A stretch of DNA of 64,000 nt, from contig OZ024746.1 in assembly GCA_964016885.1 (NCBI GenBank), positions 62,620,001 to 62,684,000 of the forward strand. The letters run 5' to 3'. Positions within the stretch are counted from its first letter, which is position 1, and each line of letters begins with the position of its first letter. The notes beneath the pieces are model-generated. The model saw nothing but the letters and a program-made list of their open reading frames with translations. It had not been told where the DNA came from and searched no databases. Of this stretch, positions 1-64,000 are shown piece after piece. The stretch comes from Eledone cirrhosa. Taxonomy: Eukaryota. Position numbers and translations under genes: made by a program.

Positions 1-261
1 ACCATTTATAGTGGGTTAGCTTAAATGTAATAACCCTTGCTTTTACTGTCATGCCTGTGTGAGTTGTCAGAAGATGGAAGAATGTCTATGTGGGTAGATA
101 AATGAGATGTGACTAGTAAGACCATTATTCAACTTAGTACTCTATATCTAAGAAAAGTAGAGTGTAGATATTATTATAAGGACTCTCTGCCCTACGGTTA
201 AGCTTCTAATGTTTCATTTGCTATTGAAAGTTGAAACTTCACTGTAGGGTGGAGAATCCTC

Positions 262-297
<36 letters not shown>

Positions 298-318
298 TAA
301 TATTTTAGGTTACTCAGT

Positions 319-816
<498 letters not shown>

Positions 817-820
<4 letters not shown>

Positions 821-1014
821 TTAATATAGATGAGATTCTACAGGACTAGAACTGTTTCATTCTTTAGAAATCATCAGAGATTCCTGATGATTTCTAAAGA
901 ATGAAACAGTTCTAGTCCTGTAGAATCTCATCTATATTAAAACTTTTATACTCTGCAATGTATTGAGTACCTTACTTACTGTGGTTACCTCCGATTCAAC
1001 CCGGAATAACGTAC

Positions 1015-1018
<4 letters not shown>
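817..1018 (+). mobile_element. Fold-back hammerhead element between (TA)n tracts (Penelope-like/retrozyme-type)
   Basis: Perfect 61-bp inverted repeat 817-877/884-944 with a 6-nt loop, then a unique 3' tail, with (TA)n on both sides. Confidence 0.75.
877..929 (+). ncRNA. Type I hammerhead ribozyme (family I)
   Basis: Stem I GAGATTC/GAATCTC; core CTGATGA 884-890; stem II T-TTC-taaa-GAA-T; GAAA 903-906; stem III CAG-ttctagtc-CTG; GUA cleavage triplet ending at 922. Confidence 0.85.
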
Positions 1019-1051
<33 letters not shown>

Positions 1052-1396
1052 AGAAAGAAAGGGGTAAAGGAGACAGAGGAGAAAATTGTGTATGTAACAT
1101 ATTTCTGCAGAAAAGCAGCAGCAGCAGGCAGGCACCAATTTGGTTACTATGGCAACAGATACACAAGCCAGCATCTCACAGCAATCTAACTCTCAATGAC
1201 AAGCTTGTGGTTTTATTTCCACAAGATTTATTCTTTTCAGTCTCCTTTCTTTAAACATCTCTCTCACTCCTTTCTCTAAATAGCCCCCTCCTACTGCTAC
1301 TCCCTACCCGCCCTCCCCCTCCCCAGTTTCTCTACTTACTCCCCTTCTTCACCATCAATAACGACAACAACAACAACAACAGCAACAAAATGAAAA

Positions 1397-1428
1397 TTAA
1401 AAAGAATCATTATTGGTTCCTCCATCTG
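1397..1428 (-). CDS. Candidate terminal coding exon (..DGGTNNDSF*)
   Basis: Minus-strand acceptor ttttactgttacttctag/cag followed by a short open frame to TAA; signal-only evidence. Confidence 0.2.
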
Positions 1429-1474
1429 CTAGAAGTAACAGTAAAAATCTTCCTCATAACACACCCTTAATGTC

Positions 1475-2130
1475 ACCACACACTTGCACATATGCATCCA
1501 CATCCACACACACTTGCACAGGTACACTATTGCGCATATGCATGCACACACATACATTTCCACAAATATACACACACACTTGCACATATGCACACACTTG
1601 CATATATGCATGCACACATGCACATAAACACACACACTTGCACATATGCACACATACTTGCATATATACACACATATACTTGTACATATACACATACTTG
1701 CACATATACACATACTTGCACATATACACATACTTGCACATATACACACACACACATACTTGCACATATACGCATACTTGCACATATATATACATATATA
1801 TATGTGCAAGTATATATACATATATATTCATATATATATACACTTGCACATATACACACACACTTACACACATACACTTGCACATATATACACAATTGCA
1901 CATATATACACACACACGCTTGCACATATACACATACTTACACATATATATACATATATATGTGCAAGTATATATACATATACATTCACATATATATACA
2001 CTTGCACATATACACACACACTTACACACATACACTTGCACATATATACACATACACAATTGCACATATATACACACACACACTTGCACATATATACACA
2101 TACGCACTTGCACATATGCACACATATGCA
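1475..2130. repeat. CA/TA-rich degenerate minisatellite (cacttgcacatata units)
   Basis: Recurrent ACTTGCACATAT motif separated by CA/TA runs. Confidence 0.9.
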
Positions 2131-2468
2131 AACACCAAGAGGGAAGTTTACAGCTGTAAAAAGATTTAAACATCATCACAATAGTGACAATGTTTGTACT
2201 GCAGGCAATAACCACAACATCAACATCTGTATATACCAAGGTGTGGGAGTTAAATGGTTTCTGATTTAGACACAAGGCCAACAATTTGGTGGGGGGGAGT
2301 TGATAGTCAACCCCAGTGCATTACTGGTTCTTTAATCTTAACCTTGGATGAAAAGCAAAGCTAACCTAGGCAGGAATTGAACTTAGAAAGTAGAGAGACT
2401 TAACTATATGCTGCAAAGCATGTTATCTGATGCTCTACCGATACTGCAATCCACCTCCCAATTCTGGT

Positions 2469-2704
2469 TTAATCCTTTAGCATTTAAACCGGTCATATCC
2501 GACCAGAATTCCCTCACCTCTTTCTGTTCAAACCGGCTGTAACTGGCCATTCATACTGTTCTTACAGTATTCTTCTCAAAATAAATAATAACAAAATCTC
2601 ATAGATTTGATATTATGTGAGATAATTATGTGAGGTAAAGCCTTTATTGTGAAAATGCAATAGTAAATATAAAATATAGAGTAATGTACATGCTAGAGGG
2701 TTAA
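2469..2704 (+). mobile_element. piggyBac-type MITE (~230 bp), diverged copy
   Basis: TTAA at both ends, degenerate CCCTTTAGCATTT/AAATGCTAAAGGG termini; homologous to 3462, 15448, 30061 and 43128. Confidence 0.8.
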
Positions 2705-2848
2705 GCAGAAAGCTAATAATTTTTTCTTGGGAGGGGGTAAAGTTGATTATATTGACTCCAGTAGTTAACTGGTATTTTATCAACCTTTGGAAGGAGGAAA
2801 AGTAAAATTGACATTGGTGAGATTTGAAACCAGAAAATAGAGAGTAAA

Positions 2849-3420
2849 ATCATCATCATCATCATCATTTTACGTCCGCTTTTCCCTGCTTGCAAGGGTT
2901 GGACGGGTCCTATTCAGCACAGCATCTCTCCACTTGTCAGGGTCCTTCGTCATCTCCTCGGTGAGTTTCAGCGATCTGGTCTCACCACCTCCGCTCATGT
3001 TTTACCTGGTCTTCTTCTACTGCGTCTTCCTTCCACTGGGATTTCTTGGCACCTATTTACCCAGCAGTCATCTTCCATGCGCATCACATGTCCATACCAT
3101 CTCAGCCTTCTCTCCTGCACACCACAACTTATCCCTCTTATACCCAGTTTCTTTCTCAACTCATCCATGCTTGGTCGTTCATGCACATTGACATTGCACA
3201 TCCAACGGAGCATACTTGCTTCATTTCTCTCCAGCCGTCGCATATCTTCTGCAGTTGCTACCCATGTCTCACTACCATGCAGCATCAAGCATCCCACACA
3301 GGCATCATATAACCGTCCTTTCGTACGCAGGGAGAAACCCTTCTTTGTCAACAGAGGAAGCAGCTCCCTAAACTTCTTCCAACCCGTCCTTATTCTAGAT
3401 ACTATGGCCTCGGAACATAT
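2849..3420 (-). mobile_element. RTE-clade LINE 3' fragment with (GAT)n tail
   Basis: Translates to GWKKFRELLPLL..LHGSETW..RRLRWYGHVMRM..GRRSRRRPGKT; tail cggacgtaaaa(tga)n. Confidence 0.92.
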
Positions 3421-3461
3421 TGAAATGGATGTTTCTAAATCATGACTACGTATCGCAAGGT

Positions 3462-3690
3462 TTAACCCTTTAGCATTTAAACCGGCCATATCTGGACAGA
3501 ATTCTCTCACCTCTTTCTGTTCAAACCGGCCATAACTGGTCACTCGTACTGATGTTAAGGTATTGTTCTCAAAATAAATAATATTAAAATCTCATAGATT
3601 CGATATTATGTGAGATAACTATGTGAAGTAAAGCTTTTACCATGAAAATATAATAGTAAATATAGAGTAATGTAAATGATAAAGGGTTAA
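3462..3690 (+). mobile_element. piggyBac-type MITE
   Basis: TTAA-CCCTTTAGCATTTA ... TAAATGATAAAGGG-TTAA. Confidence 0.85.
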
Positions 3691-3959
3691 CAACAAAAAT
3701 GATCTGACTCACTTGTTTCAGCCCTTAGACTGCAACTATGTTGGGGAACTATTTTGAAAGGATTATATTGACTATAGTCAATGTCTTTTCAAGTCTGGTA
3801 CTTATTTTATCAGTTTCCTTTTGTCAAACTGCTAAGTTACAGGACATAAACAGTATCCCACCCCCACCCCCCACATATATATTGAGCGCTTGCCGACATA
3901 TCTCAAAGATAGCGTTTCGTTTTGTTTTAGCCACCGCCGAAATATGATCTCGCTGAAGC

Positions 3960-4081
3960 CCTTGCCATTCTGAGTTCAAATTCCGCCAAGGTTAACTTTG
4001 CCTTTCATCCTTACGGGGTCGATAAAATAAAGTACCAGTAATGTACTGCATAATTGCTGTCCTTGTGCCTAACGTAGAAAC

Positions 4082-4088
<7 letters not shown>
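3960..4088 (+). mobile_element. tRNA-derived SINE family A, 5'-truncated
   Basis: B-box GAGTTCAAAT and central GCCTTTCATCCTTACGGGGTCGATAAAATAAAGTACC domain shared with many copies. Confidence 0.85.
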
Positions 4089-4142
<54 letters not shown>

Positions 4143-4150
4143 TATACATA

Positions 4151-4259
4151 CAGGTGTCCCAAAAAAAAAATATATATATATATATACACTTTAATTACAT
4201 GTACAGGCAACATTTATTAGAATGCCATTGAAGTGTGTATGGCATTTTTGGGGACACCT
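4151..4259. mobile_element. Tc1/mariner-type MITE, degenerate
   Basis: CAGGTGTCCCAAAAA ... TTTTTGGGACACC termini; homologous to 13898-13974. Confidence 0.7.
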
Positions 4260-4294
4260 TATATATATATATATACACACATGTGTAGATAAAA

Positions 4295-4475
4295 TAATTG
4301 TTTCTACGTTAGGCACAAGGCCAGCAATTAACCAGTGCATTACTGGAACTTTATTTTATCGACCCCGTAAGGATGAAAGGCAAAGTTAACCTTGCCGGGA
4401 TTTGAACTCAGAATGGCAAGGGTCGTAACTCCATACGTCAAAGCATGGCGTCCGACCCTCTACCGATACTGCCAA
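4295..4475 (-). mobile_element. tRNA-derived SINE family A (MetaSINE-like central domain)
   Basis: Minus strand: A-box TGGCAGTATCGG, B-box GAGTTCAAATCCC, conserved central domain, AATTATT tail. Confidence 0.88.
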
Positions 4476-4532
4476 AGATAAAATAATGTATTAGTTGTTG
4501 AACCTTGGTGATGTATATATATATATATATAC

Positions 4533-5674
4533 GTAGGTAGAAACTCCATTTTATGTCCCAAATGCAAAGTATGGGTGCATAAAAGATGTAGTGGGATCAC
4601 AGGTAAGCTAACTAAGAACATAGATTTTACATGTGGCCGGTGCTCTGGTGCAATAAGTAGCAGCAAGTGCCCACAAAATACTAGCTCTTTCAATTGCGCA
4701 GAGGGTTCTATAGAAATAGTGGACAGCTTCCGTTACCTGGGTGGGGGAGGGTGCTCTGAAAGTACAGTAGCTAGAGTCAGAACGGGATGGAAAAAGTTCA
4801 GAGAGCTTATACCACTATTAGCCGCTAAAGGGTTCTCCCTAAAAATGAAAGGCAGGCTGTATGATGCCTGCATATGAACAGCAATGTTGCATGGCAGTGA
4901 GACCTGGGCATTGTGTGCAGAGGATATACGCAGACTAGAGAGGAACGAAGCTTGCATGCTCCGCTGGATGTGTAATAGTAATATACGTGAACGGCAAAGC
5001 ATAAACGAACTAAGGGGAAAATTAGAAATAGGAGGGATCAGATGTTGTTTACTCGAGAGACGGCTACGTTGGTATGGTCATGTGATGCGCATGAAAGACA
5101 ACAGCTGTAAGCTGTATAAAAAAGTGCAGGGCAATAAAGATAGACAGTAGCCACGGAGTAGGCAGACCCAGAAAAACCTGGGACGACCTGATAAATTCTG
5201 ACCTCACACACTTACACCTCTCCAAGACAATGTCACTGGACCGAGATCTTTGGTGGTACTCAGTAATAGAGAAGACCCGTCTTACCTAAATACAAAGTAA
5301 AACTTACTACAGTCAGTAGGCATCTCTAACAAAATACACCCCCGTCCCACCACCCCCACCCCATCCATACCGCCCCTTTCAATGTAAAGTTATGTTGGTA
5401 CCACAACATCCAGGCCGAAACAAATGAGATCGTGTAGGTGTCACGACAAAAAACACACAGTCCACGCTGTAATGTGGCCATGTAGGTAACACGGTAAAAA
5501 CCTCCCAGTGCCACACTGTAAACGTGGTTGGTGTTAAGAAGGGCATCCAGCTGTAGAAAACCCGCCAGACAGTCCTATGCGAGCAAGACAACCACTCTTG
5601 CCTCAAGTGGGAAAACTCCCGTCCAAACCCATGCAAGCGTGGAACATGGACGTTAAACGATGATGATGATGATG

Positions 5675-5676
<2 letters not shown>
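4533..5676 (+). mobile_element. RTE-clade LINE 3' fragment with long 3' UTR and (GAT)n tail
   Basis: WVHKRCSGI..FTCGRC..FRYLG..GWKKFREL..LHGSETW..RRLRWYGHVMRM with stops; UTR copies at 37300, 45035, 52935 and 59255. Confidence 0.92.
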
Positions 5677-5705
<29 letters not shown>

Positions 5706-6007
5706 CATATATAGTTATTACACAAGGTTTATAATAACTCTGTGCAGCATGCATATGGAACAATAATGCAGCACCAACTAAAAGACATCATTGATGTTGG
5801 TAATGATAGTGATGATGATGATGATGGTGGTGATGATGATGATGATTTTCCTGCAATAAAAATGAGATTGAAAGCATTTTTATAGAGGCAACGGTAACTA
5901 AGCAAGCCATAGTGTTGGAGCTACAAGTAAATCTATGAGGTGATTGGTTGTTAGAGTGAAAGACACACTTGAGAAATATTTAATTTATTAAGACTTAGAT
6001 GAGAGAT

Positions 6008-6158
6008 GGTGGGAAAGGAGGGAGAGAGACGATGGGAAAGGAGGAGGGAGAGACGGTGGGAAAGGAGGAGGGAGAGACGGTGGGAAAGGAGGAGGGAGAG
6101 ACGGTGGGAAAGGAGGAGGGAGAGACGGTGGGAAAGGAGGAGGGAGAGAGAGAGAGAG
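6008..6158. repeat. 24-bp purine-rich tandem repeat (~5 copies)
   Basis: GGGAAAGGAGGAGGGAGAGACGGT repeated. Confidence 0.95.
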
Positions 6159-6796
6159 ATGTGCTACATTAAAATAGTTTGTTGGTGTTTCCATTTGTTT
6201 ATCATTTGCTTTTTTTTTACTTTTGGGTTTATTGTTTAAAAATTTTTATGAACTATTCAAATAGTTCCAGTACCCACCCCCACCACCGCCCTCACTCCAC
6301 AACCTTACATGTAAACTCCTTCACATACATATATACATACCCTACATGCATCCCATATACCCACAAATCCCCTACAACCCTATATGTAACCCCCCCCCCC
6401 CTCACATCCACCTATCCCACACCCATACCCACTAACCCTACGTGTAACCCACCCCACACTACCTAGCTCACACATACACACTCACTCACAAACAGCTGAT
6501 CAGTCAGTCAACCTTTCAAAATTAGTTTAACCCTATAACACTCTCACTCACACACACACACACACACACTCTCTGTCTCTCCTTCACATAATTCCATTTA
6601 ACTTAAATGATTAAAAAAATAAAATACAAGAGTGAAAACACCAACACACAAAAAAACACAATATATATTATATTCAGCTATCACCATTAATCAACTAATA
6701 TTTTTTTTACAAACTGCAGTCAAGAATACTGCTAGAATAAATTGAATATTACAGAAACCATTTTGGCATATAGCTTTTAAAGACAAATGTACAAAA

Positions 6797-6844
<48 letters not shown>

Positions 6845-6846
<2 letters not shown>

Positions 6847-9800
6847 ATTGGGATGGGTGGTGTAGGTATACTACTAGCTGACAAGTGGGTAGATAAAGTA
6901 ATCTCAGTGTACAGGGTAAATGCAAGAATCATTAAACTCAAGACTAGTCCTGAATAAAACAATTACCACAATAATATCAGCTTACGCACCCCAATTGGGG
7001 CTGCCAGACGAACTTAAGGATAGGTTTTACGAGTCCCTAATGCATAATACTGCTCTAACAGACGACAATGACTTCCTAATCATCGCAGGAGATTTTAACG
7101 GACACGTAGGTAAACACTGCAACGGCTTCAATAGAGTACATGGAGGCCACGGGGTTGGCACAAGAAATGAGGAAGGATTCAGACTTCTAGAATTCTGCGG
7201 CGCCAATGACATGTCGAATTGTAACACAAACTTTAAAAAACACGACAACCACCTCATCACCTATAGATCAGGGGAGCACTCTAGTCAGATAGATTTTATC
7301 CTCATCAGAGGTCGTGACAGATGGACGGTCGTAAACACAAAAGCCTACCCTAGTGAGGAATGTACATCCCAACATAGCTTAGTTGTCAGCGACCTCACAG
7401 TCAGAACTAGACGAACCTGGAAACAGAGGCCAACCTGGAGAAGAAAGATCTGGAAGCTGAAAGACCCCTCAACCAGTAACAGATTTAAAGATATTTTACT
7501 CAACGCCTACGACAGTAAAGAAGAACAGATAGAGACATTCAATGTAGAAGAGAACTGGGAGTTCCTAAAAAATAACTTACTAGAGGCGACGGATGAGGTC
7601 TGTGGCTGGAGTAAGACCTCAAGCAGGAGGAGAGTGACTTGGTGGTGGAACAATAAGGTAGATGAGGCAGTTAAGGCCAAGAGACAGGCATGGAAATAAT
7701 GGAAGAACGGGGGAGCAGGGTACATTACATAGAGACCAAGAGGGAAGCTAGGCGACAAGTATACTTAGCTAGGAGGGAAGCAGAGGATAGAAAATTCAAG
7801 CATGTTTTGCAACGTGAGGACCAGAAACAGGAGGTGTTCAAGATTACAAGGCAGTGTGTCAGAGAGAATTGTGATGTCATTGGAGAGCAGTGTATCCGGA
7901 ATGATAAAGGTTAGCTTGCCCTCACAAGTGCTGAGAAGAAAGATGCATGGAAGAGTCATTATGATAGATTACTAAATGAGGAGAATGCATGGGAAGAAGA
8001 GACCCTACCCCAAGTAGACCCTATAGAGGGGCCAGCAGTACAAGTCAGAAGCAACGTAGCAAGTAAAGCAATCAAAGCTATGAAGATGGGGAAGGCAACT
8101 GGTCCATCGGGTATAGCTGCCGAGATGCTGAAGGAATCTGGGTCTGTAGGTCACACTATAACCACACGTATTGTTAACCAGGTAATACTAGAAGGTGTCA
8201 TACCAAAAGATTGGTGCAGTAGCATCATTGTCAACTGCTACAAAGGTAAAGGTGATGCACTAGATAGAGAAAACTATAGAGGTATAAAAGCTGATGGACC
8301 AGGTCATGAAAGTAACAGAAAGAGTTATAGCACAGTTGATTAGGGACCGGGTGAAACTAGACAAGATGCAATTTGGGTTTGTACCAGGAAGAGGCACCAC
8401 TGATGCCCTCTTCCTTGTCAGGCAGTTACAGGAAAAGTACCTAGCTAAAAGTAAGCCACTCTACCTGGCATTTGTCGACCTTGAGAAAGCCTTTGACAGA
8501 GTTCCACGTGTTGTAATCTGGAGGGCTCTTAGAAAACTAGGAATAGATGAATGGCTTGTGAAAGCGGTACAAGCCATGCATAGGGGAGCAGTCAGCAAAG
8601 TTAGGATTAGCAATGAGTATAGCGAGGAATTTAGCGTACAGGTTGGGGTCCACCAGGGCTCTGTTCTTAGCCCCTTCCTGTTCATCATAGTCCTGCAGGC
8701 AATAACGGAGGAGTTTAAGACCGGATGCCCATGGGAACTCCTGTATGCTGATGACCTCGCACTTATAGCTGAATCTATGGTAGAACTAGAGAAGAAATTC
8801 CAAACTTGGAAGCAGGGACTAGAAAGAAAGGGTCTCAAAGTCAACATGACAAAGACTAAGGTCCTTGTAAGTAGACGAGAAAACAGAACCAGATCCCCTC
8901 AGGGAAATGGCCTTGCTCAGTATGTAGGAAAGGTGTAGGTAGGAACTCCATTCTCTACCCCAAATGCAAACAATGGGTACACAAGAGATGTAGCGGGATC
9001 TCAGGAATCTTAATTAAGAATGTAGGCTTCACATGCAGTAGCTGTTCTGGGACAGCAAGCAGCAAACAGCCACAGGAAACAAGTACCACCAATCTCTGGG
9101 AGGGCTCTATAGAAACAGTAGACAGCTTCTGCTACCTAGGTGACCGAATTAGCAGTGGAGGTGGGTGTTCAGAAAGTACAATAACTAGGGTAAGAACGGG
9201 ATGGAAGAAGTTTAGGGAACTACTACCACTGCTAGCTGCAAAAGGCTTCTCCCTCAAAATGAAAGGCAGACTGTATGATGCGTGTATCCGAACAGCGATG
9301 TTGCATGGTAGTGAGACCTGGGCGCTGAAGGTGGAAGACTTACGTAGATTAGAGAGAAACGAAGCCTGCATGCTCTGATGGATGTGTAACAGTAATATAC
9401 GCGAACGACAAAGCATAAATGAATTGAGAGAGAGACTGAGCATAAGAGGAATCAAATGCTGTGTGCAGGAGAGGCGGTTGCGCTGGTATGGACATGTGAT
9501 GCGTATGAAGGAATGACAGCTGCATAAAAAGGTGCAGAGCACTAGAAGTCGATGGAAACCGCGGAGTGGGGAGACCCAAGATGACCTGGGATGAGGTGAT
9601 AAAAGCCGACCTTACCCAATTACACCTCTCAAAGGCAATGACACACGACCGTGACTTCTGGCATCACGCAGTAATACAGAGTACCCGACCTCCCATGGGT
9701 ACAAGCTGAAGCATATAGACAATATGCCCCACGAAAAAGCACCCAGCACTCACTGTAAATGAGGTTGGTGTTAGGAAGGGCATCCAGCTGTAGAAATCAA

Positions 9801-9908
9801 GCCAAATCAGTTCCTGTATGAGCAAGGCATGGTCAGCCGACCAGACACTGCCCACAACAGGACAACCCGTCTAACCCATGCTAGCGTGGAAGAACGGACG
9901 TAAAACGG

Positions 9909-9939
<31 letters not shown>
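6845..9939 (+). mobile_element. RTE-clade LINE, 5'-truncated, disrupted APE endonuclease-reverse transcriptase ORF
   Basis: APE motifs GGVGILL, SAYAPQ, AGDFNGHVG, SQIDFIL; RT motifs KATGPSGI, QFGFVPGRGTTDA, AFVDLEKAFDRV, GVHQGSVLSP, LLYADDLAL; several stops and frameshifts; 3' UTR ends in (GAT)n. Confidence 0.96.
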
Positions 9940-9940
<1 letters not shown>

Positions 9941-10118
9941 GCAGTATCGGTAGAGGGTCGGACGCCATGCTTTGACGGATAGAGTTACGGCTCTTGCTAT
10001 TCTGAGTTCAAATCCCACCGAGGTTAACTTTGCCTTTCATCCTTATGGGGTTGATAAAATAAAGTACCAGTAATACACTGGATAATTGCTGGCCTATGCC
10101 AAAAGTAGAAACAATTAT
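9939..10118 (+). mobile_element. tRNA-derived SINE family A
   Basis: TGGCAGTATCGG...GAGTTCAAATCCC...AAGTAGAAACAATT directly after the LINE tail. Confidence 0.88.
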
Positions 10119-10162
10119 ATATATATATATATATAAAGTTTATCCCAGGTTTACAGTAAGTA

Positions 10163-10225
10163 AGAAATGGCTTCCTGGTGATTTCTCCCGAATGAAACAG
10201 TTCTAGTCCTGTAGAAGCCATTTCT
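10163..10225 (+). ncRNA. Type I hammerhead ribozyme (family I), core variant CTGGTGA
   Basis: 12-bp stem I AGAAATGGCTTC/GAAGCCATTTCT; stem II T-TTC-tccc-GAA-T; GAAA-CAG-ttctagtc-CTG-TA identical to the 877-929 copy. Confidence 0.8.
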
Positions 10226-10240
10226 ATATTATATATATAT

Positions 10241-10440
10241 ATCATCATCATCATCGTCGAATAACGTCTATCTTCCACGCTAGCATGGGTTAGATGGGTT
10301 TGTCCCATTTAGAGGCAAGTTGTGTTGGGTGACCGTGTGTCTTGCTCATATAGGAGTGTTTCTGGCTGGTTTTCTACAACTGGATGCCCTTCCTAACGCC
10401 AACCACATTTACAGTGTGTACTGGGTGCTTTTGCCGTGTC
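10241..10440 (-). mobile_element. SINE/LINE 3' tail fragment
   Basis: Reverse complement of GTTGGCGTTAGGAAGGGCATCCAG...CCATGCTAGCGTGGAA...(GAT)n. Confidence 0.8.
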
Positions 10441-10735
10441 TTTTACACATCCACTTTACATTTAAGTTAACGATGTATTGTTTAAGGCAATCCAAGTAGA
10501 GGTTATGAGTACTCTGTGTCGAGGATAGTTCTAACACTCGGCGTTGTTTGACTCAACAAGCAGTTTACTTAGTTGTGATCTTCAATTGGCCGATTCCAGG
10601 CAGTTCCTAGATAATAAAGGAATGAAGAATAATTCGGATCATCTGTACAGTAGGGTTATTCTTCACTCCTTTATTATATATATATATATATATATATGTG
10701 TGAAGAAATTAAAAGATGGTTTAAAAAGTTCCATG

Positions 10736-10806
10736 TATTTTATTATGCACATTTCAAAAACAAATATCATCCTGGGACGATATTTGCGTTCTCATCAGAT
10801 AAAATA
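10736..10806 (-). ncRNA. Type I hammerhead ribozyme (family II)
   Basis: Minus strand: TATTTTAT-CTGATGA-long stem II (CAAATATC/GATATTTG)-GAAA-TGTGCA-TA-ATAAAATA; perfect 8-bp stem I. Confidence 0.82.
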
Positions 10807-10862
10807 GGGAAACATGATATGAAGCTTAAAAAAAAAAAACACTAGTGAGCAAGGTGTCTAAT

Positions 10863-10901
<39 letters not shown>

Positions 10902-10905
<4 letters not shown>

Positions 10906-11323
10906 GAAGTTATATTTAATTTGTTGGGATACAACAAGCAAATATTTTTATAACTGATATAAAGCACTCAACAAATTATTGGAGTAAAAATACAATATAT
11001 TAACAAATGGAAACTATATTTATAAAACCATATTTATTTCATACATATTTCAAGGACACCAAGGCAAATTATGGTGCGCTTTCATCAGATAAAATATAAT
11101 ATAGATCAGTTTTATAAATAAATATTGACATACTCTTAAAGAATGCGACCATTTCTGTTGGAAGCTCCCGGATAGTGAAGATATTTATTTATTTATAAAA
11201 CTGATCTATATTATATTTTATCTGATGAAAGCGCACCATAATTTGCCTTGGTGTCCTTGAAATATGTATAATGAAATAAATATGGTTTTATAAATATAGT
11301 TTCCATTTGTTAATATATTGTAT
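10902..11323. mobile_element. Fold-back hammerhead element between (TA)n tracts
   Basis: ~135-bp inverted repeat 10990-11125/11181-11323 with a ~55-nt spacer. Confidence 0.78.
11214..11278 (+). ncRNA. Type I hammerhead ribozyme (family II)
   Basis: TATTTTAT-CTGATGA-AAG..CACCA/TGGTG..CTT-GAAA-TATGTA-TA-ATGAAATA; stem I 8 bp with one G-U pair. Confidence 0.78.
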
Positions 11324-11328
11324 GTATA

Positions 11329-11390
<62 letters not shown>

Positions 11391-11758
11391 ACTCAGTTCA
11401 CGCTGCAAAGTAGTTGGTGTTTAGGAAGGCCATCCAGCCATAGAAAGCTTACCAAACAAGAGGCTGGGAGGACCCTTCAGTTTGTCAAAAGACATGACAA
11501 CTTCTCCTGTGCACTTGATAAACATATGACCGTATGTAAGTGAGGTGCTGACCCTTCATCCTACCTGGGATAATCAATGATCCCACTTCAGTACTGACTT
11601 AGTCTATGTAAACCCGTCTAGCCCTTGATAGCAGGGAAAGCGGACATTAAACGATGATGTTGGTGATGGTCATGATGGTCTCAACCGGATGGGTGGAACA
11701 GGTAAAAGCGCATATATATATATATATAATATACATACATACATACATACATACAAAT

Positions 11759-12085
11759 GGAGGCACATTGCTTAGTGGTTAGAGCATTGGCCTTGCAATC
11801 GAAAGGTTGTGAGTTCAATTCTCAGACCGGGTGATGTGTTGTTTCCTTGAGCAAGACACTTTATTTCACATTGCTCCAGTTTACTCAGCTGTAGAAATGA
11901 GATGATAGGGACTGGGATCCATATCATTCCACTGCAAAGTGGTCGTGGGGGTGCCACGGCTAAAAAGCACCCATGACACACTGTAAATGAGGTTGGTGTT
12001 AGGAAGGGCATCCAGCTGTAGAAATCAAGCCAGAATCAGTTCCCGTCCCACCCTTGCAAGCAGGGAAAAAGCGGAGGTAAAATGA
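11759..12085 (+). mobile_element. tRNA-derived SINE family B, full length
   Basis: tRNA-like head GCTTAGTGGTTAGAGCA..GAGTTCAATTC, CCTTGAGCAAGACACTT core, RTE-like tail; near-identical reverse copy at 44490-44818. Confidence 0.9.
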
Positions 12086-12174
12086 AATGAATATATACAT
12101 ATATATCATCATCATCATCTTCTTCGTTTAATGTCCATTTTCCACGCTAGCATGGGTTATATATATATATATAT

Positions 12175-12571
12175 TCAGAAGAGATTGTTTTGGTAAAAAC
12201 AGGAGTAAGCAGGAGAAAGCTCTCAACAATCATAGTTTTAAGTTACGATGGAGAATTTTATAAAAATGACAAAATAAAATACTGAGGTTACATATATCGT
12301 TTAATCATTATAATTATTTCTACGGTTCTCCAAGCAATCGAGATGCATTTGCTGTTGTTACGAGAACGGTATCCTCAGATGATATCCGATATGTTTGATA
12401 TGTCGCTGGAAGGAAAAAACACACGTCCTATTTCTTGTGTGCCCGACATATCAAACATATCGGATATCGTTCTCGTAACAACAGCAAATGCATCTCGATT
12501 GCATGGAGAACCGTGGAAATAATTATAATGATTAAACGATATATGTAACCTCAGCATCTTATTTTGTCATT
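12175..12571. mobile_element. Fold-back hammerhead element
   Basis: Inverted repeat 12265-12405/12444-12571; (TA)n on the left, LINE UTR fragment on the right. Confidence 0.78.
12304..12383 (-). ncRNA. Type I hammerhead ribozyme (family II-like)
   Basis: Minus strand: ATCAT-CTGAGGA-TACCGTTCTC...GAGAACCGTA-GAAA-TAATTA-TA-ATGAT; palindromic stem III ATAATTAT. Confidence 0.8.
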
Positions 12572-12777
12572 GTCTGTAATGTGGCCATGTAGGCAACACG
12601 GTAAAAACCTCCCAGCCCCACACTGTAAATGTGGTTGGTGTTAGGAAGGGCATCCAGCTGTAGAAAACCCGCCAGACAGTCCTATGCGAGCAAGACAATC
12701 ACTCTTGCCTCAAGTGGGAAAACCCCCGTCCAAACCCATGCAAGCGTGGAACACGGACGTTAAACGTTGATGATGAT
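12572..12777 (+). mobile_element. RTE 3' UTR fragment
   Basis: Near-identical to 5467-5676. Confidence 0.88.
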
Positions 12778-12789
12778 ATATATATTTTT

Positions 12790-13005
12790 TTTTAACGATC
12801 GACTTTCGTCAAATCGGACCGAGGGAACAATGTTTCCGTTGGTCTTTCCAATTGCTAATACTATCTATCGGTCGCAACTCCAGGTAGAAGGAGCAACGTG
12901 AAATAAAGTGTCTTGCTCAAGGACATAACGCATCGCCTGGTCCAGGAATCGAACTCACGACCTTACGATTGCGAATACAATTCTCTAACCACTCAGCCAC
13001 ACGCC

Positions 13006-13007
<2 letters not shown>
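12790..13007 (-). mobile_element. tRNA-derived SINE related to family B
   Basis: Minus strand GGCGTGTGGCTGAGTGGTTAGAG..GTGAGTTCGATTCC..CCTTGAGCAAGACACTTTATTTCAC. Confidence 0.82.
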
Positions 13008-13046
<39 letters not shown>

Positions 13047-13050
<4 letters not shown>

Positions 13051-13167
13051 ATAATAATAAATTTGAAGACTAAAATCCAAAGAGGGCTCGATAGGGATAA
13101 ATATATAACAAATATATAAGAACCGTAGAGCAATTCTTTGCTTAAACTTTAATCTGTTATTTTAATA
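13047..13167. repeat. Dispersed ~120-bp repeat embedded in (TA)n
   Basis: Reverse-oriented copies at 24013-24086 (internally deleted) and 50191-50306. Confidence 0.85.
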
Positions 13168-13196
13168 TATATATATATAAACACATTGTATATATT

Positions 13197-13690
13197 ATCT
13201 CCCATACAACTCTGAGTTTTTCATCCTCAGTGTATACTGATTAATGTTCAGAGCCATCCTCAGTATTCTCATGTAGCACCCATCCACCATCTGAGTGAGT
13301 TTCTTGGTCAGTGTCCAAGTCTCAGACCCATACAGCAGCACAGACTCCACTACAGCAATGAAGAGGCGGATTTTCAGGTCTCTACGAAGGTCCGACTTCC
13401 ACACCGATCTCAAGCTGTATGTCAAAAGTGACACAGAGGAGACTGAGGTTAGCTGGACATGCTCACCGACATCCAGAGTTGACATTGCACTCAGTACTCC
13501 TTTGGGAGCCCCTACATGGACACACTAGAAGAGGAAGACCAAGGTTAACGTATGTTGATGCCCTAAGGACAGACACTGGTCTGTTGGAGATGCAGGACAT
13601 GGCAGCGATAATGAGGGACAGAGACCACTGGAGAGAACTCGTCCATGGATCTCGAGAATTTTACCCGCCTTAGATAGAGAGAGATAGATA
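13197..13690. mobile_element. RTE-like LINE 3' fragment with 5' inversion
   Basis: Minus 13413-13197 encodes SVWKSDL..LLYGSETWTL..ELYGR; plus 13415-13673 continues KVTQRRLRLAGH..RRGRPRLTYVD..RDHWR. Confidence 0.88.
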
Positions 13691-13697
13691 TATTATC

Positions 13698-13795
13698 TTT
13701 ATGTTCATACACGAAATAAAAAGTGGTACCTAAGGTTTCAAGGTCAAACTATGGCCAACTTAGGTAGTGCTTTTTGTTCTGTGTATGAACATAAA
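13698..13795. repeat. Imperfect fold-back with partial hammerhead
   Basis: TTTATGTTCATACAC/GTGTATGAACATAAA arms; minus strand GAAA-CCTTAGG-TA. Confidence 0.6.
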
Positions 13796-13858
13796 TAAAT
13801 AATATAATATATCAACTCTTGCACCAGACTGAGCACTGTTTTCCTTTTTCATATCCAC

Positions 13859-13897
<39 letters not shown>

Positions 13898-13900
<3 letters not shown>

Positions 13901-13974
13901 GGTGTCCCAAAAAATGTATACACATATTTATTAGAATGCTGTTGAAGTGTGTATACATTTTTGGGGGCACCCTG
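13898..13974. mobile_element. Tc1/mariner-type MITE
   Basis: TA-CAGGGTGTCCCAAAAAATGTATACAC ... GTGTATACATTTTTGGGGGCACCCTG-TA; another copy at 44849-44903. Confidence 0.82.
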
Positions 13975-14246
13975 TACGTATATATATGAAATGTAGTTGT
14001 GTCAATGCAAATGACTATAATAACAATCTCTATAAACAATAGTGGGGAGCAAACTGGGCAAAGTACCTCTAGAGTGAGTAAAAGTGGAGAGAGGTGGCTG
14101 TAAGGAATCAAACCCCACATCTCCCAGATAGCAGGTAAGTGTGTTAACTATTAAACTAAAGGGTCCCTGGTCATTAATTGCCATCTTTTAGAAGATTTTA
14201 AGCCTGTAGCCAGAACTCAACTCTTGCTAGAAGACATTAATTAATG

Positions 14247-14430
14247 TGGATTGGCAGTATCGGTAGAGGGTCAGATGCCATGCTTTGACACATAGTGTTA
14301 TGACCCTTGCCATTCTGAGTTCAAATCCCGCCAAGTTAACTTTACCTTTCATCCTTATGGGGTCGATAAAATAAAGTACCAGTAATACACTGGGTAATTG
14401 CTGGCCTTGTGCCAAAAGTAGAAACAATTA
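14247..14430 (+). mobile_element. tRNA-derived SINE family A
   Basis: Same A/B boxes and central domain as other copies; older copy at 16145-16365. Confidence 0.88.
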
Positions 14431-14557
14431 ATTAATGATGGGTGATAATATTAAAGTATACATTTGTGAAATATATATTTAGGTAAATACACACAGAAAG
14501 GTATATACACATAGAAATAACTAGATAAGAATTCCAAAAATATTGATTACTTCTTAC

Positions 14558-14560
14558 CAT
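14558..14560 (-). CDS. Candidate 3-nt microexon (ATG)
   Basis: ~90-nt polypyrimidine tract ending ctgtcttctag, then ATG, then gtaaga. Confidence 0.35.
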
Positions 14561-15447
14561 CTAGAAGACAGAAAGAAAGAAAGAAAAGGGGAGAAAGGAA
14601 AGAAAAAAGGAAGAAAGAAGGGAAAAAAAGGAAAAGAAAGAAAGAAAGAAGCTCATGCGAAAGTCAAAGTGTTTGACAGACCAGTTCGGTTGAAATGAAA
14701 TGTAACAAGATGGCATCAAACCAAGAAAATAAATATATCTACAACAAGAGTGATGATGTCTTTACCAGAAAGTTTTCATCACTTTTGGCTTGGAAACATT
14801 CTACAAAGACAGGTAGCAATTATTCTATTAGATATTCTGTCTAGTGACCTATTCAACAAAACTATTCTTTATTCATTTCTTTGGCCTTACATTTTTACCT
14901 TAGTAACAACATTTTATTTATCTCTCTATTTACTTCATTTATTCAACTGCTAACAGTTTTTCTTTACATTTTTCAGTATTATGTGTTGGGTGATTTTATG
15001 AGGAAGTTTATATATTCACATGAATTTATTTACAATAAATAAATAGAATAGAATGAATGGAAGTAACTCTCTTTAGATGAACTAAACTCTGACTAAACAT
15101 GTAAAGAGGGACTCTCTAGACCTGGTAGATAACTTCTAGTACCAGCTGCACAATAAGATGAACCCACTCTACATAAATGGATGTAAATAACATGACATAC
15201 ACAACAACACATTTTAGTGAAGTTTCTCCGTTGTTGTAGCAGCAAATTGGTAGATTCATTAGAACATCAGATAGAATTATTTGTGCCATTCATTCCAGCT
15301 CTCTATACTCTCAGTTCAAATCCTACCATGGTCAACTTAGCTTTTCATCCTTTGAGGTTTTAAAAAAAAAGTTCCAGTCAAATACTAAGGTCAACTCCTC
15401 TCTCTTGCTCTTTCAGAAACCCGGAGAGGGGATGGGCTCTACCAGGT

Positions 15448-15659
15448 TTAACCCTTTAGCATTTAAACTAGCCATATTTGTCCAGAATTCTCTCACCACT
15501 TTCTGTTCAAACCAGTTGTACTGGTCACTCATACTGACGTTAACATATTGTTCTCAAAATAAATATCAAAATCTCACAAATTCGATATTATGTGAGATAA
15601 AGCCTTTTATGTGAAAATACAAGAGTAAATATAGAGTAATGTGAATGCTAAAGGGTTAG
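15448..15659 (+). mobile_element. piggyBac-type MITE
   Basis: TTAACCCTTTAGCATTT ... AATGCTAAAGGGTTA. Confidence 0.82.
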
Positions 15660-16668
15660 GGGACACCAAACAGCTCCATACATAGATACATTGTTGTTGT
15701 GTCTCTTATCTAGTGAAACACTACTAAAACAACTCTGTCTAACCCAGTAGTACTTAACCTTTTTATGTCTAACATTCCCTTTCAAATATTCAAATATTTG
15801 AAAAAGTTAACACTCATCTCCACCAAATACATTTGACAAGTGACAATGCAATAATTATAAAAAATGGTTTATTATGCAACGTGAAAGTAATGATTGACTT
15901 ATTTGCACTCCTAAGTAATTAAAATAAATTAATAACATTGGTACAAATTTTTTTTTTTTTAATGAACATAAACAGAACTGATTACTGCCAGCAAAAAAAA
16001 AAAAATGATAAATAAATAACGTGAGAACTTAATGCACTTAATGAAGAATAATATTACATTTATGCAATTTACTGGCTACCTGATGATATTTGACTAATGT
16101 TTCAATATCATGTTTAATGTTTGACAAACATTATCTTAAGTTAGGGTGGTGGGTTGGCAGAATCAGTAGAGCATCAAAAACCATGCTTTGCAGCATAGAG
16201 TTACAGCCATTTATGTTCTGAGTTCAAATCCCATTGAGGTTAGCTTTGCCTTTCATCCTTACGGGGTCAATAAAATAAAGCGCCAGTAATGCACTGGGGT
16301 TGATCTAATCGACTTTCTCCTCTCCCCAAAATTGCTGGCCTTGTGCCTATAGTAGTAATCATTATCTTAAATTCCCTCTTTCTCTTATTTGCCATCTATT
16401 TTTGTTGTTTAGTTAACAAATGTAACACTGATCCTTTCTCAAGTATGAAAAAGGAAAAAACAATGTGCAACAACATTATTTCTTGTCACAGTACAAGTTT
16501 TATAGCTTAGGCCAGAATGCTTCTTACCCACTTCCTTGAGACTGTATATGAGGTGCAAAAATATTTTAAAATCTATTAACTTTTCAAGCAGGTTTGAATG
16601 ACCAAAATATGCAGCAGAAAAAAATGTATTTATGACCCATTCAGGTAGTTTCAGGTCAACAAAGACTG

Positions 16669-16913
16669 TAACCCTTTTGATACAAAACCACCCATGACTT
16701 ATTATATAAAACTGCTTGTTTTAAAATGTTTACACTTTTATCAAAACCTTCCATCATAATTTTCTTTAAGAAATTTTTATCAAATAATGTTCTAAATATC
16801 AGCTTACTACTGAATCAGTTATTTCATTGAATTCTTCAAAATTTGTTTAATATTTTCCAAATTAATTGAAACACAGAGGTTTTTCATTAGAGATACATTA
16901 ATGAAAGGGTTAA
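16669..16913 (+). mobile_element. Older piggyBac-type MITE family
   Basis: TAACCCTTT ... AAAGGGTTAA ends; diverged relatives at ~17958-18242 and 26247-26504 (reverse). Confidence 0.55.
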
Positions 16914-18267
16914 ATCTGGTCCCGATATCATCTTTTAGTGCCTTAAGTTGGGAATAATAACATTCCGTATCTGTATCTAAAATCAAATCCTTATCATCAT
17001 ATATTACACGTAGTTACAAACCAGTGAATATTAAGTCATGCAAATACTAATTTATAAAATATAATTTTTCTGATAAAAGGATTGATAATTCCCCTTTTGC
17101 TTTAATAAGGTTCATATTGTTTCTTATATTTAATTTGTTGAAGATGTCAAACAGATAAGTGACATTGATTGTTTAGTTTTCTCGCTAATTACAGTTTCTT
17201 GTCAAACAAACACCCTAAAAACAATAAATAAATAAAAATCCAATAGAGTGTCATCATAGCTTTCATCAAAGTGTTGCAGATAATTTCCCTTCGAAAGTCA
17301 TTGAACTCCAATATAATAATAAATGATACTCAAATTCTTATTTTTAGAGAAAAGCTTCTTGAAAACTACAGATATTCAATGGAAAAGTTGTTATCTTATT
17401 TACTGCTTTATGAACATTGTGCAAAGTTTTGTGTTGTTTATCATTGAGATGTTTTGCAGATAAGTTTCAACAATGAATAATGCAGTAAATCATTTTAAAT
17501 GTGTTATAAATCTATGATGGCGACCACTCATAATAGGTGCTCCATCAATTGTATATGCAATAAGATTTGTGAGAAAGGAATATTTTTTGTTGCTTTTTGT
17601 AATCTGACACAAGAGTGCTCAACCACTGTATGAAACACAGAAGCTTTTCTTCTTTTTTGTCAGTTTTCAATTGTTGTGCAAATAATGTATACCATTTATA
17701 AGCTGAGAAATATGTCACACACACACACACAAAAAAAAAAAAAATAAAAAAATAAAAAAAATAAAAAATCGATGGTAAAACGGAGGATTTCGTTTTTTTT
17801 TCAATATCATTTGTCATTTTATCAATTCTTGTTAATATTAAACTATTGTTGAACAGAATTAGTGATGCTGTATTTATTACTTTTACCAGAGACCATCATA
17901 GTCATTACTACTTGATTTACAACTAGTAGGATAGAAGTTTCACCAATAGAATTGTGATTAACCCTTTCAGGATCATCCTTTTACGTCCGCTTTTCCCTGC
18001 TTGCATATTTCTAACAAAATAATACACTGTGAATGTTTTCAACTAATTTTTAACGTAAATAACAATTTGGAGGAATTTGGTAAAATAACAACATTTCCCA
18101 TTATTTAACTGCTGTTTGGAACATAACAGATTCTTAATTAAAATTTTAAGAACAGATTTAAATTAAAATAAAATGGGCAGTAGTATATCATAAAGTAAAG
18201 GGCAGTCTCAAGTGATCAAGTGAGTTGGTATTAAAAGGGTTCATTTTGACATTTTGTAGGCTGCAAT

Positions 18268-18427
18268 TACTGTATATACTCAAATATAAACCGATCCGAA
18301 TATAAGCCCCCTGCCCCTCTAAATTTATTTCTGAGAAATAAGCGAAATCCAAACCCCATTTATAAACCAAGGCAACTAAATCAATGATATTTTGGTCACA
18401 CATTCCTATATTCTAGTATATATGGTA
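18268..18427. mobile_element. Tc1/mariner-pogo-like MITE, degenerate
   Basis: TACTGTATATACTCAAATATAA ... CTAGTATATATGGTA; relative at 35618-36009. Confidence 0.55.
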
Positions 18428-21400
18428 ACCCTTTCTTTAATTGATTATTTTATTTTACAATCGACTCATTAATTGCAAATGAATTTTTAAATTTATCTCT
18501 TAAATCCTGAAAATATTCTACATTCATTTTTTTTTTTTTTTTTTGCTTTATCTGGAAAGTTTGTTTTTAAATAATAAATCATTCTTGAAAGTTTCATCCC
18601 TTCATTTGAGAATGTCCCACACCCATACACACCTTGACAAACAAATTGATGAATGTTTACTAAATAATGGATGGAACAATTTCATATTTCAGATATTTAC
18701 ACAGATATTTACATTTGCTATTTTCACTTCTTTTTCGGTACTAACCATAGCATCAATTTTAATGAAGGACTAGTATTAAAAAAATACTTGTAGCTTCAAG
18801 TGACTGTTGTATGAAATAAATTAATGATCATTTCTTTTATACTCATTTAAATTTACTCCTTCAAATCAGTACAAATTGATCACAATATAAAATTAAGTTA
18901 ATTAAAGACTGGAGCTTAAGAACTGACACGTAGAAATTACATTTTATTTTATTTTTAGTAGTTGGTTACTTGGAAACTGATAAATATTTCGAAATGAACA
19001 AAAGAGCATAATACTTTCATTATTCAATACATTTGTTGCTAATTACTGACATTTTACTATAGAGGATATCACCCACTAACATCTAACTTCTGTAATGGTA
19101 GTGTTATAGAAAAAAAATCAAACTTAATGCCTAAACAGTAATCCATCTAAGTGGGACCACTTTAGTTCACCTTCACTACTAATTGTCCTTTTCAATGGAA
19201 ATTCAATGACATTGTCATGATTGATATCATTCATTATCAAAATTTGAAGACATGGTTTTTTTTTTAAATTGAGCAGTTTACATTAATCAGACTACAATAA
19301 AGAATATTGAAAGGAAGTATTCGATAACAAAAGCATTAACAAATGGACGTCTGTATGTATGGACCTGTAACTCTTGGAGTTGTAAGGGCTTTGTTGTGAC
19401 ATATACACATGACATCATAACTGTCATCCTTCCATACCCTTTAACCTATTATCACATACCCATGACTTCATGTTTGTCACCCTTCTTAAGCCCTACTCTC
19501 TTCATACTTATTCCCTAAACACAGCTGCTACCCTGAGACAATGCATCCTACTTGTCTCTTCCACCACATAGAGCAGAGAGATTTCTTCAATCAAGTCAAT
19601 GGCTGACAGCTTCCTTAGTGCCACAATAAAATGCACCTGCTTTCTTGGATATTTTAAACCCATCCCAAAGAAGAAAAGGATGAGGGGGTAGGAAGATGAA
19701 TTGACCTCAATACCGGACAGGTGAAAACATTTTTTATCAATTTCAAAAAAATAAAAGGTAAAGTTAACCTCGGCAGTATTTGAACTCAGAGAATGCTGAC
19801 AGCCAATATTCCAATAACCCTGCCAATTCACTACCTATTAACAAATGGAAGTATTCAATTGAAAAAGTTACTTTCTCAATATTGATAACATAAAATCCAT
19901 GCATTAAGATATTAGCTTTATAATGAGGTTTATAGTAGCTATTATAAAATATAAAGTCACTGCCACTGCTCAATCATTTTAATCTTCTTGAGGAAGATTA
20001 TTTTACTTTTATCTTGCTATAGATTTAAATAATTTATTGTCCATTAATTAAATTTATGAAGGCATTAATTTTACCATGAGATTAAAACCAGTTTAAAATA
20101 AAGTCATTGGTCAATAATATTTTATTCTATAATAATATTTAATTAGCTTTCATTAGTTCTTCCACTAAAAATTTGATGAATAAAAAATAAATTAGAAAGT
20201 TCATTATGTTGATCTTCGATAACAGTGTGTCACTTTCAGTTAGTCAAACTGTATCAGATTCACTAAAGGCCATGTAGAAGAATTTTTTTTCTGATTCTGT
20301 GCTGTGGTGACCAGGGACATTTCATAACAAAATCATCTGAAACTGCCTTGGTTAGATCATACAAATCTCCTCCTTTTAAAATATTCGCCTTTATATAAAA
20401 ACCTTCCACCAATATTTTTTTTAAAGAAATTTGTGTTAAGTAATGTTCCAAACGTCAGCTTAATTGTGAAAAGGTTAATTATTTTATTAAATTTCTCCAA
20501 ATGTTTTGGTTATTTTCAAAATTAATTGACACACATGGGTAGTTTAAAATAGTGTAACAAAAGGATAAAAAATTACTTTTTTGTGTTGTTCATTATTGTG
20601 TAGTATTAAATTGTTAAAAAATATATTCTGTTCATATTCTTGCTACTATTCGGATTTTGTTGTTTAAAATGGCAATAGTATCAAAACAACAAAATTCTAA
20701 ACAATAATAGAATCACACCCATTTTCCACAACATAAAAAATAATTTAACAACAACAGCACAAAATTAAATTCACAGCCATAACCAAATAGTATCCCCAAT
20801 GATAAACAAGCAGGCCACAGCCCAGCATCAAACAAAAACTTCTTCCACAGTTGTGAAGCAACATAATACCAGCTACAGTTTGATGTGAAAGTGGAATGTT
20901 ATTATCAAAAGTGGCATTTAATATAACTAAATCATGGTAATGAATCAATGAAATCAATTCCCAGATAGATTCCAGTGGCCCACTAATGTTTATCACCACA
21001 TCATCATTGCCATTGTTGTTTTACACCCTTTTTCCAGGCATGCATGGGTTGGACAAAATGTATACTTAGCCTTATATTATGTGCTGACCATAGTTTTTGG
21101 CAAAGTTTTTCTGGTTGGATGCCCTTTCTATCACTAACCACTTTACAGTGTGGACAAGGTGTATTTCATTGTGCCACCAGCACTAGAGAAATTGCCTGAT
21201 CGGACAGCAAAGTCATCACTGCGCTGTGTCATAAATTTGGAGCGAATGCTCTTCCAGATGGGTTGCCTTCGCTAAGGCTTGCAGAACCCATGCCTACCCA
21301 ATGCAATCTTATTTATTTGGAGTGACTACTCTCCTAGACAGGCTGTCTTCTCTGTGGCTTACGGAGCCCATGTCCACTCAGTGTTTTGCCCTTGCCAGCA

Positions 21401-21483
21401 TGGCAAGCTGATGTAAAATGCTGATAATGATGAAAAAAATAATAGTTGAAAAAGTGCATGGAAATATGAAGATTTACAAAATG

Positions 21484-21722
21484 TTATCAAAACTATCCAA
21501 TTATGTCTGGCATTTGAAAGAACATGTTACTGATTTCAACATCAAGTTGAAGGTCGATGTGAAGTGCATATCATACAGAAAAGGTAGCCAAAAGTTGTGG
21601 ATTGTATATAGCTGAAAAGAGCCATACACCCAAGAACATTAACAAATCCACAGACCATCTAAATACCAGACCAGAGATATTCAACAAGTGCCACCACTTC
21701 AATAAATATCTACTAAAACAAC
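21484..21722 (+). pseudogene. Penelope-like element GIY-YIG endonuclease C-terminal remnant
   Basis: KLSNYVWHLKE..FNIK..KCISY, then after a frameshift CGLYIAEK..LNTRPEIFNKCHHFNKYLL, matching the LSxxxWxLK..CxLCxxEK..LNxRxE..xCRH..KxLL pattern; recognised by eye. Confidence 0.72.
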
Positions 21723-21971
21723 TGGATGGTTATCAACCCAAACTGAACAATTGAATTGATCAATAATTAACTATTTATTCCTGCAATGTTAACACAACAA
21801 AATATACTTCCTACCCCTAGAAACTCTGTTATCTATACTGTCAATCTATGCCAGTGAATCACTATACCATATGTTGCACTCATTGACACTTTCACAACTT
21901 TACCAAAGAGCAATATATGTAACACCCCTCCAAAGCAGTCATGTCTCAATCTTTTTTATATTTTATCTGTG

Positions 21972-22670
21972 TGTCACCCACCTCGTGGATTGTCTCTCTG
22001 CTGACCACTGGCTGTTGGTTTTAGTCTTCAGAGGCATTTTTGACCATTGTTGTCATTGACAGCATTTGGATGTTTTAAAAGCTGTTTTAGCAATGAGTTT
22101 CCTTATTTTTCTATGAAATCAAATATACTCTCATTTCGTCTCAGAGACAACAATGTCTATTCATTTAACTTTATCATAGCTATTTAGGACAGACACCACA
22201 GCTTGAGCTCCACTATCCCATTATTTTCTATTCTTAATTTTTGTTTTATCACACACATCATAACAGCAGAAAGATTTATTTTTTCTGCTGCATGATATAG
22301 CATTTTAAAATGGTACTCTCAATTAAATCATGCAAAATCACTTTGCTGGTTTGAAAGTTGATGAGGGTGAAGGTGTATGTGTGAACTTGTCTTGTACATC
22401 GCCTTTATTTCCTTTTTCCAATCAATTCTATGTGCCAACACACTTCTCCTTGCCCTCCTCCTCTCAATCTTTTCTATTTTTCATCTGCCAGTCACCCACC
22501 TCGTGAATTCTCTCTGCCGATCAGTGACCATTGTCCTCTGAGGCATTTTTGCCCATCACTATCATTGACAGCATTTGGCTATTTTAACAGTTGTTCTAGC
22601 AATGAGTTTTCTCATTTTTCAATGAATTCAAATATAATCTCGCTTCGTCTTGATCAGAGACAACATGGTT
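21972..22670. repeat. Diverged ~190-bp direct repeat pair
   Basis: GTCACCCACCTCGTG..GAGGCATTTTTG..TCATTGACAGCATTTGG..TAGCAATGAGTTT..CAGAGACAACA at 21972-22156 and 22491-22666. Confidence 0.8.
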
Positions 22671-23513
22671 TTTCTTAGATGACTCTATATAATAACATTT
22701 TACCAATGTTAAGAGAGCTTTAATTAGATTTTGCAAAATTCCCCTGCACTTTTTGAAAATTAGGTTTTTTCTTAATACATATTCTGATTCCATTTCCAAA
22801 TGTTAACCATTATTAGTTATGCTAATAAGAGGAAAGAAATACTGTGAAGGCTTCCAATGTTCAAAGTCTTTTTTAAGAATATTATATTATAAAGATATTT
22901 AACCCAGATAAATTTATACACTTGCTGTATTTACATTTATTACATATTATAGTTGTAATTGTTAGCATTTACAGTTGGTAGTAATAGTACTAGCAGCAGC
23001 AGTGATGGTGTTAATTCCATCAGTGGCACAAGTGGTATTAGTAGTAGTAATAGTAGTAGCAGCAACAGCAGCAATGGTAGTAGTAACAGCAGCAGTAGTG
23101 GTGTTAGTGTTAGTGGCAGTAGAAAGGTTGCACTACCAGTTGGGCAAGCACCTGCTATTAACCTATTTTAATTAAGTTTTAACCAATAAACAAAGTTGTT
23201 TCCCTTCCATTCAATCATTTCTTTTAACTTAATTATATTTTACTAAATGTTATTTTTCTTTAAACATTATCAATCATAAATCATTGATATTCATTAAATC
23301 ATCATCAAATCATTACCAACAGCATTATCAAAAACAAATGTTGCTAGGTGAATTGAGAGTGGAGAATGCATTCACTCTTTTGTGCATGTGTATCTCTCTA
23401 TACATGCACATGCACAAATATACATATATACATATACAGGAGTTGTAGTGCACCTGAGCACTGTACACAATTTCATTATTATTTTTTTTTATTACACATG
23501 CAAACACACACAT

Positions 23514-23564
<51 letters not shown>

Positions 23565-23569
<5 letters not shown>

Positions 23570-23804
23570 CGCATGGAGGATGACCGCTGGGTAAAGAAGT
23601 GCCAAGAAATCCCAGTGGACGGAAGACGCAGTAGAGGAAGACTACGAAAATCATGGGCAGAGGTGGTAAGAGCTGACCTCAGATCGCTGAAACTCACAGA
23701 GGAGATGACGAAGGAGCGTGACGAATGGAGAGATGGTGTGTTGAATAGGACCTGTCCCACTCTTCCGAGCAGGGAAAATCGGATGTAAAATGATGATGAT
23801 GATG

Positions 23805-23806
<2 letters not shown>
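23565..23806 (+). mobile_element. RTE LINE extreme 3' fragment
   Basis: MRMEDDRWVKKCQEIPVDGRRSRGR..W..V..DL; (GAT)n tail; same subfamily as 2849-3420. Confidence 0.9.
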
Positions 23807-23840
<34 letters not shown>

Positions 23841-23951
23841 TAACTCCAACACGCTCCAGTATTTTAACCCTTATATATATATATATATATATATACATAC
23901 ATACATGCCTGCTTCATTTTTGTATCTGTTTTGCAAGATTTTTTATCTGAA

Positions 23952-24017
<66 letters not shown>

Positions 24018-24161
24018 TAAAATAACAGATTAAAGTTTAAGCAAAGAATCTTTGGATTTTAGTCTTCAAATTTATTATTATTACTATATATATATATATA
24101 TATTTTATACATTGGATATATATATATATATATATATATCACTACATTGGATATATTGGAT

Positions 24162-24771
24162 ATATATATTGAGTTAAGAACTCAGGGTAGTCCCTTACAA
24201 TTAAATAGCTCTAAGAAAAAATAAATTGCTGTAGTTAGTATTTTTTCACTCTAGCAAATTTGTACGGCTCGGAAAAGCTTTTTTCTTAGAGCTATTTAAT
24301 TGTAAGGGACTACCCTGAGTTCTTAACTCAATATATATTTGTCAGCTCCATCATGTAGAGCTAATTTTTATTGTCCTGTCAGCCAGGCTGCTATCTTTAG
24401 CGGCAGGGAATTTCGAGACAAGCTGGGTTCCGAATGACACGTGCGATAATTCATATCGTACACAATTCATTCTCTAATATTTTTAGAAGTGAAAGGATCA
24501 CTAATTTCTCAACAACTACTGAGAAGCAGAGAAACGTGAGAACTTCACTTAATACGTCATTGCGAAAGTCTCCAACACTGCCTAGTTGTTACCAGGCATT
24601 TTTGCCTAATATAGGTCTGTTATTTTTCTGAATTTTTCTTAATTTAATATTTAAAGTTAAGGATAACAAACTATATTGCTGTAGTTAGTATTTTTTCATC
24701 CTAGCAAATTTTGGTCCTTACGATTCAAACACATGTATGTTTATATTAGTGTTCATCTCTCTTGTTTATTC

Positions 24772-24775
<4 letters not shown>
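24162..24775 (+). mobile_element. Unclassified fold-back element with direct repeats and hairpin-rich interior
   Basis: 60-bp inverted repeat 24162-24221/24279-24338; ~37-bp direct repeat at 24225 and 24675; (TA)n flanks. Confidence 0.6.
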
Positions 24776-24811
<36 letters not shown>

Positions 24812-24895
24812 CACTACATTCAATTCCACAGTGAATACAAGTTTTAAAATTATCAGTGTTAGTCTCCTCCACATTTCAAACAAACAACTCCTCAC

Positions 24896-24902
24896 CTTTC
24901 TC
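24896..24902 (-). CDS. Candidate 7-nt microexon GAGAAAG
   Basis: ttcttttttttttttag|GAGAAAG|gtgagg. Confidence 0.3.
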
Positions 24903-25148
24903 CTAAAAAAAAAAAAGAATACCATATGAAATATAAAAAAAAAAAGACACAAAAATAAAAACCTATGATATAGCTAGCCTAAATAGATATAGAGAGAGGT
25001 TGTCTGTGAATAGATAATGTCAGCTGAAGAAATGAAGAACACGCAGCAGAGACTAAGTACTAAGCGAGACCTTTTTACTAAGTAAGGAGATGCAATATTG
25101 GAAAAAGAAAATAATGAAAATCAACAACACTGGAGCCAATTAGCTCAC

Positions 25149-25167
25149 TCTGAAAGTTTATGCTGAC
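25149..25167 (-). CDS. Candidate 19-nt exon
   Basis: ccatcctgtctcacag|GTCAGCATAAACTTTCAGA|gtgagc. Confidence 0.25.
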
Positions 25168-25441
25168 CTGTGAGACAGGATGGAATGTGTCAAAATATTT
25201 ATGGCAATTGATTTGATCCATCCGGTGCCTCTAATGGAAGGAATACATCAAATGAGTAACACACAGAACAACAACAATGACAACAACTAATATAGTACAT
25301 GGTCAGATACAGAGAGAGATATGAGAAGACAGCAAGCACATGTGATTACAGTATTCAATAGAATATAAGGCAAATGGGAGTTTTAATATAAGATCCCTTC
25401 ATCAAACACAGCCCAATTCAATAGGTAATATTAGAGAAAAG

Positions 25442-25712
25442 TACACACATATATATACACACATACGCACACACATATATATATACGCACACACACACAC
25501 ATATATATATACACACATACACACATATACACACACACATATATACACACACACATATATACACACATACACACATATACACACACATATATACACACAT
25601 ATACACACACACACATATATATACACACATACACACATATACACACACACATATACACACATATACACACACACACATATATACATACACACATATATAC
25701 ACACATATATAC

Positions 25713-25743
<31 letters not shown>

Positions 25744-25805
25744 TATATACACACACACACATATATATATATATATACACACAAACACATATATATATAT
25801 ATATG
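25442..25805. repeat. (CA)n/(TA)n compound microsatellite
   Basis: Directly visible. Confidence 0.95.
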
Positions 25806-27006
25806 TTATGTGCAAGATGTGGTCATCTGACTGGTCTAACATTATAACATGACAACCCATCTAATCCAGGCAAGCATGGAAATTAGATGCTAGACAATGA
25901 TGATGATCATTATCACTGTGTGTGTGTGTATATATGTGTGTGCGTATGTGTGTATATATGTGTGCGTATGTGTATATATATATGTGTGTGTGAGTGTATA
26001 TGTATATATATGTGTGTGTACTTTTCTCTAATATTACCTATTGAATGATAATGAGTATTATGGCCACCACCACCACCACCACAATCCTCATTATCATCAT
26101 TGTTGCCACCACCACCACCACCACCACCACAATTAACAACATTATCATTATCGCTGTCTCCACCACCACCATCAGCAGCATCAGTTAATATCTGTTTTTC
26201 CCCTGCTAGTAAGAGTCTAGTCATTGGATATGGACTGAAATATGTAATTAACCCTTCTTTCCTAAACATATTTCTAATGAAAGACCCTGCCTATGGTTTA
26301 CAAATCATCTCGAAAAATAACCAAGAATTTGTAGGCATTTGATAAAATAACTAACATTTTCATTAAGTTGCTAATTATGTAAGATTCTTGGATAAAAATG
26401 ATGATGAAATGTTTAAATTTATATATAAACACTAAAAAAAAAAAAAACTGTTATATCATAAAACCCAGAGGTGGTTTCAAATAGTTTGGTATCAGAAAGG
26501 TTAAAGTATCAACAATAATAATAATAATATGGATTTCTTACATAAAGCACGAGGCCGGTAATTCAGAAATGGAGCAACTGATTATATCAAACTTAGTACT
26601 ACCTCACTGATATATATTTTATCAACCCCTGAGAAAGATAAAAACTAAAGTTGACCTTGGTGAGCTTTGAAACCAGAAGGAATGGTAAAAAGTAGTGCAG
26701 CAAATTCTATACCTCACACTAAACAAGACTATCAATTCAAGTAGTATAATGCTTTCTACATTTGGCACAAGGCTGGCAATTTGAAGGGATAGGGCAAGTC
26801 AGTTAAATTGACCCCAGTGGGTTATTGGTACTTCATTTTATCGACTCCATATGGATGAAAAGCAAAGCTGACCGCAGCAAGATTTGAAACAGAACGGGCA
26901 AATGTAGTAAACTCTTTTGTCCAATTCTCAAAAGATTTTAATGCCACAAGAGTAACAGAAATACAAAATATTAAGGGGTGAACAACATTCTTCAAAGTGA
27001 CAAATG

Positions 27007-27048
<42 letters not shown>

Positions 27049-27070
27049 ATATATATATATATATATATAT

Positions 27071-27249
27071 ATAGGAACAAGTAAGACCCCGACGGCTGAG
27101 CTCAAGCCGTTTCGACGGCTAATTCGTCGAAACGGCTTGAGCTCAGCCGTCGGGGTCTTGCTTGTTCCTATTACCCACTCTACTACCCTAAGTATTGAGT
27201 ACTTTGGTGCGTTATGGTCCACCTGGTTCCTTACCACATTTCCTTTGTT
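27071..27249 (+). mobile_element. Fold-back element folded at hammerhead stem II
   Basis: 47-bp arms 27071-27117/27125-27171 with one mismatch; GACG-loop-CGTC-GAAA-CGGC-ttgagctca-GCCG-TC; (TA)n flanks. Confidence 0.75.
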
Positions 27250-27360
27250 ATATATATATATATATGTGTATGTAAAAGGTAAACAGAAATAACAACACAA
27301 TCGGTACAGTATATGGGAGGGCTATATTAGGTTAATGCTTGATATAGCAGGAAGAGGGTT

Positions 27361-27393
27361 TTGACGTTTCGGACGCTAGTCCTTCATCAGAAG
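27361..27393 (-). ncRNA. Minimal Penelope-type hammerhead motif
   Basis: Minus strand CTGATGA-A-GGAC-tagc-GTCC-GAAA-CG-TC; stem I weak. Confidence 0.65.
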
Positions 27394-27536
27394 AAAGAAT
27401 GAGAAATAAGATAGATTGACGGGACAGGCGGGTTGGAATTGGAAAAAAGTCTTTAGATAAGTATAACAGGTCCATTCATGTTGACATCTCTTGCAAACGT
27501 TTAACGCCCATCCTCCATGCTGGCATGGCCGTTATA

Positions 27537-27593
<57 letters not shown>

Positions 27594-27916
27594 ATATATG
27601 TATCCAGTTTAGAATAGGTATACCATATCTTTGTGTCATGAGAAGCAACGAAAAGGGTTGGTGTCAGAAAGGGCATCCAGATATAAAACATTGCCTCAAA
27701 AAAGTACCATCCAACCCATGCCAGCATGGAAAAGCCAGTTGAAGAATAATGATGGTGATGATGATATATATAAATATATATCATCATCTGTTTATATGCT
27801 AACACAAGTGCAAGAATGAAGGGCTCATTCTACTGACATGGCTTTAAAAATGAGGCTGTTTGCATAATTGCAAACTAATCGATTATTATTAATATTCGAA
27901 AAACTCAGATTACATT

Positions 27917-27963
<47 letters not shown>

Positions 27964-28639
27964 GCACACACATATATACACACATACATTGATGTGTAGA
28001 TTAAAATCGTATGGAACTGGGCAAATTGGAAGCAGGGACAACTAGGCCTATAGTAGTCATCATCACATGTATAAAAAAACAGGGGAAACATTTAGGAGTT
28101 ATGATGTAGGGATAAGGGACTTCTTATACAGAATCAAACAATACTTATCAAAGCTGTTGGACATAAAATAAACACATTTTGCCTGTTATATCTATCATAA
28201 CAGGGAGATACTTGAATGGAGGTGGTGTGTTACCATGATGTGTTGAAAATGAAAGAGATGGATGAGCAAATTCTTTGCTGTTCCTTTTCTGATATGTTTT
28301 ATATACATACAAACGTATATATACACACACACATACATATACGCACATGTGCACACACACATATATATATATGTATATATATATATACACACATGCACGC
28401 ACATACATATACGCACACACACATATATATATATATATATATAATTGTATAAAAACAATCTATTAATCTGTTTTATCTGTAAGAAGCCTAACAGTATTCT
28501 TGTGTGAAAAAGAGATTAAGAGAAGAAGGGAGATAGAAAGACAGACGAACAGAAAGACAGACAGACTGACAGGGTTGGAGACAAGAGGCAGAAAGACAGA
28601 TGTAGAAAAGGGAGGAGTATGACAGCTGTTTCCCAACAA

Positions 28640-28775
28640 AGACTCACAGCCTATCTATATACTATCATTCTACACAGCCTATATATATATATAGTATAAA
28701 TCTTCATAGTCTATATATATATATACTATCATTCTACACAGCCTATATATATATATATACTATCATTCTACACAG

Positions 28776-28780
<5 letters not shown>
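28640..28780. repeat. TACTATCATTCTACACAGCC units in (TA)n
   Basis: Three exact units separated by TA runs. Confidence 0.85.
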
Positions 28781-28838
<58 letters not shown>

Positions 28839-28919
28839 CTTTTCCTACTATATCAAATGTTGAATTAATATATTCCTTCATTGTACTGAGTTGTTTGTTT
28901 ACTTTTTGTATACACACAC

Positions 28920-28955
<36 letters not shown>

Positions 28956-28963
<8 letters not shown>

Positions 28964-29167
28964 TAAAAGGAATTCCAACTTTGTCTGATTTACTCGCACC
29001 ACAGAATATAAACCTGAAGATTGCAAAAGCATGACAGTACTTGTTCAATTAACACTTAACATTTAATAATCTACCATACTATTTCATTCTAATACCATTA
29101 TAAATTTTAAAGGATTGTAAATAAAACGAGTAAATCAGACAAAGTTGGAATTCCTTTTATTAATATA
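28956..29167 (+). mobile_element. Fold-back element with degenerate hammerhead
   Basis: ~41-bp inverted repeat 28956-28996/29127-29167; AAC-CTGAAGA-T-TGC-aaaa-GCA-T-GACA-GTAC-TT-GTT at 29011-29045. Confidence 0.68.
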
Positions 29168-29199
29168 ATCTTCTATACACAATCATACACACCCGTGTA

Positions 29200-29246
<47 letters not shown>

Positions 29247-30060
29247 ATACACACTGGCATGTATTAGCAGCTCACTGGCATGTATTAGCTGCCAACATTA
29301 CCAGTACAAGAAAACATACTCTGATCAGATACAGCCATTGCCATTCCGTTCCACAGACAGCCGTGGACTTCCAGGGTGAGTGATGTCATCATCTGCCCCC
29401 TCCTCGCTCACCCTACTCAACTCTTTTCACCTATGACCATCCAACTATCCAACTCATGCTAGCATAAAAGAAACAAATAAAACAAGGGAGAAGGGTGAAA
29501 AATAAGAAAAATAGGAAAATCAATCACAACCATAAATCTTTCCACATTTAGAGCTATCAATTATAACAACTCCCAATTTAATTAAATTAGCCAACAAAAT
29601 CTCAAGTAGGGTTCATGAAATGTTTTTAAATGATAGCTTGATATCTTCTTCGTCTTAAACTAAAAAATGTTGGACAAATTAAACCAGCTCCAAACATGCT
29701 CTTATGCTCCAACCCAAACCCATACAAGCTCCTCTCAACTGAAAAATATCCATTAACTATTTGTATATTTATACAATTATATGATTTAATAATAAAGTAA
29801 AATCTAAATATCCACCAGGCTAAATGCAATATGCTTTAAAAATTGCAGAGGTTATTAAACAGAATTATTTAAGATACATGCATTATTCCTCCATTTCTTT
29901 TTTTTTTTTATTCTTTAGTGAAGGAGTCGAGCGCAATGCCCATAACTCATGTCAGTGAATCTAAGAATAATTGGGTGAAGGAGAGGAAAGTATCCAGAAA
30001 CCAGGCTTGAAATGCTTGCAACAGAGTAGGCACTGGGTCCAGGTGGTGGTGGTGGTGGTG

Positions 30061-30288
30061 TTAACCCTTTAGCATTTAAACCAGCCATATCCGGCCAGAA
30101 TTCTCTCACCTCTTCCTATGCAAACTGGCCATAACTGGCTACTTATACTCATGTTAAGGTAGTGTTCTCAAAATGTATAATATCAAAATCTCATAGATTC
30201 AATATTGTGCGAGATAATTATGTGAAATAAAGTGTTTACCATGAAAATACAATAGTAAATATAGAGTAATGTAATGCTAAAGGGATAA
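30061..30288 (+). mobile_element. piggyBac-type MITE
   Basis: TTAACCCTTTAGCATT ... AATGCTAAAGGG. Confidence 0.82.
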
Positions 30289-32326
30289 ACCAAATGACAA
30301 AACTACCACCAAAGGGTAGCCAGACCCAGGTAGTGATGGTGTTAAATCAGGTGACTATCATTAAAGAGAAGCTTGAGATCCAGGTGGTGGTAGTTTTAAA
30401 CCAAGTGACAGATTAAAACTACTACCAAAGGTGAGCCAAGATCCAGGCGGTGGTGGTGTTGTTAAACCAGGTGACTAAAGAGCAACTAAAGTTAAAGTAG
30501 TGGTGACCGATGAAGTCAACTAACCACCCAAGCAAGCTATAGTATCATTTGAACTCAGAATGCAGAGTCGAAACAGATATCACTGGGTATGTTATCTGAC
30601 GTTCTTATAATTCCACTAAGCCTCCACTCTGGACTGATACTTTACTGTATCACCCAAGGTCAACAGCTCTCTTCATATGGTGAACGAAGGACAGTTGACC
30701 TTGGCAGGATCTGAGCTCAAATCACAGAACCAGATCAAATACCATAAGAAATTTTGTCCAATGATCTAACAACTCTTAATTTGTAGCCTTGATTATTAAA
30801 GAATAAATATCATAATAACATCAATGAAAACATTGAATAATAATCAGATTATTTACAGGACACAACCTATATACAACCTTCCACAGTTCAAATTTTAGAA
30901 GGTTCTAATTATTTCTTATTAGATATAGATAAACCAGGATCAAATGTATGTCTACATTTAAAAATATATACTTATGTATGTTATAGCAGTAATCACGCTT
31001 AGCTGCCAACAAATGAGACATGTTCAATTCTCACTTTATATTTCCTTCCATATTCCTCTATATCTCTTTCTCAGATCCGTTTGCTCACTCTCTATTCTTC
31101 TCCAGAAGAAATCTGCTGTATTCAGAGCTGGCGATGGGCTCCACCAGGTTTTAAAATGCCCTAGAAATGCCATATTTCACTATGGCACCCTTACAACTCC
31201 CTCTAGTGTTATGGGTTCATACCATACCTTTCGCCTAATATATTTGTACAACACTGTATGAAAAACATGTAAATAAACATATATCTTTATATATCTGTTT
31301 TCCTCTAACCATTTCTCATCTAATTGAAGATTCTCAGAAAAAAAATTAGCATGAATAGTGAAAGGTTAAAAATGATATCAATTGATATCAGGAAGATTTT
31401 TCACAAGTTTTAACAAGATCTAAACTTCACTAAAAACTTTTACAAACCATTCTTTTATTATTTTTATCCCAGCTTTATATAAATACTGAACATTTACAGG
31501 TGTAGGCCTAACTGTGTGTTTAAGAAGTTCCTTTCACAACCCCGTGTTTCCAGGTTCAATCTTGGTGTATGGCACCATAGACATATGTCTTCTATTATAG
31601 CCCCAGTCTGGCCAATACTTTGGTAGCAGAATTTGATAAATAGAAATTGACTCAAGTTAATCCAAAACAGCCCATTTAGGATTTAGCAGAAAATGTGTTT
31701 GTTAATAATTCAAACATTTATAGAGTCTATATTAGTTGATAGATCATTGTGAAAATGTACAGTATAAGACTGAAGTAAAAACTTGAATATTTAATGTGAT
31801 GCAGTTAAAGTGCTGTTTTGTACTTTTCAAGAATTTATTACTAATGCAATATTATGCAGTACAGGGTTTTAAAAGCTAAGCTAGTAATGAGCTTAACAAA
31901 TGTATTCTCAAACAAGATGTTTCAAAAGCTGATCTCTATGTGTACATGAATTCACCTACAAACTGAAGAGACAGACCTCCCAACCCTTTATGTGGCAGGT
32001 TTACTATAGTTGGATGCTCCTCCTATCAACAATCACATTACAGAGTGTACTGTGTGTTTACTTTGTAAAAGATCAACATATTTTTGACTCAGCATAAGAG
32101 TCCTCCTGATTCTTTATTTGATAGTACATAGCTGCTATTTATTTTATGATGAAAAAGCAAAGTTAATTTCAGATGGATTTGAACTCAGAATGCGAAGTAC
32201 CATAACCAAAAACGCGAAAAGGCATTTAATCCAGTACTTTGCCAATTCTACCACCAACTATCCTTAATAATAGGGTACAGAAATCAAAATCAACCATGGC
32301 AAGATTTAAATAAATGAAGTATAACA

Positions 32327-32383
32327 TCAAAGAGAATTTTCCTGAAATTTCTTAAATAAATAAGGAGCCTTGGGCAAGGGGTC
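32327..32383 (-). CDS. Candidate exon (DPLPKAPYLFKKFQENSL* in one frame)
   Basis: Acceptor gttttgtctgtgcag; frame and 3' end uncertain. Confidence 0.2.
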   Translation of the reverse strand, partial: DPLPKAPYLFKKFQENSL

Positions 32384-32530
32384 CTGCACAGACAAAACGA
32401 CGACACCAAAATTACACACACACACACACACACTTGCAAACATATGAACACTATATTAAACACCAACAGGAACATGCATATGTAAGACATGTATATGTGG
32501 ACACACTTTTACACACATACTTTTGTGTGC

Positions 32531-32576
<46 letters not shown>

Positions 32577-32689
32577 AAACAGTGAGTAAGAGTGAAGAAA
32601 GGAAAAGAAAGGAAACAAGCCAAGCTGTGATGAACACTCATAGCTGTTGGGGGGACACAAACAGATCAATAAAGGTAACAGGAAGTAGG

Positions 32690-33930
32690 TGGTGTGGGAA
32701 GGGTGCTCAGTAGCTAATTGGGGTGGTGGTAGTAGTAGTGGCGACTGCGGTGGTGGTGGGGAAGGGTGCTCAGTAGCTAATTGGTGGTGGTGGTGGTGGT
32801 GGTGGTGTGGAAGAGTGCTCAGTAGCTAATTGGTGGTGGTGGTGGTGGTGGTGGTGTGGAAGGGTGCTCAGTAGCTAATTGGTGGTAGTAATGGTTGTGA
32901 AGAGTGCTCAGTAGCTAACTAGTGGTTGTGGTGTTGGTGTTCACTGTAATTGTGACTGTAGTGGTGGTGGCGGCAATGAGATATGGTGGGAGGTTAATGT
33001 TGCAGTGGTGGTGATTGTAGTGGTAGTGACATGGTGCCATGTAACATTGTAGTGGTGCCAGTGGCAGTGACATGGTGCTAGTGGCAGTGACATGGTGTCA
33101 GTAACATTGTAGTGGTGCCAGTGGCAGTGTCATGGTGTCAGTAACATTGTAGTGGTGCCAGTAACATTGTAGTGGTGCCAGTGGCAGTGACATGGTGCCA
33201 GTAACATTGTAGTGGTGCCAGTGGAAGTGACATGGTGTCAGTAACATGGTGCCATGTAACATCGTAGTGGTGCCAGTGGCAGTGACATGGTGCTAGTAAC
33301 ATAGTAGTGGTGCCAGTGGAAGTGACATGGTGTCAGTAACATGGTGCCATGTAACATCGTAGTGGTGCCAGTGGCAGTGACATGGTGCTAGTAACATAGT
33401 AGTGGTGCCAGTGACAGTGACATGGTGCTAGTAACATTGTAGTGGTGCCAGTAGTCATGTCATGGTGTCAGTGGTAGTGTTGTAGTACAAGACGTGATAA
33501 TTGGTTCTACTTTTGGCACAGGGCCAGCAATTACCCAGTGCATTACTGGTACCTTATTTTATCGACTCCGTAAGGATGAAAGGCAAAGTTAACCTCGGCG
33601 TTTTGAACTCAGAATGGCAAGGGCCGTAACTCTATGCATCAAAGCATGGCGTCTGACCCTCTACCAATACTGCCAATCCACCAGAAGTGATAATGTCACT
33701 GTAATTGCGCCCGTAATGGTACTGGCAGTGTTGTGGTGCCAGTGGTAGTACTGGCAGTATAGTGATGCCAGTGGTAGTGTTGGGGTGCCAGTAGTAGTAG
33801 TACTGGCAGTGTAGTGATGCAAGTGGTAGTGTTGTGGTGCCAGTAGTAGTACTGGCAGTGTAGTGATGCCAGTGGTAGTGTTGTGGTGCCAGTAATAGTA
33901 CTGGCAGTCTAGTGATGTTACCAGTGCTGG
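32690..33930. repeat. GGT/AGT-rich minisatellites interrupted by a SINE A copy (33500-33680, minus)
   Basis: GTGCTCAGTAGCTAA units x5, then GTGGTGCCAGT-type units. Confidence 0.88.
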
Positions 33931-34644
33931 TAGCATGCGATAGTGTTGGTGGTAGCGGAGACACAGTGTGCAATGGTACTGATAGTATTACAGACAGTGC
34001 ACCAGTGTTGGTGATAACAACAGACAGTGCAATAAGTGGTCATGGTAGTGGTAGTCGTGGTAATGACAGTGGTGACAATAGTGGTGGTAATGACAGTGGT
34101 GATGGTGGTGGTATAAATAATGGTAATGACAGTCATAATGGAGGTAGCAATAGTAGTGGTAATGGTGGTAGTAATGGTAGTGGTAATGATAGTGATAGTG
34201 GTAATAGTAGTGGTAATAGTGGCAGAAATGGTAGTGGCAATAGTGGTGGTGGTGGTGGTGGTGGTGGTGGTGGTAATAGTAGTCATAGCAGTAAAATAAG
34301 CTTAAAGCAGTTATCTAGTAATTTCCATTCTCAGAGCAAGCAAACCATTTCTTTAACACACACACAATATATTCACTCAATTGGAACTAACCAATTATCA
34401 AATCTTTCCACAAGGAATTTCTTATTTTTTTTTGTCTTCTTATGTAGTTGTTGGTTGGTTTGTTTATTATATTCTCTTCCTTTCCCCGCTACACCATCCA
34501 CCACCACCCCCATAGGTTTTCCAAATGAGCTGTTCGAACAACTATTATCTGAAACATACTGCCTGTACCGGATCAATAAGTGATATTAACATTACCCCTT
34601 CTTCACTATTGATGTGGAAAAGGTAGAAAAATACAATGATAATA

Positions 34645-35230
34645 ATAATAATTGTTTCTACTTTTGGCACAAGGCCAGCAATTACTCAGTACATTACTGG
34701 TACTTTATTTTATCCATCTCGTGATGATGAAAGGCAAAGTTAACCTCGGCGGGATTTGAACCCTGACGGTAAAGGGCCGTAACTATTTGCTGCAAAGCAA
34801 GCCATCCGACCCTCTACCAATACTGCCAATCCAAATAATAACTGTTTCTATTTTGGGGCACAAGGCCAGCAATTATCCCAGTGTATTACTAGTACTTTAT
34901 TTTATTGACCTCGTAAGGATGAAAGGCAAAGTTGACCTCGGCAGGATTTGAACTCAGAACGTAAACGGCCACAACTCTATGCTGATAAGCATGGTGTCCC
35001 ACCCTCTACCGATACTGCCATAATAATGATTTCTAGTATAGGAATAAAGCCATTCATTTTTTTTTTGGGGGGGGGGGTAAATCATTAATAAAATAAAGTA
35101 CTTGACTGGTACTTTATTTTATCAATCCCAGAAGGATGAAGGGTAAAGTTGACTCTGGCAGGATTTGATCTCAGAACATTGTCAGAAAAGAGGAAATGAT
35201 AATTTCTAGTATAGGCACAAGGCCATAAAC
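34645..35230 (-). mobile_element. Tandem cluster of SINE A copies
   Basis: At least three head-to-tail copies separated by AAT repeats. Confidence 0.85.
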
Positions 35231-37299
35231 TCCGGCAATTGGTGGGGTGAGAGTGGGGGTTGTGTATATTCTACATTGGATTAGATTAGATTAACACATA
35301 CTTAGTTTCCAACTTTTAATGTTGTTACGTTCAGTTAATATCCCAGTAGGAGTTGAACTCGGCACATAAAGGCATTTAATATGGCCCTCTAAAGAATTTC
35401 TGCCATTCCAATGATTACTAAGTTTGGCACAGTGCCACAAATTTAAAATGAAGTGTAACTTCAATGGTACTTACTTTATCAGCCCCTGTGGGTTTAGAAC
35501 CCCCAAAATATTTAATGGAATATAACTAAATAGTGCAAAGTATTTAATAAACCAACCCACCTGTACACACTTCATAAATACACCCACCTTCTACCCTACA
35601 GTATAATATAAGTAATATACTGTATATATTTGGCTTATATTTGAGGTCATCATTTTGCTGATTTTTGCCAACTTCAAAATTCCATGTAAATGAGGTGCTA
35701 AAATATTTTTGCTTTGGAGGTGAATATTACACCGGTTTCACTTTGGAGGTGAATATTACACTGATTTCACTTTGGAGGTGAAATTTCTATTGTTTTTTTT
35801 TATGTTTTGAATGAATATGGCCTTCAAAATAGTTGGAAATTGGTAAACAAATCATTATGTAATGGTAATATATTCTCCCCCATGAGAATTTCAAAACCAC
35901 ACCATCTAAATGTGTTGATTACCTGCCTCAGCTTATAAATAGGGTTTGGATTTTGGCCTTTTCTCAGACATAAAATAGGGGACCAACTTATATTTGAGTA
36001 TATACAGTAATTGAATTAACTCCAGCATATATTTACTGGTGATTATTTTTATCAACTCTTGGGGGACAAATAGATGACTCCTGTGGGGATTGAATTCAGA
36101 GCAAAGACAAACAAGTATAAAGTCTGGTGCTCTTTATATTTCAGCTTATGACCTTTTAACACTAAAAGGTCTCAACCTGGCAGAGGGTTAGAAAGAGAGG
36201 TTGGGAACAATTGGATTAACTCTGGTCTCTACAAGTAGCATTTGTTAACCTCAGTGGGACGAAATGCAATGAAGCTAAAATACTGTGTGTGTATGCATAC
36301 ACATGCATCTGTATGTGTGTGCATGCACGTGCATCAGTGTGTGTGTGTGTGCTACTTTTACCATTACATCGCTGACTTCATCCATCTGATACTAAAGCCC
36401 CTGAAACTGCCCCTAGTTCTACAATAGAATGATGTTTATTTTAAAGTATTTATATTTATCTAAAAACTTTCCATCGTATTTTTATCAAAGAACCTTTGTT
36501 ATGATATGTTCCAAACACTAACTTAATAATCATTTCTACTTTTGGCACAAGGCCAGCAATTTAAAGGGAAGGAGGAAGTCTGTTGAATTAACCACAGTGC
36601 ATTACTGGTACTTTATTTGATCAACCCATTAAAATGAAAGACAAAGCTAACCTTGGAGGTATTTGAACTCACAATGTAAAGGGTTGAAACTATATGCCGC
36701 AAAGCATGTTGTCCAACACTCTGACACTGCCAATCCACCACCCTACACCAGCTTAATAATGAGAAGTTTAGTTATATTAACCAAATTACATCAAATTCTC
36801 GATTATTTGAAAATCATGGTGTTCTTTTCATTAGAAAAATGATAATGAAAGGGTTTAAAATATTGATTTCTAACACAGGTATCGAGCTCCACCTTTGGGG
36901 AAGGAGTGTAGTCAAATTAACCCTAACCAAACTTCACTTTGCTTTTCATTTGATAAAACAAACAACCAACCAGATATGGTGGGGAGCTGTGAGGAAGATT
37001 CAATGAATTACATCTTTACCCAACAGAAATTTGTGATCTTATAAGAAACCATTAACTTGATAATCATGGATTAATGCAAGAATTCTTAGTATGTACATAT
37101 ACAGACACAAACATATACAGATAGTCACAAGCGCATAATCACACAGTCATACACAGTCACACACACACACACACACACACACACAATTTCATTGTGATTT
37201 CAGAAATTTATAAGTTTATTTAGAAAGATAAAATAAATCTGGATTCCTAAAATGCCAGAGGGAAGAAGAGAGTTGGTAAAACACACACACTATATATAT

Positions 37300-37880
37300 A
37301 TCATCATCATCATCATCATCTTCGTTTAACGTCCATCTTCCACGCTAGCATGGGTTAGAGGGAGTTGTGACACTTGAGGCAAGGTTGGTCGTGTGACCGT
37401 GTCTCGCTTGTATAGGATTATCTGGCGGGCTTTCTACGGCTGGATGCCCTTCCTAACACCATTTACAGTGTGGAACTAGGAACTTTTTACTGCGTTACCT
37501 ACACGGCGACATTACAGCATGAGCTGTGAGTATTATTTTTTTTTTTTTTTTTTTGTCGTGACACCTACATGATCTCGATCTCATTATCTCATTTATTTGG
37601 ACTGGATGTTGTGGTACCAACTTTACAGAGAGAGGGTGGTGTTGGTGGGAGTGGGAGGATAGGGTAGGGGTAGTAGATTGGGGTGTACATTTGGATAGGA
37701 GGTGCCTACTGACTGTAGGTTTCGCTTTGTACATAGGCAAGGTGGGTCTTCTGTATTACTGCGTAGCGCCAAAGATCTCGGTCCAGTGACATATATATAT
37801 ATATATATATATATGTAGGCGCCACGGAAAAAGCCCCCAGCACTGTATTACTGCGTAGCGCCAAAGATCTCGGTCCAGTG

Positions 37881-37927
<47 letters not shown>

Positions 37928-38135
37928 GGCGCCACGGAAAAAGCACCCACCACTCACTGTAAATGAGGTTGGTGTGAGGAAGGGCATCCAGCTGTAGAAA
38001 TCAAGCCAAAATCAGTTCCTGTATGAGCAAGGCATGGTCAAACAACCAGGCACTGCCCACAACAAGACAACCCATCTAACCCATGCTAGCATGGAAGAAC
38101 GGACATAAAATGGTGATGATGATGATGATGGTGAT
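37300..38135. mobile_element. Back-to-back RTE 3' ends with local duplication
   Basis: Minus copy 37300-37790, plus copy 37930-38135 (matches 9730-9939); junction segment duplicated (37751-37835 / 37842-37945). Confidence 0.82.
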
Positions 38136-39224
38136 ATATATAGAGAGAGAGTGAGTGAGAGAGAAATGAATTAAGTAGAATTGTTGCATGCAGCGTATGG
38201 ACAACCTTCTGATGATGAGTCCAATGCCCTAACCAATAGGCCACATTACTTCACAATTGGCAGTATGGGGAGGCACGTCACTACGGGAGCTCTAAGAGAA
38301 TACTGCACAATTGATGACTGATTAACATTAAGACCTCGGCTCAAATTGTCCCATAATCAAAACAAAGTCAAGAAACACTGGTTTATTTCCAGCCACAAGT
38401 ATTGCAATGTTTTAATGGTATAGATATTCAAATATAGCGAGATCATTGACCTTAGTTGCGGATAGGTTCAATGTATAGGAACAGCAGGCAGTGAACAGGC
38501 TAAGTCATTAGAACATCAGATTGTAAAGCAACCTTTGTGCACGTGTATATGCAAGATGGTGTGTGTGTGTGTGTGTGTGTGTCTGTATGTATGTGAGATG
38601 GTGATGATGTGTGTGTGATGGTGATCCATATTCATTCCTGTACATAGCTATATTTATGTAAATGTAGCCAGAATAAGAAATACCCAGTTTTTAAGTGATT
38701 ACTTAGAAGGAAAAGCAAAACGAAATGTTGTTAAGTAAATAAATGAATGAACAGAAATAAATAAGAGGAAGAAGACAGAAAATCTATGGAGACTTGGCTA
38801 GAGATAGGAACGAGGTTTTAACACAACATGAACAACATCTACCATGTTACACTGTCACCCACACTGTCTCCTCACTACAATGGAAAAGGAATTGGAAATA
38901 TTCGTCAAAATGACAGAACACTTAACAGGTAAAGACACAAGAGAAATCAGGTAATCCTTAAAGACAGGAATACCATAATTATGATTGAGTACTACCTGCA
39001 CAGAAACAGTGTATCAATACTTAGTGAAGAGAGTGCTGGCAAGCTAGTCAGAAAAGAAGCAATAAGTTGGAGGTGGCATAAATGGATAGAGGAATGGGAA
39101 GAATGGATAACTAATGCAATGAAAGGCAATGCAATATTAATGATAACAACAATAATAGTAATAATAACAATAACAGCAACATTGAAAAGCAATGCAATAA
39201 TTGTAATAATACTAGTAATGACGA

Positions 39225-39775
39225 TAATAATAATGGTTTCTGATTTAGGCACAAGGCCAGCAATTTGGGGGAGGGGAAGCTGATTAAATCAACCCCAGTG
39301 CGTTACTGGTACTTTAATCTCATCGACCCCATAAGGATGAAAGGTAAAGTTAACCTAGGCGAGATTTGAACTCTATGATAATAATTGTTTCTAACTTTAG
39401 GCACAAGGCCAGCAATTTGAAGGGGATGGGAAAGTCGATTAAATCGACCCCAGTGCATTACTGGTGCTTTATTTTATTGACCCCACGAGCATGAAAGGCA
39501 AAATTAATCTCAGCGAGATTTGAACACAATGATAATAATGATAATAATAATAATAATGATGATTTCTAGTATAGGCACAAGGCTAGTAATTTGGGAGGAG
39601 GGGAAAGTCAAAGTTAACCTCGGCGGGATTTGAACTCAGACCATAAAGGGGCGTAACTCTATGCTGGAAAGCATGGCGTCCGACCCTCTACCGATACTGC
39701 CAATAATAATAATTGTTTCTACTTTTGGCACAAGGCCAGCAATTACCCAGTGCATTACTGGTACTTTATTTTCAA
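39225..39775 (-). mobile_element. Tandem/nested SINE A cluster
   Basis: Four GGCACAAGGC-containing tails in the same orientation. Confidence 0.85.
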
Positions 39776-39912
39776 TAATAATAATAATAATAAACAAAAA
39801 TACTAAAACTACAAGATATTTCTCCAACATAACTAAGAAGAGAAATGCTACACCCAGAACTGGAAGATGACAAATATCCACCTTTTAATAATGACAGACA
39901 CTCAAGGATTAC

Positions 39913-39926
39913 CTTTTTCTTCCTCC
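39913..39926 (-). CDS. Candidate 14-nt microexon GGAGGAAGAAAAAG
   Basis: ctgcttcttgtctttag|exon|gtaatc; TGC motif just upstream of the acceptor. Confidence 0.35.
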
Positions 39927-40136
39927 CTAAAGACAAGAAGCAGTCCTCATAGAGAGCCAGATCTATCATGTCTTACATCAATAACTTTACTCTCTCAGGC
40001 TTATAGTAAGATATATGATTTTCAACACCATACTGGTTATTTCAGAATAGGACAAGAAAAATAAAATAAAACAAAAATGCTGCACCACAAACTCATACAC
40101 TTTCTCTCTCTCTCTCATATATATAGTGTGTGTGTG

Positions 40137-40180
<44 letters not shown>

Positions 40181-40297
40181 AAAATTATGGTGTAAGCAGT
40201 ATTAAGCACTTCATGTCAGTGGTATGTATCCAGCTGTGATATGAGATTGCATATAACACGACAAAATACCATTATATAAATATGCTATGGATTGGCA

Positions 40298-40488
40298 GGC
40301 GGTGGATTGGCAGTATCGGTAGAGGGTCGGACGCCATGCTTTCCAGCATAGTTACGTCCCTTTACGATCTGAGTTCAAATCCCGCCGAGGTTGACTTTGC
40401 CTTTCATCCTTACGGGGTCGATAAAAATAAAGTACCAGTAATGCACTGGGTAATTGCTGGCCTTGTGCCAAAAGCAGAAACAATTATA
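40298..40488 (+). mobile_element. tRNA-derived SINE family A, full length
   Basis: GGCGGTGGATTGGCAGTATCGG...GAGTTCAAATCCCGCCG...AGAAACAATT. Confidence 0.9.
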
Positions 40489-40529
40489 TAAATATGCTAA
40501 GACAGGTTTGTGTAATAGTAATTACATAA

Positions 40530-40579
<50 letters not shown>

Positions 40580-41024
40580 ACTGTATCTCATCTAAGCTAT
40601 TATTTTTCTTAAACAACTGTGTTATAATTGTTTCTGTAAGTCTCTTAACTTTCATATAATAATTTCTGGCATAGGCTCAAGGCCATGAAATTTGGGTGAG
40701 TCCCAAAAGGATAAAAGCAAAGTTTACCATTCCAGGATTTGAACTCAGAATGTAAAAAGCCAGAACAAATACGGCAGTGGTATGTTATCTGATGCTCTAC
40801 AGATTCTGTCAATTCACCACCCTTATAATAATAATAATAATTTGAACAATAATCAAAATTCTCTGTTTTTGTCTCACACATATACACAAACACACACACA
40901 CACACACATACATACACATACAAACACCATAAAGACAACTGCACAAAGAAAAACACAATGTAAACTGAACCAAAGCATATTTCATTTTCTTCAAAAGAAA
41001 GATCTTGCTTAAAACAGAACTCAC

Positions 41025-41080
41025 CTCTCTTTCACGGCACATGAACTTAACAGTCTATTTTTATTTATTTTTATTTTGTT
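41025..41080 (-). CDS. Candidate 56-nt exon
   Basis: tatattttag acceptor, strong GAG|gtgagt donor; open only as NKIKINKNRLLSSCAVKE. Confidence 0.22.
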
Positions 41081-41128
41081 CTAAAATATAGATATGGCCA
41101 CCAATAACATCAGAAAGATGAATGAATT

Positions 41129-41181
<53 letters not shown>

Positions 41182-41216
41182 AAAAAAAGAAAAAAAAAAG
41201 GAAAAGAGCAATTTAC

Positions 41217-41292
41217 TTGCAACATTTCCAAGAGCACCATTTGTCATTTTCAGTGGGTTTAACTCCTCCATTAGAGGCAGCATCAGGAAAGG
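41217..41292 (-). CDS. Candidate 76-nt exon
   Basis: ttttttttctgtttcag acceptor, gtaaat donor; two open frames (FPDAASNGGVKPTENDKWCSWKCC or PFLMLPLMEELNPLKMTNGALGNVA). Confidence 0.4.
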
Positions 41293-42396
41293 CTGAAACA
41301 GAAAAAAAACTACATTGATTACATGTAGAGAGACAAGGGATTCATAGCAACAACAATAACAGCAGTAGCAGATGGAATGTTAGAATTATAGACTAAATAA
41401 CATCAGGGAATAAAATATACAAAAGTGGTTTCACATCTTACATAAAGAACTAATGTAATTCTATTGTTAAGAATGATGATGTTTTTTTTTATCAACAGAT
41501 AATACCACATCTGTACAATCCAGCAGGGTGATAAATTTCTTCCCTAAAGGCCTTGCACTTTACATTTAATACAAAACTATTACCAAACTGCATTCTGAGA
41601 GATCATTGTGTTTTAGTATTTTATACATATACCTCATACACACATAAAATATCTTAGAAGTTTAGTATAAAGTCTTCTGATGAAATGAAATTGTATGAGG
41701 GAGAGAAAGAGGATGAGGAAAACTGGCTTAAGTTAACTTTTCCTTTTCCATCTCTATTTATTTTAAGTGTATCTTTTAAGGTAGATCAATTTCATTTCAT
41801 CAAAAGATTTTCTACTAAAGATTTAAGTGTTTTTTTTTATGTGTGTGTGTGTGTGTATGTATGAATGGGTGTGTGCATATGTAAAAATTTATGTGTGTAT
41901 GCCTATACAAGTTCAGTTGCAGTGATGTCACAATGTTGCATGCCAAAAATTAAAATATATACGATAAAAAGCACCCAGTCCACTCTGTAAAATAGTAGTG
42001 CTGGTACGATAAAATGCTCCCGGTACATGCTGTAAAGTGGTTGGAGTTAGGAGAAGCATCCAACTGTACAAACCAAACCAAAATAAAATGTATCAGTATG
42101 ATATAGTCATCTTGCCAGTCTAGTTAGTGACAATTGTATATGATGATAGTTTTTGTTTTTGTAATTGTTAACGTATGTATTGAATTCATAGTCGATATAA
42201 TTGTATTGGACTGAGCTTGGAACAGCCAATTACAAAGAAGACATACTGGAACAATGAAGTTTATTAATACACATCTACAACTGTAATGTAAAGACAAGTA
42301 GTTCAATTCATCCAGCGCTTAATGAAGTACATAATTATGAAGTTACATAGGCGAAAAAGTGACAAGTACAAAGTCATATGAAAAGGTGGTGTACAA

Positions 42397-42598
42397 CAGG
42401 CATGTCAAACTGAGGGTCCCCCGGGGACCACATAGGTTACATATGTGTTGTCCGAGGGCCACACATGACAACTAATAGTACACATTACAACTAATTTTTT
42501 TTAATTTTATGTTTCGAAGATAAAACATGCTAGCGCTGTAAAAAGCTTTGTGCAGGCCGCAGGTGTGCTTGTAAAGGGCTACATGCTTGATATACCTG
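42397..42598 (+). mobile_element. hAT (Charlie-like) MITE
   Basis: TIR CAGGCATGTCAAAC; perfect 8-bp TSD GTGTACAA; second copy 45664-45836. Confidence 0.88.
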
Positions 42599-42693
42599 GT
42601 GTACAAGTTCACATGAACAACTGAGGTTTAATCCAAGGAATACAATTATCACCATTAGTATTTAATGTCTATTTTTCAGGCTTACATGAGTTA

Positions 42694-42922
42694 GACGGGT
42701 TGTCCCATTGTGAGGGTAGACAGGTTTGTCACATTGTGAGGGTAGACGGATTGTCACATTGTGAGGGTAGACAGGTTGTCACATTGTGAGGGTAGACAGG
42801 TTGTCACATTGTGAGGGTAGACAGGTTGTCACATTGTGAGGGTAGACAGGTTGTCACATTGTGAGGGTAGACAGGTTGTCACATTGTGAGGGTAGACAGG
42901 TTGTCACATTGTGAGGGTAGAC
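42694..42922. repeat. 25-bp tandem repeat (~9 copies)
   Basis: ACAGGTTGTCACATTGTGAGGGTAG units. Confidence 0.96.
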
Positions 42923-43127
42923 TGGTCAGAGCAACATGTCCTGCTTCAACATTCCATTCTGACATGGTCTCTATGATTGGATGCTCCAGGTGTCGAGGTA
43001 CTAAATCACTAAATTATTATGCTTAACTGTCTTTAAAAAAAATGTATTGAATAACATGATCCGAGACACATTGTGTCTATAAAGAAGATGGGATAAAAAG
43101 ATGGGATGGTCATAGCTGTAATGCCTT

Positions 43128-43356
43128 TTAAACCTTTAACATTTAAACTGGCCATATCTGGCCAGAATTCTCTCACCTCTTTCTTTTCGGACCGGCTGTA
43201 ACCAGCCACTCATACTGATGTTAAGGTATTGTTCTCAAAATAAGTAACATCAAAATCTTGTAGATTTGATATTATGTGAGATAATTATATGAGGTAAAGC
43301 CTTTACTGTGAAAATACAATAGTAATTATAGAGTAATGTAAATGCTAAAGGGTTAA
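43128..43356 (+). mobile_element. piggyBac-type MITE
   Basis: Homologous to 3462-3690; ends AAATGCTAAAGGGTTAA. Confidence 0.85.
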
Positions 43357-43710
43357 TTATATATCTGCTTAAACAGAGTTAATATAGAGCAACATCAACA
43401 ACAACAATTAAATGTTCTTTCTATCAAGTGTTAGATGCGCCCCAAAATACACAAAATAATCACATTGCATTATTTGAACACAAAATTTATGAAGAACTGG
43501 TAGACTACGCCAAGCTGCCTCATGCAAGATATCCATTAATAATAACTGCCATTTATCTTACAAAATTTAGTCATTTACATGCCTAATGGTGTTATCTAAT
43601 GGTGTTTGAAATATAAAAATGATTACTATATTTCAATATAAAATGCATGTTAAGAATACACACATATGTATATATATATATATACACACACATATGTATA
43701 TATATATATA

Positions 43711-43729
43711 TACATCTTACATAAAGAAG

Positions 43730-43764
<35 letters not shown>

Positions 43765-43785
43765 TATACATCTTACATAAAGAAG

Positions 43786-43826
<41 letters not shown>

Positions 43827-44083
43827 TTACATAAAGAAGTAATGTATATATATATATATATACATCTTACATAAAGAAGTAATGTATATATATATATATA
43901 TATATATATACATCTTACATAAAGAAGTAATGTATATATATCTATATATATATATATATATACATACATCTTACATAAAGAAGTAATGTATATATATATA
44001 TACATATATACATACATCTTACATAAAGAACTAATGTATATATATATATACATATATATACATACATCTTACATAAAGAACTA

Positions 44084-44086
<3 letters not shown>
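43711..44086. repeat. 23-bp unit x8 separated by variable (TA)n
   Basis: TACATCTTACATAAAGAA(G/C)TAAT. Confidence 0.93.
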
Positions 44087-44138
<52 letters not shown>

Positions 44139-44202
44139 AATATAAATTAGTGAGAATCACATTTCAGCTATTGGAAATTAGCGAAAAATATATATATATA
44201 TG

Positions 44203-44241
<39 letters not shown>

Positions 44242-44249
44242 CACACACA

Positions 44250-44309
<60 letters not shown>

Positions 44310-44489
44310 TAGATAGATATAAAAGCAATATTGATTCCTCCAACAGATATTGTACAAATGTATAAAATTGTGCATTCAAGTTTAAAGTTCTGAAAGATTT
44401 AAATAATATATTAGACACCATCTTATCTGTTCTGTGTACTTTAATATATATATATAAATACACACATGTGTACTTTAATATCATTATCA

Positions 44490-44818
44490 TTTCATTTTAC
44501 GTCCGCTTTTTCCCTGCTTGCAAGGGTGGGACGGGAACCGATTCTGGCTTGATTTCTACAGCTGGATGCCCTTCCTAACACCAACCTCATTTACAGTGAG
44601 TGCTGGGTGCTTTTTTTCCGTGGCACCTCCACGACCACTTTGCAGTGGAATGATATGGACCTCAGTCCCTATCATCTCATTTCTACAGCTGAGTAAACTG
44701 GAGCAATGTGAAATAAAGTGTCTTGCTCAAGGAAACAACACATCACCCGGTCTGAGAATTGAACTCACAACCTTTCGATTGCAAGGCCAGTGCTCTAACC
44801 ACTAAGCCATGTGCCTCC
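44490..44818 (-). mobile_element. tRNA-derived SINE family B, full length
   Basis: Reverse complement of 11759-12085. Confidence 0.9.
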
Positions 44819-45036
44819 AATATATATATATATATACACACATACATACAGGGTGTCCCAAAAAATGTATGCACATATTTATTCATTTATTGGGGACATC
44901 CTGTATATATCATCGTTATCATCATTTTTACATCTGCTCTTCCATGCTGGCAGTCGGGAAAGTGGATGTTAAATGATGAGGACGACTACACGCTACACAC
45001 AGATATCTATATATACATATCTATATATATATATAT

Positions 45037-45370
45037 ATCATCATCTCATCATCATCTTCGTTTAACGTCCATCTTCCATGCTAGCTTGGGTCTGGACGGG
45101 AATTGTCCCACTTGAGGCAAGATTGGTTGTCTTGCTCGGGACTGTCTGGCAGGTTTTCTACGGCTGGATGCCCTTCCTAACACCAACCACGTTTACAGTG
45201 TGGACTGGGAGGTTTTTACCGTGTTACCCACACGGCCACATTACAGTGTGGACTGTGTGTTTTTTTGTCGTGACACCTACACGACCTCATTTATTTAGGA
45301 CTGGATGTTGTGGTACCAACATAGCTTTACATCGAAAGGGGTGGTGTAGATGGCGGTGGGGGTGGGGGTA
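45037..45370 (-). mobile_element. RTE 3' UTR fragment
   Basis: Reverse complement of 5350-5676. Confidence 0.85.
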
Positions 45371-45663
45371 GTGTATATATATACGGTGTGTATCTTGGTT
45401 TCCATAATAGGCATACTATATCCCTGTGTGTTAAAATACAGCTAAAAGGATTTACTTCAGGAATGGTACTTGGCATGGAATACTGCCCAAGATATCTTCC
45501 TCCTCCAAGAGTTTACTGTCTATCGAATACACAGCATGGGTTATCATGCCTTCAACACACCTGAAAGTTCGCCCTAACTGTTTGTTTAGGATTTCTACAG
45601 CTAGACGCCCTTCCTATCACAAACCACTCTACACCATGTACTGGGTACGTTTATTGTCTAGAC

Positions 45664-45836
45664 CAGGCATGCCAAACTGAGGGTCCCCCAAGGGCCATAT
45701 GGGTCACATATGTGTTGTCTGAGGGCCACACATGACAACTAATTGCTCACATTACAACTAATATTTTTTATTTTATATTACGCTTGCGCTGTAAAAACCA
45801 TTGTGCAGGCCACTGGCCACATGTTTGACATTCCTG
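45664..45836 (+). mobile_element. hAT (Charlie-like) MITE
   Basis: CAGGCATGCCAAAC/GTTTGACATTCCTG; imperfect TSD GTCTAGAC/GTGTAGAT. Confidence 0.82.
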
Positions 45837-45902
45837 GTGTAGATCACCAACACTCAGGAGGACAACTGAAGCAGCCTCCCAACCTTTTATACTTACATAT
45901 AT

Positions 45903-46175
45903 ATGTGCAACAGATGGTGCAGCTGGGCATGCAACAAATGATGCAGCTGGACATGCAACAAATGCTGCACCGGGGAATGCAACAAATGCTGCACCTGGCA
46001 TACATCAACTGCTGCACCTAGGGGCATGCAACAATTGCTGCACCTGGGAATGCATAAAATGCTGCATCTGGGAATGCATCGAATGCTGCACCTGGGAATG
46101 CATCAAATGCAGCAACTGGGCATGCAACAGATGCTGCACTTGAACATGTAACGAATGCTGCAGCCAGGCATGTGA
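45903..46175. repeat. ~24-bp degenerate minisatellite
   Basis: ATGCTGCACCTGGGAATGCAACAA-like units. Confidence 0.85.
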
Positions 46176-47008
46176 CATTTCTTCATGTCCTGTCCATGAG
46201 GCATATAACGACTGTTGTTTTAACAACACGAACCTATACACAAGAGCCTAAGATAATACACAAGCTAGCCCCAACATAGTTTTTTCTTTAAATGTTTCCT
46301 TCATAAACCACACCAGAAATAAAAAGGTGATTTAGTACATGTGGCAAGAATGAAAGAAAGAAAGAAAGGGGAAATAAAAGTACATATTAAATGAGCTTCT
46401 GGGAAGACATTCAACCTCCTACCAACTCTACTACTCAGATAACATCACTACCACCAACAGCCCCCACCACCAAGAACCACCAACACCACCACCACCACCA
46501 CTAACAATAACCATCACCACTATGGTCAAAGATAAAAATAATGGAATGAAACTAAGTCCATTTTAACAGACAAGAAGCATTAATGTTAAGCTAAGTTGAT
46601 ATGTTACAGTTCTTTAATGACAGACAAGAATGCAAAAGAGGCAAGCAAGTGAGGCAGGGTAGGGGGTGGCGGTGGAGGAGTGATAAAAATACAAAAATAT
46701 AATAAAGAAGAACAAAAAAAAACCCACCATTAAAAGCAATGATAGAGTAGTAGCAAGGAAGCTAATGTCAGGGAGAAGATCTAACCACAATTGACTAGAT
46801 AAAGATCAATATAAGTAATCATAAAAAGCTGGAGAAGATATACATTAAATCGCAATACAACAATATCACAATCCCTTTATGTACAAAATCCCATGGTTTT
46901 CTGCTTAGATCTTAATTTGTACAAGGTCTTTTTGTTGTTTTGAAGGTTTTTTGTTTTGTCTCTTATAATCTTTTTTTTTTTTTTATTAATATATACATAT
47001 ACATACAT

Positions 47009-47066
<58 letters not shown>

Positions 47067-49410
47067 TAGTATAGACAAACGCTAGCTATCCGAGCAGTAA
47101 GTGCTTGGTAAGTAGAGACTGCAAGATGGCTGAGGTCATTAGTGGAAGACATTTACTTCCTATACAATACCTAATGCCATTGGAAAAGACATAAACATCA
47201 CAGAATTCCAGTTTCATGTTCCCACAAATAAAATAACCTTCAAACATATGTGACCTTTCTGCTAAATACTGATATTGGGGTTATTACAGGCCCTTAAATG
47301 TTTTTGACATGTCAACAAATGACAATTCCACTACTAAGCTGCCCAAGGGGAGATAATTCTGCAACCATACTGCCAAGGGTGGTCAATGCTACTACCATAT
47401 TGCCAAGAGCTAACAATTCTATTACAGTCTTGCTAATTCTGCTACCATACTATTAAGGAGAAATAATTCTGCAACCATCTTGCTATGTACTGCCAATTTT
47501 ACTAGCACGCTGTCAAAGGCTGCCAATTCTGCTGGCATGTTGTCAAAGGCTGCCAATTCTGCTACCATTTTGCGATGGGTTGACAATTCTGCTACCACGT
47601 TGCCAATTTCTGTATATGAAAACATATCTAGTGCTTCTAACATAATAGAAAAAGCTGAAGCTACTAATTTTAAATTAAAAACATATTTAGTTTTGCTGCA
47701 AAATATCGATATCTGGGGTTATAATAATTGTTCGGGATTTAGGTACAAAGCCAGAAATTTGACGGGAAGAAAAAGTCGACTAAATCAACTCCAGTATTTG
47801 ACTGGTACAGGCAGTAAATTGGCAAAGTCATGAGAACATTGGATAGAATACTTTATGGCATTTTTTTCAAAATCCCATCATGGTCAACTTTGCCTTTCAT
47901 TCATTCGAAGTCAATAAAAAAGTAACAGTCTCTTTCTCACTTCCTCTCTATCACTCTCTTTTCTTTCTCTAGGAGAAATCAGCTGTGTTCAGATCTAGAG
48001 AGGAGATGGACTCTGCCAGGTTTTAAAAGAGGCTAAGACACGCTGTATGTTATTGTAGTCTCCCTACCATTCCATCAGGAGTTATGGGTCTATACGTACA
48101 CATACATTTGACTAGTACTTTATTTTATCAATACCTGAAGAATGAAAGGTAAAGCTTAGCTCAGCAGGATTTAAACTCAGAACATAAAGAGTCAGAACAA
48201 ATCCCACAATTACATTATAAAGATTAAATAAGCTTTCAGTATGTAGAAATGTTACATGACGTACAAAAAAAAAAAATTAATAACTTCTATAAAAAATAAA
48301 AAGCAACATTATATAATATTTCAGCACAATTGCTTGCATGGTTGACTACATATATCTGAGTTAAAACCAGTGTTGTTGTTTGTGACTGTGGACAATGAAT
48401 TAACCCACTCTTACTTCTTCAACCTGTTAAGTTAACAAACAGGTTCTAATTTAACTGGCATAGATGAATTGTTAAAGCAGGTAGAAAGAGTATCTAGCTG
48501 TAAAGCACAATTTCTTCAACAGTGCATAAATTCGTGGAAAATTAATCTAGCCATATTAACATCCAAAATGGATAAAAACAGTAAAACTTGTTACTTTTAA
48601 ACATTGTTTTACATTCATTTTACCCTATTTACTTAAGCTGGATAATGTTTTAAACAACTAGTGTTACAGTTGACTGTCTTCTTACTGTTAACTAATAAAC
48701 TATGAGGTAAAAAAGTGGAAATTAACCTTGTTTTTGTTAGTCTAGCAAACAAACTGGAACAAAACAGACTTGTGCCATGCTCAGGGACATAACAATGACT
48801 GTGATAGTAAGATTTGAGATTATGGCAACATGGCTGGTAATCTTGAGTTCCATCATGGACAACATCATCATCATTCTCACTATTTAATGTCAGTTTTCCA
48901 AGCTTGCATGGGTTACATGGGTGAACATGTCTTGCAGATATGGATCTGTTTCTAGGCTAGGTTTCTACGGCGGAATGCCCTTCCAAACACCAACCACATT
49001 ACAGTGTGGGCTGTGTGCTTTTTATCATGGCACCAGAATGACCAACTTAACATAATTTTAATAAAACATAAAATGAATTTTTCTTTTTTTTTTTAGAGAG
49101 AGAGAGAATTTGTTTACATCAAAAAAATATAATAGATTATTAAATTTTATCAACTTTCATTACCATATTTCTAATAAAATACATAACCTATGATTTTCAA
49201 TGATTTTCAAATAATCAAGAAACTATCACGGAAGGTTTTTAGATGAATAAAGCATAATAAAATAAACAATTTTGTGTCATAAAACCAAGAGTAGTTTCGG
49301 GAAGTTTGGTACCAAAATGGTTTAAAAAAAAAACACAGTTCATCTTGTGGAACCCTAGTATTTCTGCATACAGCCCACTTACAGAAAAAACTGCAACGGG
49401 ATATTTTTCT

Positions 49411-49461
<51 letters not shown>

Positions 49462-49779
49462 TTATACAAATCACATCATGTTGACATTGTATAGTTGTCA
49501 TGCATAAGAGAAGTGTTGTTACAGATCTGCAGCTGTTATTATATAGAAAATAATACACTTCACATGCTTGAGCACAATTAATCCAATGTTGAGCTATAGA
49601 TTAATAACTCCACCACCATCGCCATCACTGGAAAGATTTTGATCTTTTTGTTTTCATAGTTGCTATTGTTGTTGTTGGTAATCAGTGTTACATTCCTAAC
49701 AGTATATAATACCTGGACATTGCTAATGTAAGAAGATAACACCTTGACACTGTTCTATTCATGCATACATGAACATGGT

Positions 49780-49811
<32 letters not shown>

Positions 49812-50603
49812 TGATCATACACACATGAACATGATCATATACACACACATACACACACATGAACATGGTCTCACACACACACACACACAAACATGGTCAC
49901 ACACACACAAACTTGATCATACACACATGAACATGATCATATACACACACATACACACACACACATGAACATGGTCACACACACACAAACTTGATCACAC
50001 ACACATGAACATGATCATATACACACACATACACACACATGAACATGGTCTCACACACACACACAAACATGCTCCCACACACACATACACAGGGCTTTAT
50101 ATACACACAAACATGGCCATACACACACACACAAACATTACCATATACACACACATAAACATGGCCATATATATATATATATATATATATTTATTAAAAT
50201 AACAGATTAAAGTTTAAGCAAAGAATCCTTATATATATATTTGATATATATTTATCCTTATCGAGCCCTCTTTGGATTTTAGTCTTCAAATTTATTATTA
50301 TTACTATATACATATATATATATACACACACACACAGGAACATGACCATATATACACTATACACACACATACTAGGCAATACACACACACACATGAACAG
50401 AGCCATATACGAGCATGGCAATATACATACACATAAACATGGCCATATATATATACACACACACGAATATGTAGCCCTATACGCACACGCACACACGAAC
50501 ACAGTCATACACACACAGGGATAGAAGGAAGATCACTCATATAAGCAAACAAGAAAAAACACACTAACAGAAGAAATACATACATGTATAGACAGAAGGA
50601 AAA

Positions 50604-50650
<47 letters not shown>

Positions 50651-52112
50651 AAGGACATGTTCTAGCAAAATAGAAATAGAAAGACGCTCATTTGCTCTAA
50701 TTAGCTAAAAGACTATCTTAAATTTAAATGTTTAGCCTTAGGCTGGCTTTGATTGAGCAAACCTATGATCAAAGGCACTCCAGACATGACCATCCCATCT
50801 TAGATGCCCATCAAAGATTAGTTCTCAACCTACTCCTGTTTGTTATGTTATAAGGTAATCTTATATGCTAATGACTTAGTTATCAGGGGAGGATGGTGCT
50901 CTGAAAACATAACCAGAATAAGAACAAGGCTGTGTGATTTAAAGAGTTTGCTTCACAACCTGTTGGTTCTGGGTTCAGTCTTGTTGTGCAGCACCTTGAC
51001 CAAGTGTCTTCTACTATAGCTGCAGGTTGACCAATGCTTTGTGAGTGGAATTTGGTAGATAGAGAGTGCAGAAGCCTATCGTACATACATACATATCTAT
51101 GGACGACGAATTTTAAGTAAAAAATTGCTAAGAGTTCCAAGTAGAAGAATGATGCAGAAGAGAAAGACCAAGGAAGACCTGAGCAGTAGTGAAAGCTGAT
51201 CTCAAGATGCTGAACCTCACAAAAATAATGACAAAGAATGTGACAAATGAAGGTAAGATAACATAACCTGGAGAGGATTCATCCAACCTATACAAGAATG
51301 GAAACATAGGTTTTTGTTTTTAGATGGTAGGATGTGATTGTTACAAAGGTTTAGCCACTATTTCTAACAAGTTGAGTAACCACAGAACCAGTATTGTTGT
51401 TAGCAGAGTAAGGTATTTTAGTCGTGGCCATCCCATCTTTTTTTTAGGCAGAGTATATAGGACTACTTTGATATGTGTCCTCATTTATATTTTTAACGAT
51501 GTAATTAAACTTCAGAATTTTTGGACTTAATTAAACAATCTCACTTTAGGTTTCTAGATTAGAATATTTATACTTTGTATTGAGTTCTTTCACATCTAAT
51601 GCATAGAAATGTATATTGCAGTATATCCTCATCATCATTGCTTTTACATTGACTTTTCAATGCTGGTATGGGTTGGATGGGATGTTTTGAGGCCATGTTT
51701 TGCAACGAGATGTCCTTCATGACCCCAAACAAACTTGTTAGTTTCTTCATCGACACACACAGATACAGTGCACCTAATCTAAACCGGAAACACGGTTCTA
51801 TATGATATTAATCTGCAAATGTGTAAGGGTGTATAATTAGATAAAATTATGTGAAAGTATGTGGTTAAGATGTTATTGCGATGATTGTAAGTTCAATCCA
51901 TGAACCAGGCAGTGTATTGTGTCCTTAGGAATGGGAACTTAGTTTTACGTTGTACCAATTCCTTCAGCTGAAAATGAGTACCAGTAGCAACAGCTCATTA
52001 TGACAGATTGGTATTCCATCTTGTACTCTTAGTTGCTTAACACTAAATGAAAACCAGATAAACACTGGACTGATGGACCTTTAGTCAGGAGAAAAACTTC
52101 AACTTTAACTAA

Positions 52113-52248
52113 TTAGATAAAATTGACTCTTATAAAGCAGCTGTCTGTTCTACACCTAGACAGCAATACTTGACTATGTAGTAAATTAGTTCTTTTCTGA
52201 AGAACTGTAAAACAAGACAGCTGCTTTATAAGAGTTAATTATATCTAA
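52113..52248. repeat. Diverged fold-back with possible hammerhead remnant
   Basis: ACTCTTATAAAGCAGCTGTCT/AGACAGCTGCTTTATAAGAGT arms; CTGAAGA at 52198 before the palindrome CAGCTG. Confidence 0.55.
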
Positions 52249-52794
52249 GAAAATATATACTATATAAATGAATTTATATTGATTACCTTTTATTGATAAT
52301 GACAATATATTTACCAGTAGATATAACCAAGTCATTATCATGAGCACCATCATCATTTAACGGCTATTTTTCCCACTAGCAAGAGTGGTAGGAGTGGTCA
52401 AACACCAAGTCAATATGTAGTAGAAATTACTGACCTCTCAGACGGGTAGAGGCGCCACATCTCGCTTACATACATTTGAGCAATTTACAGAGTGTGCTGG
52501 GTGCATTTTATTGTGGCACCAGCAATAAGGAGATTGTCATGTCTTTGACATAACTGTTTGGCAGGTTTACTATTAACAACCAGTTTATAGAGTGTACTAG
52601 ATGCATTCTTCATGACACCAGCACAAGAGAAATTGTTATGTACTTGACATACTGTCACTGAAGAGTATATATCTTCATCACCTATGAACTCAAACACATA
52701 CGCACACACCCATGCAAAAAGAAATAGGGCCAATGTTTATATATACCCAACATTTTAGCAATTATCACAAACACTTTATTTTTTGTTGAATCAC

Positions 52795-52862
52795 CAGTCT
52801 GATGAGCAGATCGATGCTGGAGTCGGGTCCATAGCTTCTATAGGTGACCTTGAGCCAATCAT
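52795..52862 (-). CDS. Candidate 68-nt exon (DWLKVTYRSYGPDSSIDLLIRL)
   Basis: gtgtgtttcacag acceptor, CTG|gtgatt donor; GC-richer non-repetitive island. Confidence 0.4.
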
Positions 52863-52934
52863 CTGTGAAACACACGTGACAGTTCGATACAAACAATTAC
52901 ATGTAAACAAAACTTCATTTTTTCCTTTTATATA

Positions 52935-53580
52935 TCATCATCATCATCATTGTCTATCTTCCACGCTAGCATGGGTTTAGACGGGAATTGTCCCACTTGA
53001 GGTAAGATTGGTCAGCTCACTCGTATGGGACTGTCTGGCAGGTTTTCTATGGCTGGATGCCTTTCCTAACACCAACCACGTTTACAGTGTGGACTGGGAG
53101 GTTTTTACCGTGTTACCTACACGGCCACATTACAGCGTAGACTGTGTTTTTTTGTCATGACACCTACACGACCTCATTTATTTAGGACTGGATGTTGTGG
53201 TACCAACATAACTTTACAGAGAAAGGGGGTGGTGTTGGTGGGGGTGGGGTGCGGGTAGGGGTGTGTATATTTGATTAAGAGGTGCCTGCTGACTGTAGGT
53301 TTCGCTTTGTACTTAGGCAAGGCAGGTCTTCTCTATTACTGCGTAGTGCCAAAGATCTCGGTCCAGTGACATTGTCTTAGAGGGGTGTAACCGTGTAAGG
53401 TTGGAATTTATCAAATCGTCCCAGGTTTTTCTGGGTCTGCCTACTCCGTAACTTCCATCAATTTTGATCGCCCTGCACTTTTTTTATACAGCTGTCGTCT
53501 TTCATGCGCATCACGTGACCATATCAACATAGTCTTCTCTCGAGTAAACAGCATCTGATCCCTCTTATACCTAATTTCTC
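52935..53580 (-). mobile_element. RTE LINE 3' fragment plus UTR
   Basis: Reverse complement of ~5020-5676. Confidence 0.9.
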
Positions 53581-54444
53581 ATATATATATATATACAGTA
53601 ACTTCCCAATGTTTGTAGGGTTAAGGTGTTGAACTAATTTCCTACATAGTCAAGTTTCTTAACACTGCAGCCTAGGTGTTTAATGCATATAAATAAGACG
53701 TCTTTGTACTTGCTTCTGTCTGCAAGGCTGACAAAAGGCTGACTAAAAACAGATTGTACATCTTTCACAGATGAATGGTTAACAATAGAGAAAAAACATT
53801 CAACTGTAAAAGCAATTTGTTAAAACAAGATTGCAGAAGCAATGAATTGAAGAGAAAAAAGATGTATGCTATTCATGAATAAAAATGTATGTGATGTGTG
53901 TGTTAGTTTGTGTGTGTATCGGTTTGTGTGTGTATCGGTTTGTGTGTGTGTTGTGTTTGCACTCCAAACAATTTAATCCAGGTGAGAGAATCCCACAGGA
54001 CCACAGCTCTCATAATACATGCATAATTTCTCAAACAAAAATTATTTTAATTAATAGTATTGTCACTTTCTTTCTGTTCAAAGCCGACATGTACTAAAAC
54101 TACAGGATAATCCAGGAGTATACCAGCAGATTACATAAGATTATTTCTGTTACCATAGTGATATCTCACGAGCAATTAAAATTAATCCAATCAAGTGAAA
54201 AAAGAAATACATAATTATGATACAGTGTTGTGCACCCGAGTAACAAAAAGATCCCCCCAAAAAATAATAAAAAAATACATGTTTATGGAAAAACATATAG
54301 CCAAGATGGTTGTAAAATAAAAAAAAAATAATAAATTAGAAAGGGTTTAAACAACAAAGAAAAATAAAGCTAAATTCAATATGAACATAATCCATACTTT
54401 AATCCACAGCTTAAGGCCAAATAATGGGATAAGAAGACATAAAC

Positions 54445-54687
<243 letters not shown>

Positions 54688-55234
54688 GTATACGTCAACT
54701 GAACAACATAGGAATGAAGACTGATGGGAGTTTTCTTCTTCAGTTGGTTCTTTGAAGTAGCATCTTATCAATGAATGATAATAATAACAGTGTCCTTAAT
54801 TTGGAGTGGATTTTTGTTGGGGGTTTTTTTGTGCTTGTTTTTATTAATTACAGAATCAATGAAATGGAGGAAAAGTCTTGTTTGAAAAATGACAGAATTC
54901 TTGATTAAAAGCACTTAATTTTAATACAGAAAAAAATCAAATTTGAGAAAGTAGTGGGGTACAAAAGGCATGAAACTAAATCTTAATATCCTTTAATGAT
55001 TTTTGTAGAAAAAATATCTAAAAATGGGCTGTGTTAATTCAAATGTTTACAGTATCTTTAGTGGTGAACAGGTTGTTTTGAAAATTAATAATATTAGAGT
55101 AAAGTGTTTAATTATTTGTTATGCAGCCATGGTGTTGTTTTGTAATTTTCAAGATTGTCTTATTAATGTAATGGCTTAAATTTGGAAGATGAAATTCTTG
55201 CCTTCGATTCTTTAAATGGGTTAAGTGAGATACT

Positions 55235-56160
55235 AATAATAATAATATAATAATTGTTTCTACATTTGGCACAAGGCCAGCAATGACCCAGTACATTACT
55301 GGTACTTTATTTTATCGACCCCCCCACAAAGCCAACAATTTGAGGGAAGTCGAATGTTGATTAAATCAGTCCCAGTACTTGTACTTTATTTAATTGGCTC
55401 TAGAAGAATGAACAGAAACATTGACCTCAACATAACCAGAAGGAACATTTTGTCTGACCCTTTAACAATTCTGTCCTTACAATAATAATTGTTTCTACTT
55501 TAGGCACAAGGCCAGCAATTACCCAGTGCATTACTGGTACTTTATTTTATCGACCCCGTAAGGATGAAAGGCAAAGTTAACCTCGGCGGGATTTGAACTC
55601 AGAATGGTAAGGGCCATAACTCTATGTGCCAAAGCATGGCGTCTGACCCTCTACCGATACTGCCAATCCACCGCCTTACAATAATAATGGTTTCTGATTT
55701 AGGCACAAGGCCAGCAATTTTGGAGGAGGAGAAAGTCGATTAAATCGACCCCAGTGTGTGACTGGTACTTTATTTTATCAACCCGGTTCTTACAATAATA
55801 ATAATTATTATTTCTACTTTTGGCACAAGGCCAGCAATTACCCAGTGCATTACTGGTACTTTATTTTATCGACCCCGAAAGGCAAAGTTAACCTCGGCGG
55901 GATTTGAACTCAGAATGGAAAGGTGCGTAACTCTATGCGTCAAAGCATGGCGTCCGACCCTCTACTGATACTGCCAATCCACCGCCCCATAATGCTTTCT
56001 GATTTAGGCACATTAAATCGACCCGTGTGTTACTGGTGCTTTATTTTATCGATCCCATAAGGATAAAAGGCAAACTTAACCTCAACAGGATTTGAACTCA
56101 GCATGTTGCTGACACTCTACCAATACTGCTAATCCATCTCTACAATAATAATAATAATAA
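55235..56160 (-). mobile_element. Tandem/nested SINE A cluster
   Basis: Full copies 55485-55677 and 55805-55985 plus partial and older copies, all on the minus strand. Confidence 0.87.
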
Positions 56161-57137
56161 TTGGGTCATATTAGATGAACCATTGTAAGTGTTCAAACTA
56201 CTCTCTCCATGCAAAAAACCTGCTAAAGTTTAGTAATAATTGTTTTTATATAACCATGGTTAGTTCTATTTAAACAGATGTTACACGACATAACTAAGAC
56301 TTCACAGAAAAACATACAATCAACATTTTATAAACTTTTGTTGTTGGCACATTGTTCTACATCAGCTGTTCCCACCCTCTTAACTGAAGGGACCCATCGC
56401 TTGATCCAACTATACAGTCCTTGACAAGGGTCATCTACCCTATTTTCTGGTTAACTTAAGCCTTGGTCCCACACTGGAGTCACTAATAAGGGCCATCTAC
56501 TATATCTTCTGGTTGGCTTCAGGCTTGATCCCACTATGTAGTCCCTGATAAGGGCCATCTACTATATTTTCTAGTTGACCTAAGTCTTCTGAGTAAATAT
56601 GGGTAAACAGAAACTGTGGAAACTCACCTGACTGCATGTTTTTGGATGTAGAATTAATCTGTCCCATGATTTAACATCTCTATGTCTCTATAGCAAACAT
56701 TCAGACCAAGACCCTAGTCAAATATTCAAACCAAGACACTGGTCAGAGATGAACCCATGAATCATGATTTCTTTCTCTTTCCCACAATCTAAATCTCACA
56801 GCAGAAATTAGAAAATCCAAGGAAAAAATTGATATGGATGTATTAAAGGAATTAGAATTTCTTTTAGAGACATACAATCTATTTGTTTGCATAGATCTAA
56901 GATAAGGTAACAAAAACCATCATTTTAGTGAAATGTATGAGCTTTATTGGATTCATAAGAAGAAAAATACAAGAACTAAATGTAAAAATACTAACTCAAA
57001 TGTTTATCTTTTACTAAATGAATGGAGTCTTCAAAAGAATGTTTGTGTTCATGTGTGTATGAGCACGTGTGTTTATATTCATATATATATGGGCATGTGT
57101 GTGTTTATGTTCATGTGTGTATGAGCACGTGTTTATG

Positions 57138-57212
<75 letters not shown>

Positions 57213-57789
57213 GCATGTGTGTTTATGTATGGAAATATGTATACAAGCATGCAAAAATGAAAGTAATAACATACACAAAAAAGCAGGGCAGAAAAATTAA
57301 TGAAGAGAAGAAGAAAAGAGAAAATAAGATGATGAAATGGAGAGAAGAAAGTGGGGAAGAAATAAAAAGTGTTAAATCAAACTGAGATGAACTCCATTGG
57401 GAGAGAAGGGGGGGGGGGGGGCAAACGGAGAGAGAGAGAGAGAAAAGAAGGGGAGATAAACAGGGAAAGAGAGAGAGTAAAGAGGTGGTAGACAACCAGA
57501 GAAAGAGAAAAAAAGGGGAGACAAACAGGGAAAGAGAGAGAAAGAAAAGAAAAACTATTAAAATCAAAACTAAGAACTCCATTTAAGGAAGAAATAAATG
57601 GATGTATAGAGAGATGAATACAGAGAGAAAAGAAAGGAAGCCACAGAGATATAAAGAAAAGGAAAAAGAAAAGGAAAGATTATTGCCAAAAAGCTTATCC
57701 ATACTCAGGAAATCTTAAAATGCTATTTCTAAGCCAGTTATGTCACCAGTGGCAACAGGTAGCCTTTATGAGAAAAAAATCAATCAATC

Positions 57790-58380
57790 AATCATTCTCT
57801 CTCTCTCTGTATATATATGGAGAGAGAGGGGGGTGAATAGTTGGAGATAGACACAGAGATTAGAAGATAGAAATAGAGAAGAAGGAGAGAGAAGACACTG
57901 GTTGAGGGAGATGAGGAATAGATAGAAAGATATAGACATGGATAGAGACTGATAACTAATGGATAGATAGATAGATAGAGAGATAGAGATGGAGGACAGA
58001 AAGACAGGGAAAGATAGAGGGAGATGGAGGAGAGAGAAAGAGAGATAGAGAGAAGAAACAGATAGGGAGAGATGGAGAATAGATAGAAAGATATAGACAT
58101 GGATAGAGAGTGATAACAAATGGATAGATAGAGAGATAGAGATGGAGGAGAGAAAGACAGAGAAAGATAGAGGGAGAGAGAGAGAGAGAGAAGAAACAGA
58201 TAGGGAGAGATGGAGAATAGATAGAAAGATATAGACATGAACAGAAAGTGATGGGGGAAAGAAATAGGTTGAAATAGAGAGAAGTAAAGAGAGAAGAGAC
58301 AGGAGGTGAGAGATGGGGAATAGATAGAGAGATTATAGACATGAATAGAGAGATACAGAAATGGATAATCAGAAAAAGAC
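57790..58380. repeat. GA-rich compound tandem repeat
   Basis: GAATAGATAGAAAGATATAGACATG recurring at ~140-160 bp spacing. Confidence 0.85.
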
Positions 58381-58637
58381 ATAGAAACTGCTTTCTATAT
58401 AAAACCACAGATTACAGGCACGGCACAACAAATCTAGCTTACTCAAAATATTAACAAATATCACACACACACACACACACACATACATACACACACACAC
58501 ACATATAAACACACATATATACACACACAAACATAAATATATGTACATACACACACACACGTATGTGTATATATATATATATATATATTCATATATGTGT
58601 GTGTGTATATACATATATGTGTGTGTGTATATACATT

Positions 58638-58869
58638 ATGGTGGCTGCCAACTCGTTCTCGAGTACGGCCACTACTTTATATCCATGTAGGAGAACCCCT
58701 ACCGATGCGCTGAACGAGTGTGACTTTTTAGTCCAGCCAGCGACTTGAAAACTGGTACAATCACTACACTTGTGACAATTATTGACACATAGTGTTGGGC
58801 CCATGGTACCACGTGATGGACAAGTGCAGAGAGATCTCCAGATATAAAGCAATGCCTGTGCCGTGAAGC

Positions 58870-58870
<1 letters not shown>
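58638..58870 (-). mobile_element. LINE 3' end with C-terminal zinc-finger-like remnant
   Basis: Minus strand CSDC..FKSLAGLKSHTRSAHR* across a frameshift, then a short UTR; flanked by TA/TG repeats. Confidence 0.6.
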
Positions 58871-58902
<32 letters not shown>

Positions 58903-59166
58903 CATATATATACATATATATATATATATACATATATATACATATATATATATATATAGATATATATTTCGTTTCTGAATTTGTTTAGCAAGATTCTTTA
59001 TCTGAAATCGTGTGTTGAAACCGATTTGGTTGTGGAACCAACCAACCAACCAGAAATTTATAAGTTTGTAAATTTATAAATTTATAATTTATAAATATAT
59101 AATAAATTGAAGTGAAAGCAACTGGTGCGTGTGTTTCTTATTGGCAACATGACCCTCCCTAAGTAT

Positions 59167-59215
<49 letters not shown>

Positions 59216-59254
59216 CATATATATATACATATATACATATATATACATATACAT

Positions 59255-59567
59255 ATCATCATCATCATCATCAACATCGTTTAACGTCCATGTTCCACGC
59301 TTGCATGGGTTTGGACGGGAGTTTTCCCACTTGAGGCAAGAGTGGTTGTCATTGCTCGCATAGGACTGTCTGGCGGGTTTTCTACAGCTGGATGCCCTTC
59401 CTAACACCAACCACATTTACAGTGTGGGGCTGGGAGGTTTTTACCGTGTTGCCTACACGGCCACATTACAGCGTGAACTGTGTGTTTTTTTGTCGTGACA
59501 CCTACACGATCTCATTTGTTTCGTCCTGGATGTTGTGGCACCAACATAACTTTACATTGAAAGGGAC
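59255..59567 (-). mobile_element. RTE 3' UTR fragment
   Basis: Reverse complement of 5370-5676. Confidence 0.88.

Positions 59568-64000
<4,433 letters not shown>

What the first reader, a model, noticed from the sequence alone, without database searches (positions are those of the whole stretch)
817..1018. Perfect 61-bp palindrome whose right half is a complete hammerhead
The arms are identical, so the insertion is probably recent. The 6-nt loop plus one arm base supplies the 5' strand of stem I (GAGATTC), so only the plus-strand copy can fold as a ribozyme, with a predicted cut after 922. The long hairpin is an alternative fold that would sequester the ribozyme. Stem II opens with a U-U pair instead of the usual G-C.
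Basis: partly seen in the sequence, partly recalled or inferred. Interest (0 to 1): 0.72.

Follow-up and report, generated by a model that had tools for sequence, protein, structure and literature searches.

The report
Capped-end stub of a Penelope retrotransposon
This palindrome is one of many tiny head-to-head insertions left by a hammerhead-carrying Penelope-like jumping gene, likely made by copying the capped front end of the element's RNA into both strands of one DNA cut, so it is probably a dead by-product that records how these poorly understood elements insert, not a ribozyme switch.

Summary
The 61-bp palindrome and the plus-strand type I hammerhead are real, but neither is unique. 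Bases 878-1014 are the first 137 nt of the predicted RNA of a young Penelope-like element (6,618 exact tail matches). An intact copy encodes a 713-aa RT plus GIY-YIG protein with Hydra-clade motifs. Head-to-head stubs are the commonest form (57 of 90 copies), and this exact centre occurs at 121 places. Copy ends pile up at base 878, 30 nt behind a TATA box, not at the ribozyme cut. They carry a non-parental G there (1,868 G against 416 A/T), as expected if the mRNA cap was copied. Both arms likely come from one capped, uncleaved sense RNA, primed from both strands of a (TA)n break. This copy has lost its promoter and the hairpin would bury the ribozyme. Inverted PLE ends and PLE hammerheads are published; the cap signature was not found in my paper searches. 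The scan has already reported this reading on other DNA, including this genome. No RNA data were available.

The parts
817..877 (-). Short inverted arm: reverse complement of element positions +7 to +67 (884-944); inferred second cDNA primed at the +67 site
   Evidence: short-arm outer ends fall at +60, +67 or +73 in 52 of 57 copies
877..877 (+). Non-parental G before +1; last base of the short arm and likely also the copied mRNA cap (1-nt overlap)
   Evidence: parent has C; G 1,868 vs A/T 416 genome-wide; origin cannot be told in this single copy
878..1014 (+). Long arm: +1 to +137 of the element's predicted transcript (end of pLTR, 5' UTR ahead of the ATG at +182)
   Evidence: 2 mismatches to the intact copy L121 over +1..+137; at least 40 places 100% identical over 878-1017
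878..929 (+). Type I hammerhead: stem I 878-883/923-928 (plus 877/929 here), core 884-890, U-U 891/902, stem II 892-894/899-901, core 903-906, stem III 906-909/918-921, predicted cut after 922
   Evidence: two compensatory stem I pairs in the sister subfamily; activity untested
945..1014 (+). One-sided tail of about 70 nt between the two inferred reverse-transcription start sites
   Evidence: long arms end at +135 to +140, short arms lack this part
779..816 (.). Left (TA)n target run, within a longer TA/TG microsatellite tract
1015..1049 (.). Right (TA)n target run; no target-site duplication can be read

Best explanation
The palindrome is a minimal head-to-head insertion of a Penelope-like retrotransposon with Hydra-clade protein motifs into a (TA)n repeat, likely made when both cut target strands primed reverse transcription on one capped, uncleaved sense RNA (near +137 and at +67) and the two copies, running to or near the RNA's 5' end, were joined. 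Shown: family membership, fixed outer ends, the pile-up of inner ends at base 878, the extra G, and a TATA box 30 nt upstream in the parent. Inferred: that 878 is the transcription start, that the G is the copied cap, and that priming was double. The hammerhead lies at the centre because it fills the first 52 nt of that RNA. This promoterless copy is probably inert, and read-through RNA is predicted to fold as the hairpin.
For: 6,618 exact tail matches. Intact copy L121 has pLTR-hammerhead, a 713-aa RT+GIY-YIG ORF and a second pLTR. In a position-ordered sample of 90 copies, 45 long arms begin at -6..+15, and 45 of 57 short arms end there, 28 of them at +1..+3. TATA lies at -30 in subfamily A (3 of 3 shown), at -30 and -34 in subfamily B (2 shown of 3 tried) and at -29 to -31 in an unrelated family (3 of 3), although the spacer sequences differ. 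Base before +1: G 1,868, A/T 416. With pure (TA)n upstream, 14 of 21 starts at +1/+2 carry a G against 0 of 26 starts at +3..+9 (52 loci counted by eye; Fisher p 3e-7). Arms agree at the polymorphic +21 site in 37 of 37 scorable copies, 19 T/T and 18 A/A. The short arm reaches more than 5 nt further 5' than the long arm in 15 of 57, and once the arms do not overlap. Among 30 copies with this exact centre the long arm is left in 11, right in 15, unresolved in 4. No pile-up at the ribozyme cut: 10 TA-flanked starts there against 5 at a control TA site. An Anolis PLE protein cuts and extends both strands, starts at two internal sites and uses unprocessed RNA in vitro (PMC11167929). An extra G marks capped full-length L1 insertions (PMC11702581).
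Against: No transcript end was observed, so the start site and cap are inferred from DNA alone. Some G's can be templated by the inverted arm or by stem I annealing, including the one in this copy. In the second family the extra-base signal is weaker: of 30 TA-flanked copies reaching +1, 7 show it, 11 are ambiguous, 11 continue as parent and 1 has another base (62 loci counted by eye). Later deletions at palindrome centres could produce part of the arm asymmetry. Two overlapping cDNAs from one RNA need strand displacement, which is untested; two RNAs from one dominant source locus fit equally. D. virilis Penelope has a TATA-less internal promoter (PMC2377424), so this layout need not be general.
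Confidence: 0.75

Rival explanations
1. Snap-back: one cDNA runs to the cap, folds back and copies itself; the short arm's end is an endonuclease cut or stop in the second strand.
For: Arms always agree at +21 (37 of 37). Near-perfect palindromes with a G on both arms exist (paired hits 1-2 nt apart). The tail has been ascribed to endonuclease resolution (PMC8557442). This copy alone fits, as its loop belongs to the long arm.
Against: In 15 of 57 copies the short arm holds 5' sequence missing from the long arm (8 the other way), up to about 260 nt more, and once the arms do not overlap. With this exact centre, +1..+6 and the G sit on the short arm in 11 of 30. These cases would all need later one-sided deletions.
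Confidence: 0.13
2. Self-priming on an antisense template, the published proposal for PLE head-to-head palindromes.
For: Proposed in PMC3846280 (Discussion passages) to explain palindromic junctions and intron retention.
Against: It does not predict ends at a sense TATA+30 position with an extra G limited to +1/+2, nor fixed sense-side priming sites beside (TA)n at both outer ends.
Confidence: 0.04
3. The hammerhead itself sets the turn point: its structure stalls RT, or stem I drives fold-back.
For: Some junctions join through stem I complementarity: 3 of the first 100 rows, and several of the subfamily-B loci (a sample biased by my query).
Against: A second family shows the same pile-up 29-31 nt behind a TATA-like box with no CUGANGA core at that place. 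Stem I annealing explains a minority of junctions. Ends do not gather at the cut site.
Confidence: 0.04
4. A self-spreading hairpin mini-element or a selected ribozyme switch.
For: The exact centre recurs at 121 places.
Against: The 30 examined differ in both outer ends and in which side is long, so the centre was remade many times. There is no promoter, and the hairpin wins by about 71 kcal/mol.
Confidence: 0.03
5. Assembly or long-read fold-back artefact.
For: The exact locus was not confirmed in reads: no listed contig spans the whole stretch.
Against: Arms are only 61 bp, with different flanks; hundreds of distinct junctions obey the same end rules; contigs from public runs of two studies cross related head-to-head centres (X1 record 1, X5 record 17).
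Confidence: 0.01

Closest known systems
Hydra clade of C-terminal-endonuclease Penelope-like elements (PMC8557442; section 11 and passages read, supplements not read)
   Same: Single ORF with RT then GIY-YIG; RWK-like, DKT, CxCx5C, CxxC and CxH motifs; no GxKF/Y; hammerhead in the pLTR; (TA)n targets; inverted 5'-truncated copy with a one-sided tail
   Different: Unit about 6 kb because of a 3-kb microsatellite-rich 3' region (Hydra elements are generally under 3 kb); tail about 70 nt rather than 30-40; RWR for RWK; no tree was built
Anolis Poseidon PAc in vitro (PMC11167929; main text read, parts 1-2 of 4)
   Same: Both target strands cut and extended, two internal RT starts bounding the tail, AT-rich target, uncleaved RNA used as template
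   Different: Other clade; its ORF starts inside the hammerhead, here 182 nt after +1; the text read does not assign the two starts to opposite strands (it saw no strand difference) and reports no cap signature
Metazoan PLE hammerheads (PMC4209133; parts 1-2 of 4 read)
   Same: Type I, in pLTRs, mostly in truncated copies, some paired on opposite strands; low activity alone
   Different: Short 3-bp stem II opening with U-U instead of a long stem with G10.1-C11.1; a full 4-bp stem III with an 8-nt loop. U10.1-U11.1 occurs in other natural hammerheads (PMC3088659, passage)
L1 twin priming and cap-derived G (PMC11702581, PMC2831318; passages read)
   Same: Second cDNA primed from the other target strand gives an inverted 5' part; extra G at complete 5' ends
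   Different: Here both primings are internal at fixed sites near the RNA's 5' end, and the two cDNAs usually overlap, giving a palindrome
Non-LTR retrozymes (bioRxiv 10.64898/2026.07.22.740005; part 1 of 5 read)
   Same: Short non-coding PLE-derived sequence with a type I hammerhead
   Different: Retrozymes are head-to-tail tandems with two or more ribozymes; this is a single head-to-head stub with one complete ribozyme

Membership tests
EN+ Penelope-like element | Single ORF with RT followed by a GIY-YIG endonuclease, linked to this pLTR | tested here: met
   L121: 713-aa ORF 182 nt after +1, RT motifs at 253 and 347, IVY/YIG at 585/602; Pfam GIY-YIG only weak, E 0.012, below cut-off, and no Pfam RT hit
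EN+ Penelope-like element | pLTRs flanking the ORF, inverted 5'-truncated copy, one-sided tail | tested here: met
   Two direct hammerhead-bearing repeats in L121; 57 of 90 copies with an adjacent short inverted arm
Hydra clade | RWK motif, DKT, no GxKF/Y | tested here: met
   RWR at 38 (R for K), DKT at 116, no GxKF/Y
Hydra clade | CxCx5C linker; CxxC and CxH around the conserved E and N | tested here: met
   CxCx5C at 566, CxxC at 666, CxH at 694, no Cx2-5CxxC
Hydra clade | (TA)n insertion and canonical hammerhead | tested here: met
Hydra clade | Phylogenetic placement of the RT; length under 3 kb | tested here: inconclusive
   No tree built; the pLTR-to-pLTR distance in L121 is 5,966 nt, longer than usual
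Type I hammerhead ribozyme | Core CUGANGA, GAAA, NUH and three stems | tested here: met
   two compensatory stem I pairs and a varying loop II in subfamily B
Type I hammerhead ribozyme | Standard pair at 10.1-11.1 and a stable active fold | tested here: not met
   U-U pair; active fold 3.4 kcal/mol above the minimum for 877-935, stem II probability 0.004
Type I hammerhead ribozyme | Self-cleavage after 922 | not testable with these tools
   needs an in vitro assay
Non-LTR retrozyme | Head-to-tail tandem with two or more complete hammerheads | tested here: not met
   single head-to-head unit, one complete ribozyme

The most novel reading that the evidence does not exclude
Penelope-like elements insert by double target-primed reverse transcription: both strands of one cut prime on a single capped, uncleaved sense RNA at two different fixed sites, which explains the inverted pLTR and one-sided tail at once and overturns the antisense self-priming proposal. 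The hammerhead in the first 52 nt would then be a self-decapping off switch that removes RNAs from the pool able to be translated or inserted.
Probability: 0.5. Interest if true: 0.68.

Novelty: new member of a known kind. Interest (0 to 1): 0.45.

Why it matters
The single locus is an ordinary, probably inert transposon stub. The family's junctions bear on an open question: how PLEs make head-to-head repeats and tails, and which RNA strand they copy. They give base-level predictions (start at 878, priming near +60/+67/+73 and +136, uncleaved capped template) that can be tested with an intact copy in the in vitro system already published for an Anolis PLE. They also warn that hammerhead-centred palindromes in such genomes are insertion by-products rather than regulatory RNAs.

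Tried and rejected
Rfam: no match at gathering score; e-value hits were hairpin-shaped chance matches. RNA evidence: no RNA holder listed, so expression and cleavage are open. Laying public contigs did not confirm this exact locus, as no listed piece spans it. My first idea of a 1.1-kb non-autonomous parent was dropped once L121 showed these were truncated copies of a 6-kb coding unit. An extended stem I upstream of +1 was considered and dropped: the upstream 24 nt differ entirely between subfamilies A and B. Cleaved RNA as the main template was rejected (10 vs 5, small numbers). No PLE ORF lies in the window (tblastn). Pfam did not recognise the RT. A look-up of earlier findings by sequence gave nothing. 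A genome-wide survey of stem II variants was not obtained; variation was read from fetched loci only. No protein homologue search, tree or covariance model was run.

Full report
Observation. The unit sits between two (TA)n runs. Rfam has no match at gathering score.

It is a piece of a large, young family. A DNA search with 878-1018 scored 40 of 630 candidates, and all 40 were 100% identical over 140-141 nt. A 29-nt tail pattern occurs 6,618 times in the 3.0-Gb genome, with 0 control matches. Copies that extend upstream show the parental context: a CCAAT box, a TATA box whose first base is 30 nt before window position 878, and an initiator-like CCAGATT with its A at 878 (the initiator consensus is recalled). 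I '+1'. Three of 90 copies run on downstream into coding sequence. One of them, L121, is intact: hammerhead repeat, ATG at +182, a 713-aa ORF, about 3 kb of microsatellite, and a second repeat with the promoter motifs and hammerhead. The protein has RT motifs, a GIY-YIG region (Pfam weak, E 0.012) and the motifs that PMC8557442 section 11 gives for the Hydra clade. No tree was built. The window's long arm differs from L121 at 2 of 137 bases.

The palindrome is the family's usual insertion. I fetched the first 92 of the 6,618 places in genome order and analysed 90; two lacked the script's anchor, and two of the 90 look like one duplicated event. Fifty-seven have an adjacent short inverted arm whose outer end is +60 (19), +67 (21), +73 (12) or another nearby site (5), while long arms end at +135 to +140. 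The roughly 70 nt between is the one-sided tail. Inverted 5'-truncated copies and tails are known PLE features (PMC8557442, passages; PMC3846280, passages), as are hammerheads in pLTRs, some paired on opposite strands (PMC4209133, parts 1-2 of 4).

Inner ends mark +1, not the cut. Forty-five of 90 long arms start at -6..+15, 29 further upstream and 16 further downstream; 45 of 57 short arms end at -6..+15, 28 at +1..+3. Where the base before +1 is not the parental C it is G at 1,868 places and A or T at 416, in a window whose unique parts run at about 30-45% GC. Some of these G's can be templated by the other arm, so I looked at copies with pure (TA)n upstream. The first 100 rows are 52 loci, counted by eye: 14 of 21 starting at +1/+2 have a G, 0 of 26 starting at +3..+9 do, and 5 reach further upstream (Fisher p 3e-7). 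An extra G from the cap is described for full-length L1 insertions (PMC11702581 and PMC2831318, passages). At the ribozyme cut there are 10 TA-flanked starts against 5 at a control TA site (27 rows in all). A sister subfamily has a different spacer but again a TATA box at -30 or -34, and its stem I begins at +1 with two compensatory pairs. A second family in this window piles up 29-31 nt behind a TATA-like box with no CUGANGA core there, although its extra-base signal is weaker (7 of 30 copies reaching +1, by eye).

Two cDNAs from one source. The arms agree at the A/T polymorphism at +21 in 37 of 37 scorable copies (19 T/T, 18 A/A), so they share a template molecule or source locus. Yet in 15 of 57 the short arm reaches more than 5 nt further 5' than the long arm, 8 go the other way, and in one the arms do not overlap. 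The window's exact centre occurs at 121 places; in the first 30 the long arm is on the left in 11, on the right in 15 and unresolved in 4, with varied outer ends. The centre is therefore remade independently, most simply by a 1-nt overlap between the short arm's G and the cap-derived base. This fits the in vitro behaviour of an Anolis PLE: both strands cut and extended, two internal starts bounding the tail, unprocessed RNA used (PMC11167929, main text). Against it: snap-back followed by one-sided deletion could mimic part of the asymmetry, and no RNA end was seen.

The ribozyme. The core is intact and family-wide, including the U-U pair (120 arms), which occurs in other natural hammerheads (PMC3088659, passage). 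The active fold is predicted 3.4 kcal/mol above the minimum for 877-935, and about 71 kcal/mol above the hairpin for 817-944. PLE hammerheads are weak alone and may need a dimer or the protein. This copy has no promoter, so a read-through RNA would meet the left arm first and fold as the hairpin. I see no sign of a selected switch.

Artefact. Not confirmed at this exact locus, but contigs from public runs of two studies cross related head-to-head centres, and the shared end rules over many loci are not those of a read fold-back.

Novelty. The element type, inverted ends, tail and hammerhead are known. The published explanation for the palindromes is self-priming on an antisense template (PMC3846280, Discussion passage). 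Listings from seven searches showed no paper reporting a cap-derived G or start-site pile-up for PLEs; subscription journals and the supplements of PMC8557442 were not seen. PMC2377424 (passages) describes a TATA-less promoter for D. virilis Penelope; PMC13282606 (passages) counts Penelope families without structure; the retrozyme preprint (part 1 of 5) concerns tandems. My reading was noted, before one search showed eight unreviewed earlier findings of this scan with much the same reading, two in this genome; they are not independent support. Verdict: a new member of a known kind, with a testable family-level clue to PLE insertion; interest 0.45.

Noticed in passing
window 10150-10231: Stub of a sister subfamily with two compensatory changes in stem I, a different loop II, a core change (G for A at A6, mostly on one arm of such copies) and an inverted piece of tail on its left.
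   Followed up: partly
window 27071-27250: Head-to-head stub of a second, larger family (20,944 tail matches). It has a GAAA-stem-GUC stretch like the 3' half of a hammerhead with a palindromic loop, but no CUGANGA in the 60 nt upstream in the parent; whether it is a half or decayed ribozyme is unexplained.
   Followed up: partly
L121 (reverse strand) about 3040-6100: The intact element carries about 3 kb of TA/TG microsatellite between ORF and second pLTR, which could offer it targets inside its own copies.
   Followed up: no
public run X2, joints 942-947 to 878: Head-to-tail jumps from about +67 back to about -8 of another copy: short direct tandems of the hammerhead unit, possibly retrozyme-like.
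   Followed up: no
L121, +1 to +182: The predicted 5' UTR holds upstream ATGs at +10, +20, +24 and +81; ribozyme cleavage after +45 would remove the cap and three of them.
   Followed up: no
window 3959-4422, 10990-11323, 12265-12571, 13885-13987, 24162-24338, 52113-52248: Further, more diverged fold-back repeats (75-87% arm identity), possibly older stubs or MITEs.
   Followed up: no
window 60001-64000: About 4 kb of TA/CA microsatellite with almost no G on the plus strand.
   Followed up: no
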